Shown: positions 1 to 32,000 of the stretch, one piece after another
How the letters are laid out: every line of letters begins with the position of its first letter
Position numbering within the stretch: the first letter of the stretch is position 1
From: an archaeon GW2011_AR10
Lineage (GTDB): Archaea > Iainarchaeota > Iainarchaeia > Iainarchaeales > GW2011-AR10
Assembly (NCBI GenBank): GCA_000830275.1
Contig: CP010424.1
Location: 960,001 to 992,000 of the forward strand
Direction of reading: 5' to 3'
Length of the DNA: 32,000 nt
Program-made: the position numbers and the translations under genes
The notes under the pieces: model-generated
Told to the model about the DNA's origin: nothing
Seen by the model: only the letters and a program-made list of their open reading frames with translations
Databases searched by the model: none

Positions 1-185
1 CTCTGCCCATTGCACTGAAAATAGCAATTGCTTCCAACATCTACTCGCTGGCAAAGCGCATCATCCCTTGTTAGGCCCGTACTGCCAGTCCACCAAGTGC
101 AGGAAGCCGCTGAAGCAAAAGAAAAAAGCGCAACTGCTGCCAGAAAAAAAACCAAATATTTGAATTGAAAACGTTTTGCAATCAT
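1..185 (-). CDS. partial (N-terminal part only) secreted/membrane protein; runs off the left edge
   Basis: Not in the ORF track. Minus-strand ATG at 185-183, then MIAKRFQFKYLVFFLAAVALFSFASAASCTWW. A charged N-terminus plus hydrophobic core resembles a signal peptide or lipobox. The frame stays open to position 1. Confidence 0.3.
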   Translation of the reverse strand, partial: MIAKRFQFKYLVFFLAAVALFSFASAASCTWWTGSTGLTRDDALCQRVDVGSNCYFQCNGQ

Positions 186-227
186 TTCAATAAAAATAAC
201 GTTATCTGATTAATAAACTTAATTGGC

Positions 228-347
228 TCATTTGCCCTGCGATGCTTGCTTCTTTTTCTCGAGCTCGTGGTTCATTTCATGGGCTTTAAGGTTTGGCTCT
301 TGCACCATTTCACCGCACTGAACGCATTTCCTTGATTTGATTTCCAT
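228..347 (-). CDS. 39-aa C2H2-like zinc-finger micro-protein (hypothetical)
   Basis: Below the track size cutoff. Hand translation gives MEIKSRKCVQCGEMVQEPNLKAHEMNHELEKKKQASQGK. The spacing is C-x2-C-x11-H-x3-H. Confidence 0.35.
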   Translation of the reverse strand: MEIKSRKCVQCGEMVQEPNLKAHEMNHELEKKKQASQGK

Positions 348-486
348 AAAAAGAAATCGCCGAGAAAAGAATTTAAATCAAGGGTTTTCAAACCAGTTTA
401 TCCGCAAAGCCTTGGAACCTGAACAAATTTAAAGCAGCGGAATTCGTTAGATTTAAAATAAAATCAACCAATAGAATAGTGGCAAT

Positions 487-837
487 ATGTCGGCTGAAAA
501 GAAGTTTGGCTCGAAGACGCACTACATAGCTATAATAGTGGTAGGGGCAGCGGTTTTCATTGCATTTAACCTTTACTCTTCCCAGGCAATGAGCGAGGAA
601 GAAAAATCTGTGGAAACAGTAAAGCAGTTTCTTTCCAACCATGGTTTAATGCAGGAAAAAATGCAGGCAGTGGAAGGTTGGCTTGCAAAAAAATACAGGA
701 ACGGCTATTATCGCGTTAGGTTTTCAGAAGAGGGCCCCACCGACCCGCAAGGACTAATATTTGAGGTAGACATAAACACAGAGGAAGTCAAGCCAGTGAA
801 TGAGCCTGCAAAAGAATTAGTGGAATTAAGTGAATAA
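487..837 (+). CDS. hypothetical membrane-anchored protein
   Basis: Track ORF. It has one N-terminal TM helix (YIAIIVVGAAVFIAF) followed by an acidic soluble domain. The antisense ORF 388..642 looks spurious. Confidence 0.55.
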   Translation: MSAEKKFGSKTHYIAIIVVGAAVFIAFNLYSSQAMSEEEKSVETVKQFLSNHGLMQEKMQAVEGWLAKKYRNGYYRVRFSEEGPTDPQGLIFEVDINTEEVKPVNEPAKELVELSE

Positions 838-854
838 CCATTAGGGCTTGAACT

Positions 855-1055
855 CTATTTTGGTTTGCTGAACAAAAGTTCCACTTCAGCTGAGCCTCTC
901 GGGTTGACTCTTGCATTAAGGTGCTTCTTGAACTCATTTGATGGATCCTGCTTCAGTAGCTGGGCAGCAGACCACTTTAACGCGTTCTCTGTTTCAGTTG
1001 GAGAACCCCAGTTAATGTCCCTTGACCTAACAGCAGGAATGTTTAACTCCAACAC
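855..1055 (-). CDS. hypothetical small protein
   Basis: Track ORF of 66 aa with ordinary composition. The opposite-strand ORF 865..1059 is less protein-like. No recognisable motif. Confidence 0.3.
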   Translation of the reverse strand: MLELNIPAVRSRDINWGSPTETENALKWSAAQLLKQDPSNEFKKHLNARVNPRGSAEVELLFSKPK

Positions 1056-1146
1056 CTGAAGCTCCGCGTGGGTTAGCTTGAATTTTTTGCCGAAAAGAAG
1101 CAGGTTGGCTTAGTTTTTTGCAGAAGAAATAAATACTTCCTGAAAC

Positions 1147-1245
1147 TTTATTCATCAATGAGGAGAATTTATTCATCAATGAGGAGAAGGAACATGGCGA
1201 AAGTTGTTTCATCAATGAGAAGAAGGAAAATAGCGAAAATTGTTG
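1147..1245. repeat. tandem repeat: 21-bp unit x2 perfect, nested in a 36-bp unit x2 imperfect
   Basis: TTTATTCATCAATGAGGAGAA occurs at 1147-1167 and again at 1168-1188. CATCAATGAGGAGAAGGAACATGGCGAAAGTTGTTT (1174-1209) matches 1210-1245 with about 5 mismatches. The repeat encodes SSMRRR(N/K)(M/I)AK(V/I)V. Confidence 0.8.
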
Positions 1246-1550
1246 GGGGAAAAGGCCATCTTACTTTTAGAAGGGGCCCAGCCATTCCGCCAAAGCAGAG
1301 AACACAGAGGGTTCCAACCGCAAAAGAAGCCGAGACTTTGGCTGGGTTGGTGAATTCTAAATCCTTTAATCAGCACAGACAAATTGTGGGAGACTGGCTT
1401 AATTTGTTTAAAAAAACCAGAAGCAAAAAAAGAAGACTGTATTTATGGGATAGGCTGAATCTTGCAGTTGCAGACTCATGGGGCATTGCGCATAAAACAG
1501 GAATAGGCAAACCAAAGCCATTCACAAAAGCAATGATTCCAAAAAAATAA
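1158..1550 (+). CDS. basic hypothetical protein with repeat-containing N-terminus; paralog of 4230..4598
   Basis: Track ORF. The C-terminus LYLWDRLNLAVADSWGIAHKTGIGKPKPFTKAMIPKK aligns with LELWQKMNKVAAKSWGVNLNSQGLFTRSMIPKK of 4230..4598. The start is ambiguous among ATGs at 1158, 1179, 1194 and 1215. Confidence 0.6.
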   Translation: MRRIYSSMRRRNMAKVVSSMRRRKIAKIVGGKGHLTFRRGPAIPPKQRTQRVPTAKEAETLAGLVNSKSFNQHRQIVGDWLNLFKKTRSKKRRLYLWDRLNLAVADSWGIAHKTGIGKPKPFTKAMIPKK

Positions 1551-1951
1551 TGGGCAAGAAAATGCCGAAACGAATGCCGCCAGAAATTACAAGTGAAGCA
1601 AAGCCAAGGCAGTTTAAGAGTTTTCGTTTAAGCGAAAAGGGCAGAAGAGTTAAACCTAAGGGAAAACTTGAGCAATCTTTGGCTGAAGGAAAAGTTCCAA
1701 AGGGAGCAAGAATATTTCTTTACCCATCTCACGGCGGAACTGCACCATTCTATCTCTACACTAGGAGATATGGGCAAAAGAAAAAACCGGTTTCACTTGT
1801 ATTGGATTTTAGGCAGATACCATCAATAAAACAAAAAGAAATTGAAATCGTTGTAGAAAAAATTGGATTAAAGCATATTGCAGAGCAAGGAAGGTTAATT
1901 GTGAAAACCAGGCAACATTGGGGTTCTATAAGGAAAGCTGTGCACAAATAG
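1550..1951 (+). CDS. basic hypothetical protein
   Basis: Track ORF. Its start overlaps the upstream stop (TAATG), suggesting translational coupling with 1158..1550. Lys/Arg-rich. Confidence 0.55.
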   Translation: MGKKMPKRMPPEITSEAKPRQFKSFRLSEKGRRVKPKGKLEQSLAEGKVPKGARIFLYPSHGGTAPFYLYTRRYGQKKKPVSLVLDFRQIPSIKQKEIEIVVEKIGLKHIAEQGRLIVKTRQHWGSIRKAVHK

Positions 1952-1993
1952 AAATAGGTAAACAATTAATTCTAGAAAACAATTAACTTTTAC

Positions 1994-2692
1994 ATGTTAA
2001 GGACAACTAGGAGAAAATTTATTACAAACACTGTTAAAGTGGCTGGTTTGGGGGCAGTGCTGTACGGAGGGCTGCGATTCAGGCGGTTTCTGAAAAAGCG
2101 AAAGATGGACCGGGGTTTTATCGCTGGTCAAGAAATTTTCATAGAAAAAGGCGTTAAACCCATAGAAGCCGAAAACCTTGCAACAGTATTCGAGTTTGCT
2201 GCCGGGATTGACAAAAAACTCAAGGACTGGTATTCAACCCACAAAAGCACCATTGCTGTGGTAATTGACATTGAAAAAATGCTTTCAGACGCCTCCACAA
2301 TCCCGCCAAAGCACAGGAAACAATGGGAACAGGACCTCAAGAAACACAAGGCAAAGACTCTTATCGGCGGAGATGAGGAACGAATAATCGTTATAGACAA
2401 TGACGCACTCAAGAACAGTGCAATGGCATTTAATGTCGTGACAAGGCAACTCTATACCCTGCAAATGGCAGGGGAAGCACGCAAGAAAGGAATACTAACT
2501 GATCAAATTTATTACGAAATCATACCAAAAATAGCTGAGAAAAAAACACAAACTCTCTTCAAAATCTACGAAATAGCCTTGGCCGAAACGCTTAAAAAAA
2601 ACCCTGAAAACAAGATGTACCAAGAAATGTACAGGGATTTGGAAGCTATAAGGAAGAACCGCAAACCTGTTGGGGGCACTCCTTGGATTTGA
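1994..2692 (+). CDS. hypothetical protein with twin-arginine-like signal/anchor
   Basis: The N-terminus MLRTTRRKFITNTVKVAGLGAVLYGG resembles a Tat motif (RRxF plus a hydrophobic stretch). The rest is a helical, Lys-rich orphan. Confidence 0.55.
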   Translation: MLRTTRRKFITNTVKVAGLGAVLYGGLRFRRFLKKRKMDRGFIAGQEIFIEKGVKPIEAENLATVFEFAAGIDKKLKDWYSTHKSTIAVVIDIEKMLSDASTIPPKHRKQWEQDLKKHKAKTLIGGDEERIIVIDNDALKNSAMAFNVVTRQLYTLQMAGEARKKGILTDQIYYEIIPKIAEKKTQTLFKIYEIALAETLKKNPENKMYQEMYRDLEAIRKNRKPVGGTPWI

Positions 2693-2704
2693 ATAGATAA
2701 AACA

Positions 2705-3418
2705 TTGAACGGTGAAAATTTGCAGAGAAAGAAAGTACCAGCAAGTAAGCCGGCAAACAGACCATTAACTGATTCTGATATTGCCGGAAGAGAACGGTTT
2801 CCTGGAAAAAGCGAATATTTATGGTATGTTAGAGCAAAATTGGCAGAGAACGTAGAAGGAGCTCCAAAATTAACTGAAGAGCGATTGCTTCAAGGAAGAA
2901 AAAGTATTGAAAGAGCTGCGGCGAGTATTAGAGAAGACAAAAATGCAACACAAGAACATGGAACCCAAAAACAGCAAAGAACAAAAACTATCCATGAATT
3001 GGGGGGAGAACTACTAGAAGACATGAAGCGAACAGCAAGACCCATTAACAGCCAAGATCCAGACGAACGTTTACACGGAGTTGAAAATCTTTTTTCAATA
3101 TTGAAAACAATGAATTATCGCTCAAAGCAGAGGTTTGTTGGAAGGCAGATATTTGAAAGGCTTGCTTTAACGGACCCTAGCGCACTGGTTAGGCGCGAAG
3201 CAGTTTCTGTCTTAGGGGCATTGCATGAAATTGACAGCATTCCAGTTGTAAGAGAAGCACTAAAAGACCCTAACAGAGCAGTTCAAAAAATGGCTGGAAA
3301 AGTTTTGATGAAATTAGAAAAAACTAAAAAAGCTGTAGAGGCAAGCTTGAGGAACCAGGGAAAATTAAGAAACCCAGCAGTGGGAAAAATTTCACATAAT
3401 GTGAGGCTGAAAGGTTGA
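2705..3418 (+). CDS. HEAT-repeat (PBS-lyase-type) protein
   Basis: The C-terminal half DPSALVRREAVSVLGALHEIDSIPVVREALKDPNRAVQKMAGKVL matches the HEAT_PBS repeat pattern (DxxxxVRxxAxxxLG). The start is a TTG taken from the track; no nearby ATG exists. Confidence 0.6.
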   Translation: MNGENLQRKKVPASKPANRPLTDSDIAGRERFPGKSEYLWYVRAKLAENVEGAPKLTEERLLQGRKSIERAAASIREDKNATQEHGTQKQQRTKTIHELGGELLEDMKRTARPINSQDPDERLHGVENLFSILKTMNYRSKQRFVGRQIFERLALTDPSALVRREAVSVLGALHEIDSIPVVREALKDPNRAVQKMAGKVLMKLEKTKKAVEASLRNQGKLRNPAVGKISHNVRLKG

Positions 3419-3430
3419 ATCAAAAGATTG

Positions 3431-3453
3431 TTATGTATCTACATTCTACATAA
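3431..3453. promoter_or_regulatory. 23-bp palindromic site TTATGTATCTACATTCTACATAA
   Basis: Inverted half-sites TTATGTA / TACATAA. It lies about 58 nt upstream of the ATG at 3511. A near-identical site occurs at 19437-19459. Confidence 0.45.
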
Positions 3454-3510
3454 TATATTTCTGCTGCACCCCCAATAATTTTTAAATACAGCTTTAACCT
3501 CTATTCTTCC

Positions 3511-3849
3511 ATGGCACGAAGCAGAACTAGGGGCGCTGAAAGGTCAGCAGCCCCACTAAAGAGAGGCTTTTTATTAAACGGTAAGAGGTTTGTAGAAAGC
3601 ACGGTTTTAAGGCAATCAAGGGAAAATCCAAAGCAATTAATTGCTCGTTTGGCGTACCCCAAAAACCAGGGGCGCATGGATTTGCGCATTGAAATTTCTT
3701 TTCCTGCCTATCCTAAATATACCTGTTCAGCAGAGGAAATACAAATTAAAGTAACTAATTCGAAATTGGAGCCAATTAGGCTTAACCCTGACGAAATACG
3801 CGATTTGAAACAGCGCTTAACTGTTTTGATTTTGCGCCATCTGCAGTAA
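3511..3849 (+). CDS. hypothetical protein
   Basis: Track ORF of 112 aa with an ATG start. Its 5' end carries the 22-nt segment shared with 19306-19327. Confidence 0.5.
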   Translation: MARSRTRGAERSAAPLKRGFLLNGKRFVESTVLRQSRENPKQLIARLAYPKNQGRMDLRIEISFPAYPKYTCSAEEIQIKVTNSKLEPIRLNPDEIRDLKQRLTVLILRHLQ

Positions 3850-3859
3850 TGTCAGGGCC

Positions 3860-4241
3860 AAAACACACTTACTTCTACATAACTAATTGCTGGCGTGGTT
3901 TCATTTTAGAGCACCCCAAAATTCCCTGCTCCGTGACACAAAGCCCCTTGGGTTTTTTGCTATCAATTTTTTCAAAAAACCAAAAAATCCCTTCGTAATT
4001 TTGCTGTATAATAGCAGTTATACGGCACTTTATATGTTTTTAGGGGGCTTACAATTCATATTGGAATTGGAGAAACGGAAGTGTGGAGGTTATTCTGGCG
4101 ATTTGACGCTGCTTATGGGTAGCTGAGCCTGAATTGCTGCTATAGAGGAGGTAGCTTAGAATTAGCTTTTGGAGATGGCTTCAAACGGAGCGCGGGAAGG
4201 CGCAAAAGGAGATTTGTGTTATGTAGAATTTAACGTGTTTT
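3860..4241. repeat. ORF-poor segment bounded by a 24-bp imperfect inverted repeat (MITE-like or ncRNA locus)
   Basis: AAAACACACTTACTTCTACATAAC (3860-3883) matches the reverse complement of 4218-4241 (AAAACACGTTAAATTCTACATAAC) at 20 of 24 positions; the inner 11 bp are perfect. It sits between convergent genes. The only ORF inside (3887..4126, TTG start) looks spurious. Confidence 0.5.
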
Positions 4242-4598
4242 AGTTGAAAATTTTTTAGGAATCATCGACCTTGTGAAAAGCCCCTGGGAATTTAGATTAA
4301 CGCCCCATGACTTCGCAGCAACCTTATTCATTTTCTGCCATAATTCGAGCTTTTTCGATGGGCTTGGCCTGTACCCAAATTGTCTGGCCAGCTCCCTGAA
4401 TAAATTGACTTGTTCCTGTGAATCCTGCTTAACCAACTCAGAAAGGCGTTTCACGCTAAGCAGAGTTGGCGGGTCTGCCCTAAGTGCAACCACCTTTTTC
4501 AGCGGCTTTCTAGGCCTGCTGCCTATTCTCGGAAACCCGCTTTTAGTAATTCCTTTCTTCAAAGAACCCAATCCTTCCCGATAAAACTTAAAAGCCAC
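4230..4598 (-). CDS. basic hypothetical protein; paralog of 1158..1550
   Basis: Track ORF sharing the C-terminal motif LW..(M/L)N.(V)A..SWG...(F)T..MIPKK. Its last codons overlap the right arm of the 3860-4241 inverted repeat. Confidence 0.6.
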   Translation of the reverse strand: MAFKFYREGLGSLKKGITKSGFPRIGSRPRKPLKKVVALRADPPTLLSVKRLSELVKQDSQEQVNLFRELARQFGYRPSPSKKLELWQKMNKVAAKSWGVNLNSQGLFTRSMIPKKFSTKTR

Positions 4599-4758
4599 TA
4601 TTCAATCAGCCCAAAAAGCCGTTTAAAGGTAACGGAGCAGGCGTTTTAAAAATCTGAAAATAGGATTTTCCTGTACGGCTGTCCTAGAATTTGTGTAATT
4701 ATCCAAATGCCTTCAAAAAACAGCACAATTAAATTGACCAAGTACCACAATAATTCGA

Positions 4759-5151
4759 ATGAAAGCAATTGCAATCTTCTTGATGGCTGCAGTTTTTCTT
4801 TTTGGCTGCACAACTCAAGGAACTGAAAATGGTTTCCTTGAAGGGCACATTGACATTGGGCCAATCTGCCCTGTTGAAAGCTTTCCTCCGGACCCCAGCT
4901 GTGAGCCAACAGAGCAAACATACTTGGCTTATGAGTTAACTGTTTACAAGTCCGCTGGCCCAATACAGCCAGCACTGGTTCAAGTAACGCAGTTCCACGG
5001 AGACAAGGACGGCAACTACAAAATTGAATTGGAATCAGGAACATACCAAGTAATGTACGAAGGCACAATCTCAAAATTCAATGAAACAGTTGAAATAAAG
5101 CCAAACGAAACAACAAGGCTTGACATCAGCATTGACACCGGCATTAGGTGA
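4759..5151 (+). CDS. secreted lipoprotein with carboxypeptidase-regulatory-like beta-sandwich
   Basis: Signal peptide plus lipobox (MKAIAIFLMAAVFLFGC). DGNYKIELESGTYQVMYEG is typical of CarboxypepD_reg-like domains. Confidence 0.6.
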   Translation: MKAIAIFLMAAVFLFGCTTQGTENGFLEGHIDIGPICPVESFPPDPSCEPTEQTYLAYELTVYKSAGPIQPALVQVTQFHGDKDGNYKIELESGTYQVMYEGTISKFNETVEIKPNETTRLDISIDTGIR

Positions 5152-5169
5152 AACTTATTTCTTGAAACA

Positions 5170-5547
5170 CTATTTTGGCAGCCTTCTCCTTGTGATTGGA
5201 AATTTTTTTCTCTTGCGGTTCCTGAATCGCTCAAGTTTTTCTGGGCCGTGCTTTTTTAGGAGCTCTTCCTTTAGGCGGGCCTGCTCTATAAACTGCCAAG
5301 ACTTTTCATTTAAATGAAGGAATTCTTCAGGCAACTGAGAGATATCAACCTTGATTCTTCTGCCTTTGGCATGCAATTGCTCTAACGCATTAACAAACTT
5401 GTCCAGTTCAGCTCTAACAGGTTCTGTAGGGTAATGGGGTTTATTTAATTCAAAAAACTCTTTTTGGAGGAGCAGAGCAGCGTAGGCTTCACTTAATTGC
5501 TGTGTAAGTTCCTGAATTGATTGTCTTTTTGCTAGAGGCTTAACCAT
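5170..5547 (-). CDS. hypothetical helical protein with basic tail
   Basis: Track ORF of 125 aa. It is the last gene of the co-directional block 8375-5170. Confidence 0.5.
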   Translation of the reverse strand: MVKPLAKRQSIQELTQQLSEAYAALLLQKEFFELNKPHYPTEPVRAELDKFVNALEQLHAKGRRIKVDISQLPEEFLHLNEKSWQFIEQARLKEELLKKHGPEKLERFRNRKRKKFPITRRRLPK

Positions 5548-5653
5548 AATACACTATTTTTCCTTAAACGCCTTAATAAAACGTCTGTACCTGGAAGGGC
5601 GCTCCGTCAAAACCAGAATTCTTTGACATGATAGAAAAGAAACAATAAGTTTC

Positions 5654-6262
5654 TCATGGCATTCTCCTGTTTCTCGGCAAAGGAAGTTTCCTTTTTGTTT
5701 CTAGCTCAGGGTGTTTTGCAAGAACGTTGCGCAAGGCCCTTTTGACGCTGCTTTCATGCAATGCCACTTCCTTGCCTAGCCCCTTTCTCTTGAGCGCTGC
5801 AAGGCATTGCTCCATCAAAATAGAATAGCTGCCTCTAGTGGCTGTTCCTTCCCTTAGCGCTTTCTCAATCGTGTCCTCGATTACTGTTTTTTGCGCGGTA
5901 GTGAACCTGACTTTCGAGGAGTTCCTTGAAACTGGCCTCCCGCTGCCTCTCCCAAACTGCTCTTTTTTCACGAACCCCATTTTTTGCAGAACAGGATCAG
6001 GGCTTTTCTTCAACGCTTCCTCAATTCGCAGGACTGCAAATCTTATGGTTCCTTTCTCTATGTTAATTCCTCGTCTTGCTAAAACCTTGGCCAAGCCCCT
6101 GTAAGACACTGTCCTACCATCAATCAAGTATTCAAATAGCTTCTGGTAAAGGGTCTTGGCTCTAGCAATTTCTTCTCTGGCAAAAAATATGTTTGTCTTG
6201 AATTCCAGTTCAATGGAATGCCCCTTGTAACGCAATAGTTTTTTTACAGCCATAAAAAACAT
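5654..6262 (-). CDS. hypothetical HTH-rich protein
   Basis: Track ORF. HTH-like stretches: VSYRGLAKVLARRGINIEKGTIRFAVLRI and ALHESSVKRALRNVL. An alternative start is ATG at 6253. Confidence 0.55.
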   Translation of the reverse strand: MFFMAVKKLLRYKGHSIELEFKTNIFFAREEIARAKTLYQKLFEYLIDGRTVSYRGLAKVLARRGINIEKGTIRFAVLRIEEALKKSPDPVLQKMGFVKKEQFGRGSGRPVSRNSSKVRFTTAQKTVIEDTIEKALREGTATRGSYSILMEQCLAALKRKGLGKEVALHESSVKRALRNVLAKHPELETKRKLPLPRNRRMP

Positions 6263-6272
6263 TGTCCTAAAA

Positions 6273-7451
6273 TTAACTGTTTCTTTTTGCGGCGACTCCT
6301 CTTTTTATTCGCAATAAATCCTGATTCACTTGCGGGGTGTTTTTCAGGCCCAAAAAATCTCTGACTTCAAACAAGTCAAACTGCCCTTTTCCATTCCCTT
6401 CAAAAAGCCACTCTGCATACACGCTTAAAGGAAGTTGTGTGGGAAAACCAACGTTGCCTCTTGCAATAACATCTTTCATTGTTGAGTTGCCGTTCCCGCT
6501 TTGAAACTGGAAGGCCTTCCTGAGGAAAGCTTCTTTTGCTAACCTCGCCCTATCCTTTGTATTGCGGGGAAGGTATGTAACCCTGGCCAACTTTTTTGCA
6601 GCCATCAGCAATCCCACATAGGACTTGCCAGACCTTTCATACCCTGTCTTGGTATCAAAGTCCCTCATTCTCCTGTGAATTTCCCTTGAACCCAACAGGG
6701 TCTTGTCCAGGAGCTCCAAAACAGTGTTCAATGCAGGGCTCCTTTTTTTCCTGCTGATTGCTTTAGCCGCCTCCCTTCTCCCCACTCGCTGATTGTCTTC
6801 ATCCGTTCTTTTGGAATACATTTTACAAAGCCCCGAGACCCTCTTCTCCATGGAATTGGTCAGCTCGGCAATTTGTTTTATGGAATAAGAGTAATCCAGT
6901 TTACCGTTGATTTTTGTTTTTTCCTTTAACAGGCCTAAAACTGTTTCCGCTGAAGTTTTTGCATTACTGCTGGAAATCGCCAGGTTTCTTAATTTTGTCG
7001 CCTTCCCCCTGCCCCTATCCCTATACTCGTTTCGTATTCCACTGACAGTGTGACGGTCAATTCCTACTTTGGCAGCAATCTGCGCCTGACTGAGCCGGGT
7101 TCCGCGCAATAAATTCCTTGTCTCTTCCACAACAGAGTTAAGCCCCACCCTTTCCAGTTTAGGGCCTGCATTGTCCCTCCTAATTTGCTCTATTTCGGCC
7201 TTTGTTCTTGCCCTAGTATGCGCTGCAATATCGGCAACCAGAGACGAGTTCATCCTAAGCTCTTTTGAAATCTTGCGGGATGTTAAATCGGTTTCAGCCA
7301 AGAGTTTCGCCGCCTTTTCAAACCTTTCAAAAGAGGTTAATGCCCGCGGCCTCTTTTCCTTAAAAGAACGGTAAGATGCTTCAAGGCCCAGGTTACCGAA
7401 TCGTTTCACTCTTTGTGGCAAAGTGCTTCTTGAAAGCTTTCGGCTTGCCAT
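6273..7451 (-). CDS. hypothetical multi-HTH protein (at least 3 helix-turn-helix-like repeats)
   Basis: The track ORF was trimmed to the internal ATG (MASRKLSR) because a TATA-like TTTATTATAC lies about 25 nt upstream. HTH-like units: LTSRKISKELRMNSSLVADI, LSQAQIAAKVGIDRHTVSGI, YSIKQIAELTNSMEKRVSGL. Confidence 0.6.
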   Translation of the reverse strand: MASRKLSRSTLPQRVKRFGNLGLEASYRSFKEKRPRALTSFERFEKAAKLLAETDLTSRKISKELRMNSSLVADIAAHTRARTKAEIEQIRRDNAGPKLERVGLNSVVEETRNLLRGTRLSQAQIAAKVGIDRHTVSGIRNEYRDRGRGKATKLRNLAISSSNAKTSAETVLGLLKEKTKINGKLDYSYSIKQIAELTNSMEKRVSGLCKMYSKRTDEDNQRVGRREAAKAISRKKRSPALNTVLELLDKTLLGSREIHRRMRDFDTKTGYERSGKSYVGLLMAAKKLARVTYLPRNTKDRARLAKEAFLRKAFQFQSGNGNSTMKDVIARGNVGFPTQLPLSVYAEWLFEGNGKGQFDLFEVRDFLGLKNTPQVNQDLLRIKRGVAAKRNS

Positions 7452-7535
7452 GAAAATAATAGTGTGATTTGGGTATAATAAAGTTTGGAAAAGTTTCAAA
7501 CAAGTGGCAAGTGGAATCGCCGCTGCCAAGAATTG

Positions 7536-7817
7536 CTAATTTCTTTTTTTTGTAACCGAAACTGAGTTGCCGCGCCTGTGCCCCTGAATTCTCCTTTTAA
7601 GCCTCTTAAGCGCATGGTCAATTGGTTCATCTAAGCCGACAACAACCTCTGTGCCTGGAGCAACCCCGCGAAACAGCCTCGGGTCCTTTGACCAAGCAAA
7701 TTTTCCCCTTGAAACCCTAACCTGTTTTTTCCCAAGCTCTTTTGGTTTATTGGGGTCTCTTGGCGCAAACTTTGAGTACTTAAGGACACGCTTGAAAGGC
7801 TTGTTTTTTCTCGGCAT
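7536..7817 (-). CDS. basic hypothetical protein
   Basis: Track ORF trimmed to the internal ATG (MPRKNKPFKR). Very Lys/Arg-rich. Confidence 0.45.
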   Translation of the reverse strand: MPRKNKPFKRVLKYSKFAPRDPNKPKELGKKQVRVSRGKFAWSKDPRLFRGVAPGTEVVVGLDEPIDHALKRLKRRIQGHRRGNSVSVTKKRN

Positions 7818-7940
7818 TAGTAAAAGGAATGGGGAAGTTGTTAATATAGTTATTTCACGAAATCGCAAGCCTTTCCCAAAAGTCAGCAAATTCTTCTTCC
7901 AACTGCACGAGGGGTCTTTCGTTTTCAGAACCCTTAGCCA

Positions 7941-8375
7941 CTACTTCTTTTTCCTGGATAAAAAGCCCTTCTTTTTTGGGTTTTTAAGCACTTTAATTTT
8001 TGCACCAATCTCACGCAGTTCCGCATCAACTTCCCCTATTTCTCTAGACAAACTATGCTTTGACAATTTTCCACGAGCAGAAAAATCATCCTTTAGGGCT
8101 TCAAGCCTTTTATCCAATGCTTTCTTCCCTTCTTCTAAAACTTTTTTGTATTCTTCAAGTGCTTTAATCTGTTTTCTCACTGAACCTTGGGCCCTATAGA
8201 GCTTCAGCCTCTTCAAAGCCTTCCGTCTTTTAAATGGCCTGGCAAGTTTTCTTCCAAGGCCGTTCCTGGTCTTGCCCCAGACCTTGCTCAATATGTTAAC
8301 TGTTTTTCCACCAAATTTTCTTCCAAGGCCTGGCACAATTAGTTTTCTGGCGAGTTTTCTTCCAAGGCCTGGCAT
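7941..8375 (-). CDS. basic coiled-coil protein with N-terminal GLGRK(L/F) repeats
   Basis: MPGLGRKLARKLIVPGLGRKFGGK...NGLGRKLARP. The DNA shows CTTCCAAGGCC three times between 8240 and 8370. The C-terminal half is heptad-like. Confidence 0.5.
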   Translation of the reverse strand: MPGLGRKLARKLIVPGLGRKFGGKTVNILSKVWGKTRNGLGRKLARPFKRRKALKRLKLYRAQGSVRKQIKALEEYKKVLEEGKKALDKRLEALKDDFSARGKLSKHSLSREIGEVDAELREIGAKIKVLKNPKKKGFLSRKKK

Positions 8376-8474
8376 AATTAGGTTACATCAGAGGTTGTAT
8401 AAAAACTTGATTGTAAGAGGAAAAAGAAAAAATGTTGTCCTAAAAAACGCGCTATTGGCCAGAAAAAGTTTCAC

Positions 8475-8846
8475 CTACATTGCATCAGGGTCAACTCCGA
8501 TTGCCCTGATGCTGCAAATCATTATTGGCTTTATCCCTTTCTTTTTTAATGCTGCAATAAGTTCATCTGATTCCGCGCCTGGATTCAGGATAACTTCTTT
8601 TACTTTTGCTTTCCTCAACTCAGGAATTAATGAAAGTGTTACAGTTGGAGGCAAATAAACACTAACTCTGTCCGGCTTTCCCGGCAAGTCAAGGATTGAT
8701 GCATAGCACTTCAACCCCTCAATTTCTTTTTCCTTCAAATTAACAGGAAAAACTTTCCAGCCCTTTTCCTTGTAAGCCCTAACAGCCTTGTTGCCGAACT
8801 TTTGCCTGTCAGCTGAAGCACCAATAACTGCAATTGTTTTCTGCAT
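8475..8846 (-). CDS. CoA-binding domain protein (YccU/YneT-like)
   Basis: IAVIGAS..RQKFGNKAVRAY...G..V.PVN pattern, about 120 aa, typical of the small CoA-binding family. Confidence 0.8.
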   Translation of the reverse strand: MQKTIAVIGASADRQKFGNKAVRAYKEKGWKVFPVNLKEKEIEGLKCYASILDLPGKPDRVSVYLPPTVTLSLIPELRKAKVKEVILNPGAESDELIAALKKKGIKPIMICSIRAIGVDPDAM

Positions 8847-8929
8847 TAGAAAAATCAGCTGATTCGTTGTTAAAAAATGGTTGGAAAAAAATTGGGAAAC
8901 TGGCTTTGCAGCCAGTTAATGTTAAGCAA

Positions 8930-9085
8930 TTATTTTTTTGACAGGTTATGGCTCTTAACGAATGCCCAAAGCTTTTTGGTCATCTCGCTTGGGGCAACTG
9001 GTGTTTTACCGAACACTTGCTCTAGTGTAGCGGTTTGACCCGAAAAATTAATTGAATAACCGCCAAATGCAGGTTTTTTTGCTAT
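8930..9085 (-). CDS. possible truncated SWIB/MDM2-like micro-ORF lacking a canonical start
   Basis: Hand translation: (I)AKKPAFGGYSINFSGQTATLEQVFGKTPVAPSEMTKKLWAFVKSHNLSKK*. The ...R/S.E..KKLWAY(F)IK.HNL pattern matches the first half of the SWIB domain. There is no in-frame ATG, GTG or TTG. GGAGGG lies 6 nt before an ATA codon. Confidence 0.25.
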   Translation of the reverse strand: MAKKPAFGGYSINFSGQTATLEQVFGKTPVAPSEMTKKLWAFVKSHNLSKK

Positions 9086-9164
9086 GAGAATCCCTCCTAA
9101 AGAATTTAATAAAACAAAAAAAGCTGGACAGAAATTTAAAGTAATATGTTGCCAACAAAAAAAA

Positions 9165-9680
9165 TTACTGAAATCTGCGTTTTTTTGTTGTTATTATAGG
9201 GGAATGCCTCAATATTTCCTGTTGAAGCTCTGCAGGGATTTTGTGCCATTCTATGTCAAGAAGGCCCGCATAACTCTCGTTCCATTTGTGAAGCTGTGGC
9301 GCTCGCTTCTCAAGATGGTCAGCCAGTTCAGCTATAAGTGACATAACATTGTAAGCAGCTTTTTTCAGCTCTTCGGGGGAAGGCACGCTAACTTCTCCAG
9401 AAAACTTCCGGTAGTACTTTTTCCTGAAGCCATTAATGATTTCATCTAAGTACTTTTTTACAAGCGTCGCTCTCTCCTTTTGCTCCTTGCTGAATATTTC
9501 CCCCCAGTGCTTTTCGCGAAATATATGCAGGTCAAGAGGAATTACTTCCCTGCTAGTGTCAATTTTGCTGCTGAAAGGCTTCTTGGTTTTTGCCTCAATC
9601 CATGACCTCAGAGACGGCCTTACTGCAGGCAAATGCCCTTTAGTGATTCTCCGCCTATGCTGTTTCACTGTAATCCCCAT
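9165..9680 (-). CDS. hypothetical protein
   Basis: Track ORF of 171 aa, helical, with basic N- and C-termini. The antisense ORFs 9084..9341 and 9436..9723 are rejected. Confidence 0.55.
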   Translation of the reverse strand: MGITVKQHRRRITKGHLPAVRPSLRSWIEAKTKKPFSSKIDTSREVIPLDLHIFREKHWGEIFSKEQKERATLVKKYLDEIINGFRKKYYRKFSGEVSVPSPEELKKAAYNVMSLIAELADHLEKRAPQLHKWNESYAGLLDIEWHKIPAELQQEILRHSPIITTKKRRFQ

Positions 9681-9756
9681 TGTAGCGATTTCTTTCGCTT
9701 GCGGGCAATCATATAGCAGTTAAAGCGCTAAAACAATTTAAATCTTGCCCAGAAAA

Positions 9757-9948
9757 TCATTCGTTTATTATTCGCTTGAATTTTTTTGGTTTGCGGGACT
9801 GCTTCTCATTGTAGCCTTCCAGGAAGCCTGCTTCCCCTGACTTAAGCTCGTCATCTTCAAGCAGTTCCTCAACGTTTCCTGAATCATAAACGCTGTCATC
9901 AAGTGAAGCCTCGTCCTTTATCTTCTTTTTCATCAACGCACCTCTCAA
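9757..9948 (-). CDS. small acidic hypothetical protein
   Basis: Track ORF of 63 aa. An alternative start is ATG at 9933. It has an acidic core and a basic tail. Confidence 0.4.
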   Translation of the reverse strand: MRGALMKKKIKDEASLDDSVYDSGNVEELLEDDELKSGEAGFLEGYNEKQSRKPKKFKRIINE

Positions 9949-10065
9949 TAAAATTATGTTCCGGGAAATAAAAAAACATTGGTTTGGTTTCCTAACAGGA
10001 AAGGCTTTTCTTCAATGAAAGCGTGAGTAGAATCCAATGAGTGAAAAAAAATAATGAAACAAAAA

Positions 10066-10120
10066 ATGCGGGACACGCCATACCAGCTCAACGGTAAAAT
10101 AGTTTTTTTTGGTCCCGCAT
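10066..10120 (-). terminator. hairpin plus T-run downstream of 10151..10393
   Basis: ATGCGGGAC (10066-10074) pairs with GTCCCGCAT (10112-10120). On the minus strand the hairpin is followed by TTTTTT. Confidence 0.35.
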
Positions 10121-10150
10121 TCACCCCTCTTCAATTTTGAAAACTTTTTC

Positions 10151-10393
10151 TCATAAAAGGAAAACCGCCAAAAAGTAAAGCACTAAAAGCAGGAACCCCT
10201 CATCTAGCCTAAAGTAGATTGCCAGAATTACAAGGCCCAGAATTGGAACAAAAATTATGTCCTTGAACTGCAGAACATAAATTCCAAAAAGCACTCCAAG
10301 AAAAAAAATCAGCAAAACAAAGCTCACGAACTTGTTTACAATAATTGGAATTGCCTTTTTTATCGCATCAATTATGCTGATGATAAAGCCCAT
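10151..10393 (-). CDS. small integral membrane protein (2-3 TM)
   Basis: Track ORF of 80 aa, almost entirely hydrophobic helices. Confidence 0.55.
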   Translation of the reverse strand: MGFIISIIDAIKKAIPIIVNKFVSFVLLIFFLGVLFGIYVLQFKDIIFVPILGLVILAIYFRLDEGFLLLVLYFLAVFLL

Positions 10394-10429
10394 AAAAAAA
10401 GACTTGCAGGCAATGCTTTAAAAGCCCTT

Positions 10430-10801
10430 TTAAGGGGTATTGAGCCTTTTAAAAGCATCCTCTACTGTCCTTTTGTTGACGTACTGCCTGTGGCTCCGAA
10501 AGCCCCCGCCAAAGCTCCTAGGAATATGAAGGAGTTCATGGATTATTGTCTTGGCTTTTTCTTCCTCGCTTTCTTTGCTGAACCTTTCCGATAAGAGTTC
10601 AATAGTGTAAAAGGAATTGCACTTCATGCCCAGCTGCATTACTTTCCCTAAAGTGTGGATTCTTGCAATTGTCCTCCTGGACTTGGAGCCGTTGCTCATA
10701 ACAACTGAAATCCTGTCAAGGTCAATATGTGTTAACCCGAGTTTAACCGCAATTTCTCTGGCCTTCAGCGTCCAGGTTTCATCGTGCCAGTAGCGCATCA
10801 C
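10430..10801 (-). CDS. predicted small Zn-metallopeptidase (HExxH; archaeal COG4900/SprT-like)
   Basis: HELLH motif followed by IPRSFGGGFRSH. The size (about 123 aa) and context fit the small archaeal putative metallopeptidase family. The family name is from memory. Confidence 0.65.
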   Translation of the reverse strand: MMRYWHDETWTLKAREIAVKLGLTHIDLDRISVVMSNGSKSRRTIARIHTLGKVMQLGMKCNSFYTIELLSERFSKESEEEKAKTIIHELLHIPRSFGGGFRSHRQYVNKRTVEDAFKRLNTP

Positions 10802-10857
10802 AAGAATATGGGGGGTTAAGTAAAAAAGGCTTGCACCGGCAACGAGGTTTCAAGAAG

Positions 10858-10864
10858 TTTAAAA
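10858..10864 (+). promoter_or_regulatory. TATA-like box (TTTAAAA) for a leaderless 10887 ORF
   Basis: It is centred about 26 nt upstream of the ATG at 10887, the classic archaeal TATA-to-start distance for leaderless mRNAs. Confidence 0.4.
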
Positions 10865-10886
10865 GTGCGCGCTCCGTTATAGTGTA

Positions 10887-11015
10887 ATGCACAAAATTCT
10901 TGGGCAGAACTCTTGCCAGGGCGAGCACTGCATGCGCTGTGGCTTTGAAGCTGAAACAGCAAATGGCAGCTGCACAAAGTGCGGTTACAGTGAAGGGTGC
11001 TGTGGCACAACTTAG
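10887..11015 (+). CDS. 42-aa zinc-ribbon micro-protein
   Basis: Below the track cutoff. Hand translation: MHKILGQNSCQGEHCMRCGFEAETANGSCTKCGYSEGCCGTT*. CxxC-x10-CxxC is a zinc-ribbon signature. The two listed antisense ORFs are Cys-rich mirror artefacts. Confidence 0.45.
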   Translation: MHKILGQNSCQGEHCMRCGFEAETANGSCTKCGYSEGCCGTT

Positions 11016-11051
11016 CACTCAGTTTTGCATTGCCCGAACCTCAAATAAGCC

Positions 11052-11354
11052 TTAGATTATGTTTTCAAACATTGCTTTTACTTCATCGCTTGCCATTGAA
11101 GGATTCCAGGGAGGATTGAAAGTTATTTCCACTCTTGCTTCCTTCACTCCTGGAACGTTTTCCACTGCCTTCTTCGCATCACTGAGAATTTTCGGGCCGT
11201 AAGGACATGCCGGGGTTGTTAAACTCATGCGAATTAATGCTTTCCCGTTATCCACTTTCAGCTCGTAAATCAAGCCCAAGTCAACAATGTTCAAGCCAAG
11301 TTCCGGGTCAATTATTCCCTTCAGCTTTTCCCTTATTTTTTCCTCTAAGCTCAT
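11052..11354 (-). CDS. DUF59/MIP18-family Fe-S cluster assembly protein (SufT/PaaD-like)
   Basis: IIDPELGLNIVDLGLIY ... LTTPACPYG motif; about 100 aa. Confidence 0.8.
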   Translation of the reverse strand: MSLEEKIREKLKGIIDPELGLNIVDLGLIYELKVDNGKALIRMSLTTPACPYGPKILSDAKKAVENVPGVKEARVEITFNPPWNPSMASDEVKAMFENII

Positions 11355-11460
11355 GCTTTCACTAATAGATTGGCGAAAAATGCTTTTTAAGTCTTCTCAA
11401 TCGACAATTGCAGAAAATCTAAAGCAAAACAATTTAATTCAGAAAAGCGTTTTTGTATTT

Positions 11461-12048
11461 ATGCCAATTAAAAGAAAATTCTGGTTTATTGGAGGGCCGG
11501 AAAGAGGAAAATTAAATGTTAGGGTTTTGATTAGCGGAAAAAGAGAGGTTGTTTTTGCTTATAAAAAAAGTAAAAGGGAAACAACAAACAACTTAATTCC
11601 TGGGGTTTACATTCCAACAAGGCAAGTTGAACTCCTTGTAAGGTTGGGGAAGTTGAAGTATGAATCGCCAATCGAACTGATTGATGACCTGCGTTCAAGA
11701 ATTTTTAAATTGGTTCCAACACATGGGCCGCCAATAGAGAAAAAAGATGTTGGAGAAGGATATTCTACTTATAGGCCGGTGAAGGCACTGCAAAATAAAA
11801 CAGGAGAATGCTTTGACAAAGCAGCGATTATTGTTGCAATTGCAAGAGCAAACGGCTTTAAGGCAAGAATTGTTGGAGGCAGTAATGCTAGGAGAGGCCC
11901 AATGAAGCTGAAAGCGCATTATTGGGCTGAAGTATTCAATGGAGGCGCGTGGGAGATGATTGATACTGTTAGGCCCAACATAATTTTTGATAAGAAAAAA
12001 ATTAATTGGAAAAAAGTGAGAGCCCAAGAAGAATTCAGTTTGAGTTAA
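11461..12048 (+). CDS. transglutaminase-like cysteine-protease-fold protein
   Basis: The Cys-His-Asp triad context is present: TGECFDKAAIIVAIARANG, HYWAEVF, WEMIDT. The track ORF was trimmed to the ATG at 11461 because the upstream part overlaps 11052..11354 antisense. Confidence 0.65.
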   Translation: MPIKRKFWFIGGPERGKLNVRVLISGKREVVFAYKKSKRETTNNLIPGVYIPTRQVELLVRLGKLKYESPIELIDDLRSRIFKLVPTHGPPIEKKDVGEGYSTYRPVKALQNKTGECFDKAAIIVAIARANGFKARIVGGSNARRGPMKLKAHYWAEVFNGGAWEMIDTVRPNIIFDKKKINWKKVRAQEEFSLS

Positions 12049-12132
12049 GGCAATCGCCTTGAATTCATTTTCTGAAGGCAAAACAATTATTAAACCACCG
12101 CGCATTAATGTTTAATTCTGGAGGGAAACATA

Positions 12133-12366
12133 GTGGCAAAATTCAAAATCGTTTATGATAGAAGCAACTGCATTTGCGCCGGGCCATGCGCTGCTGTTGC
12201 GCCGGAGCATTTCGAGATTGATCCAAGCGATGGCAAAGCAAACCTCAAGGGAGGAAAACAGGAAGGAGCCAACTGGGTTAAAGAAATTGATGATGACAGC
12301 ACTGCAAACCAGTCAGTTGATGTTTGCCCGGCAGCAGTTATTTCAGTCAAAAAAATACAGGATTAG
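12133..12366 (+). CDS. small ferredoxin (single-cluster, Pyrococcus-type)
   Basis: FKIVYDRSNCICAGPCAAVAPEHFEI...VDVCPAAVISV shows the Cx2xx2C...CP cluster pattern. GTG start. The overlapping frame 12155..12388 is rejected. Confidence 0.7.
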   Translation: MAKFKIVYDRSNCICAGPCAAVAPEHFEIDPSDGKANLKGGKQEGANWVKEIDDDSTANQSVDVCPAAVISVKKIQD

Positions 12367-12483
12367 AAGGTTGTTGAATATTTATTAATTTAATTATTGC
12401 CACTTCATAAATCAGGCGCCCTAAAAGCTTGTTGAATAACCTTATCGGATTCTTTTAATTTATTTGCCACCTAATTTTTTTGA

Positions 12484-13122
12484 ATGAATGAAGAAAAAGC
12501 CTGTTTTGCTGACAGGGAAAATTCCTTGGAAAGCTACAACATTTACTTGAAGAACTCCGGCTTCAACAAGACACTGGAAGAACTAGTTGAAAGCATCGCA
12601 AAAAGGAAGGTAACCCCAGTTGTCCTTGACATAGGCTGCGGCAACGCAGGAGCTTTGAATGAGCTGAAAAAGCTGTTTGGGGGGAAAGTAATTGTAAAGG
12701 GCATTGATTTAATGCCTGCAGAAAAAAAAATTGATGAATTCATTCAAGGAAGCATAATTGAAGAGCCACTGCCCCGGGAAAATGACTTGGTTGTTTCCTT
12801 CCGAGTGCTGCATGAAGTTGGAAACATTGAGAAGGCGCTTTCAAAAATCGCTGAATGCCTTGCTCCGTTAGGGAAAGCTGTTTTAAGCATCCGCTGCCAG
12901 GGCTTTGAAGGCAACAAGGTTAAGTTCCTTGGCAGGATGACAAACCAGGACCTAGAATTCCTGCAGAAAATCACTAAAGAAAAGAGATTTAATGGAGTAA
13001 AAGTGAAGGGCAAAGAAGCCAGGATTTCAATGACTGGACTTTTCTTTGACCAAAAAACAAAAAATAGCGCTCCCGGGAAACTCGGTTTTGTTTCCGGTTT
13101 TGGGGTTTTACTTGAAAAATAG
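12484..13122 (+). CDS. class I SAM-dependent methyltransferase
   Basis: Motif I is VLDIGCGNAGAL, followed by an acidic post-I residue (GIDL). Confidence 0.8.
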   Translation: MNEEKACFADRENSLESYNIYLKNSGFNKTLEELVESIAKRKVTPVVLDIGCGNAGALNELKKLFGGKVIVKGIDLMPAEKKIDEFIQGSIIEEPLPRENDLVVSFRVLHEVGNIEKALSKIAECLAPLGKAVLSIRCQGFEGNKVKFLGRMTNQDLEFLQKITKEKRFNGVKVKGKEARISMTGLFFDQKTKNSAPGKLGFVSGFGVLLEK

Positions 13123-13201
13123 TTTTCGCTTGGGCCAATTTAGCAGCACCATTTTTGCAAAAAAAATTTAAAGCCAAAACACGTAATGATATATCAAAAG
13201 C

Positions 13202-13477
13202 ATGCCACTGAAAAAAAGAACAGAAAGAAGGGAGGGTCCTGAAAGGCGGTTAAAGAATCGAAGAGCGGGAAAAGAAGTCAAAATAAACAGCCGAGCTTTC
13301 GGTAAAATTTTTTTTGGCTTAGATGAAAATGCTGCTGGAAGCCTCAAAAAACAGGGGAGAACCCCTTTAGGAAAACATTCAACTTTCCATACAGGGCATC
13401 CCTCAAAAAACCTTGTATTTCCTGACTTGAGGGCTAAAGAACACAGAGCCGGGCAAAGGCGGAAAAAGCTGAAATAA
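13202..13477 (+). CDS. very basic hypothetical protein (doubtful)
   Basis: Track ORF of 91 aa filling a 350-bp gap between convergent genes. Low-complexity, Arg/Lys-rich. Confidence 0.3.
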   Translation: MPLKKRTERREGPERRLKNRRAGKEVKINSRAFGKIFFGLDENAAGSLKKQGRTPLGKHSTFHTGHPSKNLVFPDLRAKEHRAGQRRKKLK

Positions 13478-13479
13478 AA

Positions 13480-14205
13480 CTATTTTTGCTGGGAAAAAAC
13501 CAGCAGCCTCTTTGTTGAGTGCGTTAACTGCCTTGCTCCGTTGCCTGTAATCAAACAATCATCCTCTATTCTTATGCCAAATTTCCCGACAAAATAAATG
13601 CCGGGCTCAACAGTAATTATTTGGCCTTCCCTAAGCTTGTTTTTTCCTTTTTTGCCTTTCTTCAAAAATGGTTTTGTGTGAATGTATTTGCCTAAGCCGT
13701 GCCCCAAGCCATGTGGAAAAAACTTGGCATGCCTGCCTAGTGCCCTCTCAGCTATGCTTCTTGCTTCTGCTCCACTCAACTCAGGCCTGATGCTTTTAAT
13801 TGCCGTTCCCTGAACAGACAAAACCTTTTGATAAAGGGCCCTTTCTTTTTTAGAGGGCTTGCCAAAATACACCGTTCTGGTTAAATCCGAGCAGTAACCG
13901 TTGAATTTTGCGCCAAAATCAATTATGCAGAAGCCTTTCTCCAAAGGCTTGTTCCTAGCAAAGCAGTGTGGCACAGAACTCCAGCTGCCTGACCCCACAA
14001 TAGTGCGGAACGCGGGCTTTGCCCCGTAACTCGCAAGCCGCTGCTTTATGAACCCCGCCACAGCTAACTCCGTTGAAAAAGCCCTTTTCCTAAGCACCCT
14101 TACAGTTTCAGCAAAAACTAGGTCTGCAATGCCGCATGCTCTTTTGATGTTCTCCAGCTTGGTGTTTTGGGGCATTCCAGAAACCAATTTGAACCGAAAA
14201 AGCAT
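13480..14205 (-). CDS. M24-family Xaa-Pro aminopeptidase/prolidase (catalytic domain only)
   Basis: Pita-bread fold metal-ligand motifs are present: IIDFGAKFNGYCSDLTRT, HGLGHGLG, EPGIY, IRIED. The likely true start is the ATG at 14175 (MPQNTK), with TTTAAAT at 14207-14213 acting as the TATA box. Confidence 0.8.
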   Translation of the reverse strand: MLFRFKLVSGMPQNTKLENIKRACGIADLVFAETVRVLRKRAFSTELAVAGFIKQRLASYGAKPAFRTIVGSGSWSSVPHCFARNKPLEKGFCIIDFGAKFNGYCSDLTRTVYFGKPSKKERALYQKVLSVQGTAIKSIRPELSGAEARSIAERALGRHAKFFPHGLGHGLGKYIHTKPFLKKGKKGKNKLREGQIITVEPGIYFVGKFGIRIEDDCLITGNGARQLTHSTKRLLVFSQQK

Positions 14206-14450
14206 TTAAATGGAACGGAGCATGGAACTCTGGAACGGCCTAGAGAGCAAAACCCAAAAACTAGTTATGTAGAAGTAGTTTACTGCCTTTCCTAAGGGCT
14301 CTAAAGGAAAATCGAACAAAAGAGCGGATCAAATTCAAATCAAAAGTTGAATCTTTAAATAAAAAATTTAATTTCTTCTCCAGAATTTATGGAAAAGCAT
14401 CTAAAGTGGTGGGGCTGCCTCTTTTAGCTGCTGGCTAACTCCCCATCCAA

Positions 14451-14481
14451 CCCAAAAAACAAGCGTTTGCTCTAAAACCAG
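14451..14481. repeat. 31-bp perfect inverted-repeat copy A (partner at 21583-21613)
   Basis: CCCAAAAAACAAGCGTTTGCTCTAAAACCAG is the exact reverse complement of 21583-21613. Confidence 0.85.
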
Positions 14482-14974
14482 CTAAAAAAATTAGTGAACA
14501 CCGGCTTTTTAGAGCCAAAAACAATGGAAGCCCAACAGAAAAGCCGCTAGCCGCAAAAATTAGCCAGAAAAAAGCGTTAGTTAAAAAACAAACCCCATAT
14601 AAAAAAGCCCCCCTTAAAACCTAACCAGATTTACTGATAAAATTGCTGTTTCGAACCATTTTCTGGCTTTAAGCCTAAATTAATGCGAAGGTTAGGGCTC
14701 GCAAGCCCAAAACCCCAAAAAACACCAAAAGGAAAACACTAAAAAAGTTTTAGAAAGGCTTTAAAAGTTTTATAAAAATTGTTATGTAGACGGCTTTTTT
14801 GGCACTGTTTTCCTTTTGCCTTAAACTGGCTTTGCCGCAGAAACCCACGCCACTTATGGATAACAGGTATGTGACATCCTCCCAACCCTAAAGGTTGGCT
14901 TCCCTTTAGGCTAACTTAAAAAAAACCAGCATTTTAAGCATAGCCCTTAAACCGGATTACAAATAAATACTTGA

Positions 14975-15340
14975 ATGGTTCTTTATTATGCGTGGTATTG
15001 GATGCCTGGCTTCACCGAACTTGTTATGTTGTTATTTGACTGGTTCATGCTTGCCGTAATCATGCTCCTCTCAATCCGCTCGATTATGAACATTTCGCCT
15101 TTCGTCAAAAAAACATTGGTAGGGCAAACCGTGTGGTATCTGCTTATTGCCTTCGGCTACAGCCTCATATGCGTTACAATCTTTACTTCTTGGGTTATTT
15201 GGTTCATTGGGGGCTTCTGGGCGCTAATAATTCTGTTTTTAACGTGGTTTATATTAGTGTACATTTTCTTCACTTACAAGAAGATCTCGGAAGCAATTGC
15301 CAGCGACTTGTTGAAACCAAAAACAAGCTTTAAAGCTTAA
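14975..15340 (+). CDS. integral membrane protein (about 4 TM), hypothetical
   Basis: Track ORF of 121 aa made of hydrophobic helices. Its 3' end overlaps the nadE stop by 11 nt (convergent). Confidence 0.55.
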   Translation: MVLYYAWYWMPGFTELVMLLFDWFMLAVIMLLSIRSIMNISPFVKKTLVGQTVWYLLIAFGYSLICVTIFTSWVIWFIGGFWALIILFLTWFILVYIFFTYKKISEAIASDLLKPKTSFKA

Positions 15341-16112
15341 TCACTGGCACTGGCTCACTTTTGTGCCTGTTTTTTTCCATTAATGCAACTATCCTGTTAA
15401 CCTTTTCTTCATCAAACCCTTTTTTCAGCGCAGCCTGCTTTCCTTTAACCACTAAAACCCTTAAAATCTGGTCAATTTCTGTATAATTGAGGCCTATTTC
15501 CCCTTCATCTGTCTGGCCTTTCCACAACTCCGCGGTGGGCGTTTTCTCTAAAATCGCTGAAGGCACGCCCCTGAATTTAGCCAGCTCCCTTACATCTGAC
15601 TTGAACAAGCCGCCTAAAGGAAAAACATCCGCGGCTCCGTCCCCAAATTTTGTAAAGTAACCAAGCAGCATTTCAGTCCTGTTACCGGTTCCAACCACAA
15701 CCGCGTTGTTTGAGTTGGCGAAATTATATAGAACCGCTGCTCTTGCCCTTGGCGCAAGGTTAGCTTGAGCTGTTGTGCTCTGCTTCCAAGGAAGCTTGCT
15801 GAAAGGCGCAACCAAGTCATTCACTGGAACAATGAAAGCACTAACCCCAAGGTCTCTTGCATAATTGAGCGCATCCTGAGTGTTTTTTTCAGAGGAAACC
15901 CCTTTAAGAGGCATAATTATGCAAGAAACATTGCCTTTCCCGATTGCTTCCGCTGTCAGCGAAACAGTTAGGGCCGAATCAATGCCGCCACTTAACCCAA
16001 CAACAGCCTTGCTGTTATTGGAATCCTTAAAAAATTTCTTTAGCCCCTTAACTAGTTTCACATTTAATTGCTGAACTGACTGCATCTTGCTATTCCGCCT
16101 TGAAAGATTCAA
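15330..16112 (-). CDS. nadE: NH3-dependent NAD+ synthetase
   Basis: PP-loop VVGLSGGIDSALT and overall NadE-like sequence (GTGNRTEMLLGYFTKFGDG). An alternative start is ATG at 16085. Confidence 0.85.
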   Translation of the reverse strand: MNLSRRNSKMQSVQQLNVKLVKGLKKFFKDSNNSKAVVGLSGGIDSALTVSLTAEAIGKGNVSCIIMPLKGVSSEKNTQDALNYARDLGVSAFIVPVNDLVAPFSKLPWKQSTTAQANLAPRARAAVLYNFANSNNAVVVGTGNRTEMLLGYFTKFGDGAADVFPLGGLFKSDVRELAKFRGVPSAILEKTPTAELWKGQTDEGEIGLNYTEIDQILRVLVVKGKQAALKKGFDEEKVNRIVALMEKNRHKSEPVPVIKL

Positions 16113-16115
16113 AAA

Positions 16116-16784
16116 CTACTTCACTATTTCAAGCAAATCCAGTATGTCCTTAAGCTCGAAATCTGCTTGGATTCCTTCTGATTCAAAAACCTGGCCATAC
16201 CTCGCAAGCGCGGTTTTCATGCCAACCGCTTTTGCGCCGGCAATGTCCCTTTTAGGATTATCGCCGACAAAAAGAATTTCCTTAGGCTTAAAACCAAGCT
16301 TTTTCACTGCAGCCGCAAAAGGCATTCTATGTGGCTTTAGCTTTCCAGTGTCATCCAAGGTAACAACAACATCAAAAAAATCAAGCAAATTCATTTCAGC
16401 CAAGCGGACCCAGCCCTTCAAGCCAGGGGCATCACTTACAATGCCAAGCTTAAGCCCGCGTTCTTTCAGCCTCACCATTGTTTGCCTTACGTGCGGGAAC
16501 GGCTCCAAGAAACCAGCTTGAACTTTTCTGTAAGCAGCAATTCCCTTCGCCAAAATGCGGTAATCAACCTTGCCCAAATGCTTTTCCAAAAATTTCTGGA
16601 ATATTTCCTGGTGCTCTATGCCGTGCACTGAATAAAGCTCGAACAGCTTTTCATAAGCCTCTCCTTTTTCCATGAGCAGGCCCCCATCAATCATCGCAGC
16701 AATAGCGGCTTCACAGCTCATTCGCTTCATTTTCATGAAGTCAATCAGCGTGTTGTCCAAATCAAAAAGCACTGCCTTAACCAT
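16116..16784 (-). CDS. HAD-superfamily hydrolase, subfamily IA
   Basis: Motif I FDLDNTL, motif II IVSDA, motif IV VGDNPKRD. The track ORF was trimmed to MVKAVLFDLDN. Confidence 0.8.
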   Translation of the reverse strand: MVKAVLFDLDNTLIDFMKMKRMSCEAAIAAMIDGGLLMEKGEAYEKLFELYSVHGIEHQEIFQKFLEKHLGKVDYRILAKGIAAYRKVQAGFLEPFPHVRQTMVRLKERGLKLGIVSDAPGLKGWVRLAEMNLLDFFDVVVTLDDTGKLKPHRMPFAAAVKKLGFKPKEILFVGDNPKRDIAGAKAVGMKTALARYGQVFESEGIQADFELKDILDLLEIVK

Positions 16785-16944
16785 ACAAATTATTCTGTTA
16801 AAAACGAATATAATAGCGTGCACACAAATTCAATCACACCAAAATCAAAGATTGCCAACTAAGTGCCCAAAACCAAGGATTGCAAACCAAGTCCTGCCTG
16901 CAAGAAAATTTTTATACTCCCTCAGCGTAATATTTGGAGTTAAA

Positions 16945-17178
16945 ATGGCTGCAGAAGTAAAGAACATGTTTGCAAAAGCAACTTTTTTCTTTATAGTGGG
17001 AGTGATTCTTGCTTCGCTCTTTGTGTGGAGCATGATTAACGGGATTCTTTTGCATTTAAGCCATGACTTCCATATAGCGTTCGCATACTACTTTATTGCT
17101 TGGGTCAGCGGGGTCGCAGCCTTAACCCTTTATTGGCAGTCCAAAAACCTGTTCCACTACGCTGAAATATCAAAATAG
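16945..17178 (+). CDS. small membrane protein (2 TM), hypothetical
   Basis: ATG at 16945 is preceded by GGAGT. The upstream part of track ORF 16672..17178 is antisense to the HAD gene and is rejected. Confidence 0.5.
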   Translation: MAAEVKNMFAKATFFFIVGVILASLFVWSMINGILLHLSHDFHIAFAYYFIAWVSGVAALTLYWQSKNLFHYAEISK

Positions 17179-17219
17179 AAAAAATAAAGAAAAACGGCAG
17201 GACCCCCAAAAATAAAAAG

Positions 17220-17411
17220 TCAGGCTTTGGCCTTGGTTTTTTTCGTTTCTTTGAAGGACTCATTAAATTCTTCTATTTCTTCATCACCTAAGCCCAACTG
17301 CCTCAGTTTGTTGTCATGCTCAGAGAGGCTCATTTTTTCAAACTCTTTTCTCCAAGCCTTCATGTCAGGCGTGTCAGGCAACAGACGGCCTTCCCCGAGC
17401 TTTTTTCTCAT
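17220..17411 (-). CDS. small hypothetical protein
   Basis: Track ORF trimmed to MRKKLGEG. ATTATAAATT lies about 25 nt upstream, fitting a leaderless promoter. Confidence 0.4.
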   Translation of the reverse strand: MRKKLGEGRLLPDTPDMKAWRKEFEKMSLSEHDNKLRQLGLGDEEIEEFNESFKETKKTKAKA

Positions 17412-17448
17412 ACAACAAAAGATAAAGAAAAAGAATTTATAATCTTTC

Positions 17449-17508
17449 CACACACCAAGCCTGAAAAAAATTTATAAACTTTACACACCCAGCCTGAAAA
17501 CAAATTTA
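17449..17508. repeat. direct repeat, two units of about 26 bp with about 34-bp period
   Basis: CACACACCAAGCCTGAAAAAAATTTA (17449-17474) versus ACACACCCAGCCTGAAAACAAATTTA (17483-17508). Confidence 0.7.
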
Positions 17509-17720
17509 ATCCTAAAATATGACTAAAATATGAGTTTGATTGTTTTAATCTGCAGTTTAGCCCTATAGCAAACACCAAATTAATGATCAAAAATCAAAAC
17601 TGTTTGCTAGCTGCAAAATGCAATTTTCATTCAAATAAATAAGCATTTTGCTATAAAAGCAAACGTTCTTAGCCCTGAAAAGATTTTTTAACCCAGAAAA
17701 CATAATCATTTGGGTGTATT

Positions 17721-18578
17721 ATGGATAAAGTAACTGGCGCCAGGCCGGCATTGAACCCTGCTGTGGAAAAGCTGAAGCAAGAACTGCTTATTGCAGGCTA
17801 CTCTGCCAAAACAATTAAAATGTATGCCTTTTATGCCCAGAGCTTTTTGGATTTTGCCAATAAACCAGCTGGAGAAATAACTCGGGAAGACATTGTGGGT
17901 TACCTGGTGAAAATGAAGCAAGGAAGGAACGTTTCTAACGCCACTCTTTCATTGATTCATTCTTCACTAAAATTCCTGTTCAACAACTATTTGCATAAAA
18001 AAATTGTTGACGACATCAAGGTCGCAAAAAAAGCAAAGAAGCTGCCAGTAATACTGTCAAAAGATGAGGTGAAATCGCTGATTAGAGCGGTTAGGCCGGG
18101 AAGAAACCGCTTAATAGTTGAGTTCCTTTACTCAAGCGGTTGCAGGGTAAGCGAAGCCGTAAAACTGAAAACAGAGCACATTAACTTAAAGGAAGGAACA
18201 GGAAGAGTTGCTGGGGGCAAAGGAAACAAGGACCGCATGATTATTCTCTCAAAAGAATGGATTAAGGATATTAACAAATACTTGAAAAAAAAGAGAGTTC
18301 AAAGCCAGTTTGTATTCTCAAAGAAAAATGGGAAACCACTCTCAACCGATACTGTTCAAAGAATAATTAGGGCTGCAACACAAAAAGCAGGAATTGGCAA
18401 GCAGGTTACGCCCCACTCACTGAGGCACGCTTATGCAACACATTTGCTTGAGGCTGGAGAAAACATTCGAAAAATCCAAGAATTGCTGGGCCACAGCAGC
18501 CTTAGCACAACCCAAATCTACACAAAAGTCTCAACAGAGGAACTAAAAAAAGTGGTTTCCCCGCTGGACAAGCTATAA
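17721..18578 (+). CDS. xerA: tyrosine recombinase, XerA/XerCD-like
   Basis: An N-terminal SAM-like core-binding domain plus a catalytic domain: SGCRVSEAVKL (Arg I), HSLRHAYATHLL (HxxR), LLGHSSLSTTQIYTKV (catalytic Tyr). Confidence 0.85.
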   Translation: MDKVTGARPALNPAVEKLKQELLIAGYSAKTIKMYAFYAQSFLDFANKPAGEITREDIVGYLVKMKQGRNVSNATLSLIHSSLKFLFNNYLHKKIVDDIKVAKKAKKLPVILSKDEVKSLIRAVRPGRNRLIVEFLYSSGCRVSEAVKLKTEHINLKEGTGRVAGGKGNKDRMIILSKEWIKDINKYLKKKRVQSQFVFSKKNGKPLSTDTVQRIIRAATQKAGIGKQVTPHSLRHAYATHLLEAGENIRKIQELLGHSSLSTTQIYTKVSTEELKKVVSPLDKL

Positions 18579-18676
18579 TGTGGTTTGGCGGCATCGTTGC
18601 GCTGCCAGCCACAAAACAAAGGAGTTGCTTGAATTTACCCCCACCACTACTTTGCTACTTTATTCAGCTACCTTAA

Positions 18677-18692
18677 CCCCACACTTCCACTA
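18677..18692. repeat. 16-bp inverted-repeat copy (CCCCACACTTCCACTA); partner at 19478-19493
   Basis: Exact reverse complement of TAGTGGAAGTGTGGGG at 19478-19493. A related GGAAGTGTGGAGGT occurs at 4077-4090. Confidence 0.75.
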
Positions 18693-19035
18693 ATCTACAA
18701 GTCTCGCACAATCCCATACAACCCTAATAAGAGAATGTGGGCTCCGCCATATGGCTCTACAAATAACAAAGACCTTTCATAGGCATTCGCCAAAAAGCAA
18801 ACAACAATAATTTGCCAAAAAGTCTACAATAGTGTTATGTATATATGCGCTTTTCTGTGTTTTTGCCTAAAAACAGAAAAAACCCAAAAAAAACAATTAT
18901 GTATATTAGTGGTTTTTTGTGCTAGGCGGGTGAATTCAGGCACGTTTGCTTCAATGAAAGATTTATATATTATGTTGCACATAATAAATACAAATAAATT
19001 CATTATAACTTCCAATCAAATGTGAGGTATTGACA

Positions 19036-19368
19036 ATGGTAACCAGATTATCAAAACTTTTTGGGATGGATATCTACACTGCCTCTGGAGATTACAAGGG
19101 GAGGGTGTTTGATTTAGTAATTAACCTAGAGAGGGGAAAAATTGAGACAATAACGACCGAGCCTTTAAAGCCCAGGTCAAAGCAAGAAGCTAAGAAGATT
19201 CTAAGCGAAAAAAGCATCCCTTACCGGAATGTTGTCGCCGCGAAGGACATTGTTGTTGTGGGGGCGAAGAACATGCCGGTTAGAGATAGAGAAAGAGAAG
19301 AGGAAGAAAGGTCAGCAGCCCCATTAACTAGGCGTTACACAGCCCATCACGCAAGCCACAGGCGTTAA
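19036..19368 (+). CDS. PRC-barrel domain protein
   Basis: LSKLFGMDIYTASGDYKGRVFDLVINLERGKI fits the PRC-barrel pattern. ATG at 19036 is preceded by GTGAGGT 8 nt upstream. The C-terminal tail carries the 22-nt shared segment. Confidence 0.7.
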   Translation: MVTRLSKLFGMDIYTASGDYKGRVFDLVINLERGKIETITTEPLKPRSKQEAKKILSEKSIPYRNVVAAKDIVVVGAKNMPVRDREREEEERSAAPLTRRYTAHHASHRR

Positions 19369-19436
19369 TACACAGTACACGCCTGATTTTCCAACCATCT
19401 TCAGCTTTTTGGAGTAACGACTTGATTTAAATTAAT

Positions 19437-19459
19437 TTATGTATCTACAGTATACATAA
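19437..19459. promoter_or_regulatory. 23-bp palindromic site TTATGTATCTACAGTATACATAA
   Basis: The first 13 nt are identical to the site at 3431-3453, with the same TACATAA right half. It lies about 40 nt upstream of the 19498 ORF. Confidence 0.45.
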
Positions 19460-19477
19460 GCAGCAGTCTCTGCTTAA

Positions 19478-19493
19478 ATCCTATTAATAGTGG
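19478..19493. repeat. 16-bp inverted-repeat copy (TAGTGGAAGTGTGGGG)
   Basis: See 18677-18692. It abuts or overlaps the putative GTG start of 19498..20109. Confidence 0.75.
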
Positions 19494-19497
19494 AAGT

Positions 19498-20109
19498 GTG
19501 GGGGTAGCAGTGGTCTTAAGAGGTTACTTCATTCAATACAAGTTTATTGTTCCAGAGTCAATTAAACACTCTTCATATACATACCAAAAACTGTTTCGTG
19601 CCCTTTACGGCTACACCCAAAACGTTACTAAATCCAATGGCAAATCCTACAAATACCATCGTAGGGGGGTTCTTTCAAGTACCCCCTATATCCGACCGGG
19701 CAAGAATTGCGTTATAATCCCCCCAGGCACCTTTAACCCATTAATCGACTTCTTTAAAACAGGCAAGAACCCAAGCCACTATTGGCAGGGAAAGGGCGAC
19801 TGGAAGGCAGTCTATTATATGGATGAAAAAAACTTAACAGAGGATGATGTAAGGGCAGCTCTTGAAGAGCAACTTGACCGCACATATATCGTGACTAACA
19901 CAGGCGAACACAAGAGACTAATAGAGGAAATAGCCATTTTCACTCAGAAGGTAAAAGAGGTTGGGAGAACAGATAAACAAGCTGCAGCAGTTCTCCTATC
20001 AGATGTAGAGAAGGTAGTTCAGTCCCCCTGGTTTAAGGAACTCCCAAAATCCTCCAAAAAACTCAGTGAGTTCTACGCAAACTACCGCCAGCTGAAGGCC
20101 TTACTTTAA
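19498..20109 (+). CDS. hypothetical protein
   Basis: Track ORF of 203 aa with a GTG start of uncertain position. The N-terminal about 100 aa suggest an alpha/beta fold, and the C-terminus is helical. The stop overlaps the stop of the convergent 20106..20915 gene (TTAA). Confidence 0.5.
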   Translation: MGVAVVLRGYFIQYKFIVPESIKHSSYTYQKLFRALYGYTQNVTKSNGKSYKYHRRGVLSSTPYIRPGKNCVIIPPGTFNPLIDFFKTGKNPSHYWQGKGDWKAVYYMDEKNLTEDDVRAALEEQLDRTYIVTNTGEHKRLIEEIAIFTQKVKEVGRTDKQAAAVLLSDVEKVVQSPWFKELPKSSKKLSEFYANYRQLKALL

Positions 20110-20915
20110 TCCAATCTGCCTTGCACCAGTCTTTCAATCAGCTGCCTTTTTACTCCTTGTGGAGCCGGATACTTTCCAACCATTCTTGTGAAGAAGAGTT
20201 CTTTCATTCTCCGAGCTTCGGGCATTCTTCTTGGGTATGTTAGTTCTATCCCCCTCCAAGCGTCTACCAAATACACGTAGTCGTTGCGAAATGCTTTCCT
20301 TATGCTTCTCTCATCACTCCAGTCAACTTTTCTTGTCCTGGAAAGCTTGAAGTCAATCACTGCTACCCTTGACTTCACAGGAATGAAGTTGTTGAAGTGT
20401 GGGTGCCCCTGAAGTATGCCAATGCTGTGAATTGCCCCGATGCTTCGTGCGGCCGATGAAAGAAGTTTCCTTAACTGCTTCATATAACCAGTATTTATTT
20501 TCCCTGCCTCTAATCTTCGCAGATAGCTTCCTAGAGTGTTCCTTTTCCTTATGAACTGTTCGGGATTCAACTCATTGTTCCCGATTTTCCTGAATGTATA
20601 GTAAGTCACGTTCCCCTCCTTAGAGTAGCCGATGAAATCAGGCACAAGCACCCCTGCTTGGGACACCTTGGACACAACTGATTTGACTACTTCTGGGTCT
20701 TTTATGAACCGGTGTAAAACATTGCCGAATGGCCACAGTCCGGTATCCACTGAATCGAGTTCAACTCTTGACACAAAAACAGGCCTTTTACCAATAACCC
20801 CCTTATAACCCGTATCCCCCACTAAGGTATAATTTTTCTTTAATGCGGCATCCGTAATGCCAAGTTCACGGGCTTTTGCTGCCTTATCTCTTCGCTTGGT
20901 TTTCATGGGCTTCAT
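20106..20915 (-). CDS. protein-kinase-like fold protein (Kdo/WaaP/RIO-like) with divergent catalytic loop
   Basis: AIHSIGILQGHPHFNNFIP...VAVIDFKLS aligns with the kinase catalytic loop (lH..Gi.HgDlh..N) and the IDF metal-binding motif. HGD is replaced by QGH. Confidence 0.5.
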   Translation of the reverse strand: MKPMKTKRRDKAAKARELGITDAALKKNYTLVGDTGYKGVIGKRPVFVSRVELDSVDTGLWPFGNVLHRFIKDPEVVKSVVSKVSQAGVLVPDFIGYSKEGNVTYYTFRKIGNNELNPEQFIRKRNTLGSYLRRLEAGKINTGYMKQLRKLLSSAARSIGAIHSIGILQGHPHFNNFIPVKSRVAVIDFKLSRTRKVDWSDERSIRKAFRNDYVYLVDAWRGIELTYPRRMPEARRMKELFFTRMVGKYPAPQGVKRQLIERLVQGRLD

Positions 20916-20964
20916 TAGTATAAGTAAAAGGACTCAGATTATATTAAAGTTTTTATAAAATTAG

Positions 20965-21402
20965 TTATGTAGATGTATTAGGTGTTTGTTTCTTTTTTTC
21001 TCTAGCGGCAACTGTTTCTTTTGTTTGCTCCGGTAGCTTTTCAATTTTTATTATGAGGTCTTTCTTTCTCCACCTCATTTTACCCCCAAAGTTCGCGGCC
21101 TCCAACAGGTTTGTGTCAACCAATGTTTTGATGTAAGGGTACAGGCTCCTCTCATTCTTATACTCAACCTTGAAAATCTCCCGTATCCTCCTAAGTATTT
21201 CATCCATAGGCACCCACTCCTCAAACCCAACAACGCTTGTAATGTGGTATGCCTGGCTGTGCTCCCTAAATTTCAAGTAATCCCAAAGGCTGTGTACTTC
21301 CTCTACAACGTCTTCTCGGTGATAAATAGTTCCTAACTCTTGCTTAACAGCTGAAGTGCCAAAAAAACTTTTTATTTTTGCTATTATTGCCTTAAAGACC
21401 AT
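20965..21402 (-). CDS. hypothetical protein with possible C-terminal winged-helix
   Basis: Track ORF of 145 aa. SLYPYIKTLVDTNLLEAANFGGKMRWRKK resembles a winged-helix recognition helix plus wing. ATTATATAT lies about 25-30 nt upstream of the ATG. Confidence 0.5.
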   Translation of the reverse strand: MVFKAIIAKIKSFFGTSAVKQELGTIYHREDVVEEVHSLWDYLKFREHSQAYHITSVVGFEEWVPMDEILRRIREIFKVEYKNERSLYPYIKTLVDTNLLEAANFGGKMRWRKKDLIIKIEKLPEQTKETVAAREKKKQTPNTST

Positions 21403-21582
21403 AAATATAGTATTTACTATACTGATATATAATTGTTACTGTAAGGCTGTAAAATTATAGTAATTACTATGTTTGTAGGTATGGTTAAAACGTGCTAAAA
21501 AATGAGTGTTTTTAGTGGTGGTTTGTACTGGCTATTAGTTGTTGTTTTACAATATTCAAGACTAGTGAGGGTTAGGTAATTA

Positions 21583-21613
21583 CTGGTTTTAGAGCAAACG
21601 CTTGTTTTTTGGG
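21583..21613. repeat. 31-bp perfect inverted-repeat copy B
   Basis: CTGGTTTTAGAGCAAACGCTTGTTTTTTGGG is the reverse complement of 14451-14481. Confidence 0.85.
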
Positions 21614-21848
21614 GTAGTTGGCTGTAAGTGAGTTGTAGTAAGCAGTACAATCCATTTTCAAGTTGCAGTTTGGCTGCATTATTTTGGTTAGTGAGTGGAT
21701 GGGCTGGTCTTTTTTTACTGCCTAAGTAGCTTCTTTACTGCTGCTTGTCTTTTTAGATGGCCTTTTTTAGGTTTCTTTCTTGCTCAAGCTATGTTTGAGA
21801 AATAGTGAGTTGGGCTTATTTGGGTATTTGCGGGCTTAAAAACAATAA

Positions 21849-21978
21849 TAGCGGGAGAAGGATTTGAACCTTCGACCTTCGGGTTTCCCAACAATGTCTG
21901 CTTTTGCAATTAATAGCCAACGTTCTTTCTTTCAAGCCCTATGAGCCCGACGGGCACTCCTGGCTGCCCCATCCCGCT
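21849..21978 (-). tRNA. initiator tRNA-Met (CAU) with a 55-nt intron at 37/38
   Basis: Minus strand: AGCGGGA-TG-GGGC-AGCCAGGAGT-GCCC-G-TCGGG-CTCATA|intron|A-CCCGA-AGGTC-GAAGG-TTCAAAT-CCTTC-TCCCGCT-A. It has the A1:U72 pair and three G:C pairs at the base of the anticodon stem, both archaeal initiator hallmarks. BHB: helix CTCA/TGGG, bulges TA|G and AA|A. The intron spans about 21885-21939. Confidence 0.85.
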
Positions 21979-22182
21979 GTCAAAATTTAAGTGTTATCCC
22001 AATTATCTGCTTGGAAAACCTTTTAAATGGTTGTTTTACGTGTTTTTAAGGGTTTTTTTTGTTCTTTTTATCTATGCTATCTAAATTTGCTTTAATTTTT
22101 TATATAAAGCAATTTTTTGCCTTTATTCTAAAAATAAATTTACCTGGTTTTGTTTTATTGTTTGTCCTACAAAACGTGTTTT

Positions 22183-22722
22183 TTAGCAGTGTTTTGTCAA
22201 CTCATCCATCTCATTTTTCATGAAAACTATCTTTTTTCGCATATCTTTAAGGGTTTTCTGGTTGTCTGTTGCTTCTAAGCTGTTGCCGCATCCAGGGCAT
22301 TTGAACTGGTATTCCGCTGCTATTTCGAATGGAAAATTGTTGCATTTTGTCTTGCATGTGAAGAAAGCATAATTTGTCTCAAACTCCATCTTGGTTTCAG
22401 CTCTTTGTATCTCTTCAAGCTGTTTTTCAAGTAGAAGTGCTGCAATGCGCGCAGTGCTTATCTGCCATGTGTAAGAGTACCATCCTGTTTTGTTGTTCCT
22501 GGTTTTCTGATAGGTTGCAATGCCCCTATAATGCAGCCTATTGAGGATTGTCCTTACCTCGGTTATTTTCAAAGGCAGCTTTTTTTCTATTTCATCATCA
22601 GTTATTGCTTTTTTCTTTTTTTCACAGATTTTAACTAGCTCAACAGCGTACTTGCCGCCAATATTCATCAGGAATTCCTTTGTTATTAAAAGGTCGACAA
22701 TGTTTTGTTTTCTCCCACCCAT
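22183..22722 (-). CDS. tfe: transcription factor E (TFE alpha, TFIIE-alpha homolog)
   Basis: Winged helix (ITDDEIEKKLPLKITEVRTILNRLHYRGI) plus zinc ribbon (FTCKTKC...FKCPGCG). Trimmed to the ATG at 22722 (MGGRKQ) to avoid overlap with trm56. Confidence 0.85.
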   Translation of the reverse strand: MGGRKQNIVDLLITKEFLMNIGGKYAVELVKICEKKKKAITDDEIEKKLPLKITEVRTILNRLHYRGIATYQKTRNNKTGWYSYTWQISTARIAALLLEKQLEEIQRAETKMEFETNYAFFTCKTKCNNFPFEIAAEYQFKCPGCGNSLEATDNQKTLKDMRKKIVFMKNEMDELTKHC

Positions 22723-22765
22723 ACTATCCTTCCATTTAAAATGTCTTAAAAAACTAATTAATTTT

Positions 22766-23308
22766 TCATGCCTTTCGGCTAATTTTCTTTCCATTCGCGC
22801 TAGGTTCAATCAAGTACTTTGCGTTCCTAAACACCTTCCCAAGTTCCTTTCCCTCAAAGTACCTATCCAAAAAAACCGCTAAAGCAGCAATTTCTGAGTG
22901 CGGCTGCTGTGTTATTGCAATGTTTAAGTCAGCCTCCTTGTATACCAGTGCTTCAACCTTCTGAGAACCAATAACGAAAAGCACTTTGTTTTTCTTTCGT
23001 ATCCTTGAAATTTCTTTTTCAATTGGAATCCCGTACATTGTGGCGTGCACCACGTAGAAACCCTGCTTTTTGTGCTCTTCCACTGTTTTTTTCCAGCTTT
23101 CAGTGAACTCAACAGAGAAGGCTCCGCCCCAGTGTCTTTTGATTCCTTCAATTGTTTTTTCAATGCTGTCATCCTTTTCCCCGTGGATGACTATTTTTTC
23201 TGCGCCGAATGCCCTTGCAACCAGGCAACAGTGGCTTGTAACCCTGTAATCCCTTACATGCCTGTGCCCGTAGCGCAGCACTACTACATCTTTTCCCATA
23301 ACGTTCAC
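22766..23308 (-). CDS. trm56: tRNA (cytidine56-2'-O)-methyltransferase aTrm56 (SPOUT)
   Basis: VVVLRYGHRHVRDYRVTSH...ARAFGA...RHWGG.F...TMYG...QPHSEIAALAVFLDR closely follows the archaeal Trm56 pattern as recalled from Pyrococcus PH0461. Confidence 0.85.
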   Translation of the reverse strand: MNVMGKDVVVLRYGHRHVRDYRVTSHCCLVARAFGAEKIVIHGEKDDSIEKTIEGIKRHWGGAFSVEFTESWKKTVEEHKKQGFYVVHATMYGIPIEKEISRIRKKNKVLFVIGSQKVEALVYKEADLNIAITQQPHSEIAALAVFLDRYFEGKELGKVFRNAKYLIEPSANGKKISRKA

Positions 23309-23359
23309 TTGTTAGCTAATATTATTAACTTTGTCGGAAACAAATAGAATAGTGGGAAA

Positions 23360-24640
23360 ATGCTAGACATAAGGGTTGTAAGAGAAAACCCGCAGTTGAT
23401 TGAATCAAACCTGAAAAAAAGGAATGATTTTGAAAAAATCAAGTGGCTTAATGATCTATTAAAAAAGGATGCGGACTTCCGAGAGCTCTTGCAGAAAGCC
23501 GAACTTTTGCGCCAGAAGCGAAACCAGTTAACCAAAGAAGTTGAAAAACTTAAGCGCGAAAAGAAGCCGGTGAAGAAGGCAATCGAGGAGGCAAAAAAGA
23601 TTCCTGAGCTGATTAAAAAAGCCGAGGAGAAAGCAAAGGCCCTGAAAGAAAAAGTTGATTTTTACTTGCTCCGTTTGCCTAACCTGCTGCACGAATCAGT
23701 TCCGCTAGGCAAAGACGAATCAGATAATCCGGTTGTTGGGAGTTGGGGTCAGCCGCGAAAGCCTAGCTTTAAGCTGAAGCACCATGGAATGCTGGCAGCG
23801 GAGCTTGGTGTTGCGGACTTCGAGCGCGCGGTAAAAATTTCGGGGGAAGGCTTTTTTTTTCTGAAAGGGGATTTGGCCTTAATGGATTTTGCTGTTCAGC
23901 GCCTCGCAATTGACCTGCTCCGTGATAAAGGCTTTACTTTAGTGCAGCCTCCTTTCCTTATGCGCAAAGAACCTTATGAGGGAGTAACTGAATTGTCTGA
24001 TTTTGAGAAGGTAATGTACAAGGTTGAAGGAGAAGACCTTTACCTTATCGCGACTTCCGAGCACCCGATTGCTGCAATGCATTCAAAAGAGATTCTTTCT
24101 GAAAATGAATTGCCAATAAAACTCGCGGGGGTTTCTTCCTGCTTCAGGCGCGAAGTAGGAAAGCATGGCCTGGATGAAAGGGGTTTGTTTCGTGTGCACC
24201 AGTTCAACAAAATAGAGCAGTTCGTTTTCTGCAGGCCAGAGGATTCCTGGGAAATCCATGAAGAGCTTTTAAGCAATGCAGAGGAACTCCTCAAAAAACT
24301 GGATATTCCATTCAATGTAACAAACATCTGCACCGGCGACATTGGCTTTGTTGCAGCAAAAAAATATGATGTTAACGGTTGGAGTCCTAGAGAAGAAAAG
24401 TTCTTTGAGCTAATGTCAGTGAGCAACTGCACTGCCTATCAGTCAACGCGTCTTGGAATAAAATACAGGAAAAAGAATGGCGAGAAAGAATTTGTTCATA
24501 CCCTTAACGCTACAATGGCTGCAACAACGAGGCTGCTCCGCTGCATTATTGAAAACTATCAAACGGAGCAAGGCAAAATTATTGTTCCAAAAGCCCTGCA
24601 GCCTTACATGAATGGCTTGAAGGAAATCAAGAAGGAATAA
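23360..24640 (+). CDS. serS: seryl-tRNA synthetase
   Basis: N-terminal coiled-coil arm plus class II core: SSCFRREVGKHG (motif 2), FRVHQFNKIEQF, NATMAATTRLLRCIIENYQ (motif 3). Confidence 0.95.
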   Translation: MLDIRVVRENPQLIESNLKKRNDFEKIKWLNDLLKKDADFRELLQKAELLRQKRNQLTKEVEKLKREKKPVKKAIEEAKKIPELIKKAEEKAKALKEKVDFYLLRLPNLLHESVPLGKDESDNPVVGSWGQPRKPSFKLKHHGMLAAELGVADFERAVKISGEGFFFLKGDLALMDFAVQRLAIDLLRDKGFTLVQPPFLMRKEPYEGVTELSDFEKVMYKVEGEDLYLIATSEHPIAAMHSKEILSENELPIKLAGVSSCFRREVGKHGLDERGLFRVHQFNKIEQFVFCRPEDSWEIHEELLSNAEELLKKLDIPFNVTNICTGDIGFVAAKKYDVNGWSPREEKFFELMSVSNCTAYQSTRLGIKYRKKNGEKEFVHTLNATMAATTRLLRCIIENYQTEQGKIIVPKALQPYMNGLKEIKKE

Positions 24641-24693
24641 CCACTTTTTAGAAAGATTTAAATATCTCTACTGGTTTTTCTTTTATTGATAAA

Positions 24694-24933
24694 ATGCCTC
24701 CCAGGGTGTCGCGTAGAGAGCAAAAAAGAATAAAAAGATTGGAGCAGAAAAGAAAAGCCCCTAACACCACTGGGAAAGGCAGGCAGGATAAAAGAAGGCA
24801 CACCCCGCAGCACACTGCTCCCGGTACAATGGAAGCAATGCATGAAAAAATACACCTATATGCCTTAACGCATGGGGTTTCTGTTGGCAAAGCAAAAAGA
24901 ATGTTGGGTTTGAAGCATCAAAAGCGGGGCTAG
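24694..24933 (+). CDS. very basic hypothetical protein (doubtful)
   Basis: Track ORF of 79 aa between convergent genes. The competing minus-strand ORFs are Cys-rich and hydrophobic. No motif found. Confidence 0.3.
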   Translation: MPPRVSRREQKRIKRLEQKRKAPNTTGKGRQDKRRHTPQHTAPGTMEAMHEKIHLYALTHGVSVGKAKRMLGLKHQKRG

Positions 24934-24986
24934 CTTTTGCTGTGAGAACTCCGGAAAAAATAAACTGTTTGTAATGCTTTAGAACA

Positions 24987-25403
24987 TCATTTTAATCTTT
25001 TAATTGCCCCGTTTTTTCTTAGAACCCTTTTCTCTACCTCTATTTCTCTCACGGTAATCTTCAACTCAGGAGCAACCTGTTTCAAAAGATCGCTCAACTT
25101 TACTGCACCCGAATTCTGGTGTTGCATAATGTAAGTTCGTATAATTCGTTTTCTTTCGGTCAGCTTTTTTGGGCCTCTTGTAACTGGAATTCTTTTAGGC
25201 TTTGTTGTTGACTCTTCATTATCCATGCCTGCTCTAATTCTTGAAATTAAGTCTCTGGTTACCCGCGTGTCTTGCAGTCCTGTAACTCGAAAAATTTCTT
25301 GAAAGGTTGCATATGGGTTATTCAAAAAATGCCTTCGGATTTCTGCTTCCGGGGGGTCAAGCTGTTGAAACTTGTGAGGAGGCGCTCGCTTTGGTTTTGG
25401 CAT
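24987..25403 (-). CDS. hypothetical HTH-like basic protein
   Basis: Track ORF of 138 aa. TFQEIFRVTGLQDTRVTRDLISRIR resembles an HTH, similar in style to the 5654-7451 proteins. Confidence 0.5.
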   Translation of the reverse strand: MPKPKRAPPHKFQQLDPPEAEIRRHFLNNPYATFQEIFRVTGLQDTRVTRDLISRIRAGMDNEESTTKPKRIPVTRGPKKLTERKRIIRTYIMQHQNSGAVKLSDLLKQVAPELKITVREIEVEKRVLRKNGAIKRLK

Positions 25404-25456
25404 ATATAACTCATGGTTTCATTCAATTTATTTGTTTGTTTTTTAATGAAGATACC

Positions 25457-25465
25457 ATTTAAAAA
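25457..25465 (+). promoter_or_regulatory. TATA-like box (ATTTAAAAA) upstream of tRNA-Lys(UUU)
   Basis: Centred about 32 nt upstream of the mature tRNA 5' end. The same spacing is seen at the two other plus-strand tRNAs. Confidence 0.4.
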
Positions 25466-25492
25466 CCTTCCAACGAATTTTCTTTTTGCTGT

Positions 25493-25566
25493 GGGCCCGT
25501 AGCTCAGCCTGGTAGAGCAGCGGCCTTTTAAGCCGCGTGCCGAGGGTTCGAATCCCTCCGGGCTCG
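25493..25566 (+). tRNA. tRNA-Lys (UUU), intronless
   Basis: GGGCCCG-TA-GCTC-AGCCTGGTA-GAGC-A-GCGGC-CTTTTAA-GCCGC-GTGCC-GAGGG-TTCGAAT-CCCTC-CGGGCTC-G. All four stems pair, with one G:U in the acceptor. Confidence 0.9.
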
Positions 25567-25598
25567 CTTTTATATTTAACTTCTTTCCATATTTCTTT

Positions 25599-26137
25599 AT
25601 GGAAAATCAGGCGGCTTTTAAGCAGCCGAGCATAGAGTTAGTTGAATTGAAGCGTTCCGAGCTTCATAAGTTTTTTCAAATTTTTGAAGAGGCTAGAAGT
25701 AAGGGTGAATTGGGGCATGTCGCTGCCCCAGAATCGCTTGCAGATGTGGTTGACAATTATGACCGTGCAAGGGGCCGTTATAAGTTAAACTATTTTTTGG
25801 TTAGGGCACTTGAGGATTTCCCGCAAGTTTCGCTGAGGTCAGGTAATGTTGTTGGCGCGATTGCAACTTTTTCAGATCTTGAGAAAGGAGGAGGGGTAAT
25901 ATTCAACCAGTTTGTGAAAAATGAGTATAGGCGCCTTGGCTTTGGCACAGCCAGTTTGAGGGCTGCAAAAGTTTTCTAATAAAAAAAGGGATTAAAAAAA
26001 TTGAGGTGCGAATTAAGTGGAATTTCTGGAAACAAATCCGGAGAATCAGAAGAGGGGGGTATGGTTTTGCTTGGCTTTGGCCTAGTTATCGTTTGAGGGG
26101 AAAGCGCTATTTGGTTCTTAGGAAAAGAGTAAAATAG
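25599..26137 (+). pseudogene. GNAT-family N-acetyltransferase interrupted by a frameshift and double stop
   Basis: Frame 1 ends ...YRRLGFGTASLRAAKVF-TAA-TAA at 25977. The GNAT C-terminus continues in the -1 frame: (FLI)KKGIKKIEVRIKWNFWKQIRRIRRGGYGF..., ending at 26137. The break sits at a T4/A8 homopolymer stretch. Confidence 0.55.
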
Positions 26138-26191
26138 GTTAAAGAATAGCAAGATTTATTTTTTGGTTTGTATTTAATTGTTTTTTGTGTT

Positions 26192-26295
26192 GTTCATCAA
26201 TGTGTGTTCTCCGTAAAAACCTTGCAAACTTATTAATCACCCTTGGATCTTGGCTCTTGATTTCAAATTTCTGGGTTATTGAAGGCGTTGTTGGG
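26192..26295. repeat. 104-bp direct repeat, copy 1 (orphan fragment of the sugar-transferase gene)
   Basis: Matches 31527-31630 at a constant offset of 5335 nt. The first 93 bp are identical and there are 2 mismatches overall. It would encode ...SITQKFEIKSQDPRVINKFARFLRRTHIDE on the minus strand but is not part of any long ORF here. Confidence 0.85.
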
Positions 26296-26407
26296 CGTTT
26301 ACAACCTATATGTGTGCCATCTTCGATGGCACGGTAATTTTGCTCCGTTTACGGGGTGTGGCATCTGTGAACACCAATATATAACCCGTTCCAATGAGTA
26401 ATATGTT

Positions 26408-26584
26408 ATGACGAATGACACAAACAAAACTAATTCAACCCCTACAAAGGCTTTGCGTGAACTGACAGAGAGGTTTGAGTTGCATACTAATCGCATTAGG
26501 GTAATTGAGCAGCAGTTCTTGGATTTGTCCGCACGTGTGAACAATATAGAGAATTCAAGGCAAAAAATAACATTTGTTCAATAA
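26408..26584 (+). CDS. 58-aa coiled-coil micro-protein (hypothetical)
   Basis: Below the track cutoff. MTNDTNKTNSTPTKALRELTERFELHTNRIRVIEQQFLDLSARVNNIENSRQKITFVQ*. It is more protein-like than the overlapping Cys-rich minus-strand ORF 26299..26544. Confidence 0.35.
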   Translation: MTNDTNKTNSTPTKALRELTERFELHTNRIRVIEQQFLDLSARVNNIENSRQKITFVQ

Positions 26585-26633
26585 TAAGTGGGCAGATACG
26601 CTAATTTATACTTGAAAAACGTTATTTTATGCT

Positions 26634-27071
26634 ATGGAAATTGTTAGGGTTGGCAAAGGCCATGTGGATGCCATTGCAGGGCTTTTGAAAAAGGAGTTCC
26701 TCAAGCCACCCTATAATGAAACGTGGATTCTGTCAAAGCTGATTGGCAGGGTGGAAGAAGTTTTCCATGACAACAGGCTGTATTGTTTTGTTGCTTTGGA
26801 GGGCAGCTCGGTCATCGGGGTTATTCTTGCAAGCACATTTGTTTTCCGCGATGGGTCCCGCTGTTTTGTAGAAGAGTTTGTGGTTGACTCTGAAAAACAG
26901 AACAAAGGAGTTGGAACCAAGCTCTTGAAACGATTAGAAAAGGAATGCAAAAAAGCCAAAATCAAAACCATCTGGCTTACAGCCAACCAAAAATCAAATG
27001 CCAGAAACTTCTACTCAAAAAACGGTTTCATCGCCTCAGATTACAGGTTGATGGAGAAAAGAATTGACTAA
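26634..27071 (+). CDS. GNAT-family N-acetyltransferase
   Basis: Motif A QNKGVGTKLLKRLE. The C-terminal NARNFYSKNGF is typical of the family. Confidence 0.85.
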   Translation: MEIVRVGKGHVDAIAGLLKKEFLKPPYNETWILSKLIGRVEEVFHDNRLYCFVALEGSSVIGVILASTFVFRDGSRCFVEEFVVDSEKQNKGVGTKLLKRLEKECKKAKIKTIWLTANQKSNARNFYSKNGFIASDYRLMEKRID

Positions 27072-27078
27072 AAGTTGG

Positions 27079-28410
27079 TTAGATTTTTTCCAAGTACTTT
27101 TCTGTTTCCCATTGCGTTACCTGCAGCCTGTACTCATCATACTCCGCTGTTTTGGCTTCAACGTACTGCTTGAATGTGTGCTCTCCTAGTGCTTCAACTA
27201 AAACCCTGTCGTTTTTCAGTTCCTCGATTGCTTCCCTCAGCGAGTAAGGCAATGTTTTGATGCCAATCTCTGCAATTTTTTCATCGCTGAAATCATACAG
27301 GCTTTCTTCAACCGGTTTCGGGGGCTCAAGTTTTCTTTTGATTCCGTCAAGGCCTGTCATTAGCATTGCGGCAAACGCAAGGTACGGGTTTGCGCTTGGG
27401 TCAGGGCACCTAAGTTCGGCTCTTGTTGAGTTTTCCCTTCCAACAGAATAACGAGGAATTCTTATCATTGCTGACCTGTTTATTTGCCCCCAGCTGATGT
27501 AAACTGGCGCCTCATACCCTGGCACCAGCCGCTTGTAAGAATTGACTGTTGGGGCAATTACTGCTGACATTGCTCTCGCATGCTCTAGTTGCCCTGCAAT
27601 AAAATGCTTTGCTATTGCGCTTAACTTGTAGTCATTATTAGCATCGTAAAAAGCATTTTTTTTGTTTTTGAACAGGCTTTGGTGCACGTGCATGCCTGAA
27701 CCATTAATGCCATAGATTGGTTTTGGCATAAAGCTAGCGTACAGCCCGTGCGCTTGAGCAATTGATTTTACCGTGTATTTGAAAGTGATAACATTATCGG
27801 CTGTTGCCAATGCATCAGAGTATTTGAAATCGATTTCGTGCTGGCCGAATGCAACCTCGTGGTGTGATGCTTCAACCTCTAACCCCAGTTTTTCCAGCGA
27901 GGATATTATGTCTTTTCTGACATCGGATGCCAGGTCTCTTGGAGCAAAATCAAAGTATCCGCCAACATCGTGGGGGGCGGAAGTGATTTTTCCTTCTTTT
28001 GTCTGGAAGAGAAAAAACTCCAGCTCTGGCCCAACATTATATTCAAAACCCATCTCCCCGGCCTTTTTAACAGCTCTTTTCAGAATGTGTCTTGGGTCTC
28101 CTTCGAATGGCTTTCCGTCAGGAGTGAAAACATCACAGATTATTCTTGCGGTTTTGTGGCCGTTCTCGCTTTTCCAAGGAATGATGCGGAAAGTGTTCGT
28201 GTCTGGCTTTAAGAACATGTCTGATTCGTAGATACGAGCGAACCCTTCAATGCTGCTGCCATCAAACCATGTTCCTCTTTCCAGTGATTCTTTGAGTTTG
28301 TGGTCTGGAATTGTTACGCTTTTAATGGCGCCATCTATGTCAGAGAACTGCAGTTCAACCAGTTTCACGTTCTCTTTTTTTATTCTTTCAAGCATTTCCC
28401 GTGTTTCCAC
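27079..28410 (-). CDS. glnA: glutamine synthetase, type I
   Basis: Full-length 443 aa with GS signatures (FDGSSIEGF, GSGMHVHQSL, NPYLAFAAML). GTG start with GGTG about 8 nt upstream. Confidence 0.95.
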   Translation of the reverse strand: METREMLERIKKENVKLVELQFSDIDGAIKSVTIPDHKLKESLERGTWFDGSSIEGFARIYESDMFLKPDTNTFRIIPWKSENGHKTARIICDVFTPDGKPFEGDPRHILKRAVKKAGEMGFEYNVGPELEFFLFQTKEGKITSAPHDVGGYFDFAPRDLASDVRKDIISSLEKLGLEVEASHHEVAFGQHEIDFKYSDALATADNVITFKYTVKSIAQAHGLYASFMPKPIYGINGSGMHVHQSLFKNKKNAFYDANNDYKLSAIAKHFIAGQLEHARAMSAVIAPTVNSYKRLVPGYEAPVYISWGQINRSAMIRIPRYSVGRENSTRAELRCPDPSANPYLAFAAMLMTGLDGIKRKLEPPKPVEESLYDFSDEKIAEIGIKTLPYSLREAIEELKNDRVLVEALGEHTFKQYVEAKTAEYDEYRLQVTQWETEKYLEKI

Positions 28411-28431
28411 TTTTTTTCACCTTTCAATTGC

Positions 28432-29733
28432 CTACATTGGGCTGCTGCCTGTAAGCTCATGGTATGCTTCTGCTTTGTGCTCTGATGCATCCAATCCTTT
28501 TATCTCGTCTTCTTCTGATGCTCTCAAGCCTATTACAACATTAATTGCCTTGAACATTATGAGTGAGGCGGGAAACACAAACAGGAATGCTGCTGCAATT
28601 CCTGTTGCTTGGCTTGCAAGCTGTGAAATGCCGCCGCCAAACAGCAAACCATTTACCCCGCCAAATGCTTCTTCTGCAAACAAGCCTACTGCAAGCGTGC
28701 CCCATGCACCGCATACCCCGTGCACAGAGATTGCTCCAACAGGGTCATCCACTTTGATTGAATCAAAGAACTTTACTGCTGCAACAACTATTGTGCCGCC
28801 GATTGCGCCGATTATTATTGCGCTTAGTGGGCTGACGTTTGCTGTTCCTGCAGTTATTGAAACCAAGCCGGCAAGCGCTCCGTTAAGCGTCATTCCAATG
28901 TTTGGCTTTGAGCTTTTTAACCACGTTACCGCCATTGCAGCTGTTGCGCCAGCTGCTGCTGCAAGTGTTGTTGTAACAGCAATTGCAGCAATACTTGCAT
29001 TTGTTCCTGCAAGTGTTGACCCTGCGTTGAACCCGTACCACCCAAACCACAAAATGAAAACCCCGAGTGTTGCTAAGGGCAGTGAGTGCCCTTTTATTTC
29101 CACTGCTTTTCCTTTAATGTATTTCCCGATTCTTGGGCCAACAGCTATTGCTCCTGCAAGTGCTGCCCAGCCCCCAACGCTGTGCACAACAGTTGAGCCG
29201 GCAAAGTCAATGAATGGCGCCTCCAATTCCGAGAGCCAGCCCCCTCCCCAGGCCCAGTGCCCAACAACAGGGTATATAATCGCTGTTATTGCAAAAGAGA
29301 AAGCAAGGTACGCTGAAAACCGTGTTCGTTCAGCCATGGCGCCTGAAACAATTGTCGCTGCGGTTGCTGCAAACACCACTTGAAACATCCAGAAAGCGTA
29401 TTCCTGCATTGTTGCCCCTGCCAATAAAAAGTTTTCAATGCCAAAAAATGCGGTTCCTGCACCAAACATTATGCCAAAGCCGATTGCAAAGTAACCCAAA
29501 CTGCCTATTGCAAAGTCCATCAGGTTCTTCATCATGATGTTGCCGGTGTTTTTTGCCCTGGTGAAGCCGCTTTCCACCATTGCAAAGCCAGCCTGCATGA
29601 AGAAAACAAGGAATGCAGCCAGCAGCATCCAAGTCATGTCAATGCTTGCTGCAAGCGACTCAAGTGTTGGCTCAGCCAGCACTGTAGGCAATAATGCAAC
29701 TAATGCCCCCACTAAAATTAGTTTTTTGTCCAC
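28432..29733 (-). CDS. amt: ammonium transporter (Amt family)
   Basis: Polytopic membrane protein with Amt signatures (AGFAMVESG, DFAGSTVVHSVGG, SVHGVCGAWGTLAVGLF). It lies 21 nt upstream of glnA on the same strand. Confidence 0.95.
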   Translation of the reverse strand: MDKKLILVGALVALLPTVLAEPTLESLAASIDMTWMLLAAFLVFFMQAGFAMVESGFTRAKNTGNIMMKNLMDFAIGSLGYFAIGFGIMFGAGTAFFGIENFLLAGATMQEYAFWMFQVVFAATAATIVSGAMAERTRFSAYLAFSFAITAIIYPVVGHWAWGGGWLSELEAPFIDFAGSTVVHSVGGWAALAGAIAVGPRIGKYIKGKAVEIKGHSLPLATLGVFILWFGWYGFNAGSTLAGTNASIAAIAVTTTLAAAAGATAAMAVTWLKSSKPNIGMTLNGALAGLVSITAGTANVSPLSAIIIGAIGGTIVVAAVKFFDSIKVDDPVGAISVHGVCGAWGTLAVGLFAEEAFGGVNGLLFGGGISQLASQATGIAAAFLFVFPASLIMFKAINVVIGLRASEEDEIKGLDASEHKAEAYHELTGSSPM

Positions 29734-29874
29734 TACAACTTCTTCTTTTCAGATATTTAAATAGTTTATTGGTTTTTTTTTAAACAATTATTTAAAAAAC
29801 TATAATTTTTAATTGTTTTTGTTTAATATTTTATTTGGTTTTTGTGTTTTTTTTGGCATTTGGCGGGATTTTTA

Positions 29875-30318
29875 ATGGAGCTTGACAAAACAGATTTAGC
29901 TATCCTCCGTGTTCTTGATGGGAATGCAAGGCTTTCTTTCAGAAAAGTTGCAGCCAAAACAGGTGTTTCAGTTGCAACTGTAATGAACCGTGTCCGCGAA
30001 CTGGAAAATAACAAGGTGATTAAGGCTTATTCTGTGGAACTGGATTACGAGAATATGGGCTATGAGTTACAAGCCATAACTTCAATTATTGTTTCTAAAG
30101 GGAAACTAAATCAGGTTGAAAACAAAATAGCTGTGCACCCGAACGTTACAGCGGTTTACGATATTACGGGCCACTTTGATGTTTTAGTTATTTCGAGGTT
30201 TAAGACAAGGAGAGGCCTTGACGAGTTCCTGAAAAAAATCCAGACATACGAGTTCGTGGAAAAGACTGAAACTGACATAATTTTGAACACCATTAAGCGG
30301 GCTCCGTTAAAGGTTTGA
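29875..30318 (+). CDS. lrp: Lrp/AsnC-family transcriptional regulator
   Basis: HTH SFRKVAAKTGVSVATVMNRVRELE plus a C-terminal RAM domain. Trimmed to the ATG at 29875 (MELDKTDLAILR). Divergent from amt-glnA. Confidence 0.85.
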   Translation: MELDKTDLAILRVLDGNARLSFRKVAAKTGVSVATVMNRVRELENNKVIKAYSVELDYENMGYELQAITSIIVSKGKLNQVENKIAVHPNVTAVYDITGHFDVLVISRFKTRRGLDEFLKKIQTYEFVEKTETDIILNTIKRAPLKV

Positions 30319-31001
30319 CCTGCACCGGAAATGAGGCGCTTCGAAAAGCAGTTAATAGTGAAATAGTTTATTCTGTAATGTATTCTCCTTCTGAACTAGA
30401 ACTGGTTGGCGCTATTATTGGAGATGGGCACATTCATGCCAAACCACCTAAATATTATTTTGGTTTAACTGGAAATAAGGTGACTGACAGGGAATACTTT
30501 GCAAAGCTCTCAGCTTTGATTAGTAGTGTTTGGAATAAAAATGCAAGAGTATTTGAGAGCAGTGGTGGTTTAAGAATAAGAGTTTATTCTAAAAAGATAG
30601 TTCATAAACTCATTAATGATTTTAGCATCCCCTTTAATGCTGGAAAGTGTTATTCAGTCAAAATTCCCGGCGTGTTTCTCAAAGACTATTCCAAGTCAAA
30701 GCACATTATTCGCGGCATAGCGGATACTGATGGCTCCGTGTTTGTTTCTGACAAGCCCGGCGCCATGGATTACCCTTCTTTGGAAATAACCACTGTAAGC
30801 AAAGAGTTGGCGGAGAATATTTGGGAAATTTTAATTAAAAATGGTTTTAGGGTGGCTAGAATAAGGAAATCAAGGTCTCGCCTGAGTAAATCCGATGCTT
30901 ATAAGGTTTGTTTGTATGGAAAAGCAAATTTGAAGAAGTGGATTGAGGAAATAGGTTTTTCAAATCCCCATAAATACCTAAAAGCGGTTTCATTTCTTTA
31001 A
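30315..31001 (+). CDS. free-standing double-motif LAGLIDADG homing-endonuclease-like protein
   Basis: Two LAGLIDADG motifs: LVGAIIGDGHI and IIRGIADTDGSV. The TTG start overlaps the lrp stop (TTGA). An alternative start is ATG at 30378. Confidence 0.75.
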   Translation: MTCTGNEALRKAVNSEIVYSVMYSPSELELVGAIIGDGHIHAKPPKYYFGLTGNKVTDREYFAKLSALISSVWNKNARVFESSGGLRIRVYSKKIVHKLINDFSIPFNAGKCYSVKIPGVFLKDYSKSKHIIRGIADTDGSVFVSDKPGAMDYPSLEITTVSKELAENIWEILIKNGFRVARIRKSRSRLSKSDAYKVCLYGKANLKKWIEEIGFSNPHKYLKAVSFL

Positions 31002-31007
31002 GACATG

Positions 31008-31016
31008 CTTTTAAAC
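31008..31016 (+). promoter_or_regulatory. TATA-like box (CTTTTAAAC) upstream of tRNA-Phe
   Basis: Centred about 33 nt upstream of 31045. Confidence 0.4.
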
Positions 31017-31044
31017 TTTCTTTTGCAAGAATTGTTTTGTTTGG

Positions 31045-31212
31045 GGGAAGGTAGCTCAGCCTGGGAGAGCACATGACCGGCACAAGCTTGCCTGTTAGTG
31101 ACTTGTTTTGCCAGTGTGTAGCTGAAGATGGGGCAACATTGTTTTGTTGTTTTAATCTTCGTTGCTCTCAGCGGTGACCATGGTGTCGCGGGTTCAAATC
31201 CCGCTCTTCCCA
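31045..31212 (+). tRNA. tRNA-Phe (GAA) with two introns (30/31 and 37/38)
   Basis: Exon 1 31045-31075 (positions 1-30), intron 31076-31120, exon 2 31121-31127 (GCTGAAG, positions 31-37), intron 31128-31176, exon 3 31177-31212. The spliced product is 74 nt: GGGAAGG-TA-GCTC-AGCCTGGGA-GAGC-A-CATGG-CTGAAGA-CCATG-GTGTC-GCGGG-TTCAAAT-CCCGC-TCTTCCC-A. BHB details are given in the findings. Confidence 0.75.
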
Positions 31213-31231
31213 TTAACTGTCCTCATCTGAA

Positions 31232-31797
31232 TTACTTGGAGGGAACTTTTCCGCGGAGCTTGTTTGAAAAGAATGCTTTGCTGTATTTCCAGTAAGCTTT
31301 GGCTTTATTTTTTTTCCAGAGTTCGTAGAATTTCCTGTACTCGTCGTATACTTCCTGAGTTGTTGGGGGAAATTTTTTTAGTGTGTAATGAATTCCAATA
31401 AGACCGGGCCCTAACTTATCATATATTCCTTTAATGTCTTTTGGCAGGGCATCATATTCTTCTCTTGCCAAAGGCCTAATTCCCACTAAAGCAAGTCGCC
31501 TTTCAAAAAAGAAATAATTTGGGGGAGTTCATCAATGTGTGTTCTCCGTAAAAACCTTGCAAACTTATTAATCACCCTTGGATCTTGGCTCTTGATTTCA
31601 AATTTCTGGGTTATTGAAGTAGTTGTTGGGTATAAGTTCCCTCTTTCTTCCGCAGCTCCTCTTTTCATTGTCCTAATTTTGGTAATTGTAATAGGTAAAC
31701 CGCCTTTTCCAACTCTTTCACCGCGATGAAAAAGAAATGTGTCCTTGCGCTTCGGCATTAAGAAAGAACAGGGTTTTGAAGAATATAATGATTGCAC
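31232..31797 (-). pseudogene. sugar transferase (polyprenyl-phosphate glycosyl-1-phosphate transferase family), N-terminally truncated and frameshifted
   Basis: FHRGERVGKGGLPITITKIRTM...DPRVINKFARFLRRTHIDELPQIISFLKGDLL-stop, then in another frame VGIRPLAREEY... The frame break falls inside the conserved GD(M)SLVGPRP motif at about 31486. The usual N-terminal TM segment is absent. Confidence 0.65.
31527..31630. repeat. 104-bp direct repeat, copy 2 (inside the sugar-transferase remnant)
   Basis: See 26192-26295. Confidence 0.85.
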
Positions 31798-31813
31798 ACT
31801 CCATTAAAACAAA

Positions 31814-31823
31814 TTTTTAAATA
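31814..31823 (+). promoter_or_regulatory. TATA-like box (TTTTTAAATA) upstream of tRNA-Lys(CUU)
   Basis: Centred about 33 nt upstream of 31851. Confidence 0.4.
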
Positions 31824-31850
31824 GGTTTGAATACATTGTTTTACTATAAT

Positions 31851-31981
31851 GGGCCCATAGCTCAGTCTGGTAGAGCACTTGATTTTTCGAAGCTTTTTAG
31901 GCTTGGAAGAGGTGCGGCTCTTAAACGCTTTCCAGAAGTAGGGTGACCAAGGTGTCGAGGGTTCGAATCCCTCTGGGCTCG
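31851..31981 (+). tRNA. tRNA-Lys (CUU) with two introns (30/31 and 37/38)
   Basis: Exon 1 31851-31881, intron 31882-31916, exon 2 31917-31923 (GCTCTTA), intron 31924-31945, exon 3 31946-31981. The spliced product is 74 nt with anticodon arm CTTGG-CTCTTAA-CCAAG. The acceptor, D and T arms are nearly identical to tRNA-Lys(UUU) at 25493. Confidence 0.75.
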
Positions 31982-32000
31982 CTAAAACGGAAAGGTCCGT

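Follow-up and report, generated by a model that had tools for sequence, protein, structure and literature searches.

A tRNA-Phe gene with a 7-nt anticodon exon

The question raised by this locus was how a mature tRNA could be obtained from a 168-nt stretch (positions 31045-31212) that has the ends of a tRNA gene and a long insert within its anticodon arm. The window, that is the whole stretch of DNA that was analysed, comprised 32,000 nt of contig CP010424.1 of the archaeon GW2011_AR10, and all of the features given below lie on its forward strand. A sequence-only reading of the window had interpreted the locus as a tRNA-Phe gene interrupted by two introns, with a spliced anticodon arm of CATGG-CTGAAGA-CCATG, and this parse was borne out by the span of the Rfam match and by the ARAGORN call on the spliced 74-mer. 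We consider it very probable that the stretch from 31045 to 31212 represents a functional tRNA-Phe(GAA) gene of an archaeon, with two protein-spliced introns of the BHB type, located at positions 30/31 and 37/38.

The Rfam tRNA model RF00005 matched the gene end to end with 40.6 bits (gathering score 29), with the full model (1-71) covered and 103 nt within the anticodon arm treated as an insert. Exon 1 (31045-31075), assigned from this match and the parse, corresponds to positions 1-30 and carries the 5' strand of the acceptor stem, the D arm, A26 and C27-G30. Since the introns are located at 30/31 and 37/38, positions 31-37 form an exon of only 7 nt (31121-31127, GCTGAAG), which was assigned from the parse and the spliced product and consists of G31, C32, U33, the anticodon G34 A35 A36, and G37. 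Exon 3 (31177-31212; Rfam match, ARAGORN and sequence) corresponds to positions 38-73 and contains A38, C39-G43, the variable loop GTGTC, the T arm, the 3' strand of the acceptor stem and the discriminator A73; no CCA was found encoded at the 3' end when the sequence was read.

The removal of 31076-31120 and 31128-31176 resulted in a 74-nt molecule that was identified by ARAGORN as tRNA-Phe(GAA) with a perfect cloverleaf and all four stems intact. The conserved nucleotides U8, G18-G19-G20, U33, G37 and A73 were found in this product. The identity set of tRNA-Phe consists of the anticodon G34 A35 A36, the discriminator A73 and G20, accompanied by U33 and a purine at position 37, and all of these were read directly in the spliced sequence. 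An A/T-rich, TATA-like box, TTTTAAAC, is located at 31009-31016, about 30 nt upstream of the 5' end of the gene, and represents its putative archaeal promoter.

Two other tRNA genes of the window were informative. As also noticed in the sequence-only reading, a second gene of the same 30/31 and 37/38 design is present, and it was identified as tRNA-Lys(CUU) (31851-31981; Rfam, 50.3 bits). Its exons were parsed as 31851-31881, 31917-31923 (GCTCTTA) and 31946-31981, and its introns as 31882-31916 (35 nt, 30/31) and 31924-31945 (22 nt, 37/38); both BHBs form 4/4 central pairs, and the spliced product was called tRNA-Lys(CUU) by ARAGORN with all four stems intact. The third gene, an intronless tRNA-Lys(UUU) (25493-25566; ARAGORN, and Rfam with 69.2 bits), shows that this genome also has uninterrupted tRNA genes and that it already possesses a Lys(UUU) isoacceptor. 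Boxes similar to the putative tRNA-Phe promoter were found at equal distance upstream of tRNA-Lys(CUU) (31814-31823) and of the intronless tRNA-Lys(UUU) (25458-25465).

Two introns and their BHB motifs

The junctions of tRNA-Phe were set by the cloverleaf and not by the pairing of the introns, so the BHB pairing served as an independent test of the parse. Intron 1 (31076-31120, 45 nt) lies between positions 30 and 31 and forms a strict BHB, as had been claimed from the letters. The bulges of this motif (BHB-1) are T29 G30|A and T A|G31, and its central helix is formed by C25-A28 (31070-31073) with TGTG (31115-31118), all four pairs being Watson-Crick. The inner helix GGCA/TGCC joins 31077-31082 with 31109-31114 (5 of the first 6 pairs formed), and the outer helix, A23-G24 with C32-U33, comprises just 2 bp.

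Intron 2 (31128-31176, 49 nt), at the canonical 37/38 position, forms a relaxed motif (BHB-2) with the bulges A36 G37|A and T G|A38, and both pairings proposed earlier for its central helix were found: CTGA (31122-31125) with GCGG (31171-31174) forms 3/4 pairs, and CTGA with TCAG (31168-31171) forms 4/4 pairs, the 3' bulge then being enlarged to 6 nt. The inner helix starts with 31129 paired to 31170. In the intron 2 of relatives the strict CTGA/TCAG helix occurs without the 3-nt CGG that is present here, and relative to them the BHB-2 of the window gene is degraded by a 3-nt insertion. At A38 the junction could be placed one base further on (38/39 instead of 37/38) without any change of the product, and the rule of 3-nt bulges favours 37/38.

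Other kinds of inserts were considered and rejected. No C or D box motifs of a guide RNA were found on reading the introns. Group I introns of bacterial tRNA genes are about 200 nt or longer and have a group I ribozyme fold; the introns described here have 45 and 49 nt, and no Rfam intron family was matched in the window. A split, trans-spliced tRNA of the Nanoarchaeum type was dismissed, as all three exons are located inside 168 contiguous bases. The structure is also not an assembly artefact, since the sequence of the locus is identical across four independent assemblies.

Folding and proposed order of splicing

The following sequence of maturation was proposed. One precursor would be transcribed from the TATA-like promoter. 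The 3' end of intron 1 (UGUG) would pair with C25-A28, and C32-U33 with A23-G24, forming BHB-1 and temporarily displacing the 3' strand of the D stem. EndA, the archaeal splicing endonuclease, would cut each 3-nt bulge between its second and third nucleotides, and an RNA ligase would join G30 to G31. The intron-1-free body would then fold as a cloverleaf, the anticodon stem of which (27-31 with 39-43) would act as the outer helix of the canonical 37/38 BHB-2, and BHB-2 would be cut and ligated as BHB-1 was. Transcription of the precursor and its cleavage by EndA are predicted here from the DNA, and we infer that the EndA of the host accepts a relaxed motif as well as a position other than the canonical one. 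No EndA or RtcB/ligase domain was detected by Pfam among the called genes of the window or the contig.

The proposed order was based on the overlap between the two motifs. The outer helix of BHB-1 (A23-G24 with C32-U33) overlaps the central helix of BHB-2 (C32-A35). Both motifs have the 3-4-3 geometry. The outer run of BHB-2 has 1 bp before the removal of intron 1 and 5 bp after it, and BHB-1 is unaltered by the removal of intron 2. Sequential removal has been described for closely spaced tRNA introns, such as those found here (PMC8450103).

Folding energies were also calculated for both precursors. The BHBs were not reproduced by unconstrained minimum-energy folding of either the Phe or the Lys precursor, a competing helix (GAAGAU with AUCUUC) prevailing in the former, and constrained folds were therefore used. 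The BHB-constrained folds of the Phe precursor had energies of -57.0 and -52.0 kcal/mol, about 10 kcal/mol above the unconstrained minimum of -66.6 kcal/mol, and those of the Lys precursor were at most 2-3 kcal/mol from the minimum free energy. When both central helices were forced into one fold, -43.6 kcal/mol was obtained for Phe and -37.1 kcal/mol for Lys, so that the simultaneous fold costs 8-13 and 3-6 kcal/mol, respectively, compared with the folds in which one motif was enforced. Thermodynamics by itself neither proves nor refutes the BHB motifs.

The sequence-only reading had held that the two BHBs are incompatible and that ordered splicing is implied. The overlap and the extension of the outer run of BHB-2 were confirmed; strict incompatibility was not, as the central helices can coexist at an energy cost, and the order of intron 1 before intron 2 is reasonable, not proven. 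It is possible, although rather unlikely, that the gene and the junctions are right and no obligatory order exists, a broad-specificity EndA cutting the introns independently or intron 2 first via relaxed HBh'/hBH half-motifs. Such cleavage would be compatible with the joint enforcement of both central helices, and the central and inner helices of intron 2, together with one of its outer pairs, are retained in the unspliced precursor; moreover, acceptance of relaxed motifs has been reported or suggested for (alpha-beta)2 and epsilon2 EndAs and for the L3-loop alpha4 EndAs of DPANN (PMC3239211, PMC5829648). However, A23-G24 and the 3' end of intron 2 compete for C32-U33, which cannot pair with both at once, the full hBHBh' of intron 2 exists only once intron 1 is gone, and the energy cost of the simultaneous fold applies in both precursors. 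Removal of intron 1 before intron 2 was kept as the preferred order.

Conservation and covariation of the layout

The comparison with orthologous genes, suggested earlier as a check, supported the parse. The 30/31 and 37/38 layout of tRNA-Phe was found in 12 other species-level genomes, which belong to Ca. Iainarchaeum, Micrarchaeota, Woesearchaeota and further archaea. The micro-exon in these genomes is GCTGAAG, or ACTGAAG in two of them (L015 and L020), and homologous introns are shared by the seven closest tRNA-Phe genes (the window, L016, L021, L023, L038, L045 and L056). The genomes in which homologous introns occur suggest that the host is probably a DPANN archaeon close to Ca. Iainarchaeum. 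The tRNA-Lys(CUU) layout is repeated in five genomes (L021, L038, L179, L181 and L186); in a further variant of this gene (L004), a G-U pair in the central helix of intron 2 is replaced by A-U. The same layout was also observed in tRNA-Lys(UUU), Tyr(GUA) and Trp(CCA) on metagenome contigs. A 7-nt exon of positions 31-37 is thus less unusual than the sequence-only reading had held: among tRNA-Phe genes it is shared by at least 12 further genomes, it occurs in these other isoacceptors too, and the class of gene has been published.

The changes among the relatives preserve the pairing of both motifs. For BHB-1, compared in 15 related sequences, 80.5% of the cells were paired, versus about 40% when the partner was slid by 1-3 columns. 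Its central helix was paired in 100% of the cells, with changes on both sides at 2/4 pairs, and such changes were found at 6/6 pairs of the inner helix and at 8/14 pairs overall. Both outer pairs are invariant, so the outer helix is neither supported nor opposed by the comparison. For BHB-2 (17 sequences), 83.9% of the cells were paired, versus about 40-51% for the slid controls, and both sides had changed at 13/15 pairs. The observed covariation score was reached by none of 500 shuffles for either motif. These pairing-preserving changes indicate that BHB pairing is probably kept by selection in the orthologues.

Alternative readings of the gene

It is very improbable that the gene is a decayed or non-functional relic to which the two-intron parse fits by chance. 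Such an origin might be suspected from the modest Rfam score (40.6 bits), from the imperfect BHB of intron 2 and from ARAGORN, which made no call on the unspliced tRNA-Phe in the window scan, nor in its no-intron mode. In addition, a few shuffles of the insert (7 of 2000) reached an equal BHB score with some two-intron parse. The rarity of such fits, which for the Lys gene were obtained in 1 of 2000 shuffles, also speaks for the parse. Against a relic, the same architecture is shared by 12 further genomes and by another isoacceptor, the changes seen in both BHBs preserve the pairing, and the spliced product is a cloverleaf without flaws that contains the nucleotides of Phe identity. The gene is also identical in four assemblies, its promoter-like box is as far upstream as that of the intronless tRNA gene, and a search of 241 million metagenome records gave no exact match to the spliced sequence, which argues weakly against an intronless paralogue.

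The claim that no single-intron parse is valid was upheld by a strict enumeration based on the anticodon stem, U33 and R37: none of the 13 single-intron parses of tRNA-Phe had U33, and all formed at most 4/5 stem pairs. The next-best two-intron parses scored at most 8, versus 12 for the chosen one. The enumeration was used because ARAGORN was not discriminating: over 671 single-deletion products per gene it accepted hundreds of odd ones, as the acceptor and T arms were intact in them. ARAGORN had been proposed as a check in the sequence-only reading, and it served as one for the spliced form, identified as tRNA-Phe(GAA), and not for the unspliced gene, which it missed or, with its single-intron option, called tRNA-Ala(TGC); the unspliced Lys gene was likewise miscalled as tRNA-Glu(TTC). 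It is scarcely credible that the real parse is another one, whether with one long intron, shifted junctions or a changed anticodon; the neighbouring gene would then be a tRNA-Lys(UUU) that has one intron and a mismatch of A31 with C39. These two ARAGORN calls favour such a reading, as do Lys parses with one intron after position 35 or 36 (loop UUUUUGA, 4/5 stem pairs). Against it, U33 is absent from every single-intron parse of Phe and the rival two-intron parses score lower, and the Lys alternative has a mismatched stem, would duplicate the intronless tRNA-Lys(UUU) at 25493 and is not conserved, as intron 1 starts with ATTCTTT rather than ATTTTT in two relatives (L021 and L038), where the parse gives U37.

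A LAGLIDADG gene beside the tRNA gene

A monomeric, free-standing gene resembling those of LAGLIDADG homing endonucleases (30378-31001) ends 43 nt upstream of the start of tRNA-Phe. It encodes 207 aa from the ATG at 30378, its longest ORF starting at 30315, and the protein matched Pfam LAGLIDADG_3 (PF14528) with E = 2.3e-9. LAGLIDADG homing endonucleases are characterised by two motifs with acidic residues and a pseudo-dimeric alpha-beta-beta-alpha-beta-beta-alpha fold. Both Asp-containing motifs of the protein (GAIIGDGH and GIADTDGS) were at least 95% conserved among 55 homologues, and the Asp residues of GDG and TDG were invariant across 30 aligned homologues. The AlphaFold model had a pLDDT of 96, and the PDB structures closest to it in fold were I-Tsp061I, I-DmoI and the endonuclease domains of inteins (TM about 0.7); the predicted structure fits the two-motif pseudo-dimeric LAGLIDADG fold. 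A PDB sequence search with the protein returned a spurious weak match only.

Neighbouring LAGLIDADG genes were scored by a family HMM and Pfam scans, a two-motif regular expression being too strict (it missed that of L015). They were found next to tRNA-Phe at 15 of 25 related genome loci and in 5/5 independently sampled contexts, and tRNA-Lys(CUU) is flanked by a separate LAGLIDADG subfamily. The genes occur in either orientation beside the tRNA gene and are free-standing, outside any intron or intein. Fragmentary copies were found in five genomes (L020, L025, L038, L104 and L181), and in L015 and L020 unrelated LAGLIDADG ORFs occupy one spot between flanks that are 80-90% identical. Such patchy presence, fragments, swaps and variable orientation would fit a mobile element, and the linkage suggests that homing endonucleases may target these tRNA genes.

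It was tentatively proposed that the LAGLIDADG genes flanking tRNA-Phe and tRNA-Lys(CUU) in many DPANN genomes encode free-standing homing endonucleases that would recognise the uninterrupted tRNA gene; the introns would break the recognition site, protect the carrier allele and be co-copied during double-strand-break repair. This proposal, drawn from gene neighbourhoods, is considered doubtful. The recognition site in a homing system of this kind would most plausibly be the anticodon-arm DNA of the uninterrupted tRNA gene. No account of LAGLIDADG genes adjoining archaeal tRNA genes was found in the literature.

Comparison with known systems

Published precedents exist for archaeal tRNAs with several introns, for an intron at 30/31, for a 6-nt micro-exon (in the tRNA-Pro of ARMAN-2) and for the stepwise removal of introns that lie close together (PMC4090602, PMC3239211, PMC8450103), and 30/31 is among the listed non-canonical intron positions (PMC4090602). 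In Pyrobaculum islandicum, tRNA-Pro(UGG) has introns at 25/26, 37/38 and 56/57, as relayed from Sugahara 2007/2008 in PMC4090602 and PMC4033280. As in the multi-intron tRNAs of Thermoproteales/TACK, several short introns with BHB or relaxed BHB motifs occupy 37/38 and a non-canonical position. However, those hosts are hyperthermophilic Crenarchaeota, whereas the lineage of the window is DPANN-like with about 40% G+C, and the 30/31 and 37/38 pair isolates exactly positions 31-37 and is conserved across phylum-level groups and isoacceptors. No description of this pair was found in the searchable literature, in which slash-separated positions cannot be searched as text, and nothing was found on tRNA introns of Iainarchaeum.

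ARMAN-2 is likewise a DPANN archaeon in which two adjacent BHB introns leave a micro-exon (6 nt) within a loop, and it has a broad-specificity (epsilon2) EndA. Its micro-exon is located in the T loop, whereas that of the window carries the anticodon and one of the introns lies in the anticodon stem. In Nanoarchaeum equitans and Staphylothermus, a split, trans-spliced tRNA-Lys(CUU) is joined at 30/31 (PMC3218864, PMC4090602). The isoacceptor, the 30/31 break and the BHB at the junction are the same as for intron 1 of the window tRNA-Lys(CUU); however, the halves there are separate genes kilobases apart, whereas the window gene is contiguous, with a cis intron at 30/31 and a second intron at 37/38.

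For the speculative link between the LAGLIDADG genes and the introns, and for this link only, collaborative homing in cyanophage S-PM2 offers a parallel, in which the free-standing F-CphI gene lies beside the intron-containing psbA (Zeng, Bonocora and Shub 2009, as cited in PMC6083498); trans-homing has also been described for T4 mobE (PMC2790892). As in S-PM2, a free-standing endonuclease gene adjoins a conserved gene whose introns carry no endonuclease ORF. The phage systems involve group I self-splicing introns, a non-LAGLIDADG nuclease and demonstrated cleavage of the intronless allele, in contrast to the BHB introns of cellular tRNA genes in the window.

Significance

The value of the tRNA-Phe gene itself is mostly practical. 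Incomplete tRNA sets have been noted for DPANN archaea, and manual curation has been called for (Kaneta et al., PMC5829648). Since the gene is invisible to ARAGORN and the tRNA gene copy of one relative (L179) falls below the Rfam gathering score, such genomes can seem to be without tRNA-Phe and tRNA-Lys(CUU). The layout is conserved over genomes labelled as Iainarchaeum, Micrarchaeota and Woesearchaeota. In addition, 30/31 is the split point of Nanoarchaeum tRNA-Lys(CUU), and the window adds a cis-intron counterpart to the discussion of which arose earlier, introns or split genes.

What was not expected, and is of greater interest, is that LAGLIDADG genes are linked to these tRNA genes repeatedly and in an isoacceptor-specific manner. 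Should the enzymes cut uninterrupted tRNA genes, the gain and movement of archaeal tRNA introns would become directly testable. This would represent an archaeal, BHB-intron version of collaborative homing and a DNA-level mechanism for the gain and spread of protein-spliced tRNA introns, and it would explain the recurrence of two positions, 30/31 and 37/38, across isoacceptors and phyla.

Structure of the tRNA-Phe gene

The Rfam tRNA covariance model aligned over the full length of 31045-31212 with 40.6 bits (gathering score 29), and a 103-nt insert was placed in the anticodon arm. When ARAGORN was run on the window, an intronless tRNA-Lys(UUU) at 25493-25567 was the sole call, and neither 31045-31212 nor 31851-31981 was reported. 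Counting from G1 at 31045, the 5' part of the gene was regular up to G30 (31075), and the 3' part began at A38 (31177) and ended with the discriminator A73 (31212). The CCATG strand (C39-G43) requires a CATGG partner, yet G30 was directly followed by an A. The segment needed, G31 C32 U33 G34 A35 A36 G37, was found at 31121-31127. The three joined pieces gave a 74-nt RNA that was drawn by ARAGORN as a flawless tRNA-Phe(GAA), as expected from the two-intron structure proposed in the sequence-only reading. The coordinates and pairings of that reading all agreed with the sequence, and its claim that no single-intron parse was valid also held: U33 was absent from all 13 possible parses, and at most four of the five stem pairs were formed. 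The observation was confirmed and its interpretation was supported. The gene belongs to the known class of multi-intron archaeal tRNA genes spliced at bulge-helix-bulge (BHB) motifs. It is well established that archaeal tRNAs can carry as many as three introns, and 30/31 is a listed non-canonical intron position (PMC4090602, PMC4033280).

Over its final 10 kb, the window was identical to contigs of an ENA assembly and of the JGI metagenome 3300025308, and 99.9% identical to the NCBI MAG GCA_013332025.1. The tRNA-Phe gene was identical in all four assemblies that covered it.

The splice sites were evaluated against the standard BHB, in which a 4-bp helix separates two 3-nt bulges and the cut follows the second bulge nucleotide (slash). 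Intron 1 (31076-31120, position 30/31) had the bulges UG/A and UA/G, a central helix of four Watson-Crick pairs between C25-A28 and UGUG, five of the first six inner-helix pairs and a 2-bp outer helix (G24-C32 and A23-U33). Intron 2 (31128-31176, position 37/38) had the bulges AG/A and UG/A, three of four central pairs, a 5-bp inner helix and, after removal of intron 1, a 5-bp outer helix. Its motif was relaxed here because of an additional CGG ahead of the 3' bulge, while the relatives carried a strict CUGA/UCAG helix. As a chance control, the insert was shuffled 2000 times and valid two-intron parses with an equal BHB score were counted; 7 shuffles matched for Phe and 1 for Lys.

A second gene, tRNA-Lys(CUU)

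The window was also said to hold a second gene of the same design, and it was located at 31851-31981. This stretch matched the Rfam tRNA model end to end with a 60-nt insert in the anticodon arm, and the spliced product of the exons 31851-31881, 31917-31923 and 31946-31981 was tRNA-Lys(CUU). The introns lay at 30/31 and 37/38, both with complete 4/4 central helices. A population variant (contig L004; L-numbers denote related loci and contigs fetched for comparison) replaced a G-U pair by A-U in the intron-2 helix. Split tRNA-Lys(CUU) of Nanoarchaeum and Staphylothermus is joined exactly at 30/31 (PMC3218864).

A single-intron parse with the anticodon UUU was rejected. It contained an A31-C39 mismatch, was not conserved among relatives and would add a second tRNA-Lys(UUU) to the intronless one already present. 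This spurious parse arose because the start of intron 1 resembles an anticodon loop, AUUUUUC/AUUCUUU (window 31882-31888; L021, L038), which may be a trace of the origin of the intron.

Distribution and covariation

A scan for two-insert tRNA-Phe patterns in one genome per prokaryotic species returned 52 matches. The exact 30/31 plus 37/38 layout was found in 12 of them, including Ca. Iainarchaeum andersonii, other Iainarchaeum MAGs, a Micrarchaeota MAG and a Woesearchaeota MAG. The introns were clearly homologous in seven genes (the window, L016, L021, L023, L038, L045 and L056), which probably places the host among DPANN archaea close to Iainarchaeum. Other DPANN matches differed in layout. 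Three introns were apparent in the tRNA-Phe of L018 (3024-3180), L025 (6794-6945), L030 (727-884) and L045 (7659-7865); the first three combined 30/31 and 37/38 with an intron near 42-44, leaving a second micro-exon of 5-6 nt, and L045 had an additional intron of ~30 nt after position 9. The L048 gene (6896-7029) lacked a 37/38 intron and had one at 30/31 and another after position 43. By hand check, the first intron of L047 (1467-1605) was at 27/28, giving a 10-nt anticodon exon, and its 3' end GCUC paired with G22-C25. L057, L050, L008, L051, L029, L032 and L042 resembled L047 in sequence around the first junction and may share this intron position.

A second scan, of metagenomes with eight anticodons permitted, recovered the 30/31 plus 37/38 design on contigs for Tyr(GUA) (at least 10), Lys(CUU) (at least 4), Lys(UUU) (1) and Trp(CCA) (1). 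The same-design tRNA-Lys(CUU) also adjoined tRNA-Phe in L021, L038, L179, L181 and L186. The design occurs across several isoacceptors, and therefore the 7-nt micro-exon is a recurring architecture, common in these lineages, and not a rarity of the window; its earlier description as unusual was not upheld. ARMAN-2 tRNA-Pro has a 6-nt micro-exon between introns at 53/54 and 59/60 (PMC3239211). No description of the 30/31 plus 37/38 pair in DPANN was found in the literature searched. Kaneta et al. could not complete DPANN tRNA sets and suspected undetected disrupted genes (PMC5829648).

Separately, ~40% of the tRNA-Phe pattern matches were apparent multi-intron tRNA-Lys(CUU) genes of soil Bathyarchaeota (L007, L009, L010, L013, L017, L019 and ~15 further loci), with CTGAAG twice within the inserts.

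The orthologous genes recommended for comparison, represented by the 12 same-layout genomes, showed pairing-preserving changes in both BHBs. The alignments were anchored on junctions set by the cloverleaf and not by intron pairing, therefore the BHB pairing was an independent test. In BHB-1, the motif of intron 1 (15 sequences), the central helix was paired in 100% of cells, position 28 and its intron partner forming U-G, A-U, C-G and U-A, and both sides changed in all six inner-helix pairs. Overall, 80.5% of cells were paired against 34-47% with the partner slid. In BHB-2, the motif of intron 2 (17 sequences), 83.9% were paired against 37-51%, and both sides changed in 13 of 15 pairs. Neither covariation score was reached by any of 500 shuffles. 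An exact search of 241 million metagenome records with the spliced Phe sequence gave no match, therefore no intronless tRNA-Phe twin was in view.

Order of splicing

BHB-1 would borrow C25, the last D-stem base, and A26-A28, with C32-U33 paired to A23-G24. In BHB-2, the central helix would draw on C32-A35, and the outer helix would pair 27-31 with 39-43. Relative to the full precursor, removal of intron 1 extended the outer helix of BHB-2 from 1 to 5 bp; BHB-1 was unchanged with or without intron 2. Constrained folding gave unconstrained minima for the full Phe and Lys precursors of -66.6 and -46.5 kcal/mol, respectively. The corresponding energies were -57.0 and -43.5 with BHB-1 enforced, -52.0 and -40.3 with BHB-2 enforced, and -43.6 and -37.1 with both central helices enforced. 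After removal of intron 1, the minima were -49.5 and -35.1, and -39.3 and -33.0 with BHB-2 enforced; the last Lys structure was a complete cloverleaf plus BHB-2.

The most economical order, we infer, is loss of intron 1 before intron 2. A broad-specificity splicing endonuclease (EndA) could instead cleave half-motifs without a fixed sequence of events. Neither the window nor the sequenced flanks contained an EndA or ligase gene. Sequential removal has a published parallel, as some introns lie so close together that a second BHB needs prior removal of one (tRNAscan-SE 2.0, PMC8450103).

It was also observed that intron 2 of tRNA-Phe carries AUCUUC, a perfect complement of G34-A35-A36-G37 and the first two intron bases (31124-31129 with 31154-31159). 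The motif AATCTTCGTTGC was conserved in L016, L021, L038 and L056, and L023 and L045 had close variants of it. Its helix was chosen in the minimum-energy fold and competes with BHB-2.

Possible mobile features of the window

A 161-nt stretch (26192-26352), containing a fragment of Bac_transf coding sequence (SITQKFEIKSQDPRVINKFARFLRRTHIDE), recurred around tRNA-Lys(CUU) at 31527-31630 and just beyond the window end (L002 18639-18695). The copy was split by a 367-nt segment bearing tRNA-Lys(CUU) and its putative promoter box, which suggests a rearrangement or insertion at this locus. The tRNA-Lys(CUU) 3' end and trailer (CTCGCTAAAACGGAAAG) were repeated ~100 nt downstream (L002 18620-18760, that is window 31979 to ~32119, mostly past the window), resembling the attachment-site duplication of an integrating element. 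The Bac_transf sugar-transferase gene was seemingly split into abutting ORFs at 31232-31486 (-) and 31486-31797 (-); one piece ended in ...LPQIISFLKGDLL, the next started with MGIRPL..., and the N-terminal part seemed absent. The window also held a phage-type metallopeptidase ORF (10430-10801, -) and a tyrosine recombinase (Phage_integrase; 17721-18578, +), and neighbouring contigs an IS200-type Y1 transposase (L002 1005-1442, L003 39-344). An integrated or mobile element may make up part of the window.

LAGLIDADG genes linked to tRNA genes

An ORF of 207 aa at 30378-31001 (+) stopped 43 nt upstream of tRNA-Phe; its product was a monomeric, homing-endonuclease-like LAGLIDADG protein with two motifs (Pfam E = 2.3e-9). 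Both catalytic-motif aspartates were at least 95% conserved among 55 homologues. The protein model (pLDDT 96) superposed on the archaeal intron-encoded I-Tsp061I and I-DmoI and on intein endonuclease domains with a TM of ~0.7.

Homologues directly adjoined tRNA-Phe in L008, L020, L023 (1538-2245), L025, L027 (4260-4913), L029, L035 (7489-7998), L038, L047 (487-1473), L048 (6271-6945), L050 and L057 (2288-2911), and more distant LAGLIDADG_3 ORFs occupied the same position in L015, L030 and L045; together they were present at 15 of 25 DPANN tRNA-Phe loci. LAGLIDADG genes also lay beside tRNA-Phe in L179 (1483-2130), L186 (1498-2184) and L185 (1486-2130). All five homologues chosen by protein similarity alone adjoined tRNA-Phe, four of these genes containing introns. 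The fifth, in L185, was intronless, which speaks against a strict need for introns.

Whether the arrangement was tandem or convergent, the LAGLIDADG gene always had its 3' end towards the tRNA gene, and several copies were fragmentary. L015 (1300-1977) and L020 (reverse strand, 1147-1819) carried unrelated LAGLIDADG ORFs at the same spot upstream of tRNA-Phe within flanks 80-90% identical, and the L020 copy was broken into two ORFs. An endonuclease gene cassette appears to have turned over at this position. An AsnC-family regulator gene abutted tRNA-Phe in L049; in the window, the LAGLIDADG gene lay between the two.

A distinct LAGLIDADG subfamily, whose members shared 37-44% identity with one another and ~25% with the Phe-linked subfamily, adjoined two-intron tRNA-Lys(CUU) immediately upstream in L179 (554-1222), L186 (587-1267) and L104 (4422-4838). 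The gene order in L179 and L186 was LAGLIDADG, tRNA-Lys(CUU), LAGLIDADG, tRNA-Phe. In L186, SerRS and tRNA-Lys(UUU) preceded this array, echoing the gene content of the window.

The adjacency, specificity and signs of mobility are hallmarks of free-standing homing-endonuclease genes, with the tRNA gene or its flank as the putative homing site. The tRNA introns might interrupt the endonuclease target, as an intron does in the 'collaborative homing' of cyanophage psbA (PMC6083498). The tRNA-Phe finding by itself is of modest interest; it is the tRNA-linked LAGLIDADG genes that merit experiment.

Follow-up and report, generated by a model that had tools for sequence, protein, structure and literature searches.

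The window, by which we mean the whole stretch of 32,000 nucleotides that was analysed, has a G+C content of ~41% and shares 99.9-100% identity with MAG GCA_013332025.1 and with contigs from several groundwater metagenomes. One of its encoded proteins has identical counterparts in archaeon GW2011_AR10 and in a Candidatus Diapherotrites MAG, and the genes nearby are of the archaeal housekeeping type (SerRS, TFE, Trm56, glutamine synthetase, Amt and XerA). The segment 31851-31981 is matched end to end by the Rfam tRNA model (model positions 1-71), with a score of 50.3 bits against a gathering threshold of 29 and with 60 nt inside the anticodon arm left unmodelled. ARAGORN did not call this tRNA-Lys(CUU); its sole call in the window is the tRNA-Lys(UUU) at 25493. 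Among Rfam families other than tRNA, none scored above threshold in the window.

Layout and splicing motifs of the tRNA-Lys(CUU) gene

The gene consists of three exons, the middle one a 7-nt micro-exon, and two introns at positions 30/31 and 37/38 (Table 1). Removal of both introns yields a 74-nt tRNA with the anticodon CUU, a perfect anticodon arm CTTGG-CTCTTAA-CCAAG and G73 as the discriminator; the CCA end is not encoded. The initial annotation had given both introns and the micro-exon correctly, base for base, together with the perfect spliced arm. It had also taken the likeness of the tRNA body to the uninterrupted isoacceptor tRNA-Lys(UUU) as support for the Lys identity, and the comparison bears this out, as 13 of the 74 positions differ between the two tRNAs and nine of these lie in the anticodon arm. 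A TTTAAA-type box sits ~28-37 nt upstream of all three tRNA genes of the window, Lys(UUU), Phe and Lys(CUU), and at an equal distance in the Lys(CUU) orthologues of the related loci L117, L104, L067, L084 and L011. The gene is contiguous over 131 nt behind one upstream TATA-like box, not divided over separate loci with promoters of their own as a split gene would be, and inserts of 35 and 22 nt do not correspond to group I introns, in which a ribozyme of more than ~200 nt adopts the group I fold. Other three-piece assemblies of an anticodon arm (anticodons TGG, TGT, GCG and others) were tried and rejected; their junctions are without BHB motifs, and relatives lend them no support.

Table 1. 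Coordinates of the features discussed in the text (arrows mark the splice sites within the bulges).
Feature	Position	Strand	Description and evidence
tRNA-Lys(UUU), uninterrupted isoacceptor for comparison	25493-25566	+	ARAGORN; Rfam 69.2 bits
Two-motif LAGLIDADG_3 ORF	30315-31001		Ends 44 nt before tRNA-Phe
tRNA-Phe(GAA)	31045-31212	+	Rfam 40.6 bits; introns at 30/31 and 37/38
tRNA-Phe 30/31 intron, 45 nt	31076-31120	+	Central helix CACA/TGTG perfect
tRNA-Phe micro-exon GCTGAAG	31121-31127	+	Between the two introns
tRNA-Phe 37/38 intron, 49 nt	31128-31176	+	BHB2 central helix with three of four pairs
TATA-box-like element TTTTTAAATA	31814-31823	+	28-37 nt 5' of mature end; putative function, from position and conservation
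tRNA-Lys(CUU) exon 1	31851-31881	+	tRNA positions 1-30: acceptor 5' strand, D arm, first 4 nt of anticodon stem; Rfam alignment, dissection
BHB1 5' strands	31872-31879	+	Outer AGAG 31872-31875 (tRNA 21-24); central CACT 31876-31879 (tRNA 25-28)
BHB1 5' bulge TG↓A	31880-31882	+	Pair check
Intron 1, 35 nt, position 30/31	31882-31916	+	Long hairpin, its base being the BHB1 inner helix; pair check, homologues, covariation
BHB1 3' strands	31905-31914	+	Inner GGAAGA 31905-31910; central GGTG 31911-31914
BHB1 3' bulge CG↓G	31915-31917	+	Pair check
Micro-exon GCTCTTA, 7 nt	31917-31923	+	tRNA positions 31-37; anticodon CTT at 31920-31922
Intron 2, 22 nt, canonical position 37/38	31924-31945	+	Pair check, register test, strain variant
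Exon 3	31946-31981	+	tRNA positions 38-73: A38, 3' anticodon stem CCAAG, variable loop, T arm, acceptor 3' strand

Each intron is framed by a bulge-helix-bulge (BHB) motif. The motif at 30/31 (BHB1) is strict, with two 3-nt bulges on either side of the 4-bp central helix CACT/GGTG and with both flanking helices h and h', namely the outer helix AGAG/CTCT of 4 bp and the inner helix TTTTTC/GGAAGA of 6 bp, the latter capped by a distal hairpin AAGC/GCTT of 4 bp. All 18 of its 18 proposed pairs are standard, and the same holds for the helices that the initial annotation had drawn for the second motif (BHB2), whose bulges it likewise placed properly. In 200,000 shuffles of intron 1, the central helix with at least six inner pairs arose in 0.015% of the trials (chance ~1.5e-4). 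Since both G30 and G31 are guanines, the mature sequence is compatible with 29/30 as well as with 30/31, and the assignment to 30/31 follows from the BHB geometry alone.

BHB2 is of the canonical 37/38 type, in which the bases 32-35 and the intron make up a central helix of 4 bp (CTCT/AGGG, with AGGG at 31940-31943) between the 3-nt bulges TA↓A and TG↓A, and the anticodon stem serves as the outer helix. Its inner helix has just 2 bp (31925-31926 with 31938-31939) or 3 bp in an alternative register, and is changed in the strain variant L004, so that the motif is borderline between strict and relaxed. Shuffled versions of intron 2 regained the central helix in 2.6% of cases.

The tRNA-Phe(GAA) gene of the same window is interrupted at the identical two points by introns of unrelated sequence, as the initial annotation had noted in calling the Lys gene a second case. 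Of the helices in tRNA-Phe, the BHB1 outer one has just 2 bp, and the BHB2 central one three of its four pairs. We considered the complementarity of the D-stem AGAG to the CUCU of the Lys(CUU) loop as a reason for the choice of position 30/31; this idea is weakened by tRNA-Phe, which uses 30/31 with two outer pairs.

In archaea, tRNA introns are excised by EndA cleavage and the exons are joined by RtcB-type ligation; the genes for EndA and RtcB are absent from the window. For the Lys(CUU) gene, transcription would start from its own TATA-box promoter, and the precursor may first adopt a fold other than the cloverleaf, in which the 3' end of intron 1 and the anticodon-loop bases 32-35 are the pairing partners of the D-stem 3' strand together with positions 26-28. 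This would create the strict BHB, a 4-bp helix between two 3-nt bulges with helices on both sides, which EndA could cut after the second base of each bulge, at 30/31, for an RtcB-type ligase to join the ends. Removal of intron 1 would allow the anticodon stem and the cloverleaf to form, and with them the canonical BHB at 37/38, which would be cut and ligated likewise before the addition of CCA.

The two motifs are mutually exclusive because both make use of the bases 31918-31921 (CTCT), as an outer-helix strand in BHB1 and as a central-helix strand in BHB2, and because BHB1 also engages D-stem and anticodon-stem bases. Motifs that are unable to form together mark a multiple-intron tRNA as one probably spliced stepwise. 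When the full precursor was modelled, the fold that forms BHB1 was ~10 kcal/mol more stable than the cloverleaf with BHB2 (-40.9 vs -30.8 kcal/mol), which suggests that intron 1 would be removed before intron 2, although this energy argument is a weak one for the splicing order because the unconstrained minimum-free-energy fold of the whole precursor is a third structure (-46.5).

Covariation and inheritance of the introns

When each species was represented by a single genome and its tRNA-Lys(CUU)-like genes were scanned for inserts lying between positions 26 and 32, more than 119 matches were returned. Among the matches listed, the 30/31 model with an anticodon stem of 5 bp accommodates 82 sequences (81 loci and the window); by their record labels, the 81 loci among these listed matches belong to Thermoproteota in the broad sense (53), DPANN (15), Asgard (3) and Euryarchaeota (4), with 6 unclassified. 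The 30/31 insertion in tRNA-Lys(CUU) is thereby present in at least 81 archaeal species genomes, spanning Thermoproteota, DPANN and Asgard, and at least 25 of these genomes have a second intron at 37/38. The position recurs in tRNA-Lys(CUU) across many archaeal phyla.

Register analysis, in which the four intron bases ahead of the last two were compared with tRNA positions 25-28, revealed the 4-bp central helix of BHB1 in 70 of 75 unique homologues, compared to 0-1 in shifted registers and to a mean of 31.8 (maximum 45) when the partners were shuffled among the 75. The helix changes in a concerted manner, as CACT/GGTG, CGGC/GCCG, CAAC/GTTG, CGGA/TCCG and CGCG/CGTG, and the genes of Desulfurococcales and Sulfolobales use the same 30/31 register with CGGC/GCCG. 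For a formal count we used a splice-site-anchored, ungapped alignment of 72 sequences in place of a MAFFT alignment of whole introns, which was structurally inconsistent. Pairing in the central helix reaches 97.9% across these 72, three of its four pairs show two-sided (compensatory) changes, and its covariation score of 0.423 compares with 0.147 for shuffles (0/500 reach the observed value) and with at most 0.083 for slid registers. The outer helix of BHB1 holds no covariation information because it had been fixed by the search pattern. Of 25 relatives with both introns, 14 show the full BHB2 helix in register, against 0-2 out of register.

Among relatives that share synteny with the window, whose SerRS proteins are 51-68% identical, homologues of intron 1 are recognisable in L117 (Iainarchaeum), L104, L067, L084, L126 and L144. 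They start with ATTTTTC and end with GAGGTG(Y)(R), and the tip of the hairpin between them is variable. Intron 2 is partly homologous in the same six loci, which have TTTCCAGA in common. An anticodon-arm-like hairpin, AAGC-TTTTTAG-GCTT, had been pointed out within intron 1; it does exist in the window, but it is not conserved in L117, L104, L067 or L084 and therefore represents the variable tip of the intron helix. The relatives also include a tRNA-Phe orthologue with homologous introns (L126) and a double-intron tRNA-Phe beside the Lys(CUU) gene (L117). In L102 and L108, CTCTTAA is contiguous with the 3' exon, and in L011 it is Lys(UUU) that carries the 30/31 and 37/38 layout.

At a shorter evolutionary distance, intron sequence changes faster than the exons. 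The strain variant L004 is 99.87% identical to the window over 15 kb and has four substitutions in the gene, all of them within 31937-31945 of intron 2; one turns a G-U pair of the BHB2 helix into A-U, and none falls in the exons or in intron 1. Altogether, the four independent assemblies compared have the same exons and a variable intron 2, a pattern that lends indirect support to excision of the intron from the RNA.

These comparisons bear on whether the locus could be a decaying tRNA pseudogene, its anticodon arm disrupted by insertions and its BHB motifs coincidental. Decay would agree with the missing ARAGORN call and with an Rfam score below that of the uninterrupted tRNA-Lys(UUU) (50.3 vs 69.2 bits). 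It is nevertheless extremely improbable in view of exons that stay identical in the four assemblies while intron 2 varies, of a layout and homologous introns kept in relatives with merely 51-68% SerRS identity, of a conserved promoter box, of strong covariation in the BHB and of the ~1.5e-4 chance for BHB1. We therefore conclude with high confidence that 31851-31981 is a genuine, functional gene for tRNA-Lys(CUU) in a Diapherotrites/Iainarchaeum (DPANN) archaeon and that its two introns are of the archaeal, protein-spliced type.

The homology of intron 1 in the same gene across relatives indicates that the 30/31 intron has been inherited vertically in this lineage. The initial annotation had left a choice between position-specific gain and retention, and had proposed a search for homologous introns in related genomes to separate transposition from vertical descent; such introns were found, as vertical descent predicts, and together with the recurrence of the position across phyla they favour retention. 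Alternatively, the 30/31 intron could have been gained recently and independently by intron transposition, as in Thermoproteales, with the shared position being a structurally favoured site. Intron transposition is documented (Fujishima 2010, as cited in PMC4033280), and introns do turn over among close relatives of the window: L128 has introns with similar ends at ~24/25 in Lys(UUU), Lys(CUU) and Phe, and the Lys(CUU) of L129 has none. In addition, introns of different phyla cannot be aligned, and the Lys and Phe introns of the window are unrelated to each other. On the other hand, intron 1 is homologous in the same gene at 51-68% SerRS identity, and no copy of a Lys intron was found in another tRNA of the window, so that a recent, independent gain appears rather unlikely, and vertical inheritance remains our preferred reading.

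LAGLIDADG genes coupled to tRNA genes

The LAGLIDADG_3 ORF that precedes tRNA-Phe belongs to a family whose members are named hypothetical or homing-endonuclease domain protein in public records, and no sequence in the PDB matched the protein to a meaningful degree. From metagenomes we recovered 80 homologous loci at 27-68% identity. A tRNA starts within -60 to +130 nt of the stop codon in 44 of 65 evaluable LAGLIDADG ORFs, and in 35 of 41 at an identity of at least 44%, compared to 15 of 109 other ORFs of the same loci (odds ratio 13, p = 4e-13); when 20 of the loci were sampled, Rfam confirmed the neighbouring tRNA in 14. The partner tRNA may lie on either strand, switching orientation between close relatives in a rough neighbour-joining tree, and is always at the 3' end of the ORF. 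Both catalytic aspartates of the LAGLIDADG protein are invariant, and the outer flanks of the loci are highly variable. Six of the loci in the sample of 20 also have RNase P RNA within ~0.1-1.4 kb.

Further analysis of the partners revealed that the closer homologues adjoin tRNA-Phe(GAA) where the partner is uninterrupted, which is the case for 15 tRNA-Phe genes, and that the interrupted partners are Phe genes with a 30/31 intron, with or without one at 37/38. Homologues at ~29-36% identity overlap the 5' end of tRNA-Cys(GCA), and members at ~24-26% identity lie directly upstream of double-intron tRNA-Lys(CUU) in L084, L104, L107 and L123. Our search of the literature found no paper on LAGLIDADG-tRNA coupling in archaea. 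Free-standing homing-endonuclease genes of the GIY-YIG or HNH type are present in tRNA gene clusters of phages, an example being SegB of T4. The LAGLIDADG genes resemble this type in being non-intronic genes for a predicted site-specific endonuclease that adjoin tRNA genes; unlike it, they are of the LAGLIDADG_3 family and reside in cellular DPANN genomes, where, judged from the loci compared, each subfamily appears to be paired with one tRNA species.

One explanation for the introns, offered as a rationale by the initial annotation, is that they are kept as protection of the tRNA gene DNA: an integrase would find its target interrupted, and so would a site-specific nuclease, for which the LAGLIDADG protein encoded 0.85 kb upstream of tRNA-Lys(CUU) is a candidate. 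Protection from integration is the Randau-Soll hypothesis, cited in PMC4090602 and published for viral integration. For a nuclease, two observations would fit: in these lineages, a family whose catalytic aspartates are invariant is physically coupled to tRNA genes, and its distant members lie directly upstream of the double-intron tRNA-Lys(CUU) genes of L084, L104, L107 and L123. However, the LAGLIDADG family of the window pairs with tRNA-Phe and not with Lys, no nuclease target site is known, and the 15 uninterrupted partner tRNA-Phe genes disfavour the idea that introns give immunity. The 30/31 Lys(CUU) intron is also common in Desulfurococcales, Sulfolobales and other groups, in which the tRNA genes alone were scanned. 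For integrases, the tyrosine recombinase at 17721-18578, the sole recombinase in the window, was considered and set aside as the housekeeping, chromosomal XerA. We judge protection of this kind to be a very unlikely explanation for the introns. A related speculation, to which we give similarly little credence, is that the free-standing, catalytically intact LAGLIDADG enzymes, with subfamilies each locked onto a single tRNA gene (Phe, Cys or Lys(CUU)), are homing elements directed at tRNA genes, and that introns at 30/31 and 37/38 persist or spread by interrupting the target in the anticodon arm.

Relation to known disrupted tRNA genes

The architecture had at first been taken as remarkable, which does not hold, since the 30/31 junction is already documented for tRNA-Lys(CUU). 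The split form of tRNA-Lys(CUU) found in Nanoarchaeum equitans and in Staphylothermus marinus/hellenicus is joined at 30/31 through a canonical hBHBh' motif (PMC3218864, PMC4090602). It shares with the present gene the tRNA, the junction, the motif and the endonuclease, and differs in that its halves are separate genes joined in trans, whereas the gene described here is contiguous, with a 35-nt cis-intron and a second intron at 37/38. Closely spaced archaeal tRNA introns that require stepwise or iterative removal are described in the tRNAscan-SE 2.0 paper (PMC8450103). A non-canonical tRNA-Lys(CUU) intron of Aeropyrum pernix has been confirmed to be spliced by cloning of the spliced and unspliced forms (PMC4307357). 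Crenarchaeal tRNA-Lys(CUU) genes of this type are alike in the tRNA, in an intron outside 37/38 and in a BHB at the splice site. They differ from the present gene in having mostly single introns of 15-25 nt, with sequences unrelated to those found here, and the A. pernix precursor is without the outer helix, which has 4 bp in the GW2011_AR10 gene.

Multiple-intron tRNA genes of Thermoproteales and Thaumarchaeota are reportedly the subject of work by Sugahara in 2007 and 2008, and tRNAscan-SE 2.0 can deal with them. Such genes are alike in having two to three BHB introns each, sometimes so near to one another that a motif forms only after removal of another intron (PMC8450103, PMC4033280), whereas the host of the present gene is a DPANN archaeon (Diapherotrites) of ~41% G+C from non-thermophilic groundwater. 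In Thermoproteales, multiple-intron tRNAs go together with intron transposition (PMC4033280); unlike there, copies of an intron among unrelated tRNAs were not found in the window. In ARMAN-2 and other DPANN archaea, endonucleases of broad specificity (epsilon-2, or alpha-4 with the L3 loop) accompany heavily disrupted tRNA genes (PMC3239211, PMC5829648). These lineages likewise have frequent non-canonical and multiple tRNA introns, the published ARMAN-2 examples being at 53/54 and 59/60 and those described here at 30/31 and 37/38. In the literature searched, we found no paper on the tRNA introns of AR10. As the junction, the multiple introns and the disruption of DPANN tRNA genes have all been published, the tRNA-Lys(CUU) gene is an addition to a well-documented archaeal class and not new in kind.

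The gene has a practical consequence, as tRNA finders run in bacterial mode miss it; DPANN genomes annotated with them will seem to be without tRNA-Lys(CUU) and tRNA-Phe, and it takes an intron-aware archaeal search to avoid this. A more interesting lead than the gene itself is the presence in DPANN archaea of endonuclease genes tightly coupled to specific tRNA genes; if their proposed role in homing were true, archaeal tRNA introns would for the first time have a route of mobility or retention that is driven by a nuclease. Finally, the survey demonstrated a far wider spread of the 30/31 intron in tRNA-Lys(CUU), over Thermoproteota, DPANN and Asgard, than the few published cases indicate, which bears on the question of whether split tRNA-Lys genes derived from intron-containing ones.

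Pairing of a LAGLIDADG_3 gene with tRNA-Phe

The LAGLIDADG_3 endonuclease gene of the window lies directly upstream of the double-intron tRNA-Phe(GAA) gene. The pairing was examined in loci L126-L205, L117, L011 and L067, with a set of 80 homologues from metagenomes, in which the catalytic aspartates are invariant. A tRNA-Phe(GAA) gene usually adjoins the 3′ end of the ORF, with a tRNA start between -60 and +130 nt of the stop codon for 44 of the 65 evaluable ORFs, compared to 15 of the 109 other ORFs of the same loci (p = 4e-13). Co-directional tRNA-Phe genes are separated from the ORF by 27-64 nt; convergent ones either follow after 0-3 or 21-22 nt or overlap it by 19 nt. The orientation switches among close relatives, and the outer flanks of these loci are variable. 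Our literature search found no account of such a coupling between a LAGLIDADG gene and tRNA-Phe.

Distant LAGLIDADG_3 subfamilies have other tRNA partners, namely tRNA-Lys(CUU) and tRNA-Cys(GCA). Members of ~24-26% identity sit directly upstream of double-intron tRNA-Lys(CUU) genes and are oriented into the tRNA, and the 5′-most 10 nt of tRNA-Cys(GCA) lie within members of ~29-36% identity.

Coordinates of features in the window and in compared metagenome or relative loci (L-numbers)
Feature	Locus	Position	Strand	Remark
LAGLIDADG_3 endonuclease gene	window	30315-31001	+	two-motif; stop 44 nt 5′ of tRNA-Phe
AsnC/Lrp-type regulator gene	window	29842-30318
Bac_transf sugar-transferase fragment	window	31486-31797	-	103 aa; profile positions 32-102 of 179 only
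RNase P RNA gene	L133	1920-2359
RNase P RNA gene	L138	1824-2147
RNase P RNA gene	L146	1518-1875
RNase P RNA gene	L150	2465-2795
RNase P RNA gene	L157	3167-3492
RNase P RNA gene	L160	717-1087
Distant LAGLIDADG_3 member	L084	3316-4098	-
Distant LAGLIDADG_3 member	L104	824-1504	+
Distant LAGLIDADG_3 member	L107	4075-4824	+
Distant LAGLIDADG_3 member	L123	3623-4357	+
Distant LAGLIDADG_3 subfamilies, further loci	L190, L193, L194, L196, L205
tRNA genes with ~24/25 intron	L128	244-403, 1152-1277, 2688-2807
tRNA gene with ~24/25 intron	L135	342-459

Neighboring genes

The first 4 nt of the LAGLIDADG ORF also belong to the AsnC/Lrp-type regulator gene, and this overlap suggests that the two are co-transcribed in the window genome; in relatives, a different gene lies 5′ of the ORF. 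Of 20 sampled loci, 6 have an archaeal RNase P RNA gene ~0.1-1.4 kb from the LAGLIDADG gene and its tRNA-Phe; the window has none. The Bac_transf fragment, located between tRNA-Phe and tRNA-Lys(CUU), looks like an inserted gene remnant; in L117 the two tRNA genes are only 64 nt apart.

The tyrosine recombinase at window position 17721-18578 (+) matches the archaeal XerA equivalog at 266 bits (cutoff 220), and is thus a chromosome-resolution enzyme rather than a mobile-element integrase. Three Nanoarchaeota/Woesearchaeota loci (L063, L100 and L107) have a homologue at a distance of 1.5-2.5 kb from tRNA-Lys(CUU), and a homologue is present in one further locus, L024.

Intron variation among relatives

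In L004, a strain with 99.87% identity to the window over 15 kb, four substitutions (A>T, T>C, G>A and G>A) fall within the last 9 nt of tRNA-Lys(CUU) intron 2 (window 31937-31945, L004 14941-14949); exons and intron 1 are unchanged. The cluster, far above background density, suggests either that constraint is relaxed here or that a short conversion tract is involved.

In the close relative L128, the tRNA-Lys(UUU), tRNA-Lys(CUU) and tRNA-Phe genes are each interrupted at ~24/25 (D stem) rather than at 30/31. The intron ends of its two Lys tRNA genes are much alike (...TTTTCGCCAAAA|GCAC), which would fit a spread of introns, or gene conversion, among tRNA genes.
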